Assembly (NCBI GenBank): GCA_965204375.1
Contig: OZ241986.1
Location: 2,560,001-2,624,000 of the forward strand
DNA from: Candidatus Latescibacterota bacterium
Lineage (GTDB): Bacteria; Latescibacterota; UBA2968
DNA length: 64,000 nt
Reading direction: 5' to 3'
The notes beneath the pieces were generated by a model. It ran no database searches, was not told the origin of the DNA, and saw only the letters and a program-made list of their open reading frames with translations. Position numbers and translations under genes: made by a program. Positions 1 to 64,000 of this stretch are shown here, piece after piece. Position 1 is the first letter of the stretch, and every line of letters begins with the position of its first letter.

Positions 1-2
1 AA

Positions 3-710
3 AAACACATTCTCATCACAGGTGGTGCGGGCTTTGTCGCCGGCATGTTGCGCCAGCACTGGGGCGCGACCTATCGCCTTCGGCTTGCCGATGTGAACCC
101 GGTTGAAAATCTCGTAGATCACGAAGAATTTGTCCAGATGGATATTACCAATCTCGACGAATTTCAAGCTGCTTGTCGGGGTATTCATACCGTAATACAC
201 CTCGCAGCCGATCGCAGTCCGCGTGCCGACTTTTACGAAACCTTGCTCGACCTCAACATTATTGGCGCATACAACGCCTTTCACGCTGCACACCTGTGCG
301 GTTGCAAGCGCATTGTTTTTGCCAGTTCGGTCAATGCTGTGTTGGGCTACCCGGGCGATTCCTCCATTGAATGGGATGTACCCGTATTTCCCACCAATGT
401 CTATGGTGCCACCAAATGCTGGGGCGAAGCCCTTGCGCGGGTATATTCCGAAACCCACGGACTATCCTGCATCTGTGTGCGCCTGGGCGGCCCGAGATGG
501 AATGCCGATGAAATTTACGACCCAGACAAACCCAGCATACTCATCAGCCCGCGGGATACCGCACAACTTTTTCAAAAATGCGTGGAAGCAGATACCGACT
601 TTGCCATTGTACATGGCGTATCTGATCACAAAAAATCCTATCTCGGAATTGATGCCACCAGGGAAGTATTGGGCTACACCCCACAAGACGGAACTAGAAT
701 GATGAAGTAG
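3..710 (+). CDS. NAD-dependent epimerase/dehydratase (uronate dehydrogenase-like), 5' end cut by window edge
   Basis: Frame is open from base 3 (KHILITGGAGFVAG, Rossmann GxxGxxG-like); YGATK (YxxxK) and VFASS motifs. Confidence 0.85.
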   Translation, partial: KHILITGGAGFVAGMLRQHWGATYRLRLADVNPVENLVDHEEFVQMDITNLDEFQAACRGIHTVIHLAADRSPRADFYETLLDLNIIGAYNAFHAAHLCGCKRIVFASSVNAVLGYPGDSSIEWDVPVFPTNVYGATKCWGEALARVYSETHGLSCICVRLGGPRWNADEIYDPDKPSILISPRDTAQLFQKCVEADTDFAIVHGVSDHKKSYLGIDATREVLGYTPQDGTRMMK

Positions 711-747
711 GAAGTTAGAAGTTGGAAAACCACCCAACACCGCCTCT

Positions 748-782
748 GCGGTGTACAACTGGCCGATTCTCAGGCCAGTTCA
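748..782. repeat. REP-like intergenic hairpin element; inverted copy at 63321-63355
   Basis: GCGGTGTACAACTGGCC-gattctca-GGCCAGTTCA; 33/35 identical to the reverse complement of 63321-63355. Confidence 0.8.
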
Positions 783-822
783 CGCTGGTGCATCATCACA
801 CTTCACACTTCAAAGGATGCCC

Positions 823-1275
823 ATGGGAAAGGGAAAATTTTCATCGACAAAAACCTATCACGATCTGCCCTGTGCACATCGTCAGGGATACCACGACGGT
901 CACTGTCGCTTTATTCACGGATACAACCGCGAGATCACGTTTTATTTTACCTGCAACGAACTCGACGAAAATCACTTTGTCGTCGATTTTAGCAAGCTCA
1001 AGAAGCTCAAAGCCTGGTTAGAGCACATGTTTGACCACACGATGCTCGTCAACGAAAATGATCCCGAACGCGAATTTTTTGAAGAAATGCACCGCCGGGA
1101 TCTAATCGATCTGCGAATTATGCCCAACGTTGGCATGGAAGCGTCATCAAAATTTGTCTTTGATTATGCCGACAAACTCGTACGCGACATGACCCACAAC
1201 CGATGCTGGGTCTATAAAGTTGAAACCCGCGAAAACATGAAAAACTCGGGCATATACGAACTCGTGGATGGCTGA
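823..1275 (+). CDS. queD: 6-carboxytetrahydropterin synthase / 6-pyruvoyl-tetrahydropterin synthase family
   Basis: CAHRQ...GHCRFIHGY zinc motif, VVDF, FDHT; AAGGA RBS before ATG 823. Confidence 0.85.
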   Translation: MGKGKFSSTKTYHDLPCAHRQGYHDGHCRFIHGYNREITFYFTCNELDENHFVVDFSKLKKLKAWLEHMFDHTMLVNENDPEREFFEEMHRRDLIDLRIMPNVGMEASSKFVFDYADKLVRDMTHNRCWVYKVETRENMKNSGIYELVDG

Positions 1276-1386
1276 TCTATACACCTGAATGGCGTTTTTT
1301 GCCCTACTGCACAAAATACTGCACATATTTTTTCTTATAACACAATAAATTGTTAATAAACAAATATTTATTGTGTTATTTTTTTC

Positions 1387-1415
1387 TTGACTTATGAACA
1401 AATGTTCACTATATT
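1387..1415 (+). promoter_or_regulatory. sigma-70 promoter with a LexA-type (GAAC-N4-GTTC) operator in the spacer
   Basis: TTGACT-17 bp-TATATT; the spacer contains the palindrome TGAACAAATGTTCA. Confidence 0.7.
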
Positions 1416-1496
1416 CTTGCTCAGCCATAACTGAGGCCAAAACAGACAGATGTTCCACACACGATATAGGACCTCAGAACACCATAAGGAGGAAAT

Positions 1497-2504
1497 ATGA
1501 TTTCCGAAATGAAACAGCATCGTCCCCCCGTCCAGCAGGCTCTTCGCAAAGCCTCAGGGCGAAGTACAGAACAAGTTTGCACCTCACCCTATGTGGGCGA
1601 TGAACCCTCTCTGGCCTATTACTACAAGGAGATTGAACGACATCCACTGCTCACACCAGACGAAGAAAGAGCACTGACAGAGCAAATTGCTCTGGGCAAC
1701 CTGCCAGGTGCGAGTGCGAGTGCTCAGCGGGCAGGAGAGCACGCCCGCGAAAAGCTCATCACCAGCAACCTGCGCTTCGTCATTCACGTTGCCAAAAATT
1801 TTAAGAATCAAGGGCTTCCCATGGCCGATCTCATCAATGAAGGCAACATGGGCTTGATGACTGCTGCCCGCAAATTCAAACCCGAAAAAGGTTACAAGTT
1901 CATTACTTATGCAGTCTGGTGGATACGGCAGAACATCCTCAAAGCCCTCGAAGTTCAAACCCGATCCATCCGGATTCCCGGCAATGTTGTCAACGACCTC
2001 AACAAATTGCGCAAAGTCGAAGCTGACCTGACTCAGCACCTCGACCGACATCCCGATGCCGATGAACTCGCCCGAGAAACCGATCTGCCTCTCAAAAAAG
2101 TTACGCACACCCTCGAATCGGCTTACAACACCGTATCTCTGGATACCCCAATGTACGATGAAGCCACAAACTCCGCACCACGCGCTGTCATCCTGCAAGA
2201 AACCCTGTCGGACCCCCAAACATTGTCTCCGGAAGATGCCTATATTCAAGATACTATGCACAATGATATACACAACGCGCTCAGTGCCTTGCCCGACCGC
2301 GACCGGCAAATTCTACATCTCTATTACGGTTTCAGCGACCCGACGGAACACACCGAAGTCAGCAATTCAAAACCCGCGACCTATCAACAAATAGGTAACA
2401 AACTGGGGGTAAGTAGAGAACGGGTGCGCCAACTCAAAGAGGAGGCACTCAATCGGCTGAGGCATCCCACCCACAGTAAACGACTTGCCACCTATTGTAG
2501 TTAA
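1497..2504 (+). CDS. RNA polymerase sigma factor, RpoD/SigA family, lacking region 1.1
   Basis: SNLRFVIHVAK, DLINEGNMGL, KFITYAVWWIRQ, VSRERVRQ; AAGGAGG RBS. Confidence 0.95.
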   Translation: MISEMKQHRPPVQQALRKASGRSTEQVCTSPYVGDEPSLAYYYKEIERHPLLTPDEERALTEQIALGNLPGASASAQRAGEHAREKLITSNLRFVIHVAKNFKNQGLPMADLINEGNMGLMTAARKFKPEKGYKFITYAVWWIRQNILKALEVQTRSIRIPGNVVNDLNKLRKVEADLTQHLDRHPDADELARETDLPLKKVTHTLESAYNTVSLDTPMYDEATNSAPRAVILQETLSDPQTLSPEDAYIQDTMHNDIHNALSALPDRDRQILHLYYGFSDPTEHTEVSNSKPATYQQIGNKLGVSRERVRQLKEEALNRLRHPTHSKRLATYCS

Positions 2505-2556
2505 AGTGAAAAATTGTACACCGCGTGTTCCCTTAAAACACAGCCCTAACAAAACC

Positions 2557-2585
2557 AGAGCGTCGGCGCGATTTGCCGGCGCTCT
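2557..2585 (+). terminator. GC-rich hairpin after the sigma gene
   Basis: AGAGCGTCGGC-N7-GCCGGCGCTCT; weak U tract. Confidence 0.4.
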
Positions 2586-2717
2586 CTGTGCTTCTGGGAA
2601 AGTTGTACACCTCTATCTTTCTACTTGCGTTCAAAGCCGAAACCTTGCTATTTACAATATCCAAACGATCTTCTCGGTAAGTTGCACACCGCTTATTAGT
2701 TCACAGGTAAATCAACT

Positions 2718-3530
2718 ATGAAAATCATCCTCCTCTCTACACTCGGTGCTCTCATTCTACTCGGCGTGGGTGTGTACATTGTTTTTTATATATCAGACCG
2801 CGACAAAATTGAAGGAAAATCCTTCTTTCGCCTTGAAAATCGCTGGCTCTACGGCTTTTTGGCCTACGCATCTGTCATTGTCATCACTTTTCTGGTCCTG
2901 ATTTTGCAAACCTCGCTCACGCGCCAAGAGCAAACCCTTGAAAATACCCAGGCGCGATTCCAGCAAGAACTCACGGCTTTCCGCGAGCGACTCGGCGAAC
3001 AAACCGACCGCCTCATGTCCCAAATCAATGAAAAAGCGGAACTCACTGGCTCCGAAGTCGAGGTACGCGGCAAACTATCCAATGAGATCGCCCATCATCA
3101 ACGCACCCGCAAAGAACGCGACGCTGCACGCGAACAATTGCGCCTCACGCAAAGCGAATTAAATCGGGAAACGCTCGCACACCGCGCCTATCTGGACAGC
3201 CTCAACACCGAAAGATCGCTTCACGCATCAACCCAAAATCGGCTCAGGCGCGAGGAAGAACAACACGCCAAAAGCCGCGAGACATTGCGAAATACCCGAC
3301 AAAAGCTCGACCGCGCCAACGAACGACTAAACGTACAAAATCGCCAGATTACAGCACTTAGAGGCGATCTCAAACGCGCGCAGGACAACGCCAATAGCGC
3401 ACGCCAGATGGCCAGTCGCCTCTTACAACAATCCGGTGACCACCAGCGAGCACTCATAACCCTTCAAGCCACCGTCGATTCTCTCTTTCTAAAAGAATTT
3501 AAACGCCCCCGAGTTCCTTCAGATAAATAG
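2718..3530 (+). CDS. hypothetical membrane-anchored coiled-coil protein
   Basis: Two N-terminal hydrophobic segments, then about 190 aa of Q/E/R-rich heptad-like sequence. Confidence 0.75.
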   Translation: MKIILLSTLGALILLGVGVYIVFYISDRDKIEGKSFFRLENRWLYGFLAYASVIVITFLVLILQTSLTRQEQTLENTQARFQQELTAFRERLGEQTDRLMSQINEKAELTGSEVEVRGKLSNEIAHHQRTRKERDAAREQLRLTQSELNRETLAHRAYLDSLNTERSLHASTQNRLRREEEQHAKSRETLRNTRQKLDRANERLNVQNRQITALRGDLKRAQDNANSARQMASRLLQQSGDHQRALITLQATVDSLFLKEFKRPRVPSDK

Positions 3531-3549
3531 ACGAGGAGAAAAATACATC

Positions 3550-4704
3550 GTGAAACTCAAAATCTTCCTTCCCATAATTGTCCTGATTATCGGCGTACTG
3601 GGTGCTTATGCTCTTGTCAAAAGCCGGGAAGTCGTCCAGCCCAAACCAACAGAAGTGCCCCCGCCGCTCGTGCGTGTTCAATCCGTTTATTTCACAGACT
3701 TTCAACTCATTGTTCCAGCGCAAGGCACGGTTGCCCCGCGCACGCAAACCACACTTGTTTCACAAGTAGCAGGTCAAATCATTGAAGTATCACCAGCATT
3801 TGCCAACGGGGGATTTTTTGAAAAAGGCGATGTCCTGCTCACCATTGATCCGCGCGATTACGAAGTCGCTGTCGCACAGGCACAGGTTCAGGTTGCACAG
3901 GCCAAATTGCGATTGGCACGCGAAGAAGAAGAAGCCGCAATTGCCCGCGACGAATGGAAACGCCTGGGCAATGGAGATCCAACCGATCTCGTCTTGCGCA
4001 AGCCACAAATTGACGAAGCCCGTGCGACCATTGTCGCAGCCGAAGGCGCATTGATGCGCGCCAATCTCAACCTCGAACGCACGCAAATCAGAGCACCATA
4101 TCCCGGACGCGTTCGCACCAAAAATGCCGATGTCGGGCAATATGTCAACCCGGGTTCACCGCTCGGCCACATTTATGCGATTGACTATGCCGAAGTGCGC
4201 CTGCCCGTGTCCGATGACCAGCTTGCTTATCTGGATCTACCCCTATCCTTTCGCAATAATCCCCATCATAATTCAGGCCCCGATGTGCGTTTCCACGCCA
4301 CATTTGCTGGACGGGAACACACCTATATGGGACGCATAGTGCGCGTTGAAGGTGAAATTGATGCGCGCTCTGGCATGATCGCGCTCGTCGGGCGCGTGGA
4401 TAACCCATACCGCCAGCGCGATAGCAACACGCCGCCATTGGCTGTGGGTCTGTTTGTCACCGCAGAAATCCTGGGCCATCGCGCGGAAAACGTCGTGGTC
4501 ATCCCACGCGCTGCACTGCGCGGCAAAAATCGCGTCCTCGTGGTCACGGGCAATCGCCTCTACTATCGAACCATCGACATCTTGCGCGCCGACGCAGAAA
4601 AAGTCGTTGTTAAAAGCGGTCTAAAATCGGGCGAGCAACTCTGCATATCGCCAATCGATACCGTCGTGGATGGCATGCGCGTGCGCACTGGAGGTACACA
4701 ATGA
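3550..4704 (+). CDS. RND efflux periplasmic adaptor (MFP)
   Basis: N-terminal anchor, VAGQI..GGFFEKGDVL, RTQIRAPYPG, IPRAAL; stop overlaps the RND start. Confidence 0.93.
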   Translation: MKLKIFLPIIVLIIGVLGAYALVKSREVVQPKPTEVPPPLVRVQSVYFTDFQLIVPAQGTVAPRTQTTLVSQVAGQIIEVSPAFANGGFFEKGDVLLTIDPRDYEVAVAQAQVQVAQAKLRLAREEEEAAIARDEWKRLGNGDPTDLVLRKPQIDEARATIVAAEGALMRANLNLERTQIRAPYPGRVRTKNADVGQYVNPGSPLGHIYAIDYAEVRLPVSDDQLAYLDLPLSFRNNPHHNSGPDVRFHATFAGREHTYMGRIVRVEGEIDARSGMIALVGRVDNPYRQRDSNTPPLAVGLFVTAEILGHRAENVVVIPRAALRGKNRVLVVTGNRLYYRTIDILRADAEKVVVKSGLKSGEQLCISPIDTVVDGMRVRTGGTQ

Positions 4705-7700
4705 AAAATGCCATTGAATGGTTTGCCCGAAACAGCGTGGCGGCCAATCTGTTGATGGTATTGATCCTGGGAGGTGGTATTCTTCTCGTATCCCGCATTC
4801 GCATGGAAGTCTTCCCAGAATTTTCACAGGACATGATCAATATCTCCATGATCTATCTGGGGGCTGCTCCCGAAGAAGTCGAAGAAGCCGTCTGCATACG
4901 CATCGAAGAAGCTGTGCTGGGTCTCGACGGCATTGAACGCATCACCTCCACGGCATCGGAGAACAGCGGTGTTGTCAACATCGAACTCGAGTCGGGTGCT
5001 GATATGCGCAAATTGCTCGACGATGTCAAAGCCCGCGTAGATGCCATCACCACGTTTCCAGTGGAAACGGAAAAACCCATCATTCGAGAAATCACCAATC
5101 GCCGCCAGGTCATCAACGTTGCTATCTCTGGACCGACAGATGAAAAAACCCTCAAAACAATTGGCGAGCAAGTCAGAGACGACATTGCAACCATTCCCGG
5201 CATCACACAAGTAGATCTCGTAAGCACACGCCCTTATGAAATCGCTATCGAAATCTCGGAAAATGACCTGAGGCGTTACGACCTCACCTTTAGCGAAATT
5301 GCCCTGGCCATAAGGCGCTTCTCTATTGATCTGCCCGGCGGTGCCATTCGCACAAAGGGCGGCGAAATCCTATTGCGCACCAAAGGGCAGGCATATCACG
5401 GCAAAGAATTTGAATCGCTCGTCTTGCGCTCTCGTCCCGATGGCACGCATCTTCGCCTGGGCGATGTCGCCACAGTTATCGACGGCTTTGCGGCAACAGA
5501 TCAATCTGCCCAATTTGATGCAGAACCCACCGTGACGGTCAAGGTTTATCGCGTAGGAGATCAAAATGCCCTGGACATCACCGAAAAAGTCAAAGCCTAT
5601 ATCAATAAAACACAACCACGCATGCCCGATGGCATCAAACTCACCGTCTGGGCAGACTTTTCTCGCATCTTAAATGACCGCCTGGAACTCATGCTGCACA
5701 ATGGTCAACTGGGTTTTATCCTCGTCTTTATCGCGCTGACGATGTTTCTCCGTTTGCGACTCGCCTTCTGGGTCGCTCTGGGCATTCCCATCTCATTTCT
5801 CGGCGCAATCGGCCTGATGCCCTTCTTCGACATCTCCATCAACATGATCTCCCTCTTTGCTTTTATCGTGGTGCTCGGCATTGTCGTAGATGACGCGGTC
5901 ATCGTAGGAGAAAACATCTATCGCCATTACCAAATGGGCAAACGCGGTTTGCGCGCAGCCATTGATGGCGCGCAAGAAGTATCTGTGCCCGTCATTTTTG
6001 CTATCCTCACATCTATTGCCGCCTTCTCTCCCCTGCTAACGGTTGAAGGCAGCATGGGGAAAATCATGAGAATCATTCCCATGATTGTCATTCTCACCCT
6101 CATCTTTTCACTCATCGAATCGCTCTTTATTTTGCCAGCGCACCTCGCACATGCCAAAATAAATCCCAAAAAAGATGGGGATCCCCCGCGCAAACGCGCC
6201 ATTGTCAGCCTGTGGCAACGCGTTCAAAATGGCGTGGCCGATGGCATGCTCACCGCTGTTGACCGCTATTATCGCCCCTTTCTCGAATGGGCACTTCAGT
6301 GGCGTTATTTGACCCTCGCGGGGGGTGTTGCCACGCTCTTTCTCACCGTGGGGCTCGTTGGCGGCGGGTGGGTCAAGTTCGTCTTTTTTCCCAACGTCGA
6401 AGCCGATAATATCGCAGCTATGCTCACCATGCCTCAGGGCACACCTGCCGAGGTGACAGAGACCGCAGTGCGCCGCATGGAGGCGTCAGCCCGCCAACTA
6501 CAACGCGAAATAGAAAGTGAAGAGTCGGGTGCGGTATTTCGCCATGTTTTCGCAACCGTAGGTGAACAGCCCTATCGCGCAGCACAAGGTCCGCCCACCG
6601 GGAATGCCGCCTCATTTTCATCAGCACATCTGGGCGAAGTCTATATTGAACTCGTGCCTTCAGAAAATCGCGACATCAGCAGTGAGGAAATTGCCAACCG
6701 CTGGCGCAAACTCACCGGCGCTATTCCCGACGCGGTAGAACTGACCTACTCATCCTCGCTATTTTCATCCGGAGAAGCCATCAATATCCAGTTCTCAGGC
6801 CCCGACTACGGCGAATTGCGCGAAGTCGCCGAAAAATTCAAAAGCGCGTTGGATGACTATCCCGGTGTCTTTGACATCGCCGATTCATTTCGCCCGGGGA
6901 AAGAGGAAGTAAAACTCTCCCTCACCCGACAGGCTGAAACACTGGGCATCACATTGGCCGACCTCGCGCGCCAGGTCAGACAGGCGTTTTACGGAGAAGA
7001 AGCGCAGCGCATTCAGCGCGGACGCGACGACATCCGCGTGATGGTGCGCTATCCCGAATCAGAGCGACGCTCCCTTGGCAATCTCGAAGACATGCACATT
7101 CGCACGCCCAGCGGTGGCGAAGTGCCCTTTTCAATCGCCGCGAGTGCCGAACTCGGCCGGGGCTACGCATCCATTCGCCGCACCGACCGCCAGAGAGTTA
7201 TCAACGTCACTTCCGATGTCGATATAAGCATCGCCAATGCAAACGAAATCATTGCCGATTTCACCCGCACTGTCTTGCCCCAAATACTGGCAGACCACCC
7301 CCGCGTGCGTTACGATTTTGAAGGCCAGCAAAGAGAACAAACCGAAATGCTACAGGGACTGGCCCAAAGCTTTGTTATCGCCTTGCTCATCATTTATATT
7401 TTGCTCGCCATTCCCTTCAAATCCTATGTCCAACCCCTAATTGTGATGGGGGCCATCCCATTTGGAATCGTCGGCGCGGTCTGGGGGCATGTCGCTCTTG
7501 GATTTAATCTCTCTATTCTCTCCGTATTTGGCATCGTTGCACTTACAGGTATCGTCGTCAATGACAGTCTGGTCATGGTCGATTTTATCAACAAACAACG
7601 CGAAAAAGGCCACGCACTTTCCGAAGCTATCAGAGAAGCCGGTGCCGTGCGTTTCCGTCCCATTCTCTTGACCTCAGTCACGACATTTCTCGGCCTCACG

Positions 7701-7910
7701 CCCCTGCTATTAGAAAAAAGCCTTCAGGCGCAATTCCTGGTGCCAATGGCCATATCCCTCGGATTTGGCGTTCTCTTTGCAACCGTCATCACCCTCTTGC
7801 TCGTCCCCATCAGCTACAATATTCTCGAAGACATCATCGACGCCTTTTATCGACTCATCGGACGCGAACGCGGCGCATTCCGCGCCGATCTGAATCGCGC
7901 AGCAGATTAA
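4701..7910 (+). CDS. RND efflux transporter, AcrB/AcrD/AcrF family
   Basis: 1069 aa; GIVVDDAVIVGENI, RFRPILLTSVTT. Confidence 0.96.
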   Translation: MKNAIEWFARNSVAANLLMVLILGGGILLVSRIRMEVFPEFSQDMINISMIYLGAAPEEVEEAVCIRIEEAVLGLDGIERITSTASENSGVVNIELESGADMRKLLDDVKARVDAITTFPVETEKPIIREITNRRQVINVAISGPTDEKTLKTIGEQVRDDIATIPGITQVDLVSTRPYEIAIEISENDLRRYDLTFSEIALAIRRFSIDLPGGAIRTKGGEILLRTKGQAYHGKEFESLVLRSRPDGTHLRLGDVATVIDGFAATDQSAQFDAEPTVTVKVYRVGDQNALDITEKVKAYINKTQPRMPDGIKLTVWADFSRILNDRLELMLHNGQLGFILVFIALTMFLRLRLAFWVALGIPISFLGAIGLMPFFDISINMISLFAFIVVLGIVVDDAVIVGENIYRHYQMGKRGLRAAIDGAQEVSVPVIFAILTSIAAFSPLLTVEGSMGKIMRIIPMIVILTLIFSLIESLFILPAHLAHAKINPKKDGDPPRKRAIVSLWQRVQNGVADGMLTAVDRYYRPFLEWALQWRYLTLAGGVATLFLTVGLVGGGWVKFVFFPNVEADNIAAMLTMPQGTPAEVTETAVRRMEASARQLQREIESEESGAVFRHVFATVGEQPYRAAQGPPTGNAASFSSAHLGEVYIELVPSENRDISSEEIANRWRKLTGAIPDAVELTYSSSLFSSGEAINIQFSGPDYGELREVAEKFKSALDDYPGVFDIADSFRPGKEEVKLSLTRQAETLGITLADLARQVRQAFYGEEAQRIQRGRDDIRVMVRYPESERRSLGNLEDMHIRTPSGGEVPFSIAASAELGRGYASIRRTDRQRVINVTSDVDISIANANEIIADFTRTVLPQILADHPRVRYDFEGQQREQTEMLQGLAQSFVIALLIIYILLAIPFKSYVQPLIVMGAIPFGIVGAVWGHVALGFNLSILSVFGIVALTGIVVNDSLVMVDFINKQREKGHALSEAIREAGAVRFRPILLTSVTTFLGLTPLLLEKSLQAQFLVPMAISLGFGVLFATVITLLLVPISYNILEDIIDAFYRLIGRERGAFRADLNRAAD

Positions 7911-7950
7911 TCGTGTTGTCTCAATTCAAAAGGCCGATTGCTTTTGCAAA

Positions 7951-7979
7951 TTGACAAGCTATGTCGATGCGTGTACATT
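7951..7979 (+). promoter_or_regulatory. sigma-70 promoter
   Basis: TTGACA-17 bp-TACATT upstream of the sulfatase. Confidence 0.65.
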
Positions 7980-8030
7980 GCGTGCAAGTCTATAACGCAC
8001 CTGTATGCCTCAAAATTGAAAGGATAACCA

Positions 8031-9404
8031 ATGGCTCCCAACATCATCTTTATCCTCACCGATGATCAAGGCCCTTGGGCTGCCGGATGTTATGGGAATT
8101 CAGAAATCCGCACCCCCAATCTCGACCGCATTGCCGCCACGGGTATTCGCTTCGACAATTTCTTTGTCACCATCCCCGTGTGTTCGCCCAGCCGCGCCTC
8201 TTTTCTCACCGGTCGCATACCATCACAACACGGCGTACACGACTGGATCCGCGAAGGCAACACGGGTCCCGATGCAGCTTCTTATCTCCAGGACGAAATC
8301 TGCTATACCGATATCCTATCCGAACACGGCTGGACCTGTGGATTATCGGGCAAATGGCACCTGGGCAATAGCACCTTGCCGCAACACGGTTTCTCGCACT
8401 GGTTTGCCCACGAAAAAGGCGGTGGTCCCTACAACGACGCCACACTGGTACGCAACGGCGAACTCGTCACCGTACCGGGGTATGTGACCACCGCCATCAC
8501 AGACGACGCCCTCGCATTCATCGACAACCACGCCAATGACGACAACCCCTTTTATCTCAGCGTTCACTACACAGCGCCCCACAGCCCCTGGACCGGACAC
8601 CCCCAGGATATTGTCGATTCCTACGACGACTGCCCATTCGAATCCTGTCCACAAGAAGACCCGCACCCCTGGGCGGGTGGCTTAAGCGGTAATTTGGGCA
8701 ACCGCGAAAGCCTCAAAGGCTACTTTGCCGCTGTTACCGCAATGGATTATGACGTAGGGCGCATCCTCGATAAAATTGAGGACAAAGGGATTCGCGACAA
8801 CACCCTTGTAGTCTTCACCTCTGACAATGGTTTTTCCTGTGGTCATCACGGCTTTTGGGGCAAGGGCAATGGCACGCGCCCCTTAAATATGTATGAAAAC
8901 TCCATCAAAGTGCCCTTCTTAGCCAGCCATCCCGGCGTCATCCCCGAAGGTAGTGTGCAGCCCGCAATGGCTTCGGGATACGATTTTATGCCCACCCTCC
9001 TCGACTATCTCAACTTGCCCCTACCCGAAGACCGCAACTACCCTGGCCGGTCCTTCCTCGCCGCGCTCAAAGGCGAAGAAGACCCCGGACGCGACAATGT
9101 CGTTATCTACGACGAATACGGCACGACGCGCATGATCCGCACCACAGAATGGAAATACGTACATCGCTATCCCGATGGCCCCAATGAACTTTACGACCTG
9201 CAAAACGATCCCGACGAGCGCAGCAACCTCGTTGATGACAACGCACAGGTCAACCGCATCAAAACGATGAAAACGCAGATGGAAACGTGGTTTTCAACCT
9301 ATAGCATTCCCGACAAAGACGGACGCGATTACAATGTCACAGGTAGCGGTCAACTCCGCCCTGTCGGACAAAAATGGGAAGACGACCGCAAACCTTTTGC
9401 GTAA
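8031..9404 (+). CDS. sulfatase (formylglycine-dependent, S1)
   Basis: PNIIFILTDD, CSPSRASFLTG, GKWHLG, SDNG. Confidence 0.95.
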   Translation: MAPNIIFILTDDQGPWAAGCYGNSEIRTPNLDRIAATGIRFDNFFVTIPVCSPSRASFLTGRIPSQHGVHDWIREGNTGPDAASYLQDEICYTDILSEHGWTCGLSGKWHLGNSTLPQHGFSHWFAHEKGGGPYNDATLVRNGELVTVPGYVTTAITDDALAFIDNHANDDNPFYLSVHYTAPHSPWTGHPQDIVDSYDDCPFESCPQEDPHPWAGGLSGNLGNRESLKGYFAAVTAMDYDVGRILDKIEDKGIRDNTLVVFTSDNGFSCGHHGFWGKGNGTRPLNMYENSIKVPFLASHPGVIPEGSVQPAMASGYDFMPTLLDYLNLPLPEDRNYPGRSFLAALKGEEDPGRDNVVIYDEYGTTRMIRTTEWKYVHRYPDGPNELYDLQNDPDERSNLVDDNAQVNRIKTMKTQMETWFSTYSIPDKDGRDYNVTGSGQLRPVGQKWEDDRKPFA

Positions 9405-9479
9405 ACTCGCTCTATATGTGAGACTTCGCCTGACATCGGCGTGCAAACTTCAGACAGTTTTCTATCAAAGGAGGTACCG

Positions 9480-10364
9480 GTGAAAGCGGGTGTGTGCAGT
9501 TACTGCTTCAATTCGATGCTGACCGAGGGTAAGATCTCTTTGATGGAGGCAATCGAATTCGTGGGAAAGGAGACTGAGGCCGACTGCTTTGAGCCCTACT
9601 CCCCATACTGGCGTCTCGATCGAGACGTGCAAGAACAGGCGCGTGAGGCCCGGAGCCTGATGGACCGGGTGGGCTTACAGGCCTCGTGCCATGCCCTGGC
9701 GACCGATTTCGCCGTTTACGACGAAGGCAAAAATCGCGCCTGCCTGGACTGGTGTGAGAAGATGCTCCAGGTCGCCGTGATCCTCGGGGCCGATACGGTC
9801 CGCGTCGATCCCCGCACCGCCCCACCTCCCGGCAGATCCCGCGACGATATCGATCCCGAAGACGCCCTCGCCCGCGTTGCTCAAAGCATGCAGACCGTCG
9901 CCGACATCGCTACCGAAAAAGGCCTGAAAGTCGGTGTTGAGAACCACGGACTGCTGCTCGGACGCACGTCGCAGACCGCGCGCATCGTCGAGTTGGTCGA
10001 TCGCCCCAACTTCGGCGTGAACCTCGACTTCACCAATTTCCGCACGGTCTTCGGAGAAGACCACGTTGAGGCGACCCGGCTTCTCGCCAGACATGTCGTC
10101 CACATTCACGCCAAGGACTTCCACATTCGGCAGGATCCCCAGCCTGGGGAGGAATGGCGCGAAATCCCCTCGGGCGAATACGTCAAGCGCGCGGTCGGCG
10201 GCGAGGGAAACTCGGGTTGGGCCGAGATCTTTCGCATCCTCAAAGATGCGGGCTACAGGGGTGCTATCTCCCTCGAGGTCTCAGATCCAGCGGACATCCG
10301 GGGCAGTGTCGCGAAAGGGGTAGCCAATCTGAAGCGTATCATCGCGGAGGTGGAGCGGTTGTAA
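9480..10364 (+). CDS. sugar phosphate isomerase/epimerase (xylose isomerase-like TIM barrel)
   Basis: VENHG, NLDFTNF, HIHAKD, ISLE; AAGGAGG before GTG 9480. Confidence 0.88.
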   Translation: MKAGVCSYCFNSMLTEGKISLMEAIEFVGKETEADCFEPYSPYWRLDRDVQEQAREARSLMDRVGLQASCHALATDFAVYDEGKNRACLDWCEKMLQVAVILGADTVRVDPRTAPPPGRSRDDIDPEDALARVAQSMQTVADIATEKGLKVGVENHGLLLGRTSQTARIVELVDRPNFGVNLDFTNFRTVFGEDHVEATRLLARHVVHIHAKDFHIRQDPQPGEEWREIPSGEYVKRAVGGEGNSGWAEIFRILKDAGYRGAISLEVSDPADIRGSVAKGVANLKRIIAEVERL

Positions 10365-10529
10365 TGCCAGAGCCAGGACGTGGATGGAAGCCACGGCGAC
10401 CGCATTGAATTAGATTTGGGTACATTTCTACTCGGTAATTTTGTTATGTTTATGGTAGCGATTGGATTTACCCTTACTGGACCCCCAGGAATTGGCACCC
10501 TTACAAGCGGCATAAATCGGAGACGGAAT

Positions 10530-11756
10530 ATGGACAAAAAATTAGCTCTTTATGGCGGGGAAAAAACGCGCACAGCCCCCTTCCCTTCGCGCGCGCCATT
10601 TGGGAAAAAAGAAGAAGAATTGTTGTTGGACGCCGTGCGCAGCCAAAATTTGTTTAGCAAGAGCGGCACCTATGTCAAAGATTTCGAAAAGCAATTTGCC
10701 GAATTTTACGGAATGGGACATGCACAAAGTTCAACGAGCGGTACGGCGGCCATTCATCTGGCAGTGGGTGCTGTCGATCCCGAACCGGGGGACGAAATCA
10801 TCACCGCGCCCATTACCGATCCGGGTAGTGTAATGCCCATTTTAATCCAAAATGCCGTGCCCATATTTGCCGACGTCGATCCCCTGACAATGAACATGAC
10901 ACCCGAATCAATTGAAGAAAATATTACAGACCGAACGCGCGCAATCATCCTCGTACACTTGTTTGGGCGCCCCTGCAACGTCGAAGAAGTGGTAAAAATT
11001 GCGGAAAAATACCACATTACGCTGATTGAAGATTGTAGCCAATGTCACGCTACCAAATACAAAGGTCGCTATGTGGGAACTTTCGGGCATATGGGTTGTT
11101 TTAGCTTGCAACAGTCCAAACACATGACCACAGGCGATGGCGGAATGACTGTCACGCATGACCGAGAAACCTATATTCGCCTCAAGCTATTTTCCGATAA
11201 AGGATGGGATTATCAATATATGGCCGATCGAGATCACGCTTTTGTCGCACCCAACTATCGCATGACCGAGATGCAGGGCGCGGTTGGCCTCGCACAACTG
11301 GAAAAGGTGCGCGGCGTAGTCGAAAGACGACACGAATTGGGCGCGTTACTTTGTGAACTCATTGCCGATGCGCCGGGCATAACGCCCGTTCCATACGAGG
11401 GAGACCGCGAGGTTTCGTGGTGGAATTTTGTCTTTCACGTCACGGGTCACGATCCCGATGAATTTTGCAAAGCCGTGCGTGCCGAAGGCGTGTCTATGGG
11501 GGCGCATTATATCAAAGATCCGATTTTTATGCGCGGGAATTATCTGACCGAAAAACGCACCTATGGAAACAGCGGATTCCCCTTTCACCACGGCGTAACA
11601 AGCCGCGAATATAACTACGGCCCAGAACTCGTTCCAGGCGCAGTACAAGCATTGAGTACAGTCGTCGTATGGGGCTTGCACGAGCACCTCGACGAAAACG
11701 ACATCCGCGACACCGCCGCCGCAATCAACAAAGTTGCCAATGGCTTGGGCAAATAG
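10530..11756 (+). CDS. DegT/DnrJ/EryC1/StrS PLP aminotransferase
   Basis: SSGTAAIH, IEDCSQ, FSLQQSKHMTTGDGG, NYRMTE. Confidence 0.93.
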   Translation: MDKKLALYGGEKTRTAPFPSRAPFGKKEEELLLDAVRSQNLFSKSGTYVKDFEKQFAEFYGMGHAQSSTSGTAAIHLAVGAVDPEPGDEIITAPITDPGSVMPILIQNAVPIFADVDPLTMNMTPESIEENITDRTRAIILVHLFGRPCNVEEVVKIAEKYHITLIEDCSQCHATKYKGRYVGTFGHMGCFSLQQSKHMTTGDGGMTVTHDRETYIRLKLFSDKGWDYQYMADRDHAFVAPNYRMTEMQGAVGLAQLEKVRGVVERRHELGALLCELIADAPGITPVPYEGDREVSWWNFVFHVTGHDPDEFCKAVRAEGVSMGAHYIKDPIFMRGNYLTEKRTYGNSGFPFHHGVTSREYNYGPELVPGAVQALSTVVVWGLHEHLDENDIRDTAAAINKVANGLGK

Positions 11757-12809
11757 ATGAAAAAAGGTATCCAAATGCACCAGTCTCGTACACGGTGGTA
11801 TTACATCAGAGGCATTTTTGTGAGTGTGCTCTATATTTTAGCTCTCTCTGCTTGTGGAAACACACCGTCGGACATCACGGGACCAGCACCGGGAGAACCC
11901 GGTGCAGAGCCAATACCCGGCGGCCCTGGACAGATTGCATATATAAAACAAAACCTGCAAACGGGCAGTTTTCATCTTCATATCGTAGATCCCGACGGTA
12001 AAAATCCCATCAATCTCAATCCCATAGACGATCTGGCTGAATATACCGGGCAATCTTGGTCGTCCGATGGCAAACAACTCGCCTTTGCCTCGAACCGCAG
12101 TGGCAATGCCAATTTCAACATTTTTGTCATGAATGCCGACGGGAGCAATATCCGCAGTGTGGTTGAAGATGCGGGAAACGAATTTGCATCGTCCTGGTCG
12201 CCCGATGGACAGAAAATACTCTTTCAAACAACGCGCAGAGATGAGACAGCCTGGGATATTTATGTGGTCAACATCGACGGTTCTGACGAAAAGGTACTGA
12301 TCAATACGGATATGGAAGAACAACTGCCCGCATGGTCGCCCGATGGCACCACATTTGCCTATCAGGCTGGACACCGCGGTCGGGGAACCGACATTTATGT
12401 CGCCAATGCCGATGGTACAGGCGCGATGCGTTTGACAGATGGCAATGGCACCTTGCACGCTGCACCTGCCTGGTCGCCCGATGGAATGCAGATCGCGTTC
12501 GAATCCAACCGCCATCAACCCCCGTCAACAGGCACGAGAACGCCTCTGGCACAGTACGAAATTTATGTGATGAATCGGGATGGTTCAAATATGCACCGCC
12601 TCACGTCCTCCCAACCCCTCGAAGCAGTACGCAATCCAACCTGGTCGCCGGATGGAAAGCAAATTGCATTTGAATTTCACGCTTATTCAACAGATCTCAT
12701 CACAGGATTTTCGACCATTAAGGTCATGAATGCAGATGGCTCCAATATGTACTCCATACCCAATCTCCCCATTGGCGCGCGCTTTCCGCGCTGGTCGCCT
12801 GTTCCGTAA
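11757..12809 (+). CDS. TolB-like PD40 beta-propeller lipoprotein
   Basis: Lipobox LSAC; repeated WSPDG..IAF and YVMNADG units. Confidence 0.88.
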   Translation: MKKGIQMHQSRTRWYYIRGIFVSVLYILALSACGNTPSDITGPAPGEPGAEPIPGGPGQIAYIKQNLQTGSFHLHIVDPDGKNPINLNPIDDLAEYTGQSWSSDGKQLAFASNRSGNANFNIFVMNADGSNIRSVVEDAGNEFASSWSPDGQKILFQTTRRDETAWDIYVVNIDGSDEKVLINTDMEEQLPAWSPDGTTFAYQAGHRGRGTDIYVANADGTGAMRLTDGNGTLHAAPAWSPDGMQIAFESNRHQPPSTGTRTPLAQYEIYVMNRDGSNMHRLTSSQPLEAVRNPTWSPDGKQIAFEFHAYSTDLITGFSTIKVMNADGSNMYSIPNLPIGARFPRWSPVP

Positions 12810-12951
12810 ACACAACATCTATGTCGTGAATTGACCATCTGAAAAGTCTCGGATTTTATCTGAGACTTTTTTGTTTGACTTCGCCGCTTTTGTCCAATTA
12901 ATTGTTCGCGGCGGGTATATGGTATTGTGAACCACTTGTCAGGAGAAGCGT

Positions 12952-13671
12952 ATGAGACGGCCAACAGATGCTGAACGACAGGAGTGGGAAGATAACGGCG
13001 TGTTGTTTTTAGAAAATGCAATAGCAGGAGAAGACCTCGCACGGTTGCAGGCGACATTTGACCGATGTGCCGCCGAGGCCAGGCGCGAATGGTTGGAGGG
13101 AATTGCAAAAGGCACGCGTCCTGCTGCCCATTTTGATATTCCAAAGCCATTGGAAAAGGACGACGTATTTATCGACCTGATCGATTATCCGGGCTGGTAC
13201 GGATTTTTGATGGATTTTGCCGACGAAGATCTGATCTTGCTCGCGCCGCAAGTTCGAACCCTGCCGGTCTCACCCATCAGTTATGTGGGCTGGCATCCAG
13301 ATGTGCCACATACGACACCACTCCATATGAAGGTACAGATTTATATTGAAGATGTCCCGGCCGATGGCGGTGCATTTGGGTATGTGCCAGGCAGTCATAA
13401 ACCCGACGCTGGGCCGTGTCCCGTGGTCCGCCCGCTGGATTCAATGCCAGGGCACAAAGTGTATCCGGGCAAAGCGGGCGATGCGGTATTATTCAATTCT
13501 TATGGATGGCATACATCGATGGTCAATCGCACGTTAAAGCCGCGCAAGTCGATTATCCTCATTTATGAAAAGTGGAGTAAGGACCGCAGATCAACCAAAT
13601 ATTTTGCAGCCATTGCACACAAATGCACAACGCCAGACCGCAGGCGGTTGTTCAGCCTGGATGAGAGATGA
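12952..13671 (+). CDS. phytanoyl-CoA dioxygenase family
   Basis: WHPD (HxD), YVPGSH, GDAVLF..WH. Confidence 0.88.
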   Translation: MRRPTDAERQEWEDNGVLFLENAIAGEDLARLQATFDRCAAEARREWLEGIAKGTRPAAHFDIPKPLEKDDVFIDLIDYPGWYGFLMDFADEDLILLAPQVRTLPVSPISYVGWHPDVPHTTPLHMKVQIYIEDVPADGGAFGYVPGSHKPDAGPCPVVRPLDSMPGHKVYPGKAGDAVLFNSYGWHTSMVNRTLKPRKSIILIYEKWSKDRRSTKYFAAIAHKCTTPDRRRLFSLDER

Positions 13672-13675
13672 TAGT

Positions 13676-14578
13676 ATGTCAATTATTGACTCGCACCTGC
13701 ATGTATTTGAAAAACTGTCGGACAAATTTCCCCGCGAGGTGGATGATCAGTGTCCCGCAGACAGGGCAGAGACAGCAGAAAAATTGCTGGAGGTCATGGC
13801 GGCCAATGGAGTCGATCAGGCAGTGCTAACACAGATCGGTGGTACCCAATTGGCGCACCATCGGTACTTACAGCATTGTTTAAAGACCTATCCCAATCGC
13901 TTCCGGGGAATTGGGTTAATTCCTCGGGACAAATGGGACGTGCCAGAAGACCACATGGATCGACTAACTGAAAATGGGGATATTATCGGATTCAGGATTA
14001 ACGAAATTGGCGGACCTGCCGATCCCCTATCCCAAATGGATGTACGAACATTTACATCGTATCGCATCTGGAAACACGCGGCTGAAAAAAACTACGTGAT
14101 GTGGCTGTATATTCGGGCGAAAGACGCACATCAAGTCGCCTTTATGATTCGGGCATTTCCCGAAATTCGCGCCGTGTTTAACCACCTGATGATCTGTCCA
14201 GGCGAGGGAATGTTTTCGTGGGATGACGAAGGCCGCCCGCACATCAATACCCCCATACCGCCGATGACGCGCTACTCGATGCTGGGCTTGCACGAATACC
14301 CCAATATCTGCGTACATCTATCGGGACAATATGCGTTTAGCAAAGAATCCTGGCCCTATCGCGACCTGGAAAGCTGGCACAAAACATTGCTTTCCAAGTT
14401 CGGCGCAGACAAATTGATGTGGGCGACGGATTTTCCCTGGATTTTGGAAGATCCGGGGTACGATAAGTTGGTACAGGTGATTGATGAATTATTGCCGGAC
14501 TTGAGCGTTCAGCAAAAGGCAGAAATTATGGGGGGAACGGCAAAACGGATTTTGGGTTTTCCCGACGTGGCGGATTGA
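13676..14578 (+). CDS. amidohydrolase family (Amidohydro_2)
   Basis: IIDSHLHV, FNHL, LMWATDFPW. Confidence 0.88.
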   Translation: MSIIDSHLHVFEKLSDKFPREVDDQCPADRAETAEKLLEVMAANGVDQAVLTQIGGTQLAHHRYLQHCLKTYPNRFRGIGLIPRDKWDVPEDHMDRLTENGDIIGFRINEIGGPADPLSQMDVRTFTSYRIWKHAAEKNYVMWLYIRAKDAHQVAFMIRAFPEIRAVFNHLMICPGEGMFSWDDEGRPHINTPIPPMTRYSMLGLHEYPNICVHLSGQYAFSKESWPYRDLESWHKTLLSKFGADKLMWATDFPWILEDPGYDKLVQVIDELLPDLSVQQKAEIMGGTAKRILGFPDVAD

Positions 14579-16610
14579 CCCTTTTGAAATTGACCTTGTA
14601 TTGTTCGAGGGCCTCGAGTGCCTTGTTATCGGGATGGGGATATATGTCGCGGGACTTCCCAAAAGACGCGACAGCATCTACCCTCTTGCCCTGTTTTTGC
14701 AACAGGCTTCCCTTCAAGTAGTAAAGCCGCGCCAGGGTTTGCTTTTTCAATGCCTCGTGTTTGAGGGGCTCTGCCCTATCCAACCACGCCGAGACCTGTT
14801 CCCAGTGCGAGCTATTTCCATTCTCTATCAGTGTGGTAGCCATGCCGATGAGGCAAGCATAACTCCCCTCTGCGAGGAGGAACAATTCCCGCATTGAATT
14901 GAGAAGCTCTGGATCGCCCGAAAAATAAATCAAACCCAAATATCGCCCGTACTGGAACAACAATCCGTTTCGCCGCACGCGCTCCCAGCGGTCAATGGGT
15001 TGCAGATGTACCAGATAGGTGAAATATTCCTCTCCGCGCGGATGGCGTTTCAGTTCTATGGTGCCGGGCTTGCCATCTTTAACCGCCTCCATGAGAAAAC
15101 CATAGATCCGTCCCTGGCGATTGGGAAAAATATCGAAATCCATGGGAAAGAAGAGGGCGCGTTCTGTCGAATCAGTCAATTTTTCCAGAACCTCCTTCTT
15201 ATTATCTTTTGGTAAAAATGGATCGTAGAGGCGTTTGCCATATACGAGTCCCTGAAGATTGTACAACGTGACATCTGGACGGCGGTTCTCGATGTATTGA
15301 TAATAGCCCATCGGCCCGGTTGCATCGCCAAACACGAATAAAACAGCGTCCTCCGGCAAAATATCCAATTGCATGTCTGCATAGTGCTCGGCAAAGTCGC
15401 TATCGGATCGATCATTGGGCTGCCAGTGTTCGTGCACCGACCACGCAACCATCGCCGTGCCCACCAGCGCTGCCATACCAATTTTGAGTCTCGGCCTCTG
15501 GGCAAATTTGGAAGGCAACCGTTCTGCCAACCAGTCGAGCACAACCTGCAATCCAACGCCCAGCCACAGGGCCGCTATGCCGTAACACAACAGAGAATAG
15601 GGACGGAAGATCGCGCCCCAGAAAAAGTCAAAATCAAAACCCAGCAAGGCGATCAGCACGATGCTATTGCCCAAAAATACCAGCAATCCCGAACCCGCTT
15701 TTGCGATCTGCCGCCGCTGAAACAGAATAATCAGGCCGAACACAGCGAGTGCAAATCCCGGCAGCGTCAATTGCCATAAAAATTCATTGCCAAGCCATTG
15801 CATGAACCCAAATCGGTCATCCCATCCCGCGCTGGGGCTGGCATCTATATGGGCATAGCCCTGCCGGCTGAAGTAGTGCCAGAATTCTTTCAACGTATCG
15901 ATAGAACCGTAAAAGTTGATCAGGGGATCCTGATGTGACCGCCAGACCATCCATGCATAAGGCAATGCCGCACACGGCAAGAAAATCCCCAAGAGCAACG
16001 GCAGTTTCCGATACAAGGTGCGCCAAATGGGAAAGACCAATATCATCAAACCCGGCGTTGAAAGCACCATCAGCGGCCAGTGATTGGTCAAACTCAACCC
16101 ATAAGTGATAGCCGTGGCAATCCAGATCCCGGTGCGATGCGGCTGGCGGATGCCGTACAAAAGCGACGCATAGAGACCAAAAAAGAACAGCGCATTGAGC
16201 GTATAAACCTCGGCGATAATAGCCTGCGACCAGAAATGCTCACAAGCGGCAAACAGCCATGTAGCAATCAGGGCTGGAATTGGCGATGCGCCCAACAAAC
16301 GGGCACATACATAAACGCAGCCACAGGTAAGCGCGCCCAATACCGCGCTGGACAAATGACCGAGAAAAGCAACACTGCCAAAAGGCAATTGCGTAAACAG
16401 ATAGGCAATAAGGGTATAGAGCGGATAGCCCGGCGGATGTGCCACGCCGAGGTGAACTCCAGCCATGAGAAACAAGCCGTCATCTTCCAGAACAACAGTG
16501 CGCGGCATGGTAAGCACATAAAGCACAAGCGGGCCAATAACCGATGCGGCCAGTGCGGTCCCATCGCGCAAGGGATTAAATGCTTCAACCTGGGCATGCA
16601 CGCGATTCAT
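14526..16610 (-). CDS. DUF2723 / TMEM260-like GT-C membrane glycosyltransferase with C-terminal TPR-like helices
   Basis: EDDG..LGVAHPPGYPLY, WSQAIIAEVYTLN, many TM segments; start chosen at MNRVH next to the GtrA stop. Confidence 0.85.
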   Translation of the reverse strand: MNRVHAQVEAFNPLRDGTALAASVIGPLVLYVLTMPRTVVLEDDGLFLMAGVHLGVAHPPGYPLYTLIAYLFTQLPFGSVAFLGHLSSAVLGALTCGCVYVCARLLGASPIPALIATWLFAACEHFWSQAIIAEVYTLNALFFFGLYASLLYGIRQPHRTGIWIATAITYGLSLTNHWPLMVLSTPGLMILVFPIWRTLYRKLPLLLGIFLPCAALPYAWMVWRSHQDPLINFYGSIDTLKEFWHYFSRQGYAHIDASPSAGWDDRFGFMQWLGNEFLWQLTLPGFALAVFGLIILFQRRQIAKAGSGLLVFLGNSIVLIALLGFDFDFFWGAIFRPYSLLCYGIAALWLGVGLQVVLDWLAERLPSKFAQRPRLKIGMAALVGTAMVAWSVHEHWQPNDRSDSDFAEHYADMQLDILPEDAVLFVFGDATGPMGYYQYIENRRPDVTLYNLQGLVYGKRLYDPFLPKDNKKEVLEKLTDSTERALFFPMDFDIFPNRQGRIYGFLMEAVKDGKPGTIELKRHPRGEEYFTYLVHLQPIDRWERVRRNGLLFQYGRYLGLIYFSGDPELLNSMRELFLLAEGSYACLIGMATTLIENGNSSHWEQVSAWLDRAEPLKHEALKKQTLARLYYLKGSLLQKQGKRVDAVASFGKSRDIYPHPDNKALEALEQYKVNFKRVNPPRRENPKSVLPFPP

Positions 16611-17029
16611 TGCGTACCGTCCTCCTGTTCTTCTGGGCATCCACCTGTCACCTCGCGAAATGTCCAGAGAGAATTGATGAAATAATTGAACAATGTGGCC
16701 GGGGCAATTGCGCACCCCTGCAAAATGACCGATGGCACCGCTGGGAAAAGGAAGGAAAGCAAGACAAACGTGCCATAACTCAGCATGAGCGTCACCAGTG
16801 AAACGAGATTAAACTTCAGACCTCGAACGCGTTTTTTTCCCGCCAGTGCGCGGTCGCGGAAAGTCCAGTAGTTATTGAGCAGAAAATTTGAGATAATCGA
16901 CAGCTCAATTGCAACTGGCGATGCCAGCAACTTATGCACACCGAGATTGAGCAAGAGTTGAAACGAACCGAGATTGACAAATACTCCCGATAAACCCGTG
17001 AGGGCAAATTTGATAAATGTCCGGGACAT
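16607..17029 (-). CDS. GtrA family protein
   Basis: FIKFALTGLSGVFVNLG, SNFLLNNYWTF, NYFINSLWTF. Confidence 0.9.
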   Translation of the reverse strand: MSRTFIKFALTGLSGVFVNLGSFQLLLNLGVHKLLASPVAIELSIISNFLLNNYWTFRDRALAGKKRVRGLKFNLVSLVTLMLSYGTFVLLSFLFPAVPSVILQGCAIAPATLFNYFINSLWTFREVTGGCPEEQEDGTQ

Positions 17030-17162
17030 GAATTTTCCGATAAATTGAATTTTCAACTGGTCAAAATAACAACACACCTTCGAAAAATCAAGCGCGAAAG
17101 AAAAAGTTCTCTCTTGTATTCGTCCATATATACACAGACAACTTGATACGGTTGACCCGATC

Positions 17163-18047
17163 GTGAAACGAATCGCTAAAATTTTGCTCCTCTCCATATT
17201 GTTACTCATTGCGTTGTCTGTTGCGCTATCCATCTGGAGGAAACCGATGCCCGATCATCCTTTTTTGAAAAAAAACGCGGGTGTTGAAGTGATTGCACAC
17301 CGGGGGGGATGGCGATTGTGGCCCGAAAATACACTTTACGCTTTTCAACACGCCGTAGATCTCGGCGTGGATATGCTGGAAATGGATATTCGCAGCACAA
17401 AAGACGGCCACATCGTGGTCTTTCACGATGAGACCGTGACGCGCACGACCAATGGCAATGCGCGTGTAAACGATTTGACACTTGCAGAATTGAAACAGTT
17501 AGATGCTGGATACAAATGGTCGGCAGACAAGGGCACAACTTTTCCCTTTCGCGGAAAAGGAATTGTGCCCCCAACACTGGATGAAGTCTTCGCGTCTTTT
17601 CCACACATGCGAATGACCATTGAAATCAAACAGAAAGAGCCAGATATTGTCGAGGCATTTGGCAACCTGATTCGCCACCACGGGATGCAACACCGCGTGC
17701 TGGTCGCGTGTTTTGACACCCGGACATTGAAGCGTTTTCGCAAACTGTTTCCCGAAGTTGCGACATCGCCGGGAATGACGGAAGGAATGATCTTTTACGC
17801 CCTGTGCTGGTTGCATTTGAGCGCGGTTTATCAGCCCAATGTCGAAGTATTGCAATTCCCACTAAAAATGGGACCGATAAATGGCAACCATCCACGCCTT
17901 TTATCAGGGGCACGCAAAAACAATATACAGGTACAAATATGGACTGTAGATGACGAATCGAAAATGCGAATGCTGATTGAAAACGGGGTGAATGGCATCA
18001 TCACTCGCCGGCCAGATCGCCTGTTAAAAATCCTGGGGCGAGAATAG
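17163..18047 (+). CDS. glycerophosphodiester phosphodiesterase
   Basis: IAHRGG..PENT..AF, EMDIRSTKDG..VVFHD, IEIK, WTVD. Confidence 0.93.
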   Translation: MKRIAKILLLSILLLIALSVALSIWRKPMPDHPFLKKNAGVEVIAHRGGWRLWPENTLYAFQHAVDLGVDMLEMDIRSTKDGHIVVFHDETVTRTTNGNARVNDLTLAELKQLDAGYKWSADKGTTFPFRGKGIVPPTLDEVFASFPHMRMTIEIKQKEPDIVEAFGNLIRHHGMQHRVLVACFDTRTLKRFRKLFPEVATSPGMTEGMIFYALCWLHLSAVYQPNVEVLQFPLKMGPINGNHPRLLSGARKNNIQVQIWTVDDESKMRMLIENGVNGIITRRPDRLLKILGRE

Positions 18048-18072
18048 GTCTTTCACAAACGGAATAAATACT

Positions 18073-19536
18073 ATGCCTGAACAAATCAACTTGCTTTTTA
18101 TATTAACAGACGACCAGGGCTATTGGGCGATGGGATGTGCGGGCAATTCGGAAATTCGCACGCCAAATCTGGATCGATTGGCCGCAACGGGATTGCGCTT
18201 TGAGAATTTCTTTTGTGCATCGCCGGTCTGCTCGCCAGCTCGGGCTTCCATTTTAACGGGCCGCATTCCATCGCAACACGGCGTACAGGATTTTTTGCGG
18301 GCAGGCAATTCAAATATCTACGGCGCAGATGATCGGGCTATCGAATATCTATCGGGGCAAACAGCATATACAGACATTTTATTTAAACGGGGTTATACGT
18401 GTGGTTTAAGTGGCAAATGGCATCTGGGCTATTCGGAAAAACCGCAGAAAAGTTTTGCATTTTGGGATGTTCACGCAAGTGGCGCAGGACCGTATTACAA
18501 TCCTCCGATGATTCGCGACGGCAAAGCGTATCAAACATCGGATTACGTGAGCGATCTGATTACAGATAATGCATTGGAATTTTTGGAGCCCCAAAAGGAC
18601 GCAGATCAACCATTCTGCTTGAATGTCCACTACACAGCGCCTCACGCGCCCTGGGGGCGCGAACACCATCCACCCGAATTATTCGAAGATTATTATCAAA
18701 ACTGCCCTTTTGAATCAACGCCCAACGAACCCATGCACCCCCAGCAGTTGTCAAAGACGGGATCATCGGGTTCTTTGGGATTTACGGAAGAAGAACGCAA
18801 AGAAACACTCAGCGGCTATTTTGCCGCAATGACCGCAATGGACACCAACGTGGGTAGATTACTGGATTGGCTGGAAGCCAATGGATTGCGGGAAAATACA
18901 CTCATCGCATTTACAAGCGACAATGGGATGAACATGGGGCATCACGGGATTTACGGCAAAGGCAATGGGACATATCCGCCGAATATGTTCGACACCTCGG
19001 TGAAAGTCCCCATGCTCTTCTCGCATCCAGGTCACATTCCCGAAGGCAAAGTTATTTCTTCACTGCACAGCCATTACGACATCATGCCTACTTTATTGGA
19101 CTATCTCAACGTAGAAAATCCCGACTCCGACTCCCTTCCCGGGCGCAGTTTTTCCGCATTATTAGAAGGGCAAGAAATAGGTGGCGACGACCAGGTGGTT
19201 GTATTTGACGAATACGGTCCCACGCGAATGATCCGCACCTCAGAGTGGAAATATGTCCATCGCTATCCCTATGGCCCTCATGAATTCTACGATTTGGTAA
19301 ACGACCCAGACGAACGACAAAATCTGATCGCAGAACAAAAACATCAACCTATTCGAGAATCGCTACAGGCCGATCTGGATGCGTGGTTTGTGCGCTATGC
19401 CGATCCCGAGCGGGATGGCTCGCGCGAAGCCGTGATGGGCAGAGGACAGTTAGACATTGTTGGACCTGCTGCAAAGGGGCGGAAGCGGTTTGGCGACGAT
19501 GTCGTTTTTGAACGCGACAACAAACGGAGGTCTTGA
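18073..19536 (+). CDS. sulfatase (paralog of 8031-9404)
   Basis: LTDDQG, CSPARASILTG, GKWHLG, SDNG. Confidence 0.95.
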   Translation: MPEQINLLFILTDDQGYWAMGCAGNSEIRTPNLDRLAATGLRFENFFCASPVCSPARASILTGRIPSQHGVQDFLRAGNSNIYGADDRAIEYLSGQTAYTDILFKRGYTCGLSGKWHLGYSEKPQKSFAFWDVHASGAGPYYNPPMIRDGKAYQTSDYVSDLITDNALEFLEPQKDADQPFCLNVHYTAPHAPWGREHHPPELFEDYYQNCPFESTPNEPMHPQQLSKTGSSGSLGFTEEERKETLSGYFAAMTAMDTNVGRLLDWLEANGLRENTLIAFTSDNGMNMGHHGIYGKGNGTYPPNMFDTSVKVPMLFSHPGHIPEGKVISSLHSHYDIMPTLLDYLNVENPDSDSLPGRSFSALLEGQEIGGDDQVVVFDEYGPTRMIRTSEWKYVHRYPYGPHEFYDLVNDPDERQNLIAEQKHQPIRESLQADLDAWFVRYADPERDGSREAVMGRGQLDIVGPAAKGRKRFGDDVVFERDNKRRS

Positions 19537-19538
19537 TA

Positions 19539-20669
19539 ATGGCAGATCTACTTTCAGAACGCATTGTACGCATTGAAAAAGTAATGTTAAAAAGTCGGCG
19601 TCCCCGCTTTGTGGGCGTAAATTCCAAAGGTGGTCCAGGAGGAAATATAGTTACGGATCACGTCGTTCGCATCCATACAGATAGCGGAGCCATTGGCGTT
19701 GGCTGGTCGCGCATAAACCGCAAACAGGCCGAACAGTTTTTGGGAAAAAAATTGAATGAACTCTTCGCATTGCCCAACGGCTGTTTAGAAGCGGGAGAAA
19801 GCATCGACTTGCCTCTGTGGGATCTGGTGGCAAAACTCTCGGATATGCCATTGTACAAACTGCTGGGCGCTCGCGGTTCCCAGGCAGTGGAACTCTACGA
19901 CGGATCGGTCTATATCGACGACCTGGAAGCGACAGATGACGAAGCAGTGTCAATTTTCCAGGAAGAAGTAAAAACCGGACAGCAATACGGATTCAAAAAT
20001 TTCAAAATAAAAATTGGACGCGGGGCAAAGTGGATGCCGATTATGAAAGGTCTGGAACGGGATGTGCTCGTCATTCAAACAATTCGAGAGGCAGCGGGGC
20101 CAGACGCCAAAATCCTCGTTGATGCCAACAATGGTACAACGCTGAATATTGCCCAGGAAATTCTCAAACGGTGTGAATCTGCAAGGATTTACTGGTTTGA
20201 GGAAGCCTTTCACGAGGAACGGGGGTTCACCGAACCTTTTAAGGCATTTATTCAGGCCTCTGGTTATGATACTTATGTCGCAGATGGCGAGTCAAAACCA
20301 CCGTCGAATTTTTTTGACATGGTAGAACGCGGCTGGATTGACATTGTGCAACACGATTTTCGCGCCAGGGGATTGACCTGGTGGAAAGCGACAGCAGACA
20401 TGATCGCGCCCTGGGGTGCGCAATGTGCCCCGCATTGCTGGGGCAGTATTATCGAACGTTACGCACACGCGCATTTTGCCGCTTCGATTCCAAATTTCTG
20501 TCTATTAGAAGCAGCCCCGGCAGATACGCAAGGCGTAGTACTCGACGGTTGGGAATTTCGGGACGGTCACCTCATAGTGCCAGATACGCCGGGAACGGGA
20601 TTTGACCTTGCGCCTGAAACAATCGCACGGGGAACACGCGAAGAAAGCGGGTTTTGCATTTCTGTATAA
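19539..20669 (+). CDS. mandelate racemase/enolase superfamily protein
   Basis: DLPLWDL, FKIKIG, VDAN, WFEE, ADGE. Confidence 0.85.
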   Translation: MADLLSERIVRIEKVMLKSRRPRFVGVNSKGGPGGNIVTDHVVRIHTDSGAIGVGWSRINRKQAEQFLGKKLNELFALPNGCLEAGESIDLPLWDLVAKLSDMPLYKLLGARGSQAVELYDGSVYIDDLEATDDEAVSIFQEEVKTGQQYGFKNFKIKIGRGAKWMPIMKGLERDVLVIQTIREAAGPDAKILVDANNGTTLNIAQEILKRCESARIYWFEEAFHEERGFTEPFKAFIQASGYDTYVADGESKPPSNFFDMVERGWIDIVQHDFRARGLTWWKATADMIAPWGAQCAPHCWGSIIERYAHAHFAASIPNFCLLEAAPADTQGVVLDGWEFRDGHLIVPDTPGTGFDLAPETIARGTREESGFCISV

Positions 20670-20683
20670 AAAAGGATAACACG

Positions 20684-21784
20684 GTGAATAACACACTTGT
20701 AGTAGCTACCCCCCAGGATGTGGGCATGTCAGCCGACCAACTCGAACGAGCCTTTGGCCTGCTCACAACCGCTACAGAATCCGGGCAAATTGGCGCGGCC
20801 TCACTGACGGTTACAAGGCACGGCAAGGAAGTCTTCGCCCGGGGATGCGGCCAACAGCACCCTCGCACAGGCCAGCCGGTTGATATGGACTCGATATTTC
20901 TCCTCGCCTCAATCACCAAGCCGGTTACGGCCTGCGCGCTGATGATTCTCGTGGATCGGGGTCTGATCTCACTCAACGATCCAGCCATCAATTATCTACC
21001 CGAATACACCGGCGGCGACCGCCCTGCCGTCAAAGTGCGCCATTTGCTCTCACACATATCCGGCATGCCCGACATGCTACCCGAAAACACCAGCTTGCGG
21101 CAGGCGCACACACCCGTAGCTGGCTTCGTCGAACGGGCACTTCAGACACCCCTACTCTACAAACCGGGAACCGATTTTTGCTACCAGAGCATGGGCATCC
21201 TGCTCGCAGCCGAAATAGTCGAACGAGTCAGCGGGCAGCGATTGCGCGACTTCGAGCGCGAGGAGATCTTCGCGCCGCTGGGAATGGCGCGAAGCGCATT
21301 GGGTATGGGCGAATGGACACTTCAGGACGTGGTGTGGTGCGGCACGGACGCCGAAGAGGATGAAGAGCAACAAAGCTGGGGTTGGAACTCCCCATATTGG
21401 CGCGACTTTGGGGCACCCTGGGGCGGCATGCACAGCACTGGACGCGATCTGGCGATCCTATTGCAAACCATGCTCAACGGCGGAACTTACGGCAATCGGC
21501 GCATCTTCAGCCGCGCCGCAGTCGCGACAATGACGCGTGATCAAAACGGAACACTCAATGCGCCGTGGGGCCTCGGTTGGGGCGTATCCGGGGCACGGGT
21601 ATGGGGCTTTTGGGGCGACCTGGTATCGCAGCGCACCTTCGGACACACCGGAGCGACCGGCACGGTAGCCTGGGCAGACGCCGAGCGACATCTCAGTTGC
21701 GTCGTGCTCACCAATCAGATGGTCGCCGAAGGAAGCCTTCTGCGACGGGTTTCCAATGCAGTCGCAGCAGCAGTAGAAGAGTAG
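20684..21784 (+). CDS. serine hydrolase, beta-lactamase class C-like
   Basis: ASITK (SxxK), LLSHISG, FCYQS, FGHTGATG. Confidence 0.9.
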   Translation: MNNTLVVATPQDVGMSADQLERAFGLLTTATESGQIGAASLTVTRHGKEVFARGCGQQHPRTGQPVDMDSIFLLASITKPVTACALMILVDRGLISLNDPAINYLPEYTGGDRPAVKVRHLLSHISGMPDMLPENTSLRQAHTPVAGFVERALQTPLLYKPGTDFCYQSMGILLAAEIVERVSGQRLRDFEREEIFAPLGMARSALGMGEWTLQDVVWCGTDAEEDEEQQSWGWNSPYWRDFGAPWGGMHSTGRDLAILLQTMLNGGTYGNRRIFSRAAVATMTRDQNGTLNAPWGLGWGVSGARVWGFWGDLVSQRTFGHTGATGTVAWADAERHLSCVVLTNQMVAEGSLLRRVSNAVAAAVEE

Positions 21785-21811
21785 TTTTCAGCCATACACT
21801 AAGGAGACAGT

Positions 21812-23533
21812 ATGAATACCGCAGCAAAAACTCGACAGACCAGACGCGACCGCGAACGCATTGCATGGTGGGAAGAAGCGCGGTTTGGCATGTTCATTCA
21901 CTGGGGCGTGTATGCGATTCCCGCGGGCAAATGGAAAGGCAAAGCCATTGAGGGCATTGGGGAATGGATTATGCGCCGCGCGGAAATTCCCGCCGAGGAA
22001 TACGAACAACTCGCCTCAAAATTCAATCCAATAAAATTCGACGCCGATGCGGTTGCCAAACTCGCGCGGGATGCGGGTATGAAATACCTCGTGATCACCG
22101 CCAAACACCACGACGGCTTTGCCATGTATGACTCTCCGTGCAGCGACTACGACATCGTCGATGCCACGCCTTATGGCAAAGATATTATGGCAGACCTCTC
22201 CAAAGCCTGCCAAAAATACGGCATTCGCCTCTGCTTCTACTACTCTCAAGATCAGGACTGGCACGACCCCAACGCCTCTGGGAATAACTGGGATTTTGAT
22301 CCCGCGACCAAAGACTTCGCCTATTATCTCGAAAACAAAGCCAAACCCCAGGTGCGCGAGTTGCTCACGCAATACGGGCCTATCGGCCTGATATGGTTTG
22401 ACACTCCCGTCTCTATCTCTCTGGAACAGAGCCTATCGCTCTCTCAACTCGTCCACGGCTTGCAACCCGACTGTCTCGTCAGTGGTCGCGTGGGCAATGG
22501 CGTGGGGGACTACGGCAGCCTGGGTGACAACCAGATCCCCACCGGTCGCCTCAAAGGCTACTGGGAGACACCCGCCACCCTCAACGATACCTGGGGCTAT
22601 AAAATCGATGACCACAACTGGAAAAGCGTGAAAACACTGCTTCACCTTCTCGTTGAGCTCACCAGCAAAGGCGTCAACTACCTGCTCAACATCGGGCCGC
22701 GTGCCGACGGCAGTGTACCCCAGCCCAGCGTCAATCGCCTTCGCGCCATTGGCGAATGGATGAAAACCAACGGCGAAGCGATCTACGGAACCAAAGCCAC
22801 GCCATATCCCTATGAATTTCCCTGGGGCGGCATCACGCAAAAAGACAACCGCCTCTACTTGCTCTTTACCACATGGCCCGGCGAAGATTTCACCCTTCTC
22901 GGCCTGCACAACCGCGTTACAAAAGCGACCTTGCTCGCTGATAAAAGCGCGCACATCGACGTCTCTCAAACCCGCGACAGCGATTGCGATATTCTAACAT
23001 TGCGCCTGCCCGAATGTCCCGATCCAAATGTCTCGGTCATCGCCCTCGACCTCGATGGCGCACCCGACGTCGATCAAACTGCCCTCCAGCAAACCGATGG
23101 CTCTATCACCATGATCGCCAGCATGGCGAACCTACACACGCCCGAATCGGGAACGCAAATCCGCATTGGCGAAACCGGCGTCATTGAAGGCTGGTTTGAC
23201 ACATCCAACTGGATCGATTGCGACTTCAAAGTTTTCAAACCCGGCACCTTTGAAATACGCGTTCACACCAGCACGCTTCGCCGCGTCCGCGAATGGACAG
23301 GCGGCCACGAAGTGTGCGTCGATATTGCGGGCAGTACATTCCACAAAACCATCACACCCGATGTCTGGAGCGACAGCCCCAAAGCGCAGTATTTCCCCGA
23401 AGCCGCAACCATTATCGGCCAGATTCAGCTCGACAAACCCGGCCTTCACACCATCGAAGTCCGCGCAGAATCTATCAACGAAAACTCCCAGGCAGGATTA
23501 TCTATCTCGGCTATTTCCTTGACACGCCAATAA
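21812..23533 (+). CDS. alpha-L-fucosidase (GH29) with C-terminal beta-sandwich domain
   Basis: RFGMFIHWG, TAKHHDGF, IWFD, LLNIGP. Confidence 0.93.
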   Translation: MNTAAKTRQTRRDRERIAWWEEARFGMFIHWGVYAIPAGKWKGKAIEGIGEWIMRRAEIPAEEYEQLASKFNPIKFDADAVAKLARDAGMKYLVITAKHHDGFAMYDSPCSDYDIVDATPYGKDIMADLSKACQKYGIRLCFYYSQDQDWHDPNASGNNWDFDPATKDFAYYLENKAKPQVRELLTQYGPIGLIWFDTPVSISLEQSLSLSQLVHGLQPDCLVSGRVGNGVGDYGSLGDNQIPTGRLKGYWETPATLNDTWGYKIDDHNWKSVKTLLHLLVELTSKGVNYLLNIGPRADGSVPQPSVNRLRAIGEWMKTNGEAIYGTKATPYPYEFPWGGITQKDNRLYLLFTTWPGEDFTLLGLHNRVTKATLLADKSAHIDVSQTRDSDCDILTLRLPECPDPNVSVIALDLDGAPDVDQTALQQTDGSITMIASMANLHTPESGTQIRIGETGVIEGWFDTSNWIDCDFKVFKPGTFEIRVHTSTLRRVREWTGGHEVCVDIAGSTFHKTITPDVWSDSPKAQYFPEAATIIGQIQLDKPGLHTIEVRAESINENSQAGLSISAISLTRQ

Positions 23534-23550
23534 ACGAATAGGAGGATATT

Positions 23551-24567
23551 ATGCCACTGGAAGTATTTGCCCTATCGCCCGAAAAGATGGAACTGCGGGA
23601 ATATGAGGTACCAAAAGTTGGAAAAGGACAGATGAAAGTGCAGAGCATGTACGCTGCTGCCAAGCACGGAACCGAGTTATCTGGCATAAAAGGCGACAGC
23701 GCGAAACGCGGACCTTATGATCCGGAACTCCAGGTATTCCCAAACACGGGCAAAGGACGGTCGTCTCGTACCGGCAATATGTTTATAGGCACTGTAATCG
23801 GCGAAGGCGTGGATGGGTTTGTAGAAGGCGACGTAGTGCTGAGCTACGGGCCATTTAGAGAAGTCCATGTCATCTCGACAGAGCGGTGCTGGAAGGTACC
23901 AGAAGGGTTTTCGTGGAAATCCGCGGTCTGTTTGGACCCGGCGGATTTTGCCATGTGTGCGATCAGAGATGGACAGGTAAGGGTCGGAGACGCCGTAGCC
24001 GTGTTTGGGATGGGAGCCATCGGACTGATGGTCGTACAAATCGCCAAACTATCCGGGGCATATCCAATTATCGCGGTCGATCCATTGGTAAACCGCCAAA
24101 AAGTGGCTCAAATCTGCGGTGCCGACCTGATCCTTGACCCCACAACCTGTGATGCGGGCGTAGAAATCAAAAAAGCAACCGGGAACCGGGGAGTAGATGT
24201 GGCAATTGACTACAGTGCCAATGTACACGCCCTGCAAGCTGCCATACGCGGCGTAGCATTTGGAGGCACCGTGGTAGCTGGTGCCGCGCCAGCACCTTAT
24301 GGTCCCGGACTGGATCTTGGCGCAGAAGCGCATTACAACCGCCCCAATCTCATCTTTTCCCGGGCATGCAGCGATCCAAACCGGGAATATCCCCGATGGG
24401 ACGAAAAACGCGTTTACGCCACCTGCTGGCGACTACTCACCGAGGGAAAACTAACGGGCGAACCCATTGTAACGCCCGTAGTCGCTTTTGAAGACCTCGT
24501 CACAGAATATCCCAAAATCACCAGCAACCCCGAACAAAATATCAAGTTAGGAGCTTATTTTAAATAG
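23551..24567 (+). CDS. zinc-binding alcohol dehydrogenase family (MDR)
   Basis: HGTEL, GDAVAVFGMGAIG, IAVDP. Confidence 0.88.
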   Translation: MPLEVFALSPEKMELREYEVPKVGKGQMKVQSMYAAAKHGTELSGIKGDSAKRGPYDPELQVFPNTGKGRSSRTGNMFIGTVIGEGVDGFVEGDVVLSYGPFREVHVISTERCWKVPEGFSWKSAVCLDPADFAMCAIRDGQVRVGDAVAVFGMGAIGLMVVQIAKLSGAYPIIAVDPLVNRQKVAQICGADLILDPTTCDAGVEIKKATGNRGVDVAIDYSANVHALQAAIRGVAFGGTVVAGAAPAPYGPGLDLGAEAHYNRPNLIFSRACSDPNREYPRWDEKRVYATCWRLLTEGKLTGEPIVTPVVAFEDLVTEYPKITSNPEQNIKLGAYFK

Positions 24568-24642
24568 CACTCGGCGTACAGACAACGTGGATGCGGGTAT
24601 TCTTAACACCCTTAAATCCCGATCCGAGGAAGGAAGGCAAAG

Positions 24643-25185
24643 ATGTCCAGCACAGAAATCAAACTTACTTCTGAAGACTACCTGAAGATGCCAGGCGATG
24701 AACGCTATGAACTCTTGAACGGAGAATTGGTTATGGCACCGGCACCACGTACAGATCATCAGATGGCTGTGATGAACCTGGGATCGCTATTGCATATATT
24801 TGTGAAAGAAAAAAATTTAGGCGTAGTGCTTGCTGCTCCCACCGACGTGGTGCTTTCGGACATAGACGTTGTGCAGCCAAACCTGTTGTTTATCTCCAAT
24901 GAGCGCGTGCATATCATCACAGATGAGAATATTCAAGGCGCGCCAGACCTGATTATAGAAGTCCTGTCTCCATCCACAGCCGAGCGCGACAGAATGTTCA
25001 AACTCGATTTGTATGCCCGGCACGGCGTAAAAGAATACTGGCTTGTAGATACCGATGCCAAAACCGTAATGGTCCTGCTCTTAGGCGAGCACCGCTTCGA
25101 GGTGATGGACATCTACGGAGAAGACCAGACTTTGATTTCGCCAACCTTGAAAGAATTCTCCCTCAATATTAGTGACACAATTTAG
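24643..25185 (+). CDS. Uma2 family endonuclease-like protein
   Basis: RYELLNGEL..APAP...HQ, GAPDLIIEVLSPST, YARHGVKEYWLVD. Confidence 0.92.
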   Translation: MSSTEIKLTSEDYLKMPGDERYELLNGELVMAPAPRTDHQMAVMNLGSLLHIFVKEKNLGVVLAAPTDVVLSDIDVVQPNLLFISNERVHIITDENIQGAPDLIIEVLSPSTAERDRMFKLDLYARHGVKEYWLVDTDAKTVMVLLLGEHRFEVMDIYGEDQTLISPTLKEFSLNISDTI

Positions 25186-25293
25186 AGACTAATGCCTTTG
25201 TAAAAGACGGCTACAACACTACGATTCGATAGGGTGAGTCAATGTGCTATGCGCTGTTCGAGAATTTTGGCCCACCAAGATAGAACCCAACAC

Positions 25294-25324
25294 AAAACAG
25301 CCATCCAATGTGGGTGGCTGTTTT
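25294..25324. terminator. bidirectional intrinsic terminator
   Basis: AAAACAGCCATCCA-atg-TGGGTGGCTGTTTT between convergent genes. Confidence 0.7.
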
Positions 25325-25389
25325 CTTCATACGTATTTGTGAATTGAACCACTATCCGCCAGCCTGCCCTGTCGCCCACTGTTCGCGTC

Positions 25390-25640
25390 TCATTCTTCGG
25401 AATAACGTTGCGTAACCGCATTTGCGGCTTCGTCGAGGCCAGGGAAAAGACTCTCGCGGATGATATTCAAGAGCCGCAATTCTCATAATATCCTGCTTAC
25501 TCGTGTATGGCACCTTGAGCGTGTAATAGTCGTAAACTGGAATGTCGGCGTTCCGATTCAGGATTTCATCGCGCTCAAACCGCTCGTGAAACACCGATCT
25601 GTTCCAGTATTCTGGAACTCATCCATACTGTCTCGCTTTC
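25390..25640 (-). pseudogene. frameshifted C-terminal remnant of an FRG-domain-like protein
   Basis: Shifting frames give WMSSRILEQ/SVF...LKVPYTSKQDIMR/LRLLNIIRESLFPGLDEAANAVTQRYSEE*, like the FRG RI.AQ..F and SLFP.LD motifs. Confidence 0.5.
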
Positions 25641-26308
25641 CACAGTTTTGCTTTCCATATTTGTGAATGAGATATATTTGTGTTAATGAGCTTTGCAGAG
25701 ACGAGATTTGCGCCAGCGACTATCGCTTTAGTCAGGTTAGCTTGGGTGAGATTGGCAGAAAAAAGATCGGCAGAGGAGAGGTCGGCTTGGGTGAGGTTCG
25801 CGGAGGAGAGGTCGGCATGACGGAGTCCGGCACAGGCAAGCTGGGCATTGTAAAGAATGGCATTGGTGAACGTGGCGTCATCCAGTTTAGCACTGATGAG
25901 ATTGGCCTGGAATAAGTTGGAAGCATGAAGATTAGAGGCAGTAAAGTCAGCTCTTTGGAGGTTGGCAAAATCGAGATTGGCCTTCTCAAGATTAGAACCT
26001 TCAAGTTTCGCTTCTTGGAGGTTCGCACAGCGAAGATTGGCTCCTGAAAGGCACGTATTGTAGAGGTTGGCTCTTTTCAAATTGGCACCGCTGAGATTAA
26101 TGCCGCTCAGATCCAGGTCGCATCTTTCTGGATTCCAGTACAGGCGTCGAATCTCAGCCGACATATCTGCGACAAGCTCTGCGCCATATCCAAATTCGCC
26201 GACAATATCCGCCCCCTCTAAATCCGGCACAAAATCTTCGCGCTCGCGTCTTTTGTTCCATGCCTCAACGCCTTCGAGAAGCCATTGAATGTGTTGTGTA
26301 TTCGCCAT
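25619..26308 (-). CDS. pentapeptide repeat protein (probably truncated)
   Basis: GVEAWNKRR N-terminus followed by many A(N/D)LxX repeats. Confidence 0.9.
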   Translation of the reverse strand: MANTQHIQWLLEGVEAWNKRREREDFVPDLEGADIVGEFGYGAELVADMSAEIRRLYWNPERCDLDLSGINLSGANLKRANLYNTCLSGANLRCANLQEAKLEGSNLEKANLDFANLQRADFTASNLHASNLFQANLISAKLDDATFTNAILYNAQLACAGLRHADLSSANLTQADLSSADLFSANLTQANLTKAIVAGANLVSAKLINTNISHSQIWKAKLWKARQYG

Positions 26309-26456
26309 ATCTCTTACTCCTCTGACCCTCGCTGCTCGTCTCTCGCCTTTTATTTTCTCATCCCTATTCTTATATGCGCCTATGCTACGGCCTCTGACCT
26401 AAGGGTTTTATCCTGATCATCCTTTCATCCTGTAAATCCTGATTCTGACAGTGTTT

Positions 26457-28352
26457 TCACCCCAACACCCGCACATCCTCTTGCCGAATAGTTATGCCCT
26501 GAGTATCGAAATAATTCAACAGCGGCACGGCAAATTTGCGCGTGGTGCCAATCAAACTGCGAAACGTCGATACATCAATCTCCCCATTTTCTTTCAGATA
26601 ATCGACCAATTGCCGCGTCACGTCTTCCATCACCTCCGGGTGAAAGAGCAACGCATCGTCCAGACGCACCAAACCTCCCATAGCCTGCATAGCCGACACC
26701 ACATCGCGCACAGATCTCGCGTTGACCTGGATGGCATCGGGCAATGTCTTCAAGTCCTCGGGCGTTGTCCCCCCATCTCTTAATACCCGCGCAATAGCAT
26801 CGCAAATCTCCTCTTGCTCGGGCGTCAACGCAATTTTGTAATCGCGCAACCGAATCAGCGCATTATCGCTTTTTAAGACACCCGCGTGAACCAAATGTTC
26901 AACACCATAGGCAAACAAATCATCAGAAGGTTCACCTTGCACCAATGCGCGAAGCTCCTCGCGACGCGCACCTATCCGGAGGGGATGCGCCTCGTGAAAA
27001 ATCCGCATCGCATCGCCAATCCCGTCCAGCAATTCCCGCCAGCACATCGCGTGGACATACATCGCTTTACCCGCCTGTACATAAGAAACCACATCATCCG
27101 AATCGACGAGCGCAATGAGCTGACTCTCGATCTCACTCACAGACACCGCCATCTCAGATGCGAGTTGTAGCGCGGTTCTCGGTTGCAATCGCGCGGCCTT
27201 TAAGCGCGTCAACAAAACCCGTGTGGGATCATCTTGCTCCAATTCTCGCAGTGCGTCATTGACATCATCCCGAAATCGTCTATGCTTTACAGGTTGCGGA
27301 TCCAACACCACACCACCGCCCAATGTTTGCACCGGTGAATACCGCCGAATCACAAACCGATCTCCCCGAGCGGCAACGCCCGGTTCCTCCAGACGCAACT
27401 GCACCAGTTGCGATTCACCCGGCAACAATGTCTCACCTTCGAGCAACACCACGCGGGCCAAAACCTCTCGCGGCCCCATAAGCAGATGTACGCGCGTGCG
27501 ATTGGTCACATGCGCGGGTGCATCGGGTAACATGTGCAAACGTGCATCGATCATATACGTCGTCTTAAAATACCCCGGTTGTACCAGAAGATCGCCCCGC
27601 GACACCTCATCGACCTCGACTCCACTCACATTAATAGCCGCACGCGCGCCCACCTGTGCCACATCTACATCCCGCCCATGCGTTTGCACACCGCGCACGC
27701 GCACATTTTTTCCCGACGGCAACAGCGACAATGCATCGCGCACGCGCACATCCCCTGAAATCACAGTACCAGTCACAACAGTCCCAAACCCCTGCACGGA
27801 AAAAGCGCGATCAACGGGCAAGCGAAAAATACCCTGATCTGGCCGCGCCTCAACCCTTGCGACCTCCGCCTCAACCGCCGAACGCAATGCATCAATCCCC
27901 TCGCCAGTAATCGACGATACGGGCACAATCGGTGCATCCTCCAAAAATGTATCTGCAAACACCTCTCGCAATTCTTCTTCCACCAACTCCAGCCACTCTT
28001 CTTCCACCAGATCGACTTTTGTCAACACCACAATACCACGGGGCACACCCAGCAGATTCAAAATGCCCAGATGCTCGCGCGTCTGCGGCATTACCCCATC
28101 ATCGGCAGCCACCACAAAAAGTGCCAGATCAACCGTACACACACCCGTCACCATATTCTTGACAAAGCGCTCGTGCCCGGGCACATCGATAATGGTCACA
28201 TTATTTTTCCAATACGCAAAGCCAATATCAATCGTCACGCCGCGATCGCGTTCCTCGGGCAAAGTATCGGTCTCAATACCCGTCAATGCCTTAACCAGCG
28301 CCGTCTTGCCGTGATCGATATGCCCGGCCGTTCCAATAATCACGTGCGCCAT
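26457..28352 (-). CDS. selB: selenocysteine-specific elongation factor
   Basis: GTAGHIDHGKT, DVPGHERFVKNM, TKVD, C-terminal RKFAVPLLNYFD; directly after selA. Confidence 0.97.
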   Translation of the reverse strand: MAHVIIGTAGHIDHGKTALVKALTGIETDTLPEERDRGVTIDIGFAYWKNNVTIIDVPGHERFVKNMVTGVCTVDLALFVVAADDGVMPQTREHLGILNLLGVPRGIVVLTKVDLVEEEWLELVEEELREVFADTFLEDAPIVPVSSITGEGIDALRSAVEAEVARVEARPDQGIFRLPVDRAFSVQGFGTVVTGTVISGDVRVRDALSLLPSGKNVRVRGVQTHGRDVDVAQVGARAAINVSGVEVDEVSRGDLLVQPGYFKTTYMIDARLHMLPDAPAHVTNRTRVHLLMGPREVLARVVLLEGETLLPGESQLVQLRLEEPGVAARGDRFVIRRYSPVQTLGGGVVLDPQPVKHRRFRDDVNDALRELEQDDPTRVLLTRLKAARLQPRTALQLASEMAVSVSEIESQLIALVDSDDVVSYVQAGKAMYVHAMCWRELLDGIGDAMRIFHEAHPLRIGARREELRALVQGEPSDDLFAYGVEHLVHAGVLKSDNALIRLRDYKIALTPEQEEICDAIARVLRDGGTTPEDLKTLPDAIQVNARSVRDVVSAMQAMGGLVRLDDALLFHPEVMEDVTRQLVDYLKENGEIDVSTFRSLIGTTRKFAVPLLNYFDTQGITIRQEDVRVLG

Positions 28353-29758
28353 CAGTCCCGCGCTCCTTTTTTTATTGCATCGCCCACAATACTCACCTCG
28401 TCATCTCTTATCGTGCGCAAATCCAGAAATAACTGGTCATCGCGCACATAGCAAACAACGGGCGGATCATGGCGGCGCAACTTATTAGAAAGGGACAAAA
28501 TATCGCCATCGGAAATAGCGACTGCAACACTCGGGATATTTTCCAAAGGCAACGCACCACTACCGGTTTGTGCATCGGAATCGACCAATTCGCACTTAAA
28601 ACCCTCAAGCTCACCGATCACCCGCAACAACCTCTGACCGCGTCGCTCAAGTGTTGTTACAGACTCTGTCAACATGCGGAGTGTGGGATGTTCGCGCGCC
28701 AATGCCTCTGGATTTAAGAACAGCTTCAACGTCGCTTCCAGCGCGGCATACGTCAGCTTCCCACAACGCAACGCGCGCATCAAGGGATTTTTGCGAATTT
28801 GTTCTACGACATTTTTTTTCCCCACAATAATCCCACACTGCGGCCCGCCGAGAACCTTATCACCGCTGAACATCACCACATCTGCCCCGGCGGAAATACT
28901 ATCGGATACCAGAGGCTCATAAGGCAATCCGTAATCCTGCAAATTGACCAGCACACCGCCGCCCAAATCGTGCGCCACAGGCACACCGCGTTGTCGTCCC
29001 AATGCCACCAGTTCTTCCAGTGCCACTTCGGCGGTAAATCCCATCACCTTGTAATTGCTCGGATGCACCGCCAGCATCACCCCCGTATTCTCCGTCAAAG
29101 CGGCTTCGTAATCGCCGAGATGAGTGCGATTGGTCGTACCCACCTCGACGAGTTGCGCCCCACTGCGCGCCATAATATCGGGAATGCGGAACGACCCTCC
29201 AATTTCGACCAGTTGCCCGCGCGACACAATCGCCTCTTTGCCACCAGCCAGTGTATTTAACGTCAACAAAACAGCCGCTGCATTGTTATTTGCAATCGCA
29301 GCGGCTTCGGCACCGGTCAACTCACACAGCAATTCTTCCACAAGCGTCGTACGCGACCCGCGTTGTCCAGTCTCCAGATCCAACTCCAGATTGCTATACG
29401 AACCAGCAATATCGGCAATATGTTTCACCGCAACATCGGACAGCGGCGCGCGTCCCAAATTGGTGTGCAAGATAACCCCAGTCGCGTTCACAACACGCCT
29501 GAGATTTGGCGCAAGCTGGTCTGCCAATTGGATCTGCACATCCCCAACAATCCATTCGGTCAACGCCTCACGAGACTCCCCCACCGATTCGCCATCGCGC
29601 ATCATCCCCCGCACGCGGTCTATCGCCCGCCGAATCATATCCGTCAAAACAGATGGCCCACAGCGCTTTGACAGCGTCTGAATCGCACGTTCATTGAGCA
29701 CCCCATCTACACCGGGAATAATTGAATAATCTATATTTTTTTTCAAATCACCATTCAT
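28352..29758 (-). CDS. selA: L-seryl-tRNA(Sec) selenium transferase
   Basis: VNATGVILHTNLGRAPL, NNNAAA, EIGGSFRIPD, FSGDKVLGGPQ. Confidence 0.97.
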   Translation of the reverse strand: MNGDLKKNIDYSIIPGVDGVLNERAIQTLSKRCGPSVLTDMIRRAIDRVRGMMRDGESVGESREALTEWIVGDVQIQLADQLAPNLRRVVNATGVILHTNLGRAPLSDVAVKHIADIAGSYSNLELDLETGQRGSRTTLVEELLCELTGAEAAAIANNNAAAVLLTLNTLAGGKEAIVSRGQLVEIGGSFRIPDIMARSGAQLVEVGTTNRTHLGDYEAALTENTGVMLAVHPSNYKVMGFTAEVALEELVALGRQRGVPVAHDLGGGVLVNLQDYGLPYEPLVSDSISAGADVVMFSGDKVLGGPQCGIIVGKKNVVEQIRKNPLMRALRCGKLTYAALEATLKLFLNPEALAREHPTLRMLTESVTTLERRGQRLLRVIGELEGFKCELVDSDAQTGSGALPLENIPSVAVAISDGDILSLSNKLRRHDPPVVCYVRDDQLFLDLRTIRDDEVSIVGDAIKKGARD

Positions 29759-29769
29759 AGCCCACCGCC

Positions 29770-31386
29770 CTACGGCACAATCTTAAACGCAATCTCTTGC
29801 TTCACATCGCGATCCGCCAACAAATCCGTCACTTTGACGCGGACTTCTTGACCGCCCGGCTCGGCGTCTTTCAAGTCCAATTCGACATACGCCATATCCT
29901 CTGTGGTATCACCCGATTGCTCATAAGAAATCACCACTTCCCGGCGCTTCTCTTGCAAGCGCAACATGCGGCCCAATCCGCGCAGCGCGCGAATCGGCGC
30001 AAGTCCTTTTTCCTGAGCGCGAAAAGAATAATCCACGCGATACCTCGTCCGTCCAAATTCATTGCGTTTCAAATTGTACACTTCAAAATAAACAAATGCA
30101 TTTTGATCTGGACGAAACGCCTTTGATGCCATTGGAATAATTTTAAATCCGCGTTTTTGAAACGGTCCTTGCTCTTCACTCGGACCAACAAAAAATGCAA
30201 GGGCAATATCGCTCATCAGAAGATCATCGCGCTGCGAAAAATCTGCTACGGCCAGTGATTGCTGATACACCTGCGATTTTCCCGACACTACATCGCGAAT
30301 CTGAAAAGAAAGATAGTGCAGCCCCGCTTCAACCTCAAACGCGAGCACGCCCGGAATAAACGCCCCATCCAACACTTGCTGGTCTGAAGGTGCCTGAAAT
30401 GTCAATTGATCCTGCAAGCGATAGACCTCTGTCCACAGGCTATCAAACATCGCAAGACCCCGGTCCAGCATCACCTGATCGGTTTTTTCATCAATGGGCA
30501 ACCGCGCCATTTCCTCTGCTGGCAATCCATAGTAGATTTCCAGCCGCGTCGCGCCATCTTCGCCGCGAAACCCAGCGGGAAAATAATAAAAATCAACGGG
30601 AAGCTCGGCAATATCTGCATCGTAAACTGAGGGCTGATGCGCTGCCACTTGCCGCAAAACCACCTCGCTCTGATACGCCAGCAAATCCGTTGTCAAAGAC
30701 AGACTCAAGCCCTCGGGCATCGGTGCAAAATCATACCTGTCCCCTTTGCCGCGACGCACAAAATCAAACTCTGTACCGCCCTCCAAATCCGCATACACCC
30801 AGTATTCCCACCACGACATCGTTGGCACGGGAAAAATGGGTTGTCCGGGCCTGATCCTCAGAGCAATGCGTCTGCGATTCACGTAATTTTGCCGCGCATC
30901 CTGTATCTCTCGATCCATCTCATTTTGAATATCGCCCGACTTGCTCGTGTGATCTGGCTTGCCAAACCGCACATAGACCTCACCCCGATCATCCCACGGA
31001 AACTCTCCCTGACCGTAATATTGGCGCGCATACGCCACACGCCGATAATGCTCAATGAGCCGCTCATTTGCCTTTGTCAACGGCGAGGGATCCAGGCGTC
31101 GCCAAAAGCGGTTGATCAACTCGGCGCGTTTTTCTGTATCCGCATCCCGGTAAATTTCCAGATCCTCGGGAAATGCCACCTGCGCCAAATCGCGATAGAG
31201 CGCTTGCTCCTCTTCTGACAAGTCTTTAATATACTCTTCAAACAGCGCCTGCGCCTTCGCATAATCCCGAACAGACTGCGCCTGAACCGCCTGTACCAAT
31301 AGCGGATCGTCAAAACCGCCCTCCTGCGCCCAAAGCGTTGTGCCCAACACACACACCGTCAGAAAACCCGTCAATATCGCATGCAT
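29770..31386 (-). CDS. GWxTD domain-containing exported protein
   Basis: Signal peptide; FWRRLDPSP..NERLIEHYRRVAYA...WDDRGEVYVRFGKPD; YFEVYNL. Confidence 0.85.
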   Translation of the reverse strand: MHAILTGFLTVCVLGTTLWAQEGGFDDPLLVQAVQAQSVRDYAKAQALFEEYIKDLSEEEQALYRDLAQVAFPEDLEIYRDADTEKRAELINRFWRRLDPSPLTKANERLIEHYRRVAYARQYYGQGEFPWDDRGEVYVRFGKPDHTSKSGDIQNEMDREIQDARQNYVNRRRIALRIRPGQPIFPVPTMSWWEYWVYADLEGGTEFDFVRRGKGDRYDFAPMPEGLSLSLTTDLLAYQSEVVLRQVAAHQPSVYDADIAELPVDFYYFPAGFRGEDGATRLEIYYGLPAEEMARLPIDEKTDQVMLDRGLAMFDSLWTEVYRLQDQLTFQAPSDQQVLDGAFIPGVLAFEVEAGLHYLSFQIRDVVSGKSQVYQQSLAVADFSQRDDLLMSDIALAFFVGPSEEQGPFQKRGFKIIPMASKAFRPDQNAFVYFEVYNLKRNEFGRTRYRVDYSFRAQEKGLAPIRALRGLGRMLRLQEKRREVVISYEQSGDTTEDMAYVELDLKDAEPGGQEVRVKVTDLLADRDVKQEIAFKIVP

Positions 31387-31474
31387 AACAACCACCTTGT
31401 GAAATGTAGGTATGCCGTATAAATCAAATCTACCCGATAATCCCCCAACCCGCAAAGAAAATTTCCCTCATTTA

Positions 31475-31503
31475 TTGACAAGCACCACACCTGCATGTAT
31501 CTT
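31475..31503 (+). promoter_or_regulatory. sigma-70 promoter of fbaB
   Basis: TTGACA-17 bp-TATCTT. Confidence 0.6.
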
Positions 31504-31556
31504 TTTCATCTATTTTTTAAAGCTGGCCCAATTTAATTTCTCAGAAGGAGTTCTCC

Positions 31557-32630
31557 ATGGCAGTTGCTGTTCAAAGTGGCATTGACAAAATCGCAGACTA
31601 CCTCGGCAATGACGCTGACGACTTACTCGATTACGAAGCACTGGTGAACAAAAACTTTCTCACACTGCCCGGTCCCGACTTTATCGACCGGGTCTTTGCA
31701 GACTCCGACCGACCTATTCCCGTACTCAACAACCTGCAACGCCTCTACAGTGCGGGGCGGCTCTCAGGCACCGGGTACATTTCCATTCTCCCCATTGATC
31801 AGGGCATCGAACACTCTGGCGGCGCATCCTTTGCCCCCAACCCCATCTACTTTGACCCCGAAAACATCGTCAAACTCGCCATTGAAGGGGGTTGTAATGC
31901 CGTGGCAACCACACTGGGCGTACTCGGGATGGTCGCCCGCCAATACGCCCATAAAATCCCCTTTATCCTCAAATTTAACCACAACCAATTGCTCACGTAC
32001 CCATCCCAATACGACCAGGTCATATTTGGACAAGTCGAACAAGCCTGGGAAATGGGGTGTGCAGGTGTGGGCGCCACAATTTATTTTGGCTCGCCCGAAT
32101 CCAACCGACAAATTGTCGAAATCAGCGAAGCATTTGCCCTCGCACACGAACTGGGGCTATTTACCGTACTCTGGTGCTATTTGCGCAACTCGGCATTTGC
32201 GACCGACGACATCGACTATCACGAAGCCGCGGACCTCACGGGACAGGCCAACCACCTCGGTGTCACCATTGGCGCAGACATCATCAAACAAAAATTGCCG
32301 ACCAACAACAACGGTTACACAGCCCTGAATTTTGGACGCACCCACGACAAAGTCTATACCGAACTCACATCTGATCACCCCATTGACCTGTGCCGCTATC
32401 AGGTCGTCAATTGTTACATGGGCAAAGCTGGCCTCATCAATTCCGGGGGCGCATCCTCAGGCGCCAGTGATTACGCCGAGGCTGTGCGAACCGCTGTGAT
32501 CAACAAACGCGCCGGAGGCACCGGCCTCATCTCTGGGCGCAAAGCATTTCAACGTCCCATGCACGAAGGCATCCAACTCCTCAACGACATACAAGACGTC
32601 TATCTCTGCTCCGATGTAACCATCGCCTGA
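31557..32630 (+). CDS. fbaB: class I fructose-bisphosphate aldolase (DhnA type)
   Basis: [40 protein letters not shown]. Confidence 0.95.
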
Positions 32631-32637
32631 TTCACAC

Positions 32638-32680
32638 AAAAAAAAGCGGAGCTTTCGATCTGTCGAAGGCTCCGTCTTTT
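32638..32680. terminator. bidirectional intrinsic terminator
   Basis: A-run, CGGAGCTTTCGA-tctg-TCGAAGGCTCCG, then T-run. Confidence 0.8.
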
Positions 32681-32699
32681 GTTTTATCTTCTCGGATTC

Positions 32700-33137
32700 T
32701 CATTCAACCAACTTCTCACCGTCGAAAATCATTTTGTCCTTTTCGTAAATAGCACCCGTTTCTTCATCCAACTCGTACTTCATCAACTGCCCCATAGACA
32801 TGTGATTAAACACCTCTTTGGGATCGCCGTATTTTTCCAGCAACTTTTCAATTGGACCTTCAAACTCATAAGTTCGACGCTTGGGCCGTTCGCGCGCTCT
32901 GCGCTCGGATTCTTCCTTGCTCAAAATAGGCAACCGCTCGGCGGTGGGTCCCAATCGACTCGCGTATTCCTGCCGCCTACGGTACTGATCGTGTCGTTTT
33001 TCAACCTCGTCCTTGTCCTCTTCTCGCTCCTTGTGACTGAGCAAATCTCCTTCCCGCTCTGACCACTTTTCCCGCTCGCGCTCGCGCACATCATCGCGGC
33101 CCACTTTTCGCATAATATCTCGCAGTGAATCACTCAT
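32700..33137 (-). CDS. hypothetical highly charged protein
   Basis: 145-aa ORF, GGAGG RBS, upstream TTGACA-17-TATTTT, shares the terminator. Confidence 0.7.
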   Translation of the reverse strand: MSDSLRDIMRKVGRDDVREREREKWSEREGDLLSHKEREEDKDEVEKRHDQYRRRQEYASRLGPTAERLPILSKEESERRARERPKRRTYEFEGPIEKLLEKYGDPKEVFNHMSMGQLMKYELDEETGAIYEKDKMIFDGEKLVE

Positions 33138-33306
33138 CTCTCAAACCCTCCAAAGCCAGATAAATTCAGGACTACCGGATAACCCAAAAATAACGCACCA
33201 CATCCCGCTTGTCAAAAGGTAATTCCCACTTTTAAAAACATCGGGGTTGACGCAGACCCTCTTTGCGTACATATTGCAGTCATACATACCATGCGAAAGG
33301 AAATAC

Positions 33307-34092
33307 ATGTCCAATTATGAACGACTCATCGACATCATGGCGCGTTTGAGGGGACCTTCGGGCTGCCCGTGGGACAAAGAGCAAACGCACCAAAGTCTGA
33401 AACCCTACCTCATCGAAGAAGCCTATGAACTCCTCGATGCGATTGACCGCAATGACGATAGCGAAATCAAAGAAGAACTGGGCGACCTCTTGTTGCAAGT
33501 CGTCTTTCACGCGCAAATTGCCAGTGAAGAAAACCGATTTACCATAGACGATGTGGCCGAAGCCATCGCCGACAAACTCATCCGCCGCCATCCGCACGTT
33601 TTTGGCGACACACAAGCCGATACACCCGATGAAGTCATCAAAAATTGGGAAGCCATCAAAGCCGAAGAAAAACCCGACAAAAAAATCTCCCTACTCGACG
33701 GCGTACCGCAACATCTACCGGCATTATTGAAGGCGCGCAGACTTCAGGAAAAAGCTGCACGAGTGGGATTTGAATGGGAACACATTGCGGATGTGGCACA
33801 AAAAGTGCGGGAAGAAACAGAAGAATTAATGCGCGCACGAGAAACCGGCGCAACAGAAAAGATTCAAGAAGAATTTGGAGACTTGCTATTTGCCCTGGTC
33901 AATCTCGCTCGATTTCTCCAAATATGCCCCGAAGAAGCACTCATACAAACCAACAGAAAATTTCAATCGCGCTTTCAGTACATCGAAACCGAACTGTGCA
34001 AGCAGGGCAAAACACCCCATGAATCTACGCTTGAGGAAATGGACGCGCTTTGGGAAGCCGCGAAAAAAGAGAATCAGCCCCAAAAATCATAG
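33307..34092 (+). CDS. mazG: nucleoside triphosphate pyrophosphohydrolase
   Basis: GCPWDKEQTHQSL..IEEAYE, EELGDLLLQVVFH, RRHPHVF, EEFGDLLF. Confidence 0.96.
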   Translation: MSNYERLIDIMARLRGPSGCPWDKEQTHQSLKPYLIEEAYELLDAIDRNDDSEIKEELGDLLLQVVFHAQIASEENRFTIDDVAEAIADKLIRRHPHVFGDTQADTPDEVIKNWEAIKAEEKPDKKISLLDGVPQHLPALLKARRLQEKAARVGFEWEHIADVAQKVREETEELMRARETGATEKIQEEFGDLLFALVNLARFLQICPEEALIQTNRKFQSRFQYIETELCKQGKTPHESTLEEMDALWEAAKKENQPQKS

Positions 34093-34586
34093 TGCGCGGA
34101 CAATTCCAAAACGGGAATAGGAGCAGATTCCCAATCGTCAATCCAGCAAATAATGCTATCACAGGCCATATAATCGAGATTTTCGCGCTCGAAATCACTG
34201 CTGCGCAACACGACGTGCGCTCGAACCGGCAATTCATTACTCGACAGAATATAATTGGGAAAGGCCTCCTGGGATTTGAGCACCTCAAATCCCAATTTCT
34301 CATAAATTCGAATAAACAACTCGCGAACATTGGTCGCATTTCGCACAGCGGGATACGTCAAAATTGGTTCTCGATTGACAGGAGCCAATTGTTTTTCAAT
34401 GACATCAAGCGTGCTCTGGGGAACCGTAATTGATTTCGCATTTTTGCGCTCCAATTCAGCTTCGACCCGCTTGAGAGCCAACTCGGCTACCTCTTTGGAG
34501 TCGCTAATCGATTTGCGCACGCGCTTGCCATCTTCATCGTAGTACCCGATCCACCATTTCTTTCCCCGCTGATAAAGCCACGCCAT
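34074..34586 (-). CDS. hypothetical: integrase arm-binding-like N-terminus fused to a degenerate PD-(D/E)xK-like domain
   Basis: MAWLYQRGKKWWIGYYDEDGKRVRKS..KEVAE; C-terminal LGFE..FPN..SSDF..CDSIICWIDDW..VLEL; GGAG RBS. Confidence 0.65.
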   Translation of the reverse strand: MAWLYQRGKKWWIGYYDEDGKRVRKSISDSKEVAELALKRVEAELERKNAKSITVPQSTLDVIEKQLAPVNREPILTYPAVRNATNVRELFIRIYEKLGFEVLKSQEAFPNYILSSNELPVRAHVVLRSSDFERENLDYMACDSIICWIDDWESAPIPVLELSAHYDFWG

Positions 34587-34663
34587 AGTTGTGCTCCCGC
34601 TGCAAAACGTCAGTGTGTCTTACAGATAGCCACAAAAAATAAAAAAAACAATTACCTACTGAT

Positions 34664-34692
34664 ATTATACAATATACTGTGTATTTCTGCAA
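34664..34692 (-). promoter_or_regulatory. sigma-70 promoter of the 34586 gene
   Basis: TTGCAG-17 bp-TATAAT on the minus strand. Confidence 0.6.
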
Positions 34693-34815
34693 AAACAAAT
34701 CGCAATATATAGAGCAAAAAGAAAAAAATGTGGCTATTAGCCACAAATTGTCCATCAAATAATAATCTAAGCCACACTTTCAAGCAATAAAAAAGGCGGG
34801 CGTTTCAAGCCTGCC

Positions 34816-36219
34816 CATACGCATCAAGCTAAGTAAATGTCAAGGCCTCCAATTTCTGACAAGTATTGGGGGCTTTTCTTCTGGTATTGATCCGACATCC
34901 GTTCTCCAAACAGCGTTTTATGATGCGCAAGGCGTGCGCGGTCTGACTGAGCGAAGGGAGGGCACAGGCAACCAGCACAGCAAACGTTCTGACCGTCTGA
35001 GCAGCTTTAACCATTGATCGGTTGGGATATTTCCACAATGCGGTCAAAATAACCCAATGTTGGATGAGGATCCCAATAAGTTTGGCATACAATTCCGTCA
35101 GCACACGCCAGGGTTTTTGACTTTTGGATTTATCGACACGTCCCTGAGACTTCCACAGCTTGAAGAGTAGTTCAATCTGCCACCTAACACTGGCTAAAAC
35201 CTGTGCTTCCGCCAGCGAGATCAACTCGGGTGGTGCATTGGTGATTAAGAGGGTCCAATCACAAAGTGATAGTCGTATTTTTGAAAGCTGTGTTTTGTTC
35301 TTTCGCGCCTGCTCTTTAAGTTTGAAACGACGATGGCGAGCAACGCGTGATGCGACTGGCACAGCGATCAGCCGGGCAGGAAGGCGATGTTGGTCACCGA
35401 CTAAGACATTGCACTGAATCTGTCTATGGGGTTGGCTTTTCAAGAACTTGAGCACATCTAAAGGATCGCCAGTCCTATCCAACACCTTGACTTGTCCGTG
35501 CAAACGCGTCAGATAAAAACCACCCCCATCATCAATCCGACGCAAATCAGAAAGATTAAAATAGCCCAGGTCTGCCAAGCGTAATGCGCCTTTTTCAACC
35601 GGCAAAGCCTGCACACGGCTGGAACAGTCATGCGCTTTTGCCGGATAGATGAAAGGGCCTTCGAGTAAGCCTGATAGGTAATCTATACGCACTTGCAACT
35701 TCACCCCTGCCGCTTTACTGCCACCAGCAAAGAGATGATGCAAGGCATCGGGTAAAAAAATCGTCGTGCTATCTTGAATATAAACAGCACGAAAACGTCG
35801 CAATACGGGTAATCTCGTCTTGTCTCCACGGATCAGATGACTCACGCAGGCTTCCAATACTTGATACAGAAACGCGGCCGATTGTGGGCTGAATCGTTGA
35901 TCTAATCCTTGGGCTGAGATCCCAACACCCAAACTCGTGCATAACTGAGAAAGACGCTCTAAACTCGAATCGGGATCAGATAACCAGCCAAATACCAGCG
36001 ATTGCACAAACGCTGATCCGGTCAACTTCGACCGACGTTGGGTAAAGCCTGTCTTGTGTGCTACTTGATCCGCAGTCTGTGTTAAAACTGTTTGGAGACA
36101 TTGGGCAATTTGAGGTATCTTACACATTGAGGCAGTTCCTTGAGTATGTTTACTGTCTTGGACTACAGTAAGATACCTCGGGATCTGCCTCTTCTTCAAC
36201 CCTTAACTTGATGCGTATG
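34816..36219 (-). mobile_element. IS4-family insertion sequence, 1404 bp
   Basis: 18-bp terminal IRs CATACGCATCAAG(C/T)TAAG (34816-34833, 36202-36219); 20-bp flanking direct repeats (34796-34815, 36220-36239). Confidence 0.93.
34829..36127 (-). CDS. IS4 family DDE transposase
   Basis: IQDST, LADLGYF, RWQIELLFKLWKS; AGGA RBS before ATG 36127; stop lies inside the IR. Confidence 0.93.
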   Translation of the reverse strand: MCKIPQIAQCLQTVLTQTADQVAHKTGFTQRRSKLTGSAFVQSLVFGWLSDPDSSLERLSQLCTSLGVGISAQGLDQRFSPQSAAFLYQVLEACVSHLIRGDKTRLPVLRRFRAVYIQDSTTIFLPDALHHLFAGGSKAAGVKLQVRIDYLSGLLEGPFIYPAKAHDCSSRVQALPVEKGALRLADLGYFNLSDLRRIDDGGGFYLTRLHGQVKVLDRTGDPLDVLKFLKSQPHRQIQCNVLVGDQHRLPARLIAVPVASRVARHRRFKLKEQARKNKTQLSKIRLSLCDWTLLITNAPPELISLAEAQVLASVRWQIELLFKLWKSQGRVDKSKSQKPWRVLTELYAKLIGILIQHWVILTALWKYPNRSMVKAAQTVRTFAVLVACALPSLSQTAHALRIIKRCLENGCRINTRRKAPNTCQKLEALTFT

Positions 36220-36248
36220 GCGGGCGTTTCAAGCCTGCCTTATTACTG

Positions 36249-36390
36249 AACATCCCTGTTGTTGATCTGGATGATAATCAACTCGATACAGAATTTGGCT
36301 ATAAATGACGTGTTTCTGATTGCTGATTCCAGCCCACTCATTGCATTGGCGGGCGTGAACCGACTTAACCTATTGCCCAGATTGTATTAA
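36249..36390 (+). pseudogene. relic of a UPF0175 antitoxin 3' end and a DUF3368/PIN toxin 5' end
   Basis: NIPVVDLDDNQLDTEFGYK* then VFLIADSSPLIALAGVNRLNLLPRLY* (36310-36390). Confidence 0.6.
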
Positions 36391-36540
36391 TGAAAAAGGA
36401 ACGATAAAGGATATTGGCAAAGTGATCTATCACTCCAGAGGTGACTGGCGCACGCCAGGGGGCATTGCGTCAACGCCCGCGTCAAGATAGTTTTTCATCT
36501 CCTCAAGGCTTGCAGATCTGAAATATCCTTCCTGATACCA

Positions 36541-38031
36541 TCACCTGCTATTCAACGCGGTTTGATGCCACTCCTCTACGTTCATGGTCACACGATCACG
36601 TTTTCCCCACCAATAGCAATCTGCAACACACATAGAAATATCCAGAGTCTCATCGTCGATAAATCCGTGAATTTTCAACGTGTGAAACGCCTTCGAAGAC
36701 ACCGGCGCGGTATATACGGGCACCCAGAAGTCGTCGGTCCGCCCGCGAACGTATGTGGTTTGCTCACAATTGTAAACATTGGCGTGATCTTCATAGGTTA
36801 TCACTGCGACCATAAATCTGGAAGACTCGAAGCGCTGGACATCAAGGCTGGATGTAGTGTCCCATTGGGTAAAAGGCTCAATGCGTGCTATCCGGGAGAG
36901 CAGTGAGGAAAAGGTATCTATGTCCGGGTTGATGAAACGGGGTATTTCACGAACGACTTCATCCAACGTGGTAGAATATGCGTCTCTGACAGCACGGCCA
37001 ACGCACTGACACGGCAGGAAGTGACCACCCCACTCCCACGATGATTCGTCCTCCGAACAAAGAAACGTCGGCACGCTTCCCTCAAGCCAGGCGACGGTTT
37101 TCTGAATTATTCGCTTATTGGAATCGAAGTAAACAACTGAGGTAGTTCCAGGGTCGGTAGCACCGCCGTCCCAAGAGTGCATGACAATCTTCAACAAGCC
37201 GGTTTCGGGATCGAGACACGCACCCTCTATGTGATTCGAATGCAAGCCTCCATATAAGGCATCGATAAGGGCCCCATCATGGTAGAACTCAAGTCGCTGA
37301 CTTCCATCGGTAAAGATGCTACGCGGACTGCGCGTATTCTTGTAAAGGTCAATGTTAAAATGTCCATACTCTGAAGGCACCGCCCTGATCTTGATCCGAT
37401 CTGCTTTCAGGCTTTGGAAGAATGGTCCGGTAACAGTGAATTCGGAGTATCGGACAGGCGGCCCCCAGTCCACCGAGATGTCACTCACACCGATTGGCTG
37501 CGGGACCGCACGCGTCTCACGTGGTTTCGGACACAACTGTTCGACCGAATTGTATGCGGTCGTAAAGCCACGCAGGGAAAAGACGCCAGCCGAGGTGCTA
37601 TCAGAGTCGTTCCAGAGGACCATCTCGCCCTTCGTGGCTTCGCCCGCTATCATTTGGTTCACCACTCTTGTATGATCATAGTTTATCGAGGCCAGAGAAG
37701 TCACCCAGAAAGCCGGCGCCGAGTCGATCATTACGTGATAGCCATTGTCGGAAAAATCTGGCGTTACTCGGATCATGTCAGAAGACCGGCTGAGTGAACG
37801 GCTGGTCACCTGGAGGCGCACGTCACCGAGTCCGTTTTCCACCTCTCGCGGTGAGACCAACTTCGTCTCGGCGTAGCAGACGCGTAAATCGCCATCCTGA
37901 AGACGGTGGACGGACCAATCGTCGTAGATGCCCAACTGCTCTCGCGATTCCTGAGCGGTCAGTGGCGACACTACAACAGCCACTAAAAGGGCAAGCGTAG
38001 TGAGTGAAGCGGTAGTAAAGGGACCAAACAT
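36541..38031 (-). CDS. exported hypothetical protein with an IalB-like N-terminal domain
   Basis: Signal peptide (SPLTA-Q); YDDWSV..CYA...FSLRGFTTAY..C; GGAGG RBS. Confidence 0.7.
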   Translation of the reverse strand: MFGPFTTASLTTLALLVAVVVSPLTAQESREQLGIYDDWSVHRLQDGDLRVCYAETKLVSPREVENGLGDVRLQVTSRSLSRSSDMIRVTPDFSDNGYHVMIDSAPAFWVTSLASINYDHTRVVNQMIAGEATKGEMVLWNDSDSTSAGVFSLRGFTTAYNSVEQLCPKPRETRAVPQPIGVSDISVDWGPPVRYSEFTVTGPFFQSLKADRIKIRAVPSEYGHFNIDLYKNTRSPRSIFTDGSQRLEFYHDGALIDALYGGLHSNHIEGACLDPETGLLKIVMHSWDGGATDPGTTSVVYFDSNKRIIQKTVAWLEGSVPTFLCSEDESSWEWGGHFLPCQCVGRAVRDAYSTTLDEVVREIPRFINPDIDTFSSLLSRIARIEPFTQWDTTSSLDVQRFESSRFMVAVITYEDHANVYNCEQTTYVRGRTDDFWVPVYTAPVSSKAFHTLKIHGFIDDETLDISMCVADCYWWGKRDRVTMNVEEWHQTALNSR

Positions 38032-38103
38032 GCCTACCTCCAAAGGTTGGGACAACACCCGAGACGATCCGCCCCCCCGGATCTACGATCTCCCTTGCAC
38101 AAC

Positions 38104-38664
38104 CTATCGGATCTCCCGGTATGAACCGTAAACCCTGAGAGACCCTCTACCATCTTTGGCTACGACTTTTCCGAGGACACTTATGCAGGATCCATGATTG
38201 ACAACTCTGCCTACTATATCGAATCCGTTTTTGTTCACATTCTGCACTCCATTATAACTGGATCTGGAACTAATGGATGTTGCCTTTACCTTTATTGAAT
38301 TGACATCTATTTCCCATCCTTCGTCGGCACGGACCTCCCATCGGACATTCTTTGGACCTGCACAATGGTCATTGCGCTCATAATATGCAAGTTTCCTTTC
38401 TCTGGTTTGAGGTGCGATAACTTCCGGCGTGACGGGTTCTTCCGGCTCAGCACCTTGAGATCCGTCTTCCCCAAATTTAAAAATTTGAATACCTAATACG
38501 AAGATGACATACACACAGGTGATAGCTGTAACTCCTGCCAGGTACCTCCAAATTTTTTTAAGCCAATCAATCTTATCTTGCAGATTATGACATATACCAG
38601 CAAGGACTCCCAAAACAACGATTATACCCACCATTATGTCTATGTTCTCTATATTTTCCGTCAT
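38104..38664 (-). CDS. hypothetical membrane protein (2 TM, P/E linker, small Cys-paired beta domain)
   Basis: Two hydrophobic segments, EPEEPVTPE linker; start uncertain. Confidence 0.65.
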   Translation of the reverse strand: MTENIENIDIMVGIIVVLGVLAGICHNLQDKIDWLKKIWRYLAGVTAITCVYVIFVLGIQIFKFGEDGSQGAEPEEPVTPEVIAPQTRERKLAYYERNDHCAGPKNVRWEVRADEGWEIDVNSIKVKATSISSRSSYNGVQNVNKNGFDIVGRVVNHGSCISVLGKVVAKDGRGSLRVYGSYREIR

Positions 38665-39045
38665 AGTAGAGTTCCCCCGTTTTGGATGCTGTTGCCGAAT
38701 TCCGAATATGTCTCGATGCACTAAACATAGGGCTTACAGAGCCTGTATTCAGGCCACAAATATCCGTTTTTCCAACCGCAGATTCCCTCTCGAATAATTC
38801 GGTAACAGCATCGTTTTGGTAGAGTGTTTAAGATTTGGGTTTCAAGCCTGTGATTGATGCAGCTTGCCGTATAGAATCTCTTGGATTAAGACATTCCAGG
38901 GCAGGCTATTACGGCACATGAGGACATCGGCGCGTGGTAGGCGATTGAAGAATGCCTACGATGCGGATTATACCACCCTTCAATAAAACCTGAAAAACAC
39001 CACCCCCTTCCCTATAAAATGGACAAAAAGGTGAAGCCCAAAGGA

Positions 39046-39870
39046 TCAAAGATCCCGGGCAACTCGAAAACCGGAGCTGCGGGACCGAAAACCGGTGCTC
39101 CACAGGCCGCGCTCCGCAGAACGCAAGAACCACGGACCGTAGTACCAACAACCACCACGCACCACGCGCAAACCGCAGTCCTCAGACGTCCACGCAGACC
39201 CATCAGTAGGTGCGCCTTCATAGCTGTCATTATAGCAGTCTTGCACCCACTCCCCCACATTCCCGTGCATATCGTACACGCCCCAGGCATTGGCTACGAA
39301 AGATCCCACAGGTGCGGTCTGCTCATCATCCCACTGGCTGCCACAACCATCGCAATTGGCACGATTTTCACCTATGTTGTCTCCCCAGCTATACGCTGCC
39401 TCTGTGCCTGCCCGTGCCACATACTCCCATTCTGATTCACTCAATAAACGATAGGTTTTACCCGTCCGAGCAGACAACCAACCAACATAAGACTGGGCAT
39501 CTTCCCAACTCACATGGATCACAGGACGATTCCCGCGACCCCAGCGCATATCATCTGGAATATGGTTTCCACAACCTCCTGCATCCAGACAGGCGTACCA
39601 TTCGGAAAATGTCACCTCATATACGCCTACAGCAAACTGGTAATCTATACGCACCCTATGCAGCGGTTCTTCATCATCATCATGACCTGCCTCACCCATG
39701 GATGATCCCATCGTGAAAAATCCTGACGGCACGACAACCATCTTGGGACATTCAGCACAATCTTGAAAAGTCTCGCCAGGTGATGGCACGCTATCCCCGG
39801 TGTCCTGTTGTGACCAAAGGGGAAGGGTCAGAAGAATGAACACACCTATACAAATACAGTGACGATACAT
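39046..39870 (-). CDS. FGE-sulfatase (SUMF1/CLec-fold) domain exported protein, candidate DGR target
   Basis: DCAECPKMVVVPSG.F.MGS, RLLSESEWEYVARAGT, YDMHGNVGEW, RVVRGG..GFRVAR; signal peptide; AGGAG RBS. Confidence 0.9.
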   Translation of the reverse strand: MYRHCICIGVFILLTLPLWSQQDTGDSVPSPGETFQDCAECPKMVVVPSGFFTMGSSMGEAGHDDDEEPLHRVRIDYQFAVGVYEVTFSEWYACLDAGGCGNHIPDDMRWGRGNRPVIHVSWEDAQSYVGWLSARTGKTYRLLSESEWEYVARAGTEAAYSWGDNIGENRANCDGCGSQWDDEQTAPVGSFVANAWGVYDMHGNVGEWVQDCYNDSYEGAPTDGSAWTSEDCGLRVVRGGCWYYGPWFLRSAERGLWSTGFRSRSSGFRVARDL

Positions 39871-39928
39871 CTTGATCTCTCCTTTCATTAATTTTTACCT
39901 GCCATTATCTCTGGACATCATCTGGACC

Positions 39929-41059
39929 TCACCAGGCTCTTTCGACGATGATATGCGCTTTCGACCCGGCACCTCCACGATGACGCCAGACCTGCGTTTC
40001 CGTGTTCTCCCCGGTAACGCGGATCTCCCCTGTGTTTTCGTCTCGGTAGCTACAGTCCCCCTTGTATCCCGTGCCATTGATCGCTGTCAATTCCACTGCA
40101 TAGCTCTCGCCTGACCACACATTCAGCGTGTAGCAATCCCAGTCGTTGTCAATTTCTCCGGAAAATATGGTACTGCCATTTACATCGACGCTGATCTTAT
40201 CGCCATCTTCGCACTCGTGGTCCCGCACGCAAATTTTAAGGGTCCCCGTCGTGCCCTTAATTTTCATCGAAAAGTCCTGGATGGCCTGATCACTACTGCC
40301 GACCTGACCTCCGTAGGCATAAATGTGGTCCCTATAGTCCGCCACCCACATGGTCGTCCCGTCCGACCAGACCCCTGTGGGGGAGGTGTTTCCTGCAGCG
40401 AGATCGAAGTCCTTGTTCCGGTCACGAGCTTTGGATCTCATGTTGTAGGCATAAATTTTATGCCGATATCCGTCTGCTACCCACATGGTCGTCCCGTCTG
40501 ACCAGATCCCGTCAGTGCTTTGTGCTCCGGCGGCACTCAGCGTATTGAAGTCCTTGTTCGGATCATGGGCTTTAGATCTCATGTTGTAGGCATAAATCTT
40601 ATCGAATTGGTAAGCGCTGTCCATCACCCACAAGGTTGTCCCATCCGACCAGATCCCTTCAGGAACTCCGTTTCCTGAGGCGAGATAGAAGTCCTTGTCC
40701 GGGTCGCGCGCTCTGGTCCTCATGTTGTAGGCATAGATCCCACCGTCAGCATGATCTACCACCCACATAGTCGTTCCGTCCGACCAGATCCCTGCAGGGG
40801 ATTCGTTTCCGGCGGCTTTCAGCGTATTGAAGTCCCTGCCTGAATCACGGGCCTTGGTTCTCATGTTGTAGGCATAAATCTTGGCGCTCCTGTCTGCCAC
40901 CCACATGGTCGTCCCGTTCGACCAGATCCCTGTGGGATTTCTATTTCCTGAGGCGAGCTTCTCGAAGTCCCTGTCCGGGATGTGGGTCATGTCGCCAGTC
41001 GATGCCGGACCTGTCAATACAAATACCGAACAAATGATCAACATAATGCGGTTCCACAT
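39929..41059 (-). CDS. exported five-repeat beta-propeller-like protein with a Cys-containing C-terminal domain
   Basis: Signal peptide; five G(I/V)WS(D/N)GTT(M/L)WV.D..IYAY repeats; AGGAGG RBS. Confidence 0.85.
   Translation of the reverse strand: MWNRIMLIICSVFVLTGPASTGDMTHIPDRDFEKLASGNRNPTGIWSNGTTMWVADRSAKIYAYNMRTKARDSGRDFNTLKAAGNESPAGIWSDGTTMWVVDHADGGIYAYNMRTRARDPDKDFYLASGNGVPEGIWSDGTTLWVMDSAYQFDKIYAYNMRSKAHDPNKDFNTLSAAGAQSTDGIWSDGTTMWVADGYRHKIYAYNMRSKARDRNKDFDLAAGNTSPTGVWSDGTTMWVADYRDHIYAYGGQVGSSDQAIQDFSMKIKGTTGTLKICVRDHECEDGDKISVDVNGSTIFSGEIDNDWDCYTLNVWSGESYAVELTAINGTGYKGDCSYRDENTGEIRVTGENTETQVWRHRGGAGSKAHIIVERAW
40310..40975 (-). repeat. intragenic tandem repeats of about 135-150 bp
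   Basis: Recurrent catgttgtaggcata and gaccagatccc strings on the + strand. Confidence 0.85.
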
Positions 41060-41172
41060 AGATGCCTCCTCTGTAAGCTGTTTTAAAACTATGGTGAAGG
41101 AAAAAAGCTATTGAAAAAGCGTATCCATCTGTCCAATCATCGATCTGACGAGACTCAAAATCTAATTTATAA

Positions 41173-41188
41173 TGCAAAAAGTGTGCCA
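41173..41188 (-). promoter_or_regulatory. sigma-54 (-24/-12) promoter
   Basis: TGGCAC-ACTTT-TTGCA on the minus strand, with exact consensus spacing, about 115 bp upstream of 41059. Confidence 0.85.
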
Positions 41189-41244
41189 ATGTGAGTGCTA
41201 TCCCAAATCATTATATTCGTAAAGGGTTGTTTTATATGAAAAAA

Positions 41245-41294
41245 AGAGCCAATCTAACTATATAATATCGTCATAGGATAGTTGGATTGGCTCT
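41245..41294. repeat. 17-bp inverted repeat
   Basis: AGAGCCAATCTAACTAT-16 bp-ATAGTTGGATTGGCTCT (16/17 match). Confidence 0.8.
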
Positions 41295-41299
41295 GCCAT

Positions 41300-41357
41300 A
41301 AGACTTTACTTAGTCTTATAGAAGACGTATTATGGTCTCAGGACTATAGTACGTCCT
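41300..41357. promoter_or_regulatory. three tandem dyads, candidate enhancer (UAS) sites
   Basis: AAGAC-N8-GTCTT (41300), AAGAC-N8-GTCTC (41322), AGGAC-N8-GTCCT (41340). Confidence 0.65.
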
Positions 41358-41445
41358 TTTTTGTTTGCAAGTGTGAGATTCAATATTATGTTTTTATTTG
41401 CAAGTATGAGATTCTATTTTTTACCCATATCACAAGGTTCTTTCT

Positions 41446-44400
41446 ATGATCAAACCGCTTGAGCGCACGGGTACCTGGCAAACTTATTCTATGGCTGATG
41501 GCCTGGCCGGGATACGCACTGAACACATTGCCGAGGATAGCGAGGGCTATCTCTGGTTTGCCACATGGGACAATGGTGTTAGTTGCTTCGATGGCGACGA
41601 GTTCCAGACATTTACCCAACAGGACGGTCTTGTTAGTGATCGCGTTTATTTTATTCAAAAGGACAGCCAAGATCGGTTGTGGTTCGGTACATTAAATGGC
41701 GTCTGCTGGTACGACGGGGCAGATTTCCACCATCTGGAGGACGAGGGGATTGCAGGTCGTGCTGTGCAATTCATTTACGAAGATCATCAGGGTCGTATAT
41801 GGTGTGGTGGTCATCGCACTCTGGGATATTACGACGGCACGGTGTACCACGATTTGATTCCGCTCTACCTGCAAGACTACGAGCAGCCGCCTTCTCCTCA
41901 GTGGCCCAACCAGTGCCGGGGCATTGCCCAGGATCCGGAAGGCCATCTGTGGTTTGGTTTTAACTACCTCATCCGTTTCGACGGTCAATCCTTCCATCGC
42001 TATGAAGAGGGGTTTCCGCCACGCCTCCTGACGAGCTATGCCGTAGGACAGGACAATACCGGTAAGGTATGGATTGGTCAGCACGAACATCACCGCGAAC
42101 ATCAGAACGAACTCTGGTGCTATGTCGATGGTATCCCTCAGCCTGTTCAGGTAGATTGGAGTGGCACACTGCGCAAGATTCAGTGTGACGGTACAGGGCG
42201 GATGTGGTTTAGCACTTCAGACGGCGTGTTCTATCAGGACGGTGATGGGTTTAGCTGGTTTACCCCTGCCGATGGTCTGCCGAATTCCGCAGTTAAAGCT
42301 GTGTTCCAGGATCGCGGGCATCAGTATTGGTTTGCCACCTGGGGAGGCGTCGGGTTTTACGATGCGCATAGTATCAGCGTTTTCGACCCGAGTACAAACT
42401 TATCTCACGTAGCTAAAAGCAAGAGCGAGATCTCGCAGATCGTGCAAGACCGGCGAGGTGATATATGGGTCGGTTATGTAGCTCCCTTTCTCAACCGTCT
42501 GGAGAAAAGCGTTTTTCGCTTTGATGGGGAGAACTTTGCCTTTGTAGGTACCGAGGATGACTCTGATATCAACAACTGTTTTGCTATCTACGAGGACCGC
42601 GATAGGGACCTGTGGTTTGGGGGTCGCAATGGCCTATTCCGCTACGATGGGCAGAAGTTAAAAAAAATAGAAGAACCAAACGCAGGTTCAGGCAAAAGCA
42701 GTATTTGTGCAATTGCTCAGGATTCACAAGGACAAATGCTTCTCGGTCATTGGGAAAACGGCATCAAACAAAGAAGAAGAGACCTTCTTGTTAGTCCATT
42801 GAAGCTCAGTTATCAGCAAGGCGAGGAGTTCCAAACCATTTTTGTGGAACAGGAAGAGAAAGATCCTTTTAGCCGCATCGGCACTGTGATGCCCGGGCGC
42901 AACGGCGAATTTTATTTTCATCTATATCACCAAAATTTCTCTGACAATGACAAGGGTTTCGCGCGCTGGCATCCCGAAGACAAGCTCAAATTTTATGGGA
43001 TTGAAGACGGACTGATAGACGATAGGGTTACAGATCTGTTGTTAGGCCGCGATGGCAACCTGTGGGTGGCTACGCTGAGTGGTCTTTGTCGCTTTGATGG
43101 CAGCATCTTTCAGACCTTCACGACTGAAGACGGGTTGCCGAGCAACCGCATCCGTTGCTTGCTACAAGATCGGCGAGGCCACCTCTGGCTTGGCACAGAC
43201 GGAGGCGTAGCTCATTGCGATGGTCAGCTTTTCCAGACCATCAAGTCACCGCATATAGGACCGGTTTGCCAGATACTCGAAGATCGCGATGGCGCCTTCT
43301 GGTTCGGTACAGTCCAAAATTCTCTGGTGCGCTATCGGCAACAAAAAACGCCACCTCAGATTCGCCTGATTCAAGTGATTGCCGATGAGGTCTATGAGGA
43401 CCTGCAGGAAGACATTCTATCTAAGACAGACCAGAATGTGATTTTCGAGTACAAGGGCCTGAGTTTTTCCACACATCCCAGCGACATGCTCTACATCTAT
43501 CGCCTGAAGGGATACGACTCTGACTGGCAGCCTGCAACCCGAAAAATGCGGGCACATTACCGGGACTTGCCACCGGGAGACTACACCTTCCAGGTTCGGG
43601 CTATAGATCGCGACCTCAATTACTCAGAGATAGAACAGGCACGACTCTCGATAGTATCGGATCCTCGTATCGAAGCATTGACGAACGTCATCAACCGTCG
43701 AGGAAGCCAGAAGTTTATCGGGCATAGCCCAGCTCTGCGCCAGTTTCAAGTCAATCTTGAAAAAATTGCATCCACCAATATAACCGTGCTGATTCTGGGC
43801 GAGACAGGTGTGGGCAAGGGGCTGGCTGCTCGGATGCTACACGCGCTGAGTGCCCATAGTGATGGACCTTTTATAGAGATTAATTGCGGTGCATTGCCCG
43901 GAGCGTTGATCGATAGTGAACTGTTCGGTCACGAGAGAGGGGCTTTTACCAGCGCAATCTCCCAAAGACTGGGCAGAGTGGAACTGGCAGAGGATGGCAC
44001 GCTATTTTTAGATGAGGTCGGCGATATGGCCCTGGAAACGCAAGTCAAGCTGTTGCGTTTGCTGGAAGAGGGCACGTTTGAGCGCGTTGGGAGCAGTGAG
44101 ACGCGGAAGGCAAAGACGCGCATTGTAGCAGCGACCAATCGCGACTTAAAGGAGATGGTCAGTACAGGTGCTTTCCGGGAGGATCTGTATTATCGTCTCA
44201 ATGCCTTTCTGATGTATTTGCCGCCGCTTCGCGAGCGCAAGGAGGATATCCCTGAGTTGGCCGAGTATTTTAAAGATCGCCTATCAGGGCATATCGGCAA
44301 GCAAATAGACCCCTTGACACCAAAAATCATCAAGATATTGCAAGCCTACGATTGGCCTGGCAATGTGCGGGAGTTGGAGCACACCATACAGCGGGCTGTC

Positions 44401-44670
44401 ATCTTGTGTCCTGATTCTCAAATCGGAGTGGGAGATCTGGGACTGTATGTTTCTCGAATCGAAGATACGCAACGGGCCTTATCCGCTTCTCAAGCCCGCG
44501 AAATCGTGCCTTTGGATGAGCATGACCGCCGCTACATCCTCGACGTGCTCAAAGCCACGAGATATCAGATAAAAGGACCCGGTGGAGCAGCGTCACTGCT
44601 TGGGGTACCGCCTTCTACCCTGTATGGGAAAATGAAAAAACTGGGCATCAAAAATCGAAAATCAAAGTAG
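41446..44670 (+). CDS. sigma-54 enhancer-binding protein with N-terminal Reg_prop beta-propellers and a Y_Y_Y domain
   Basis: Repeated ED..G.LWF.T units; Y.YRLKGYD.DW..YRDLPPGDYTFQVRA; GETGVGK, ELFGHERGAFTSA, FLDEVG, WPGNVREL; HTH GAASLLGV..TLY. Confidence 0.93.
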   Translation: MIKPLERTGTWQTYSMADGLAGIRTEHIAEDSEGYLWFATWDNGVSCFDGDEFQTFTQQDGLVSDRVYFIQKDSQDRLWFGTLNGVCWYDGADFHHLEDEGIAGRAVQFIYEDHQGRIWCGGHRTLGYYDGTVYHDLIPLYLQDYEQPPSPQWPNQCRGIAQDPEGHLWFGFNYLIRFDGQSFHRYEEGFPPRLLTSYAVGQDNTGKVWIGQHEHHREHQNELWCYVDGIPQPVQVDWSGTLRKIQCDGTGRMWFSTSDGVFYQDGDGFSWFTPADGLPNSAVKAVFQDRGHQYWFATWGGVGFYDAHSISVFDPSTNLSHVAKSKSEISQIVQDRRGDIWVGYVAPFLNRLEKSVFRFDGENFAFVGTEDDSDINNCFAIYEDRDRDLWFGGRNGLFRYDGQKLKKIEEPNAGSGKSSICAIAQDSQGQMLLGHWENGIKQRRRDLLVSPLKLSYQQGEEFQTIFVEQEEKDPFSRIGTVMPGRNGEFYFHLYHQNFSDNDKGFARWHPEDKLKFYGIEDGLIDDRVTDLLLGRDGNLWVATLSGLCRFDGSIFQTFTTEDGLPSNRIRCLLQDRRGHLWLGTDGGVAHCDGQLFQTIKSPHIGPVCQILEDRDGAFWFGTVQNSLVRYRQQKTPPQIRLIQVIADEVYEDLQEDILSKTDQNVIFEYKGLSFSTHPSDMLYIYRLKGYDSDWQPATRKMRAHYRDLPPGDYTFQVRAIDRDLNYSEIEQARLSIVSDPRIEALTNVINRRGSQKFIGHSPALRQFQVNLEKIASTNITVLILGETGVGKGLAARMLHALSAHSDGPFIEINCGALPGALIDSELFGHERGAFTSAISQRLGRVELAEDGTLFLDEVGDMALETQVKLLRLLEEGTFERVGSSETRKAKTRIVAATNRDLKEMVSTGAFREDLYYRLNAFLMYLPPLRERKEDIPELAEYFKDRLSGHIGKQIDPLTPKIIKILQAYDWPGNVRELEHTIQRAVILCPDSQIGVGDLGLYVSRIEDTQRALSASQAREIVPLDEHDRRYILDVLKATRYQIKGPGGAASLLGVPPSTLYGKMKKLGIKNRKSK

Positions 44671-44671
44671 A

Positions 44672-45616
44672 TTATATATTATCGCGAATTTTTCTCCAAA
44701 CAGTCGCTGCGGCGTGGACATCCTGAATCGCCAGACCGCTCGAATACGCAATACATTCCTGTCCGCGCAAGTGTTCCAAATGTCCCAACGCCGCATGCCC
44801 GATATTTAATATCTCATCCCCCTCGCCTTTTACCCAGCGGGGCGTATCCTCTCTCGCGCGCAACGCGAGAAACTCGCCCGACTTCAGCACCTGCTCACCG
44901 TGATCAGGCACAACAAATCGCCGCGTCAACAATCCCGGATCCAATTGCGTGGAACGCCCATCGCCCCCAATCACAGAAATATGCACATGGCTTTCCACAT
45001 CGAATAAAATCGGCTCAGGCGTAGGCACAGAAGTAAAAATGGCATCTGCCCCATCAATACATGTCTCAATATCCGCGACCATCTCCAGATCACAGGAAAT
45101 ATCCGCTCCAACATCTACTTGATATGCCGCACGCCTCTCGGCCGTCCTGCTCGTTACACGTATGATCTCTGGCGCCAGAGCCACATCAATACACCTGCCC
45201 ATTGCCTGTGCAATACGCCCCGTCCCCAGAATTGCCGCCGTGCGCACGGGAGTCTTCGCCAAATACTTCGCGCCCAACGCACCCGCCGCACCCGTACGCA
45301 TATTGGTAATATACTCGGCATCAAACGAAATGCGGTCACCCCTCCGCACATCCTCCAATTCGATCACAGCGGTTCTCGAACCCAACCGCCCTATCTTGAC
45401 ATCCGAACGCTCTTCGATAACCTTTTGTCCCGTAAATCTCCCCTTCCACCAGCCCGGCATCACCAGACGAAAAAGATCTCCCTCGCGCGAAACCTCTTCT
45501 TTGCGCAGCGGATTGACCATCTTTCCGAGGCCATAAAGTCGAAACGCCTCGTCGCAACTCTCGACAAAATCTCGCGTTGTCATCACCGAAGCGATTTGCT
45601 CATCTGAAATATACAT
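44672..45616 (-). CDS. ornithine cyclodeaminase/mu-crystallin family
   Basis: ITNMRTGAAGA, ILGTGRIA, SSGLAIQD. Confidence 0.85.
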   Translation of the reverse strand: MYISDEQIASVMTTRDFVESCDEAFRLYGLGKMVNPLRKEEVSREGDLFRLVMPGWWKGRFTGQKVIEERSDVKIGRLGSRTAVIELEDVRRGDRISFDAEYITNMRTGAAGALGAKYLAKTPVRTAAILGTGRIAQAMGRCIDVALAPEIIRVTSRTAERRAAYQVDVGADISCDLEMVADIETCIDGADAIFTSVPTPEPILFDVESHVHISVIGGDGRSTQLDPGLLTRRFVVPDHGEQVLKSGEFLALRAREDTPRWVKGEGDEILNIGHAALGHLEHLRGQECIAYSSGLAIQDVHAAATVWRKIRDNI

Positions 45617-45780
45617 GTGTCATCTCCTGAATGGACGCTCAAATGATACCCAAGAGCGTTGACATTTGTTTTTGGTCGGTCTATTTTAATGCTACAGGGA
45701 TACAATGTAGTCAACTGAACTGGATGAGATTACTCGCACTCAAAACTGCCTCTCTAATCTTACTTCTTGGGGAGATTCTC

Positions 45781-46485
45781 ATGGCACAATCAACTCATGC
45801 TGATCGCCCAATGTACTCTATTTATCGCGCAGGCACACCAATTGTAATTGACGGGCGCCTAAATGAACCTGCATGGGTCGCAGCCCCAGACGTGGGAGCC
45901 TTTGTATTTCCGTGGTACGAAACGGGAAAAAAAGAACAAACCATAGCCAAAATGCTATGGGATGACAATTATTTATACGTCTCGTACATCTGTGAAGATG
46001 CACATATTTGGGCAGAACACACCGCGCGCGACTCCGACGTGTGGAAAGACGATACCGTAGAGGTATTCACAGCGCCCAATCCCGATCGGCCCCAGGCTTA
46101 TTTCAATATTGAAATGAACGTACTCGGCATCTTTCTCGACCAATTTCATCCACAAGGCCCAGACGCACCCGTACCCGGCGAGTGGAACGGCGAAGGCATC
46201 CAGATCAAAACGCAAATCGTCGGCACATTAAACGATGACAGCGACGAAGATGAATACTGGATATTGGAAGCCGCCATACCCTTTGCAAATTTTGCACACG
46301 TCGCCGTGCATACCCCTCCAAAAACAGGTGACATCTGGCACTTAAATCTAAATCGCCTGGGCGGAAAAACCAATGAGCAATTCAGCCAGTGGTCGGGCAG
46401 CCGCACGCCGCAACCGCAATTTCATTCACCAGATGATTTCGGGCGGGTAGTATTCTCGGATAAAACGAGTCCATTCTGGCGATAA
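45781..46485 (+). CDS. carbohydrate-binding family 9-like protein
   Basis: IDGRLNEPAW, LWDDNYLY, DD.VEVF, EAAIPF, WHLNLNR; GGAG RBS. Confidence 0.85.
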   Translation: MAQSTHADRPMYSIYRAGTPIVIDGRLNEPAWVAAPDVGAFVFPWYETGKKEQTIAKMLWDDNYLYVSYICEDAHIWAEHTARDSDVWKDDTVEVFTAPNPDRPQAYFNIEMNVLGIFLDQFHPQGPDAPVPGEWNGEGIQIKTQIVGTLNDDSDEDEYWILEAAIPFANFAHVAVHTPPKTGDIWHLNLNRLGGKTNEQFSQWSGSRTPQPQFHSPDDFGRVVFSDKTSPFWR

Positions 46486-46503
46486 TCGCAAAAGGAGAAA
46501 AAC

Positions 46504-47580
46504 ATGTCACAGACATTGCCATTACTCGAAGTCAGTGGTTCGCCAACTGAGCGAGGTCAAGCGCATGGTGAGACATTTAAGGAACAGATTCGGGACCTTG
46601 TCACCATCAATTTTGAGGATATGGTCCAGGGAACACAGGGGTATCTGACAAAAGAGCGCGTATATGAAATTGTATCCACTTACGCGGGGCCCAACCGCGA
46701 CTATGCGCCCCACCTCTTTGAAGAAATGGAAGGAATCGCCGAGGCTGCGGATGTACCCGTAGAAGACCTGCTCGCATTAAACGGCTTTTTGGAATTACAC
46801 GACTATTATTCCGATGCGTTTATGGTATCGGGTTGCACATCGTTCATGGTTCCGGGAGACACATCGGGCGAAGGTGCGTTAATCGCGCAAAATTACGACC
46901 TCTCGTCAATCTATGCCGCGGCAGCAATTCTGGTCAAAGTCAAAAATGATCACGCACCCAACGCGCTCTTTTACACATCAGCCGGCATGCTGGGCTGTGC
47001 GGGCGTAAACGAGGCGGGCATTGGCGTGGTCATCAACAACCTCGTCCCATCAGATGCATCGGGTGGCGTGCTGTATCCCTTCATCATTCGGCGCATCTTG
47101 GAATCCGTGCGAATCGGAGATGCCATAGATGCAGTTATAGCAAAACCGAGAGCATCGGGTATGAATTACGTGATATGCGATGAAAATGGCGAAATATACG
47201 ACCTCGAAACCACGGCGAAAGAATACGAAGTCATCTGTCCCTTTGATGGCCCCATGGCACATTCAAATCACTATCTGACCGACCGACTCAAGCCCTTTGA
47301 ACGGCGTCAATGGGATCAGCGCGGCCAAAGCATCTTGCGCTGGGGCCGCGCCACCAGATTGTTAAAATCCTGCGACAAACGCAATGCAGACACACTAAAA
47401 AATATGCTATCAGATCGGGTAAATACTCCCGTGGGAATATGCCGCCACAACGAAATTCACAATGGCGAAGCCTGCGGTCAGACCATTGCCGGCATCGTGC
47501 TCGATCCCCCGGGGCGAAAAGCGTGGTACACAAAGGGACCGACCGGTGAAAACGAGTGGATTGAATATGGTCTAAACTAA
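46504..47580 (+). CDS. C45 family autoproteolytic acyltransferase/peptidase
   Basis: GSPTERGQAHG, GCTS, AQNYD, GVNEAG, HSNHY. Confidence 0.9.
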   Translation: MSQTLPLLEVSGSPTERGQAHGETFKEQIRDLVTINFEDMVQGTQGYLTKERVYEIVSTYAGPNRDYAPHLFEEMEGIAEAADVPVEDLLALNGFLELHDYYSDAFMVSGCTSFMVPGDTSGEGALIAQNYDLSSIYAAAAILVKVKNDHAPNALFYTSAGMLGCAGVNEAGIGVVINNLVPSDASGGVLYPFIIRRILESVRIGDAIDAVIAKPRASGMNYVICDENGEIYDLETTAKEYEVICPFDGPMAHSNHYLTDRLKPFERRQWDQRGQSILRWGRATRLLKSCDKRNADTLKNMLSDRVNTPVGICRHNEIHNGEACGQTIAGIVLDPPGRKAWYTKGPTGENEWIEYGLN

Positions 47581-47599
47581 AAAAATCCGCATTCCTGTT

Positions 47600-47644
47600 A
47601 AGGCCGTTGCGAGAGGTAATCCTCCTGCAGCGGCCTTTTTTTTT
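47600..47644 (+). terminator. intrinsic terminator
   Basis: AAGGCCGTTGC...GCAGCGGCCTT followed by a T-run. Confidence 0.7.
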
Positions 47645-49049
47645 ATCCAGCACTCGCCGCTGTGATAAATCGCCTCTCCCTTTGACTTTTGAGCACATGT
47701 TGTTCAATCTCTGCTGGATCGCCCCAAATTTCCAATAGCCGCTCGCACATGGCATCGCGTATTTCGTGGTGTTGTGCCGACTCTGACAGGTCGTTAAACT
47801 CATTCGGATCTTCTGCAATATTGAACAATTCGAGCGGATCTCCCGGGCTCATATTGAGTTTGTAATCGCCCTTTTTGAGCATACCCACGGGCCGAATAAC
47901 ACCGTGTGCGAGGTATTCACAGAAGGCCTCGTCTTTCCAAGTCTCAGTCTCGCCACTGATCAGCGGCAAGAGGCTATCGCCGTCAAGAGGCGCAATATCC
48001 ATCGAAGCGCCAGAGGCATCGATTATAGTGGCGATGAGATCGACGAGCGAAACATTTTGTGCCACGCGCAATCCACCTGGGATATGCCCGGGCCAAACAA
48101 CTTGAAGAGGCACGCGAGAGGACGCTTCATACATATTTGATTTGCGCCACATACCGTGTTCGCCATTCATTTCCCCGTGATCTGAGGTATGCACGATAAT
48201 CGTATCCTCAAGCTGGCCGGTTTCCTCGAGCGCATCGATGAGCCGGCCTATTTTTTCGTCCAAATAGGTAATAAGTCCGTAATAACCCGCGCGTCCCCTC
48301 CGCACGAGTTCCTCGGGAAAATCTGTCATACCAAACATCAGGCGCAGGCGTTTGTAAACCGGGTGCATATTTTCCAGATGGCCTTCGGGGATATCGGGCA
48401 TATCAATCTGATCGCGCGGATACATATCCCAAAACCGCCGCGGAACCACAAGCGGAAAATGGGGTGCGATAAACCCCACATTGATACACCAGGGCTGTTC
48501 TTTGCGAGCGGGATCTTTGATATACGCGAGAGCCGCCTCTTCAACTTGATCATCAACCTGTATCTCAGTCGTTGTACCCGGTCCCGCTTGTGCAATACCA
48601 TTCCAAGGCTTTTGGGCTTCAACAACCCCCGCGTCCCAATTGCCCTCGCCGCGCGGGACACCGTTTTTTGTCCACAGTTCCGCATGCAAATCGCGCGCGA
48701 GTTGTGTGCGAAAACCGTGCAACTGATCGAGACCACAAAAGTGCTGCTTACCCGATATCACAACATCGTAACCGGCATTTCGCAAGCGATGCGCCCACGT
48801 AACCGTATCCGACGCCATGGGAAAACCATTGTCATACGTACCGATGCGATTGATATAACGCCCCGTCATAAATGACATGCGCGACGGACCGCAAATCGGC
48901 GAATTGCAATACGCATTATCAAACGTAACCCCCATCTCAGCCAAACGCTCCATATTCGGCGATTGCACCAGTGAATGCCCGTGAATACTGCTGTATTGAG
49001 GGGCATGCTCATCAGACATAATAATCAGAATATTGGGCTTATCAGACAT
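47643..49049 (-). CDS. sulfatase (choline-sulfatase-like)
   Basis: PNILIIMSDEH, CGPSRMSFMTG, GKQHF, SDHGE. Confidence 0.93.
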   Translation of the reverse strand: MSDKPNILIIMSDEHAPQYSSIHGHSLVQSPNMERLAEMGVTFDNAYCNSPICGPSRMSFMTGRYINRIGTYDNGFPMASDTVTWAHRLRNAGYDVVISGKQHFCGLDQLHGFRTQLARDLHAELWTKNGVPRGEGNWDAGVVEAQKPWNGIAQAGPGTTTEIQVDDQVEEAALAYIKDPARKEQPWCINVGFIAPHFPLVVPRRFWDMYPRDQIDMPDIPEGHLENMHPVYKRLRLMFGMTDFPEELVRRGRAGYYGLITYLDEKIGRLIDALEETGQLEDTIIVHTSDHGEMNGEHGMWRKSNMYEASSRVPLQVVWPGHIPGGLRVAQNVSLVDLIATIIDASGASMDIAPLDGDSLLPLISGETETWKDEAFCEYLAHGVIRPVGMLKKGDYKLNMSPGDPLELFNIAEDPNEFNDLSESAQHHEIRDAMCERLLEIWGDPAEIEQHVLKSQRERRFITAASAG

Positions 49050-49064
49050 AGAAACTCCTGTTCT

Positions 49065-50102
49065 TCATGCCGAAATCACATCCGTAGGTTCACCGGCTTG
49101 ATCGGCGAGCGCGGTATCAAAGATATTTTCAAGCGTACACTGCGGCTCGTAGCCTATCAACGTACGCGCCTTGCTATTATCAGACCAATAGACCCACTGC
49201 ATGGGAACCTCAACCGCAAAAGGCGGAACACCCGTTATCTCCGCGAGATAATCCGCGACCTCGGGAAAAGCGAGCGGCCGGTAAATCGGCGCATTAAACG
49301 CCTCGCCAACCGCAGCGGGATGATCGAGCGCGCAAATACACGCCCGCGCAGTATCGCGAGCATCAGAAGGCGACCACATCCACGGACGCCCCTCGCGATT
49401 GGTGACAGCACATGGTTGATCGGGACGCTCGGCGCGGTCGAGCATATCCTGTGCAATAGCCGCGCCATCCGGATGGTAAATTCCACTTTCCGGTCTATTC
49501 GCAGCTTCTCGGATGCGTCCTGCCACAAACTGAACATTCCAACGCCCCAGCACTTCACTGCCCGCAAACATCCCAGAAGGGCGAATAATGGACAATTGAA
49601 GATCGTGTCCATTCATGTACCCTTCAGCCATCGCTTCGTTTATATATTTCAGCGTGCTATAAAGCCCACGTGGACGCTTGGGATGGATTTCATTCACCGG
49701 CTGATAACAGGGCGGAATATGCTGATTGCCCATCGGATAAACCGCGTCGGTGCTGACATGGACAAACCGGTAGAGTTTATCGGCAAATGGTACTGCCGCT
49801 TCAAAAAGATTGTACGTACCCGTAACATTGATCTCGTAAAACGTCTGATTGTCCATACCGCGCGGGGGACCCAGAATATTTGCCGTATGAACAACCGCAT
49901 CTACACCATCCACAATATCGCGACACAACGCCGCATCTCTGAGATCGCCCTCAATCTTTTCAATATCAAACGAATCGAGCTTGAATTTCTTGGGATCGTC
50001 GGGAAGAATCAGCGCGCGAACATCATCCCCACGCTCAACCAACTGCTTGACGACATTCGCGCCCAAACGCCCCGTAGCACCCGTAACGAGGATTTTGCTC
50101 AT
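49065..50102 (-). CDS. NAD-dependent epimerase/dehydratase
   Basis: ILVTGATGRLG, YSTLK. Confidence 0.88.
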   Translation of the reverse strand: MSKILVTGATGRLGANVVKQLVERGDDVRALILPDDPKKFKLDSFDIEKIEGDLRDAALCRDIVDGVDAVVHTANILGPPRGMDNQTFYEINVTGTYNLFEAAVPFADKLYRFVHVSTDAVYPMGNQHIPPCYQPVNEIHPKRPRGLYSTLKYINEAMAEGYMNGHDLQLSIIRPSGMFAGSEVLGRWNVQFVAGRIREAANRPESGIYHPDGAAIAQDMLDRAERPDQPCAVTNREGRPWMWSPSDARDTARACICALDHPAAVGEAFNAPIYRPLAFPEVADYLAEITGVPPFAVEVPMQWVYWSDNSKARTLIGYEPQCTLENIFDTALADQAGEPTDVISA

Positions 50103-50113
50103 AGTTACCTCTT

Positions 50114-50416
50114 CTATACTTTAGACAAACGATGTACAACTTCAAATCGCTCCGATTCAGTCGGCTGCGACCAGAGATCACTTGCGCCACTCATAACGGC
50201 TTCCCGCTCGGGGCTGGCACGCCAGCCCTCGTAGATTTCTTCATTCTCCCAAATAACGAGCGTCGTAATCTTCGTCTCGTCGGCAAGGGCGTGAAGCGTC
50301 TGACGGCTAACGAATCCGGGAGCCTGACTCTGGGCAATACCATTGCGATTCAAAAGATCGCGAGCCTCATCAACACAATCATCTTTAGCCCAGTGGTGCG
50401 TAAGAACGCCTATCAT
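50114..50416 (-). CDS. antibiotic biosynthesis monooxygenase (ABM) family
   Basis: APGFVSR..L, VIWENEE.YE.W..S; GGAGG RBS. Confidence 0.8.
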   Translation of the reverse strand: MIGVLTHHWAKDDCVDEARDLLNRNGIAQSQAPGFVSRQTLHALADETKITTLVIWENEEIYEGWRASPEREAVMSGASDLWSQPTESERFEVVHRLSKV

Positions 50417-50480
50417 TAAAAACCTCCATCTGTGTTCATCTGCGAAAAACGCTCAAATTATTCGCGTTTTTTTCTGCGGA

Positions 50481-51338
50481 TCACACTTCTACCTTCTCCC
50501 CCGACGCCTGCGACTTCTCGAGCGCCTCGAGCACAGCAACGGGCGTGAGAATTGAGCCATCTGTCTCATCTGTCTTACCCGTACTGAACATGTGGCAAAA
50601 ATCGAGAACACCCGTCAGATACGTATTCTCATCGTATCCGATCACGCGATCGGTGCGTCCCTTTTCCCCAATCACAGAAACGTGAAAACCCACGCGACCT
50701 TCGCCAACGAGATTCATCGTTGAAATCGCGCCACTCGCAGAATAAAGCGTCGCAGTGTGGTTTTGCCTCCCGCGATTGAGCTGTACATGCGCGATATCCT
50801 GATCGAGCAAGCGCACGACCATATCGACCTGATGAATCCCATAAAAAAAGACACCGCCATATTCAGAATCAATATCGCAAGGCCCCGTCGAAACAACTGA
50901 AATAATGCGCCCGAGTTCTCGAACATCTTCCTGCAACTGCGCGAAAGACGCCTGCTTGGGCAAAACCGAAAAAGAACACACAGGCACATTGAGTTCACGC
51001 GATCGAGCCAAAAACTCTTTGCCTTCATCGAGACGATAACAAAACGGCTTATCGACAAAAAGTGGAATTTTAGCTTCCAGCAATGGACGCACCGCAGGCA
51101 GGTGATATTTGGGATGGCGATGATCCACAATAGCCGCATCGACCTGTCCAATCAGATCCTCAGGCTCTTGCACAATATTGGGAATCAGCCCCCGCTCCTG
51201 TGCATCTTTCGCATCGCCCGGCGTCTCTCCCCAAACATGTGTAACACTAAAACCGGGCACCAGTCTATCAATATTAATAGTTTTTGCAATCGCCACAGTA
51301 TGGCTATTCTCCGCCCCAATAATACCAATAGTGGGCAT
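50481..51338 (-). CDS. Gfo/Idh/MocA oxidoreductase-like
   Basis: IGIIGAENSH, FVDKP, FYGIH. Confidence 0.82.
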   Translation of the reverse strand: MPTIGIIGAENSHTVAIAKTINIDRLVPGFSVTHVWGETPGDAKDAQERGLIPNIVQEPEDLIGQVDAAIVDHRHPKYHLPAVRPLLEAKIPLFVDKPFCYRLDEGKEFLARSRELNVPVCSFSVLPKQASFAQLQEDVRELGRIISVVSTGPCDIDSEYGGVFFYGIHQVDMVVRLLDQDIAHVQLNRGRQNHTATLYSASGAISTMNLVGEGRVGFHVSVIGEKGRTDRVIGYDENTYLTGVLDFCHMFSTGKTDETDGSILTPVAVLEALEKSQASGEKVEV

Positions 51339-51410
51339 CGTATTACTCCTTTCAGTTGAATCACTTCCACCGTATCTCGAAAACGGGCGACCCAATAGGA
51401 TCGCAACGAC

Positions 51411-51434
51411 GGGCGAGGCATGCCTCGCCCCTAC
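51411..51434 (-). repeat. GTAG-type REP palindrome
   Basis: Minus strand GTAG-GGGCGAGGCATGCCTCGCCC (perfect 20-bp palindrome). Confidence 0.75.
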
Positions 51435-51498
51435 GCATCTGTCCGCGCTTCAGCAGGCGGGTCTGCATTTATCTGCGTCCATCTGCGTCATCTGCGGA

Positions 51499-52740
51499 TC
51501 AACTCCACAGCCTGTCATTCACCTGTTCTTCATTCCACGCATCTGTCGGTTCAAAATAGCCCGGCAAATTGGGATTGATATGTTCTTTTATCGCTTCTTC
51601 ATTCAAATCAACGCCGAGCCCGGGCGTGTCGGGCACCTGAATATAACCATTTTGAACAATGGGATTGGGCAAGCCCGTAACGAGCGTATTCCACGGCGGA
51701 TAATCAACAGCGTGGCATTCCAGAACCAGAAAATTATTTGTCGCAGCCGCGCAATGCACGCTCGCCATCGTAGCAACTGGCGTCGCCGCCATGTGCATAG
51801 CCATCGCAATGCCGTGTTCTTCCGCGTAATCGCCAATCCGCTTAGTTTCGAGAATCCCCCCCGACGTAGCGAGATCCGGGTGAATAATAGAAACGGCTTT
51901 ATTATCGATCAGCGGCTTGAAATGTTCCAAAAGATAAATATCTTCACCCGTGCAAACCGGGGTCGCCGTTGCGTTTTTAAGACGCACCCATTGATCCGTA
52001 AGTTGCCATGGAATCATATCTTCCAGCCAGGCGAGATTGAACCGCTCAAGTGCGCGCGCAAGGCGAATACACGACTCCACATTGATATGTCCAAAGTGAT
52101 CCGCAGACAGGGGAATCTCATATCCCACAATATCGCGCACGACTTCCACATATCGAACGAGAACATCGATACCCTTATCGGTGAACTGAATACCCGTAAA
52201 AGGATGCATAACCTGCGAGGTTTCCAGCATACCCGCGGGAGAGGACACCGTACCCGGAATATCTTTGAGCAAACGCACACCAATATCCATCTTCAAAAAA
52301 GTAAAACCCTGCTCCATGCACGCCTTCAAGCGATTGCCCATCTCTTCGGGATCCGGCGTTGTAGGCGTATCGCAATAGATACGAATCTGATCGCGGAATT
52401 TCCCGCCTGCGAGCTGGTAACAGGGCACGCCATACGCTTTGCCTGCCAGATCCATCAACGCCATCTCCACACCGCACACGCCGCCGGCCTGCCGCGCATG
52501 CCAGCCAAACTGTTTGATCTTGCGAAATAACTTATCCACATTACAGGGATTTTCACCCAAAAGCTGGCGCTTCAGTTGCAAAGCGTAAATATGACTGGCC
52601 CCATCGCGCACCTCTCCCAAACCATAAATACCCTGATTGGTATCCAGGCGAATGAGCGTAGAGCGCATAGGCACACCGGAAAGATTGACAACGCGCATAT
52701 CGGTAATTCTGAGATCTGACGGGGATGAGTGTGTATTCAT
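51499..52740 (-). CDS. mandelate racemase/muconate lactonizing enzyme family
   Basis: EMALMDLAGK, LKMD, ADH, WLED, CTGE. Confidence 0.9.
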   Translation of the reverse strand: MNTHSSPSDLRITDMRVVNLSGVPMRSTLIRLDTNQGIYGLGEVRDGASHIYALQLKRQLLGENPCNVDKLFRKIKQFGWHARQAGGVCGVEMALMDLAGKAYGVPCYQLAGGKFRDQIRIYCDTPTTPDPEEMGNRLKACMEQGFTFLKMDIGVRLLKDIPGTVSSPAGMLETSQVMHPFTGIQFTDKGIDVLVRYVEVVRDIVGYEIPLSADHFGHINVESCIRLARALERFNLAWLEDMIPWQLTDQWVRLKNATATPVCTGEDIYLLEHFKPLIDNKAVSIIHPDLATSGGILETKRIGDYAEEHGIAMAMHMAATPVATMASVHCAAATNNFLVLECHAVDYPPWNTLVTGLPNPIVQNGYIQVPDTPGLGVDLNEEAIKEHINPNLPGYFEPTDAWNEEQVNDRLWS

Positions 52741-52882
52741 ATAATTGCTCCTGATCGCGGATGAACTGCAGTCGCAGTTTTACACCGCTTAAACGGATTA
52801 AAAGATGGCGCAGATTATTGTCCAGCGAATTTGCTTGCTTCGTGCGTGGTACGCGCTACGTCTATTCTATTCGCGCTTTTTT

Positions 52883-54088
52883 TCACGGCCGCATGGGCGA
52901 CCCATCTGGTGCCCGCGTTTGCGTCCACTGAATAATCTCATCTTCGGGCGGATATTTTGCAGCGAGATCTTCGTCAATATCAATACCCAGACCGGGATTA
53001 TCATTGGGATACATATAGCCCTCGCGCACCTCGGGTAAACCGGGAAACATATCATAGACGAGATCGTTGAAACGGCACCACTCCTGAATACCGAAATTGG
53101 GCGCCCACAAGTCGAGGTGCAAATTGGCCGCATGACCAACAGGCGATGTATCGCCAGGACCGTGCCACGCAGTGCGCACATTGTACATATTGGCATAAGC
53201 AGCGACATTGCGCGCAGGAGTAATACCACCCATCTGGCTAACGTGCATGCGAATAAAATCAATGAGCCGATCCTGGATGAGGGGCATCCACTCGTGCGGA
53301 TGATTAAAAAGTTCGCCCATAGCCAGAGGCGTGGCGCACTGCGCGCGCATGTGGTGAAAATACGCATTGTCTTCCGGCGCGAGTGCATCTTCCAAAAAGA
53401 AAAGTTTAGAAGGCTCCACGTCTTTGGCGAACTGGATCGCGTCAATCGGGCGCAAACGCTCGTGGATATCGTGCAAAAGCTCGATTTCAGGCCCGACCTC
53501 CGCACGCACATGTTCAATCATATCGCACATGCGACGGCAATATTCTCGCGGATGATAATAAGCACCATCGGGCGCACCATCGGGTTTTTGAATACTCTCT
53601 GACTGCCCCCCATATCCCCCCATCTGCACGCGGATATGGCGATAACCCTGTGCCATATAATGACGCACGCTATCCACCACTTCGTATTTATCGCGCCCAT
53701 TGGCGTGTGCATACGTATCTGCCGCCTCTCGACACTTCCCACCCAGAAGTTGATACACGGGCATACCCGCGCGTTTGCCCTTAATATCCCACAACGCCTG
53801 ATCCACCCCCGATATGGCATTATTGAGCACGGGACCGTTGCGCCAGTACCCATTGACCATGCTCATCTGCCAAATCTCCTCAATGCGGTCCACATCGCGT
53901 CCTATGACAAAAGACTTGAGATGTTTTTCAATAGCCGTACGCACCGCGTGAAATCGCTGCGTAAATGTCGCACAACCCAAACCGTAAAGACCGGGTTCCG
54001 ACGTAATGATTTTGACAATCACGAGCCGTGAACCCGCAGGCTGTGTCACAATGGTTTTAACGTCTTTAATAGTTACAATTTCTGGCAT
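52883..54088 (-). CDS. rspA: D-mannonate dehydratase family (RspA/ManD)
   Basis: YWRNGPV, DQALWDIKGK, LLHDIHERL, WHGPGDTSPVG. Confidence 0.85.
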   Translation of the reverse strand: MPEIVTIKDVKTIVTQPAGSRLVIVKIITSEPGLYGLGCATFTQRFHAVRTAIEKHLKSFVIGRDVDRIEEIWQMSMVNGYWRNGPVLNNAISGVDQALWDIKGKRAGMPVYQLLGGKCREAADTYAHANGRDKYEVVDSVRHYMAQGYRHIRVQMGGYGGQSESIQKPDGAPDGAYYHPREYCRRMCDMIEHVRAEVGPEIELLHDIHERLRPIDAIQFAKDVEPSKLFFLEDALAPEDNAYFHHMRAQCATPLAMGELFNHPHEWMPLIQDRLIDFIRMHVSQMGGITPARNVAAYANMYNVRTAWHGPGDTSPVGHAANLHLDLWAPNFGIQEWCRFNDLVYDMFPGLPEVREGYMYPNDNPGLGIDIDEDLAAKYPPEDEIIQWTQTRAPDGSPMRP

Positions 54089-54103
54089 ATCTACTCCAAT
54101 CTT

Positions 54104-55144
54104 TTACATTCCCTCAGGCAACGCGAGATCAAAGCGCCGCGCAGCTTCGCGGAGCTTCTCCACCGTCCCCATCGGAATGGGAATACCATCGACAGAGCGT
54201 TCGGCAAGGGTGCGATTTTCGGGTTCTCCGGGCATGAGAATATCGTCAAAGCCATCTGCTCTGGGCAGAGCTTTGAGTTCATCAATCAAATTATCAACGT
54301 GATCTTTGTAATCATCCAGCTCAACAAAAAAGGAAATATCAATCGCAGCGACAATGCCGTTTTGCTTTTTCAAACTCTCACCCCCACGCAATACGGGAAC
54401 GAGCAGAGGATTATCGACCATCAAACTGGACAAACACTGAAAAATCAGAGCCAGGCCCGATCCCTTGGGGCCACCCGCCGGGCGCAGAATAACGCCCTTA
54501 CGCGCATCCGTCGTCGGATTGCCCGCAGCATCGAGAGCCCAGTCTTCGCCCAGCGGCACACCCTTATCCTGCGCGAGTTGAAGTTTGCCACCCGCTGCCA
54601 CACTGGTCGCCATATCGAGACTGATGGGATCGCGTTTGTTTGCCGGAACCGCAACGGCTATCGGGCTATTGTGAACGCCCGCTGCCTTCGCGCCAAAGGG
54701 AGCCATATTGGGCGGGCTACAAACAATGGCAATACCCGCAAAACCCTCCTGTGCCGCCATCAAAGAATAATACGCCATCGCGCCCTGATGCGTGACATCG
54801 CTGAGCAACACCCATCCAATGCCCACATTTTTAGCCTTCTCAATGGCTTTTTTCATCGCTGGCACGGTCGCCACAGGCCCAAGAGCGCGGTCGCACGCGA
54901 TATGGGCAACCGCTGGCGACTCTTTCACGACGCGGATATTGGGGCGAGGATTCATCGCGCCTGTCTCAATATTGTTGAGATACGAAATAATGCGCAAAAC
55001 CCCGTGCGAGTCAACCCCACGCAGATTCGCCCAAATAAGCACTTCTGCTTCTACGGCGGCATCTTCGGGCGGCATACCCGCATTTTCAAAAACGGATTGG
55101 ATAAATGGTTCGAGGTGTTCTGCGCGAATGCGAATATCCGACAT
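54104..55144 (-). CDS. Ldh_2 family oxidoreductase (malate/L-lactate/ureidoglycolate dehydrogenase type)
   Basis: ANLRGVDSHG, LDMATS, GPKGSGL, MPGEPE. Confidence 0.9.
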   Translation of the reverse strand: MSDIRIRAEHLEPFIQSVFENAGMPPEDAAVEAEVLIWANLRGVDSHGVLRIISYLNNIETGAMNPRPNIRVVKESPAVAHIACDRALGPVATVPAMKKAIEKAKNVGIGWVLLSDVTHQGAMAYYSLMAAQEGFAGIAIVCSPPNMAPFGAKAAGVHNSPIAVAVPANKRDPISLDMATSVAAGGKLQLAQDKGVPLGEDWALDAAGNPTTDARKGVILRPAGGPKGSGLALIFQCLSSLMVDNPLLVPVLRGGESLKKQNGIVAAIDISFFVELDDYKDHVDNLIDELKALPRADGFDDILMPGEPENRTLAERSVDGIPIPMGTVEKLREAARRFDLALPEGM

Positions 55145-55247
55145 GGCAATCCTTTCCAAAAGGCAGTAAGAGGTAAAAGGTAAAAGGAAAGACGACCACC
55201 CTACCCCCTCTCACGTCTCACATCTCACGTCTTACTTTTGAGAAACC

Positions 55248-55276
55248 TTGACTTTGTAATTTTTTTCCGCTATGCT
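55248..55276 (+). promoter_or_regulatory. sigma-70 promoter
   Basis: TTGACT-17 bp-TATGCT. Confidence 0.55.
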
Positions 55277-55443
55277 GTCTGACAAATTAGGTTCGCGTTT
55301 TTGAAGCGTCAAGATATTTTATCAAATGGCAATAAACCTCGCGCCGACATAGGGCGGGATTGGGCGACCTGACCGCTTGGGGCTGTTGGGTGGCCTTCTC
55401 ACTTCTTACTTCTCACTTCTCACCTTCCCTGGAGGGCCTACTT

Positions 55444-57003
55444 ATGAAACAGTGTTTTGAACATTATCGGACATTGCGAAAAGAGATGGATGCGTGGTTA
55501 GACCAGAGCCGCCGAATGGACCCGCCGAGCAGGCATGGCGGAGGTGAAGATGAAGCGAACTATTCGCTGGCCTGGTTCCCCCACTATCTCATCACGGGAA
55601 ATGACGGAGTGCGGGAGCACTTTGATCACCTGCGCGATATGCTGGCCGGATGGGTGGAACGAGACTGCCTGCACGGTTATGAACCCGAAGCCGAAGCCCA
55701 TCACGGAACCGAACCCTTTCTGCTCTTTTTGCCGCGTTACCTCGGATTATTTCCCGAAGACGAAAAAGCAAACGCCCTGTTACAAGACGCAGCCGAACAC
55801 ATCGGCAACTGGGTCGAAGGCATTCCCGAATGGTTTGACTGGGAGCGCAACCGGTTTTACGGATATTATATTGGCACGCGCACAGTTGGGCGAAACGATG
55901 GCTACGATGCCGAAATTGCCGAGCACTTCCGCTTTGTCCACATTGCCCTTGCCGCACACAGAATGACGGGACAAGACCAGTACCTGGACTGGGCTTTGCA
56001 ATACGGCAAGCGCCGGGCAGAAATGATTGTCGCCATACCAGATGGTCCCTTGCCCATTGCCTGGGATGCAAACGGCCAACCGAGATTTGGCAGGCAGGCG
56101 ACTGGACAACAAAAAAAGGCGGCACAAGCCGGGCATCACGTCCCTGGCGACCCACTCATCGGAGTCGAAGTACTTCTGGCTTCCGGCGCCATATACGCCC
56201 TGGGCGATTTGTTTGAAGCATCGGGCGACGCCGTATTTCACCAGGCGGCGCGGCGAATTGCAGAACCGATGGTCAGCGAATTGTTGGACCCGTATTCGGA
56301 CCCCGGTGCAGCGGCGATCTCCTATTTTCGGCGGCAGTTCTCCGATCCCTCTCTGGACGAGGCAATTCGGGCGCAAATCGCGCGTTTTCCCGACATGCAA
56401 GAAGGCGAATTAGCCATGGTCTTTCCGCAAGCGCGCCGCCGCGATTGGCCCGGCGTGGGCAAGCGCAACGACATGACCTATTGGGGAATATGGAATGGTG
56501 ACGGCTCCGTAACACCCACAACAGAACCGACCACTGCGGCACTAACGCTGGCCTATCAAGTGACAGGTGATGAAAGCTATGCCGAACGCGCATTAAAACA
56601 AGCGGCAGATAAGCTGACGATGGCGCGTCGAGTGCTGCGCGGTGGCAGAGAACACGCCGATATGGGTGGCGCAGTCTGTTCGACAGCGGCCGGACACGGG
56701 CGCAACTGGGGCATTGGTCCCGTAACCGGATGTTACGGCCCATTGCTTTTGGGCACGCGAGAAGTAAAAAGCAAAGTGACGCCAACAGTCGAAGTAAAAC
56801 ACGCCAATGGCGAGCGCGGCATTCCCAACCAAATCCTTCCACTCGTAATCCATTCCGGAACAGAGGTGGATGGCGTGATGTTTTACAATGGCGGCGACTC
56901 AGACATCTCATTTTCCTGGCGATTTGAGGACAACGGATGGCAGGTTCTCACCGTAGGGTCCCGCGAAGTTGTCGATGTGGAATTGACAGGAGTAATGGCA
57001 TGA
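55444..57003 (+). CDS. hypothetical protein, possibly an (alpha/alpha) toroid enzyme
   Basis: 519-aa ORF with GGAGG RBS; TG...YL..A helical repeats; no family recognised. Confidence 0.7.
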   Translation: MKQCFEHYRTLRKEMDAWLDQSRRMDPPSRHGGGEDEANYSLAWFPHYLITGNDGVREHFDHLRDMLAGWVERDCLHGYEPEAEAHHGTEPFLLFLPRYLGLFPEDEKANALLQDAAEHIGNWVEGIPEWFDWERNRFYGYYIGTRTVGRNDGYDAEIAEHFRFVHIALAAHRMTGQDQYLDWALQYGKRRAEMIVAIPDGPLPIAWDANGQPRFGRQATGQQKKAAQAGHHVPGDPLIGVEVLLASGAIYALGDLFEASGDAVFHQAARRIAEPMVSELLDPYSDPGAAAISYFRRQFSDPSLDEAIRAQIARFPDMQEGELAMVFPQARRRDWPGVGKRNDMTYWGIWNGDGSVTPTTEPTTAALTLAYQVTGDESYAERALKQAADKLTMARRVLRGGREHADMGGAVCSTAAGHGRNWGIGPVTGCYGPLLLGTREVKSKVTPTVEVKHANGERGIPNQILPLVIHSGTEVDGVMFYNGGDSDISFSWRFEDNGWQVLTVGSREVVDVELTGVMA

Positions 57004-57977
57004 AATACCGCACATTGGGAGCGACCGGCCTCGAAGTATCGGAAATTGGATTGGGCGCCTTTCCCATCTCGGGCAAACAACAACGAGCAGATGGAAGTAT
57101 CGAAGTCTGGTCGGGCACAAGCGATGCGGAATCCATCGCGCTGATCCATCGCTGTGAAGAACTCGGTGTAAATTTAATCGATTCTGCGGAAGGCTATGGC
57201 GACGGTCACAGTGAAGAACTCGTCGGACAAGCACTACAGGGACGGCGAGATAAATGGATCATCGCAACCAAAGTGCAGCCAAACCGGGACATTGATCAAA
57301 ACGATGAGCAATCAGTACACAACCGGATTGTCGAAGCATGTGAAAACAGCTTAAAACGCATGCAAACGGATTTTATCGACATTTATCAACTCCACGCAAT
57401 ACCGCACGAATGGGCCATGCCCGCCGTAATGAAAGCCCTCGAAAAATTGCAACGGAAAGGCAAAATCAGATGGTACGGTATCTCGACCAACAACCGGGGA
57501 GCCATCGATAAACTGCGGGCATTGGGTCCCATCCACATTTTGCAGATCGGATACAATTTGTTAGAACGCGGTGCCGACGAATTATTGCACTGGTCAAAAG
57601 AAGAAAAAATAGGCACACTGATCCGCGTGCCCCTGGCAAAGGGCCAATTGACCGGAAAATACTTTGGGCAGAATGCCGAGCAAATGCCGCAAAACGATTT
57701 GCGATATGAGCGGTTTCAGCGCACCGAAGTGCAAGAGGGATTGAAAAAACTACCCGAACTCCTGTTTTTGCAAACAGAGCAACGAACTATGGCGCAGGCA
57801 GCTCTGCGATTTGTATTGGATCACCCCGGCGTATCCTGCGTCATTGCCGGCGCAAAAAATCGACAACAAGTCGAAGACAACACAGCAACTTCAGACATGC
57901 CACCGCTCACACACGAAGAACTATCTCGCGCCCTTCCCATCACAGATGTGATTGGCACAGCGGGATGGATTGGGTGA
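57000..57977 (+). CDS. aldo/keto reductase
   Basis: YRTLGATGLEVSEIGLG, DSAEGYG, IATK, IDIYQLH. Confidence 0.93.
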   Translation: MKYRTLGATGLEVSEIGLGAFPISGKQQRADGSIEVWSGTSDAESIALIHRCEELGVNLIDSAEGYGDGHSEELVGQALQGRRDKWIIATKVQPNRDIDQNDEQSVHNRIVEACENSLKRMQTDFIDIYQLHAIPHEWAMPAVMKALEKLQRKGKIRWYGISTNNRGAIDKLRALGPIHILQIGYNLLERGADELLHWSKEEKIGTLIRVPLAKGQLTGKYFGQNAEQMPQNDLRYERFQRTEVQEGLKKLPELLFLQTEQRTMAQAALRFVLDHPGVSCVIAGAKNRQQVEDNTATSDMPPLTHEELSRALPITDVIGTAGWIG

Positions 57978-57992
57978 ATCAGGAGGAACATC

Positions 57993-59132
57993 ATGAAAAT
58001 CACCGCACTAAAAACATTCATTGCGCCCACAACGGGAAATTTTTTCGTCAAAGTCGAAACAGACGAAGGCATTTATGGCCTGGGAGAAGCGGGCGTAATA
58101 CGTCGCGGAACCGCGATAGCCGAAGTGATCCGCTCGTTTTCCCCAGACGTCATCGGGCAAGACCCCTTTCGGATTGAGCACCTGTGGCAGGTCATGTTTC
58201 GCGGCGGATTTTTCCCCGGCGGCGTGGTACAGTCATCGGCAGTAAGCGCCGTTGACATCGCGCTCTGGGATATCAAAGGCAAAGCCCTGGGCGTACCCGT
58301 CTATGAACTATTGGGCGGAAGAACCCGCGACAAAGTGGCGTGTTATCCGCATGTTGGCGATAAGAACAATATCGACCGACTGGTCGCAAATTGTGTGCAA
58401 CGACAGGAGGAAGGCTGGAAATTTGCCCGATGGAGCATGAGCGACCCCACAGATCCCAATGTATTTGAACCTTCGCGCGCCGTGCGTTATGGCATTGAAC
58501 AGGTAAAAGCCGTGCGCGAAGCCTGTGGCGATGAATTCGAAATCTGCGTAGATGTTCACACGCGACTGGATCCCACCTGGGTCATTGCATATTGCAAAGG
58601 CGTAGAACCCTATCGCCCATTTTTTATTGAAGACCCATTGCGCAGTGAAAGCCCACAGAGTCTGCGCCTCGTGCGACAAAACACGCATCTGCCCTTAGCC
58701 ATTGGCGAACAATTCGATAGCAAATGGAAATTTCAGCAAGTAATCGAAGAAGATTTGATGGACTATTGCCGTGTTGACCTCTGCATTGCGGGCGGTTTTA
58801 CCGAAGCGAAAAAAATCGCGGGCTGGTGCGAGGCACATTATATTCACCTGGCCCCTCACAATCCGCTGGGACCCGTGTCAACAGCCGCTTGTTTGCACCT
58901 GTGTCTATCGTCTTCTCTCGTCGGCGTACAGGAATTGCCCAGACCCCCCATGACCACCTTGACAGATGTATTCCCCAAACAAATGCCCTACGCAAATGGC
59001 CATCTGCTCGTCCCCGAAGGACCGGGATTGGGCATTGAATTGAACGAAGACGCGATTGCAGACGCATCCCCTCCCGAACCATTTACAGGATGGGGTTACC
59101 GCCGCGAAGACGGATCGTACGCAAATTGGTAA
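57993..59132 (+). CDS. galactonate dehydratase-like enolase superfamily protein (copy 1)
   Basis: VKVETDEG..GLGE, DIALWDIKGK, DVHTR, FIEDP, APHNPLGP. Confidence 0.9.
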   Translation: MKITALKTFIAPTTGNFFVKVETDEGIYGLGEAGVIRRGTAIAEVIRSFSPDVIGQDPFRIEHLWQVMFRGGFFPGGVVQSSAVSAVDIALWDIKGKALGVPVYELLGGRTRDKVACYPHVGDKNNIDRLVANCVQRQEEGWKFARWSMSDPTDPNVFEPSRAVRYGIEQVKAVREACGDEFEICVDVHTRLDPTWVIAYCKGVEPYRPFFIEDPLRSESPQSLRLVRQNTHLPLAIGEQFDSKWKFQQVIEEDLMDYCRVDLCIAGGFTEAKKIAGWCEAHYIHLAPHNPLGPVSTAACLHLCLSSSLVGVQELPRPPMTTLTDVFPKQMPYANGHLLVPEGPGLGIELNEDAIADASPPEPFTGWGYRREDGSYANW

Positions 59133-59263
59133 AAAAGGAGTATTAAAGATGCGGATACAACAGTACCCCGGTCTGCTCGCATTGATTTATTTGCGCGCCC
59201 AACGCACAACTTTAATACAACTCAGAAGCATCTGTATGTATCCATCTTTTCAGGAGAATAATC

Positions 59264-60403
59264 ATGAAAATCACTGCATTAAAAACATTCGTCGTTCCCA
59301 CAACGGGAAACTTTTTCGTCAAAGTCGAAACAGACGAAGGTATTTACGGATTGGGAGAAGCGGGCTTAAAGCGTCGCGGAACCGCGATAGCCGAAGTGAT
59401 CCGCTCGTTTTCCCCAGACGTTATCGGGCAAGACCCCTTTCGGATTGAGCACCTGTGGCAGGTCATGTTTCGCGGCGGATTTTTCCCCGGCGGCGTGGTA
59501 CAGTCATCGGCAGTAAGCGCCGTTGACATCGCGCTCTGGGATATCAAAGGCAAAGCCCTGGGCGTACCCGTCTATGAACTATTGGGCGGAAGAACCCGCG
59601 ACAAAGTGGCGTGTTATCCGCATATTGGCGAACGAGACAATATCGACCGACTGGTCGCAAATTGTGCACAACGACAGGAGGAAGGCTGGAAATTTGCCCG
59701 ATGGGGCATGAGCGACCCCACAGATCCCAATGTATTTGAACCTTCGCGCGCCGTGCGTCACGGCATCGAACAGGTAAAAGCCGTACGCGAAGCCTGTGGC
59801 GATGAATTCGAAATCTGCGTGGATGTACACACGCGACTGGACCCCGCCTGGGTCATTGCATATTGCAAAGGCGTGGAACCCTATCGCCCATTTTTTATCG
59901 AAGACCCATTGCGAAGTGAAAGCACACAGAGCCTGCGCCTCGTGCGACAAAACACGCATCTGCCTTTGGCCATTGGCGAACAATTCGACAGCAAGTGGAA
60001 ATTTCAGCAAGTAATCGAAGAAGATTTAATGGACTATTGCCGCGTTGACCTCTGCATCGCGGGCGGTTTGACCGAAGCAAAAAAGATCGCGGGCTGGTGC
60101 GAGACACATTATATTCACCTGGCCCCCCACAATCCACTGGGACCCGTGTCAACAGCCGCGTGTTTGCACCTGTGTTTATCGTCTTCTCTCGTCGGCGTAC
60201 AGGAATTGCCCAGACCTCCCATGACCACCTTAACAGATGTATTCCCCAAACAAATGCCCTACGCAGACGGCCATCTGCTCGTCCCCGAAGGACCGGGATT
60301 GGGCATTGAATTTAACGAAGACGCGATTGCAGACGTATCCCCTCCCGAACCATCTACAGGATCGGGATTTCGCCGCGAAGATGGCTCGTACACAAATTGG
60401 TAA
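59264..60403 (+). CDS. galactonate dehydratase-like enolase superfamily protein (copy 2)
   Basis: Same length and motifs as copy 1; about 20 aa differences. Confidence 0.9.
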   Translation: MKITALKTFVVPTTGNFFVKVETDEGIYGLGEAGLKRRGTAIAEVIRSFSPDVIGQDPFRIEHLWQVMFRGGFFPGGVVQSSAVSAVDIALWDIKGKALGVPVYELLGGRTRDKVACYPHIGERDNIDRLVANCAQRQEEGWKFARWGMSDPTDPNVFEPSRAVRHGIEQVKAVREACGDEFEICVDVHTRLDPAWVIAYCKGVEPYRPFFIEDPLRSESTQSLRLVRQNTHLPLAIGEQFDSKWKFQQVIEEDLMDYCRVDLCIAGGLTEAKKIAGWCETHYIHLAPHNPLGPVSTAACLHLCLSSSLVGVQELPRPPMTTLTDVFPKQMPYADGHLLVPEGPGLGIEFNEDAIADVSPPEPSTGSGFRREDGSYTNW

Positions 60404-60419
60404 AACAGGAGCATTAAAG

Positions 60420-61202
60420 ATGCGGAAACAACAACATCGCGGCCTACTCGCACTGATCGCCTGCATCCTCCTGCAGCCGGCCGCGGTAATCGCCCAAACC
60501 TCATTCCAATTTCAATACGGCAAACTCACAAACCCGTTTTCCGGGGCCGCGGAATACACCTCTATCCTCACCATACAACAGGCAGCGCAGTGGCAATATG
60601 GCGACAGTTTCTTTTTTATCGATTTTCTGGAAGATGGCGTTCCGGATGGCTTCAACGACAAAAGTATCTACGGAGAATGGTATCCAACCCTCAGCATTGG
60701 CAAACTGACGGACACAGAGTTCAGCCTCGGTCCCATCAGAGATATTTCCATAATCGCAGGATTCAATGCTGACTCCGATGCCAATGTCCTCAAATACCTG
60801 CCCGGTATCCGGGCTTCGTGGAACGTACCGGGCTTCTTCTTTGTCAACACCGACCTGACCGCCCTGATCGACGCCAGCAGCGGCACAGCGCACGGCGGCG
60901 CACCCACAACGAGCAACAGCTTTGTATTCGACATCAATTGGGGTACCGCCTTTGAAACCGGCGGTCAGACCTTCGGGTTCTTCGGCCATGCAGAATACGT
61001 CGGCTCCCAGACCAACGAATTCGGCAACGAAGTCAAAAGCTGGATCCTCGCGCAACCACAACTCACCTATGACTTGAGCAAGGCGATAAACGGAGAGGGC
61101 AACAAACTTTTCATCGGCATCGAATACCAGTACTGGTGGAACAAACTCGGCACCACCACTACCGAAAATGTCGTACAATTACTGGTTGTGTGGCAACTCT
61201 GA
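60420..61202 (+). CDS. Tsx-like nucleoside-specific outer-membrane channel (DUF5020-like)
   Basis: Signal peptide; YGDSFFFID, QPQL.YD, GIEYQYWWNKLG, terminal W.L. Confidence 0.82.
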   Translation: MRKQQHRGLLALIACILLQPAAVIAQTSFQFQYGKLTNPFSGAAEYTSILTIQQAAQWQYGDSFFFIDFLEDGVPDGFNDKSIYGEWYPTLSIGKLTDTEFSLGPIRDISIIAGFNADSDANVLKYLPGIRASWNVPGFFFVNTDLTALIDASSGTAHGGAPTTSNSFVFDINWGTAFETGGQTFGFFGHAEYVGSQTNEFGNEVKSWILAQPQLTYDLSKAINGEGNKLFIGIEYQYWWNKLGTTTTENVVQLLVVWQL

Positions 61203-61232
61203 TTTCTTTTAAAAAACAAAAGGAATTTCACC

Positions 61233-62489
61233 ATGAAAGTGCGAATCGGCATCATCGGGTGTGCGCGAATACTGAACGCCCATCTGCGCGGCTATAAAAT
61301 TCTGCAGGAAAACGGTTTTGGCGACCTCTTTCAGATCACGGCTTTGTGTGCGCGCAAAGAAGAAGACGCCCATCGCTTCTGCAAGCGAGGCGAGGGCCCC
61401 GGTCCCCGCCCCGCACCTGTGGACGCGCCTGGCGACCCGCTCAATGCGCCGCATTCATTTATCAGTGACCTGCATCCCGACAGCGATACCGAAGTGTACA
61501 CCAACTACAACGAAATGTTGGAAAAGGGCAAAATCGACGCCGTGATCATTTTGACCGGACACGACAACCACCACAGCATCGCCATCGACGCCATGAGAGC
61601 CGGCAAACACGTCTCGGTCGAAAAACCAATGGCGATCTCGGTCAAAGCAGCCCAGCGCATGTGCGAAGTCGCCGACGAAACCGGACAAATTTTGAGCATC
61701 GACGAAAATGTGAATTTCAATCCCGGCACCTGGGCCAGCCAGTGGGCCGTAGAAAAGGGCCTGATCGGCGATGTGCAAATGCTCTATCGCGGCGTCATAG
61801 GATTTCGCAATTCTCGTCCAGACCTCGTAGCAGCGCGAACGCCCTGGCGTCAGAGCAAATTGGGCGCAGGTGGGGGCGTTGCCATCGACCTGGGCGTCCA
61901 CCTTTTTAACGGCGTCCGCACGATCTGTGGTCCTGTAAAATCAGTTCAAGCCCTGTGGCGAACGCTCGAACCTGTGCGCGTCCTGATGTCCGACGACGAC
62001 CGCGCCGTGGTCGATCAAATCGAAAATCAAGTGGATGATGCTTTTTTTGCCAACTTTGAATTTGAAAACGGCGGCATCGGGCATATGGCTGTTTCGAGAA
62101 GTGCGCGGGGAACACAGATCGGCGTACCTGGCGGCACGAATATCTGGGGCAGCAAGGGGGCGATCTCAGACAACCAATTATTTGGAGAAGACGGTACATC
62201 GGAAAATGTGGAAGACCGATTTCAACGCGAAGCCGACCCATCGCGCATATCCGAAATCATGCCGCGTGGAATCACCGACGCATTTGCGCTTGAAAACCTG
62301 AACTGGCTGCAAGCCATCGCAAACGGCAAACCCGTCCAGATGAGCGGCGAAGAAGGCACCATCGATCTGGCATTGAGCTATGCGATTCTCGAATCTGGCT
62401 TGCTCGGACGCGCCGTCACTTTAGACGAAATGTTAAACGGTGAGGTGGATGGGTATCAGAAAGAGATCAACGATTACTACGGATTATAG
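61233..62489 (+). CDS. Gfo/Idh/MocA oxidoreductase
   Basis: IGIIGC, AGKHVSVEKP, DLGVH. Confidence 0.9.
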   Translation: MKVRIGIIGCARILNAHLRGYKILQENGFGDLFQITALCARKEEDAHRFCKRGEGPGPRPAPVDAPGDPLNAPHSFISDLHPDSDTEVYTNYNEMLEKGKIDAVIILTGHDNHHSIAIDAMRAGKHVSVEKPMAISVKAAQRMCEVADETGQILSIDENVNFNPGTWASQWAVEKGLIGDVQMLYRGVIGFRNSRPDLVAARTPWRQSKLGAGGGVAIDLGVHLFNGVRTICGPVKSVQALWRTLEPVRVLMSDDDRAVVDQIENQVDDAFFANFEFENGGIGHMAVSRSARGTQIGVPGGTNIWGSKGAISDNQLFGEDGTSENVEDRFQREADPSRISEIMPRGITDAFALENLNWLQAIANGKPVQMSGEEGTIDLALSYAILESGLLGRAVTLDEMLNGEVDGYQKEINDYYGL

Positions 62490-62498
62490 GAGCACGCG

Positions 62499-63260
62499 AT
62501 GAAAATCTCACCAGAACACCGGCAACAATTAGACGAGCAGGGCTATGTGATCATCCCCGATGTACTCTCGGAAGCCGAGATATCGCACTATCGGGCACTA
62601 TTGCTGAACCTTGCCAAACAAGAGCGCGGAGACGGCTCGGGACGGGTGCATACCAGTGGTAGAGGCCAGCATGTGCGGTGGCTGGTGAACAAGGGAAAAC
62701 CATTTGAAAAGCTGGTGGCACATCCCAAAGTCGTGCCCTACTTTGAATATATGCTCGGCGAAGATTATACCCTCAGCACACTCACGTCAAACGTGATTTA
62801 CCCGGGCGCCGAAGACAATGCGTTCCACGTCGATAATGCACTGGGCAAAATGCCAGAACCGCTACCCTCATTTCCGATGTTTGTCAACACCCTATGGCTC
62901 CTGAACGATTTTACCCCGAAAAACGGGGGCACGCGCTTTGTGCCCGGCAGCCATCGGTTCTTAAAAAAGCCCCCGCCAATAGACCATCCACACGCGCTAT
63001 GCCATCCCGATGAAATGCGGCTCTCGGCTCCAAAAGGCTCAGTATTCTTGTTCAACGGCGCAATATGGCACGCCACAGGAGCCAACCGAACAGATGACGC
63101 CCGCGTATGTCTGATCTGCTTCTGCTGCCGGTCATTTCTAAAACCGATGTTCGATTTTGTCCACTACCTCAAACCCGAAGTCGTGGATCGAGCCACACCG
63201 GAAATGAAGCGCATCTACGGATTTAATTCTCAACCCCAGCCACCGGATGTGCGCGATTAA
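62499..63260 (+). CDS. phytanoyl-CoA dioxygenase family
   Basis: FHVD, DFTPKNGGTRFVPGSH, IWHATGAN. Confidence 0.9.
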   Translation: MKISPEHRQQLDEQGYVIIPDVLSEAEISHYRALLLNLAKQERGDGSGRVHTSGRGQHVRWLVNKGKPFEKLVAHPKVVPYFEYMLGEDYTLSTLTSNVIYPGAEDNAFHVDNALGKMPEPLPSFPMFVNTLWLLNDFTPKNGGTRFVPGSHRFLKKPPPIDHPHALCHPDEMRLSAPKGSVFLFNGAIWHATGANRTDDARVCLICFCCRSFLKPMFDFVHYLKPEVVDRATPEMKRIYGFNSQPQPPDVRD

Positions 63261-63320
63261 ACGAATCTACGAATCAGCGAATCAACGATAACAGTTGGGT
63301 GGTTGGGCGGGGTTCATCTA

Positions 63321-63355
63321 TGAACTGGCCTGACAAGCGGCCAGTTGTACACCGC
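63321..63355. repeat. REP-like hairpin element (inverted copy of 748-782)
   Basis: TGAACTGGCC-tgacaagc-GGCCAGTTGTACACCGC. Confidence 0.8.
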
Positions 63356-63435
63356 CCGTCTATTCGCCTATTCGTCTCCTCGATTAGCTATTGAATCGGG
63401 GATATTTTTAGATACTCCAACAAAAGAGGCAAGCC

Positions 63436-64000
63436 ATGAAAATTACCGATGTCAAAGCCACAACATTGAAGGGCTACAAAGATTGGAACTATGTAAAAGT
63501 GGAAACCGACGCCGGCATATCGGGCGTGGGAGAAGCGCATCCGGGCGAAGGCATAACCGATGCGGTGACAAAATGCTTGCGCCCCATGCTAATCGGACAA
63601 AATCCTCTGAATGTCGAACCGCTCTACACGCGGATGCTCGACCGCAGCACCGGGCAATCTACCGCCGGGATACTCCTCGGCGCAATCGGCGGCGCGGAAA
63701 CAGCGCTTTGGGATGTCGCGGGCAAAGCCATTGGCGTGCCGGTCTATCAATTACTCGGCGGAAAGTACCGGGACCGACTGCGGATGTACGCCGATGTGGG
63801 CAGGGGACGAAATCGACAAAACACCCCCGAGACATGGGCAGAACGCGCAAAAGAGGGCGTGGCAGATGGGTTTCAGTCCATCAAGTTTGACATCGACGGA
63901 TCGGCAAATGAATTGCAACACGACCCCGTGGATCGCGGATTATCACTCGCCGAATTGGACAAAATGGAAGCCATGGTATCCGCAGTCCGCGACGCAATTG
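63436..64000 (+). CDS. mandelate racemase/enolase superfamily protein, runs off the window end
   Basis: Hand translation: MKITDVKA..VKVETDAGISGVGE..ETALWDVAGKAIGVPVYQLLGG..IKFD; GAGG RBS; absent from the ORF track. Confidence 0.88.
   Translation, partial: MKITDVKATTLKGYKDWNYVKVETDAGISGVGEAHPGEGITDAVTKCLRPMLIGQNPLNVEPLYTRMLDRSTGQSTAGILLGAIGGAETALWDVAGKAIGVPVYQLLGGKYRDRLRMYADVGRGRNRQNTPETWAERAKEGVADGFQSIKFDIDGSANELQHDPVDRGLSLAELDKMEAMVSAVRDAI

Follow-up and report, generated by a model that had tools for sequence, protein, structure and literature searches.

A genome normally has few sigma-54 activators, with sensors that are all different, and the canonical motif of their sigma-54 contact loop is GAFTGA. 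Those of the NtrC, NifA, NorR and XylR class combine an AAA+ sigma-54 domain and a Fis-type C-terminal HTH with a receiver, GAF, V4R or PAS domain, and their genes are accompanied by an adjacent target promoter and by two or three dyads that lie 100-200 bp upstream. HTCS proteins, by contrast, occur as many paralogues per genome, each adjoining the genes under its control. In Bacteroides (BT4663, PDB 4A2L/4A2M; 3V9F; 3OTT/3VA6), their Reg_prop/Y_Y_Y sensor lies outside the membrane, flanked by transmembrane (TM) segments, kinase, receiver and AraC domains provide the output, and the cargo consists of glycoside hydrolases and SusC/D. As regards exported proteins, the closest known systems are Treponema TvpA (2Y3C) and the target of a DGR (L198) in a congeneric genome, both with an FGE-sulfatase fold and a C-terminal variable region, and PvdO (5HHA), which has a periplasmic FGE fold without catalytic cysteines.

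The locus described here lies in a 64,000-nucleotide window (the whole stretch of DNA that was analysed) of a Latescibacterota genome and is a variant on the enhancer-binding-protein theme. The reading that best accounts for it as a whole, with a probability of roughly 0.7, is a sigma-54 switch that would drive a two-gene unit of secreted binders, the second of which has a hypervariable C-terminal face probably written by a DGR since lost from this genome. The searchable papers, supplementary files being outside the scope of the search, contained no description of such a Latescibacterota or Reg_prop sigma-54 switch. The regulatory half of the locus comprises the following features:

41446-44670, + strand: activator, a one-component sigma-54 enhancer-binding protein of 1074 aa (Pfam and sequence motifs)
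41364-41414, no strand assigned: direct repeat pair TTTGCAAGTRTGAGATTC, spaced by 33 bp, in the stretch that separates the dyads from the start of the activator
41302-41315, 41324-41337 and 41342-41355, no strand assigned: three GAC-N8-GTC dyads, putative upstream activator sites
41245-41294, no strand assigned: inverted repeat with arms of 10+6 bp, a loop of 16 nt and a T run behind it, lying between dyads and promoter
41211-41236, - strand: conserved A/T-rich block containing ATATAAAACAACCCTTTACGAATATA, lying between inverted repeat and promoter
41188-41173, - strand: sigma-54 promoter TGGCAC-N5-TTGCA (sequence TGGCACACTTTTTGCA), 258 bp upstream of the activator on the opposite strand

The domain order that the preliminary description had read from the activator, Reg_prop/Y_Y_Y/AAA+/HTH, is borne out by Pfam, with Reg_prop at E 3.6e-46, Y_Y_Y at residues 677-737, Sigma54_activat (PF00158, E 1.4e-64) at 758-921, AAA_lid_14, and HTH_8 at 1024-1066. 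A double Reg_prop propeller plus Y_Y_Y sensor spans residues 1 to ~740 and thus takes the place of the receiver, GAF, V4R or PAS domain, while the AAA+ domain displays a Walker A motif GETGVGKG, LFLDE at residue 853, and a contact loop GAFTSA at residue 832. Its deviation from the canonical GAFTGA is a point against the switch reading, and the loop takes several forms among 74 homologues (GAFTSA in 37, GAFTGA in 16, GAFTTA in 2 and GSFTSA in 1, the pattern used leaving 18 unlocated). Among solved structures, NifA, FleQ, NtrC and ZraR match best on the enhancer-binding-protein side, whereas the sensor is homologous by sequence to the solved HTCS sensor domains, aligning with 3V9F (E 1.1e-36) and 4A2L (E 1.9e-33). 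Unlike HTCS, the activator shows no receiver, HisKA/HATPase or AraC-type domain among its Pfam matches, and its output would proceed via sigma-54. No hydrophobic segment reaches KD19 >= 1.6 (maximum 1.15), and because signal peptide and TM segment are both absent the activator is predicted to be a soluble protein with a cytoplasmic sensor, which therefore could not directly read an external glycan. A sugar-sensor fold of the HTCS type thus appears to have been moved to the cytoplasm, fused to an AAA+ activator, and multiplied together with a control region of ~280 bp. The gene for sigma-54, rpoN, on which the preliminary description had made its proposal depend, is present in the genome.

The divergent -24/-12 promoter with exact spacing and the three upstream dyads, both previously claimed from the letters alone, are found as described. 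Within the window, TGGCACACTTTTTGCA is the only exact match to TGGCAC-N5-TTGCW, of which the 6.34 Mb genome contains 39. The position of the promoter predicts a transcription start at ~41162 and a leader of ~100 nt, with AGGAGG upstream of the ATG at 41059. A search of sequencing runs for 38900-42400 listed no RNA run containing the locus; two runs share most of its words, and the others, labelled for example as marine or sponge metagenomes, share 0.19-0.40, figures that bear on neither habitat nor expression. The dyad centres lie ~147, 169 and 187 bp upstream of this predicted start, and the consensus in the family is AGACC-N6-GGTCT. In number, GAC-N8-GTC does not exceed chance in the window (10 against 12.3 expected), but its clustering does, as only four adjacent pairs 15-25 bp apart occur genome-wide and three of them belong to the control region described here or to that of a paralogue. 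Moreover, dyads combined with the inverted-repeat box are found at only two promoters in the genome, this one and that of a paralogue with 70% identity. The inverted repeat (z -5.5) is paired in 96.8% of cells across 27 control regions, with compensatory change in only two pairs, so its pairs are too invariant to tell a structure from a symmetric protein site. Rfam gave nothing close to a gathering score between 36000 and 45000. The A/T-rich block may resemble an IHF site and is a candidate bend site, and the direct repeats TTTGCAAGTRTGAGATTC, kept in most divergent control regions, could act as a promoter for the activator gene itself or in autoregulation.

This arrangement recurs in the family, as judged from a census of 74 distinct activator homologues that were fetched as a subset of all those found. 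A sigma-54-like site lies within 450 bp, at a stereotyped place, in 61 of the 74, against a chance expectation of ~0.008 sites per zone, and is absent in 12, mostly in adjacent activator pairs. The divergent layout is present here but is one of two in the family: among the 61, it is the only one in 22, 35 have only a tandem site (downstream on the same strand), and four have both. Where the site is divergent, it mostly precedes the activator start by 258-300 bp (with a range of 232-380); tandem sites follow the stop at a distance of 164-385 bp. GAC-N8-GTC occurs at -166 to -126 in 22 of 27 divergent control regions, twice or more in 21 of these 22, and the whole control region can be aligned across paralogues. 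Other subfamilies carry other palindromes (for example GTCG..CGAC, CCATATATGG and AGACGTTATAACGTCT), and the half-sites vary by activator subfamily, tracking differences in the HTH region. The present activator and its 70% paralogue have the same dyad type, a point against assuming cis-specificity. As in HTCS, paralogues are many: a single genome can contain up to nine full-length copies, and every copy has a control region of its own. The first genes behind the promoters of the family, scanned in 28 cases, include nine LRR, three dockerin, two cadherin and two fn3 proteins. Most of the N-termini listed for the family's cargo look signal-peptide-like by eye. The neighbourhoods expected for homologous activators are therefore those found, with a promoter at fixed distance, dyads at fixed offset, and cargo that is mostly exported repeat proteins, that is, repeat or binding proteins rather than the glycoside hydrolases and SusC/D of HTCS. 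The activator appears to belong to a family in which each sigma-54 switch is self-contained and which has expanded in one Latescibacterota lineage. Such a family offers a handle on the control of secreted LRR, cadherin, propeller and lectin-fold proteins in an uncultured phylum, and its diversified operator half-sites could serve as a natural set of orthogonal activator/promoter pairs.

Four genes lie on the strand read from the promoter, and the second of them ends in a variable region:

39929-41059, - strand: propeller protein, 376 aa, with a signal peptide, a five-bladed beta-propeller and C-terminal domain X
39046-39888, - strand: protein with an FGE-sulfatase (C-type-lectin-like) fold, 280 aa, predicted secreted
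39056-39169, - strand: 3'-terminal part of the FGE-fold gene, an orphan variable region of DGR type
38104-38721, - strand: protein of 205 aa with two TM segments
36541-38058, - strand: protein of 505 aa with an N-terminal hydrophobic segment

The first product is the repeat propeller with variable loops that had been anticipated, its five blades (residues ~25-250) having conserved strands and variable loops. It ends in a beta-sandwich, domain X (residues 255-376, 39932-40297), which no Pfam model matches and which found no counterpart at E <= 0.001 when Foldseek was run on the PDB. Its comparison with the calcium-dependent carbohydrate-binding module 2XHH was rejected, as the best VIA-align Z of 7.2 is inside the noise band of the tool, and the ESM Atlas led at best (0.86, below the 0.9 mark) to unnamed clusters. 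Domain X sits directly N-terminal of an FGE-sulfatase domain in two fused proteins (P0126 and P0137), and an FGE-fold gene is the adjacent same-strand neighbour of a full-length propeller homologue in 12 of 12 loci, ten of which have a sigma-54 site upstream and seven an adjacent activator. The two genes are separated here by 40 bp, or by 58 bp if the start of the homologues is used, within the 40-60 bp noted earlier. The fusion of domain X with an FGE fold in other organisms makes it most likely that the propeller-X and FGE-fold proteins form a two-part envelope binder; a complex prediction for the FGE-fold protein (residues 30-280) with domain X scored 0.02, which counts neither way on binding.

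The preliminary description had seen all four genes as one cassette, and indeed they share a strand, the gaps within the pairs are only 40 and 45 bp, and a signal-like or TM segment is present in each of the four products. A single sigma-54 operon of four envelope binders is nevertheless quite improbable, since the pairs are separated by 324 bp with a sigma-70-like match (10/12), the 505-aa and 205-aa genes occur in only 2 and 4 of 40 other genomes and never beside an activator, and other genes occupy their place in the positional orthologues of two congeners (G015 and G008). The co-orientation stands, but the unit that recurs consists of the propeller and FGE-fold genes, and the 205-aa and 505-aa genes, like the IS, are strain-specific and stand outside the conserved module. 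A further view of the pair itself is that the FGE-fold protein and domain X constitute a periplasmic enzyme system, performing a PvdO-like oxidation or another maturation, with the propeller recognising the substrate. The strongly conserved body of the FGE-fold protein would fit this, as would its full-length similarity to PvdO, its closest solved relative (5HHA, E 3.9e-57, residues 29-280 aligning with 21-286), and the enzyme name of its NCBIfam match (NF051459, 'dihydropyoverdine dehydrogenase'). However, that match, at 224.7 bits, is below the equivalog cut-off of 500, and no pyoverdine genes are seen beside the gene. The FGE catalytic cysteine pair, which appears as ..LCHDSYC.. in 6MUJ, is absent from the alignment, where the corresponding stretch is WYYGPWFL. 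The protein also matches TvpA (2Y3C, E 5e-11) and, unlike PvdO, has a hypervariable C-terminal face of the kind typical of ligand-binding DGR variable proteins, and an enzymatic role thus seems unlikely.

The claim of a C-type-lectin fold with a VR-like tail agrees with the FGE-sulfatase fold and with the way in which the tail codons vary. Differences at codon positions 1 and 2 reach 0.43 and 0.36 in the tail against 0.12 and 0.10 in the gene body, while those at position 3 are alike (0.26 and 0.23). Hypervariable codons are interspersed among scaffold codons that are frozen at synonymous sites, differing at 0.119 against 0.412 in the body, a conservation of ~3.5 times. A canonical DGR acts on a homologous target in the congeneric genome (L198), its TR and VR mismatching at adenines in 17 of 17 cases. 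With TvpA and that target, the tail shares the scaffold R.GG..P..LRSA.R...GFRVAR and variable codons rich in NNC/NNT, and its 3' end matches the last 17 bases of the congeneric TR and the end of the VR of that DGR. The tail differs from this TR at 26 of 33 A positions but at only 14 of 81 others (p 9e-10), a bias missing from a gene-body control (p 0.77). Third positions of the AAY codons of the TR are altered in the tail in 5 of 11 cases, which rules out the congeneric TR as its template. Unlike those systems, no accessory gene, TR or RT lies beside the gene or elsewhere in the genome, and the gene is coupled to a sigma-54 switch and has a propeller-domain X protein as its partner. In the single-contig genome (96% complete) only two RVT_1 genes were found, both with Intron_maturas2 and HNH, and the best other matches to the tail are A-poor tails of paralogues at 70-76% identity. 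The variable region is called orphan for want of a DGR RT and TR in the genome, so that any diversification would be past or come from elsewhere. Of the earlier 'DGR-type target', the family and the sequence anatomy hold, but not active diversification in this genome.

The same tail could have been shaped without any DGR, either by diversifying selection of the ordinary kind or by gene conversion between paralogues. In favour of this are the lack of RT and TR, the changes at the third positions equivalent to AAY, and the occurrence of RVT_1, which is limited to 9 of 21 congeners and missing from five cassette-bearing ones (G006, G007, G008, G013 and G018). Selection could indeed produce part of the pattern, yet it leaves the synonymous conservation of the scaffold unexplained, and the adenine bias relative to an actual TR from a congener, together with the shared 3' end, makes an origin without any DGR possible but rather doubtful. 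At the other extreme, the gene could be a currently active DGR target diversified in trans by an element outside the assembly, be it on a plasmid, in a phage or in a region left unassembled. Its scaffold and 3' end are kept at the nucleotide level, the genome is not entirely complete, and a second VR-like tail exists. However, a single contig yielded no RT or TR, decay is suggested by the 14 mismatches outside adenines to the one related TR known, and when viral contigs were scanned with the 17-base scaffold end, the single match, a chance one, fell in a phage gene that is unrelated and lacks TR-like context; present activity is thus highly improbable. The second VR-like tail lies at 327 kb in the genome. 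An RVT_1 fragment beside the orthologous cassette of G015 was also considered as a DGR and rejected, its best match being a group II intron RT.

In the preferred reading, that of a switch driving two secreted binders, the double-propeller/Y_Y_Y sensor would bind an intracellular ligand in the cytoplasm and free the AAA+ domain. At the three AGAC-N8-GTCT dyads, dimers attached by HTH_8 would then assemble into the active oligomer, the DNA would bend between dyads and promoter, and the oligomer could remodel the sigma-54 holoenzyme at TGGCAC-N5-TTGCA to permit transcription from ~41162. The constant output would be two genes, those for a Sec-exported propeller with domain X and for an exported, PvdO-like protein of FGE fold. 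We infer the binding of activator to dyads, the control by a ligand, and the export, complex formation and binding rather than enzymatic role of the two products. Three things would be newly connected in this way, namely a sigma-54 switch, a beta-sandwich domain X that partners FGE folds, and variable regions of DGR type that outlast their retroelement.

A bolder extension, which seems distinctly unlikely, is a plug-in platform in which dozens of sensors with their own half-site codes would each switch a different exported repeat protein, and in which the C-type-lectin partner would remain homing-competent and could be re-diversified by a DGR on a mobile element. Surface recognition would then be both regulated and re-diversifiable. 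Examples of such exported repeat proteins are LRR-dockerin, cadherin, and propeller-X plus C-type-lectin proteins, and homing competence is argued from the scaffold frozen at synonymous sites and from the 3' end that matches the TR and VR of the congeneric DGR.

Beyond the conserved module, the ESM Atlas leads from the 505-aa protein to DUF1176, a candidate set aside since the scores of 0.84 and 0.82 are below the 0.9 mark. Of the elements that had been placed at the far end, the 'TA relic' and the 'integrase-derived gene' have no Pfam match, as is the case for all small ORFs at 34025-34758, although in the ORF at 34074-34586 the first ~50 residues, and only these, look integrase-like by eye. 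The insertion sequence reported there is confirmed by Pfam:

34829-36199: IS with a DDE_Tnp_1 match

The switch is built around an activator encoded in the window, which belongs to a genome of 6.34 Mb in one contig, and is followed by two cargo genes transcribed away from it. The features are as follows.

41446-44670, plus strand: activator, 1074 aa, with many Reg_prop repeats, Y_Y_Y (residues 677-737), Sigma54_activat (758-921), AAA_lid_14 and HTH_8 (1024-1066), by Pfam
41302-41355: three GAC-N8-GTC dyads, from a motif scan of the window
41245-41294: inverted repeat of 16 paired positions with a T run, between dyads and promoter, its sequence kept in 26 other control regions (control-region alignment A6)
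41188-41173, minus strand: TGGCACACTTTTTGCA, predicted sigma-54 promoter, in exact agreement with the sigma-54 consensus
39929-41059, minus strand: propeller gene, signal peptide and five 45-aa repeats (GIWSDGTTMWV..KIYAYNMR)
39046-39888, minus strand: FGE-fold gene, signal peptide and FGE-sulfatase domain (Pfam, E 1e-55)
44672-46485: ornithine-cyclodeaminase-like gene (minus strand) and CBM9-like gene (plus strand), after the activator

The activator is a soluble one-component regulator, since neither a hydrophobic segment (19-residue Kyte-Doolittle maximum of 1.15 over the whole 1074-aa protein) nor a receiver domain (Pfam scan) is found in it. In sequence searches, its sensor half resembles the solved sensors of Bacteroides hybrid two-component systems (3V9F, E 1.1e-36; 4A2L, E 1.9e-33), which are periplasmic, whereas here the homologous sensor is carried on a soluble protein. 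The AAA+ half matches NifA, FleQ, NtrC and ZraR among solved structures, and its loop reads GAFTSA instead of GAFTGA. Moreover, rpoN, without which the preliminary description would fall, is present in the genome. The TGGCACACTTTTTGCA site is the sole exact consensus match within the window, with 39 such matches genome-wide. Transcription is predicted to start at about 41162, which would leave some 100 nt of leader before the ATG at 41059, and this ATG has an AGGAGG upstream. Single GAC-N8-GTC sites are no commoner in the window than chance predicts (10 observed, 12.3 expected), but closely spaced pairs are rare: dyads 15-25 bp apart number just four pairs in the genome, three of them in the control region of this activator or of a paralogue. 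One arm of the inverted repeat, AAGAGCCAGTCTGA-like, also recurs in control regions of the tandem type described below, and the repeat could be the site of a further protein or a residual terminator of the activator gene.

Two activator paralogues, 70% identical, are found in the same genome, and the one at genome position 4,085,032 has the same dyad type, so that cross-talk is possible. Related genomes hold many more copies, with at least nine full-length ones in a single genome among the matches listed; at E <= 1e-150, the activator is matched in 52 of the 168 genomes of the phylum and has no match in 5 of 20 congeners. When 8000 candidates from a large protein collection were scored against the sensor, 5812 reached E <= 1e-10, and nearly all of the best 120 join the sensor to Sigma54_activat (two short entries lack the latter), the only names given among these 120 being "sigma 54-interacting transcriptional regulator" or "AAA domain-containing protein". 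The loci around the listed activator matches, together with five named loci, yielded 74 distinct full-length activator genes, at which sigma-54-like sites were counted if they had at most one mismatch, retained GG and GC and lay within 450 bp.

Promoter arrangement at the 74 activator genes
Divergent only: 22 of 74, at 232-380 bp upstream of the start and for the most part at 258-300 bp
Tandem only: 35 of 74, 164-385 bp after the stop
Divergent and tandem: 4 of 74
Absent: 12 of 74, mostly in adjacent activator pairs
Insufficient flank for scoring: 1 of 74

Chance would give about 0.008 such sites per zone. The check proposed in the preliminary description thus has a positive outcome, with the divergent layout as one of two. 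The dyads expected beside divergent promoters do recur: of 27 distinct control regions of the divergent type, 22 have GAC-N8-GTC at -166 to -126 from the TGG, and 21 of these 22 have it two or more times. The control region, of about 280 bp, is alignable end to end among paralogues from different loci and genomes, and keeps one order, running from the activator start through a pair of direct repeats, two or three dyads (consensus AGACC-N6-GGTCT), the inverted repeat with 16-bp arms and T run, and the A/T-rich block to the promoter. Only 6 of 39 tandem regions have GAC-N8-GTC at -160 to -125; the remainder carry other palindromes on an ATATAT-like core, such as GTCG..CGAC, CCATATATGG, AGACGTTATAACGTCT and GCGATATATCGC. 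In a qualitative comparison, the palindrome type goes along with how the HTH region of the neighbouring activator differs, which may be read as operator and regulator having diversified together.

The repeats of the first cargo protein are modelled by AlphaFold as a five-bladed propeller (block pLDDT 73-91), which superposes best on glutaminyl cyclases, also five-bladed (target TM-score 0.72 for 3NOL and 0.69 for 2IWA). In an alignment of 12 homologues, the invariant columns fall mostly in the repeat motifs, which lie in strands in the model, and the intervening stretches are variable. The last 122 residues form a separate domain, domain X, which is nearly unchanged across the 12 homologues, has no Pfam match and recurs, at E <= 0.001, across 243 representative clusters. 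A model of the isolated domain shows a nine-strand beta-sandwich (pLDDT 93.8) with no convincing relative among solved structures. The second cargo protein has PvdO as its nearest solved relative over its full length (5HHA, E 3.9e-57), yet it falls under the NCBIfam cut-off for PvdO and, unlike true FGEs, has other residues at the positions of the catalytic Cys pair. All fetched loci with a propeller homologue of full length (12/12) have an adjacent FGE-fold gene on the same strand, which lies downstream in 10 loci, truncated in one of these. The FGE-fold gene lies upstream of the propeller in locus L148; in L139 it is downstream of a promoter-proximal propeller fragment only and upstream of the full-length copy. 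A sigma-54 site precedes the pair in 10 of the 12 loci, and an activator, in either orientation, adjoins it in 7. The best evidence that the two products may work as one unit is a fusion, because domain X stands directly N-terminal to an FGE-sulfatase domain in two of the nine scanned proteins of a large library (P0126 and P0137).

The cassette of four co-oriented genes suggested earlier does not extend beyond this pair. Of 40 other genomes, 2 have the 505-aa gene and 4 the 205-aa gene, neither stands beside an activator in any of them, and different genes occupy their position in the related genomes G015 and G008, whose loci share the window's flanks (MazG on one side, ornithine-cyclodeaminase-like and CBM9-like genes on the other); the two genes are thus not part of the unit. 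Orthologous activators in G015 and G008 have the same latter two neighbours and, therefore, the chromosomal position of the switch is fixed. At its cargo end, the locus forms a variable island, terminating in an IS in the window. At the far end of the island in G015, the positional orthologue, a 145-aa group II intron reverse transcriptase fragment is found (L139:7077-7514), so different mobile elements have landed at the same spot. At the island's edge, between MazG and the IS, a 170-aa ORF (34074-34586, minus strand) with no Pfam match resembles, in its first 50 or so residues, the arm-type N-terminus of a phage integrase.

Elsewhere in the family, 65 promoter entries led to 47 distinct first ORFs of at least 100 aa (17 entries, mostly at locus edges, yielded none), of which 28 were scanned with Pfam. 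ORFs under about 200 aa were set aside because they are probably miscalls, and five homologues of the propeller protein, one activator and two near-duplicates were left out as well. LRR proteins account for 9 of the 28, dockerin matches for 3, and cadherin, fn3 and CarboxypepD_reg for 2 each, with GPP34, P450, multicopper oxidase and others as single cases. By eye, most of the listed N-termini are signal-peptide-like, and those that show a DFDGDG-type (dockerin/EF-hand-like) motif are mostly from the LRR group. From these N-termini and the Pfam content, the switch family seems mainly to drive exported repeat or binding proteins, in agreement with the exported cargo that had been anticipated. 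The GPP34 (Golgi phosphoprotein 3) case is a 655-aa protein, the first gene behind the promoter of a paralogous switch (L168:1627-3594). LRR, NHL, FN3 and other "eukaryotic-like" repeat proteins are described in 10/10 MAGs of sponge-associated Latescibacterota (PMC12993501), and GPP34 is described as linked to sponge symbiosis in Actinobacteriota (PMC11706023).

The preliminary description had also taken the FGE-fold protein for a DGR-type target. The gene does not seem to be an active target in the present genome, since its only two RVT_1 genes are for reverse transcriptases of the group II intron type, which carry maturase and HNH domains, and no A-rich copy was found genome-wide with either the tail of the gene or a real template repeat (TR) as query. 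Nevertheless, the tail has DGR anatomy, as hypervariable codons, many of them NNC or NNT, are interspersed in a frozen scaffold. In the tail, 10 homologues differ by 0.43 at the first and 0.36 at the second codon position, versus 0.12 and 0.10 in the gene body, with position 3 the same (0.26 versus 0.23); among 14 homologues, invariant scaffold codons of the tail differ at 0.119 versus 0.412 for comparable body codons.

A complete canonical DGR with a homologous target is present in G017 (L198:1-2487), one of the five congeners without the activator family: it comprises an FGE-fold gene with its variable region (VR) at 660-773, bAvd, a 375-aa reverse transcriptase and a TR at 2374-2487, and 17/17 TR-VR mismatches are at adenines. 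Aligned with this TR over 114 nt (65% identity), the window tail is changed at 26/33 adenines versus 14/81 other positions (p 9e-10), and the upstream gene body has no such bias (21/68 versus 78/268, p 0.77). The final 17 bases of the TR are found identical in the tail, whose 3' end also matches the end of the G017 VR. The tail is thus probably (about 0.7) an orphan variable region that owes its sequence to a related DGR, now absent. Two observations count against so simple a reading: of the TR's AAY codons, 5/11 have a changed third position in the tail, and five congeners that carry the cassette have no RVT_1 matches. Plain diversifying selection is the rival, and less probable, source of the variation. 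A further tail of this kind, VR-like and A-poor, ends a 612-aa Ser/Thr-kinase-like protein (L016:5734-7572; genome 325,733-327,571), which shares 70% identity with the window protein over its C-terminal FGE-fold part; this tail would be a second orphan variable region of this genome, and the gene lies within a row of four kinase paralogues with a PP2C-type phosphatase, the latter recognized by eye.

Beyond the presence and joint conservation of the sites and domains, we infer the following mechanism. An intracellular ligand would bind the propeller/Y_Y_Y sensor and free the AAA+ domain, activator dimers on the three dyads would form the active ring, and the intervening DNA would bend at the A/T block, the inverted repeat or both, so that the sigma-54 holoenzyme at the promoter could be opened. 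With domain X and the FGE fold in contact, the two exported proteins would then associate and display the propeller loops together with the lectin-fold tail, each a variable surface. The switch design itself is classical, and among the papers searched there was no description of a Reg_prop/Y_Y_Y sigma-54 activator or of the switch/cargo module. The new elements are the sensor, the extent to which paralogues have multiplied along with matching operators, the domain X/FGE-fold pairing and a probable orphan variable region under predicted sigma-54 control.

Other copies of these parts are scattered in the genome. An exact sigma-54 promoter at genome 1,817,199 stands before an HlyD-like gene and then a third FGE-fold paralogue, 51% identical (L015:9490-11201; genome 1,815,489-1,817,200), with DUF6785/DUF6784 and two very large genes further downstream and no propeller-type activator adjacent. 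About 15 kb past the right end of the window, a second copy of the identical promoter (L014:9086; genome 2,639,085), with about 55 bp of homologous flank and no dyads, adjoins an inverted 43-codon piece of the activator N-terminus (L014:9238-9366; genome 2,639,237-2,639,365) and is followed by DUF1800, sulfatase and ferric-reductase-like genes, an arrangement that suggests the rearranged remains of a further switch.
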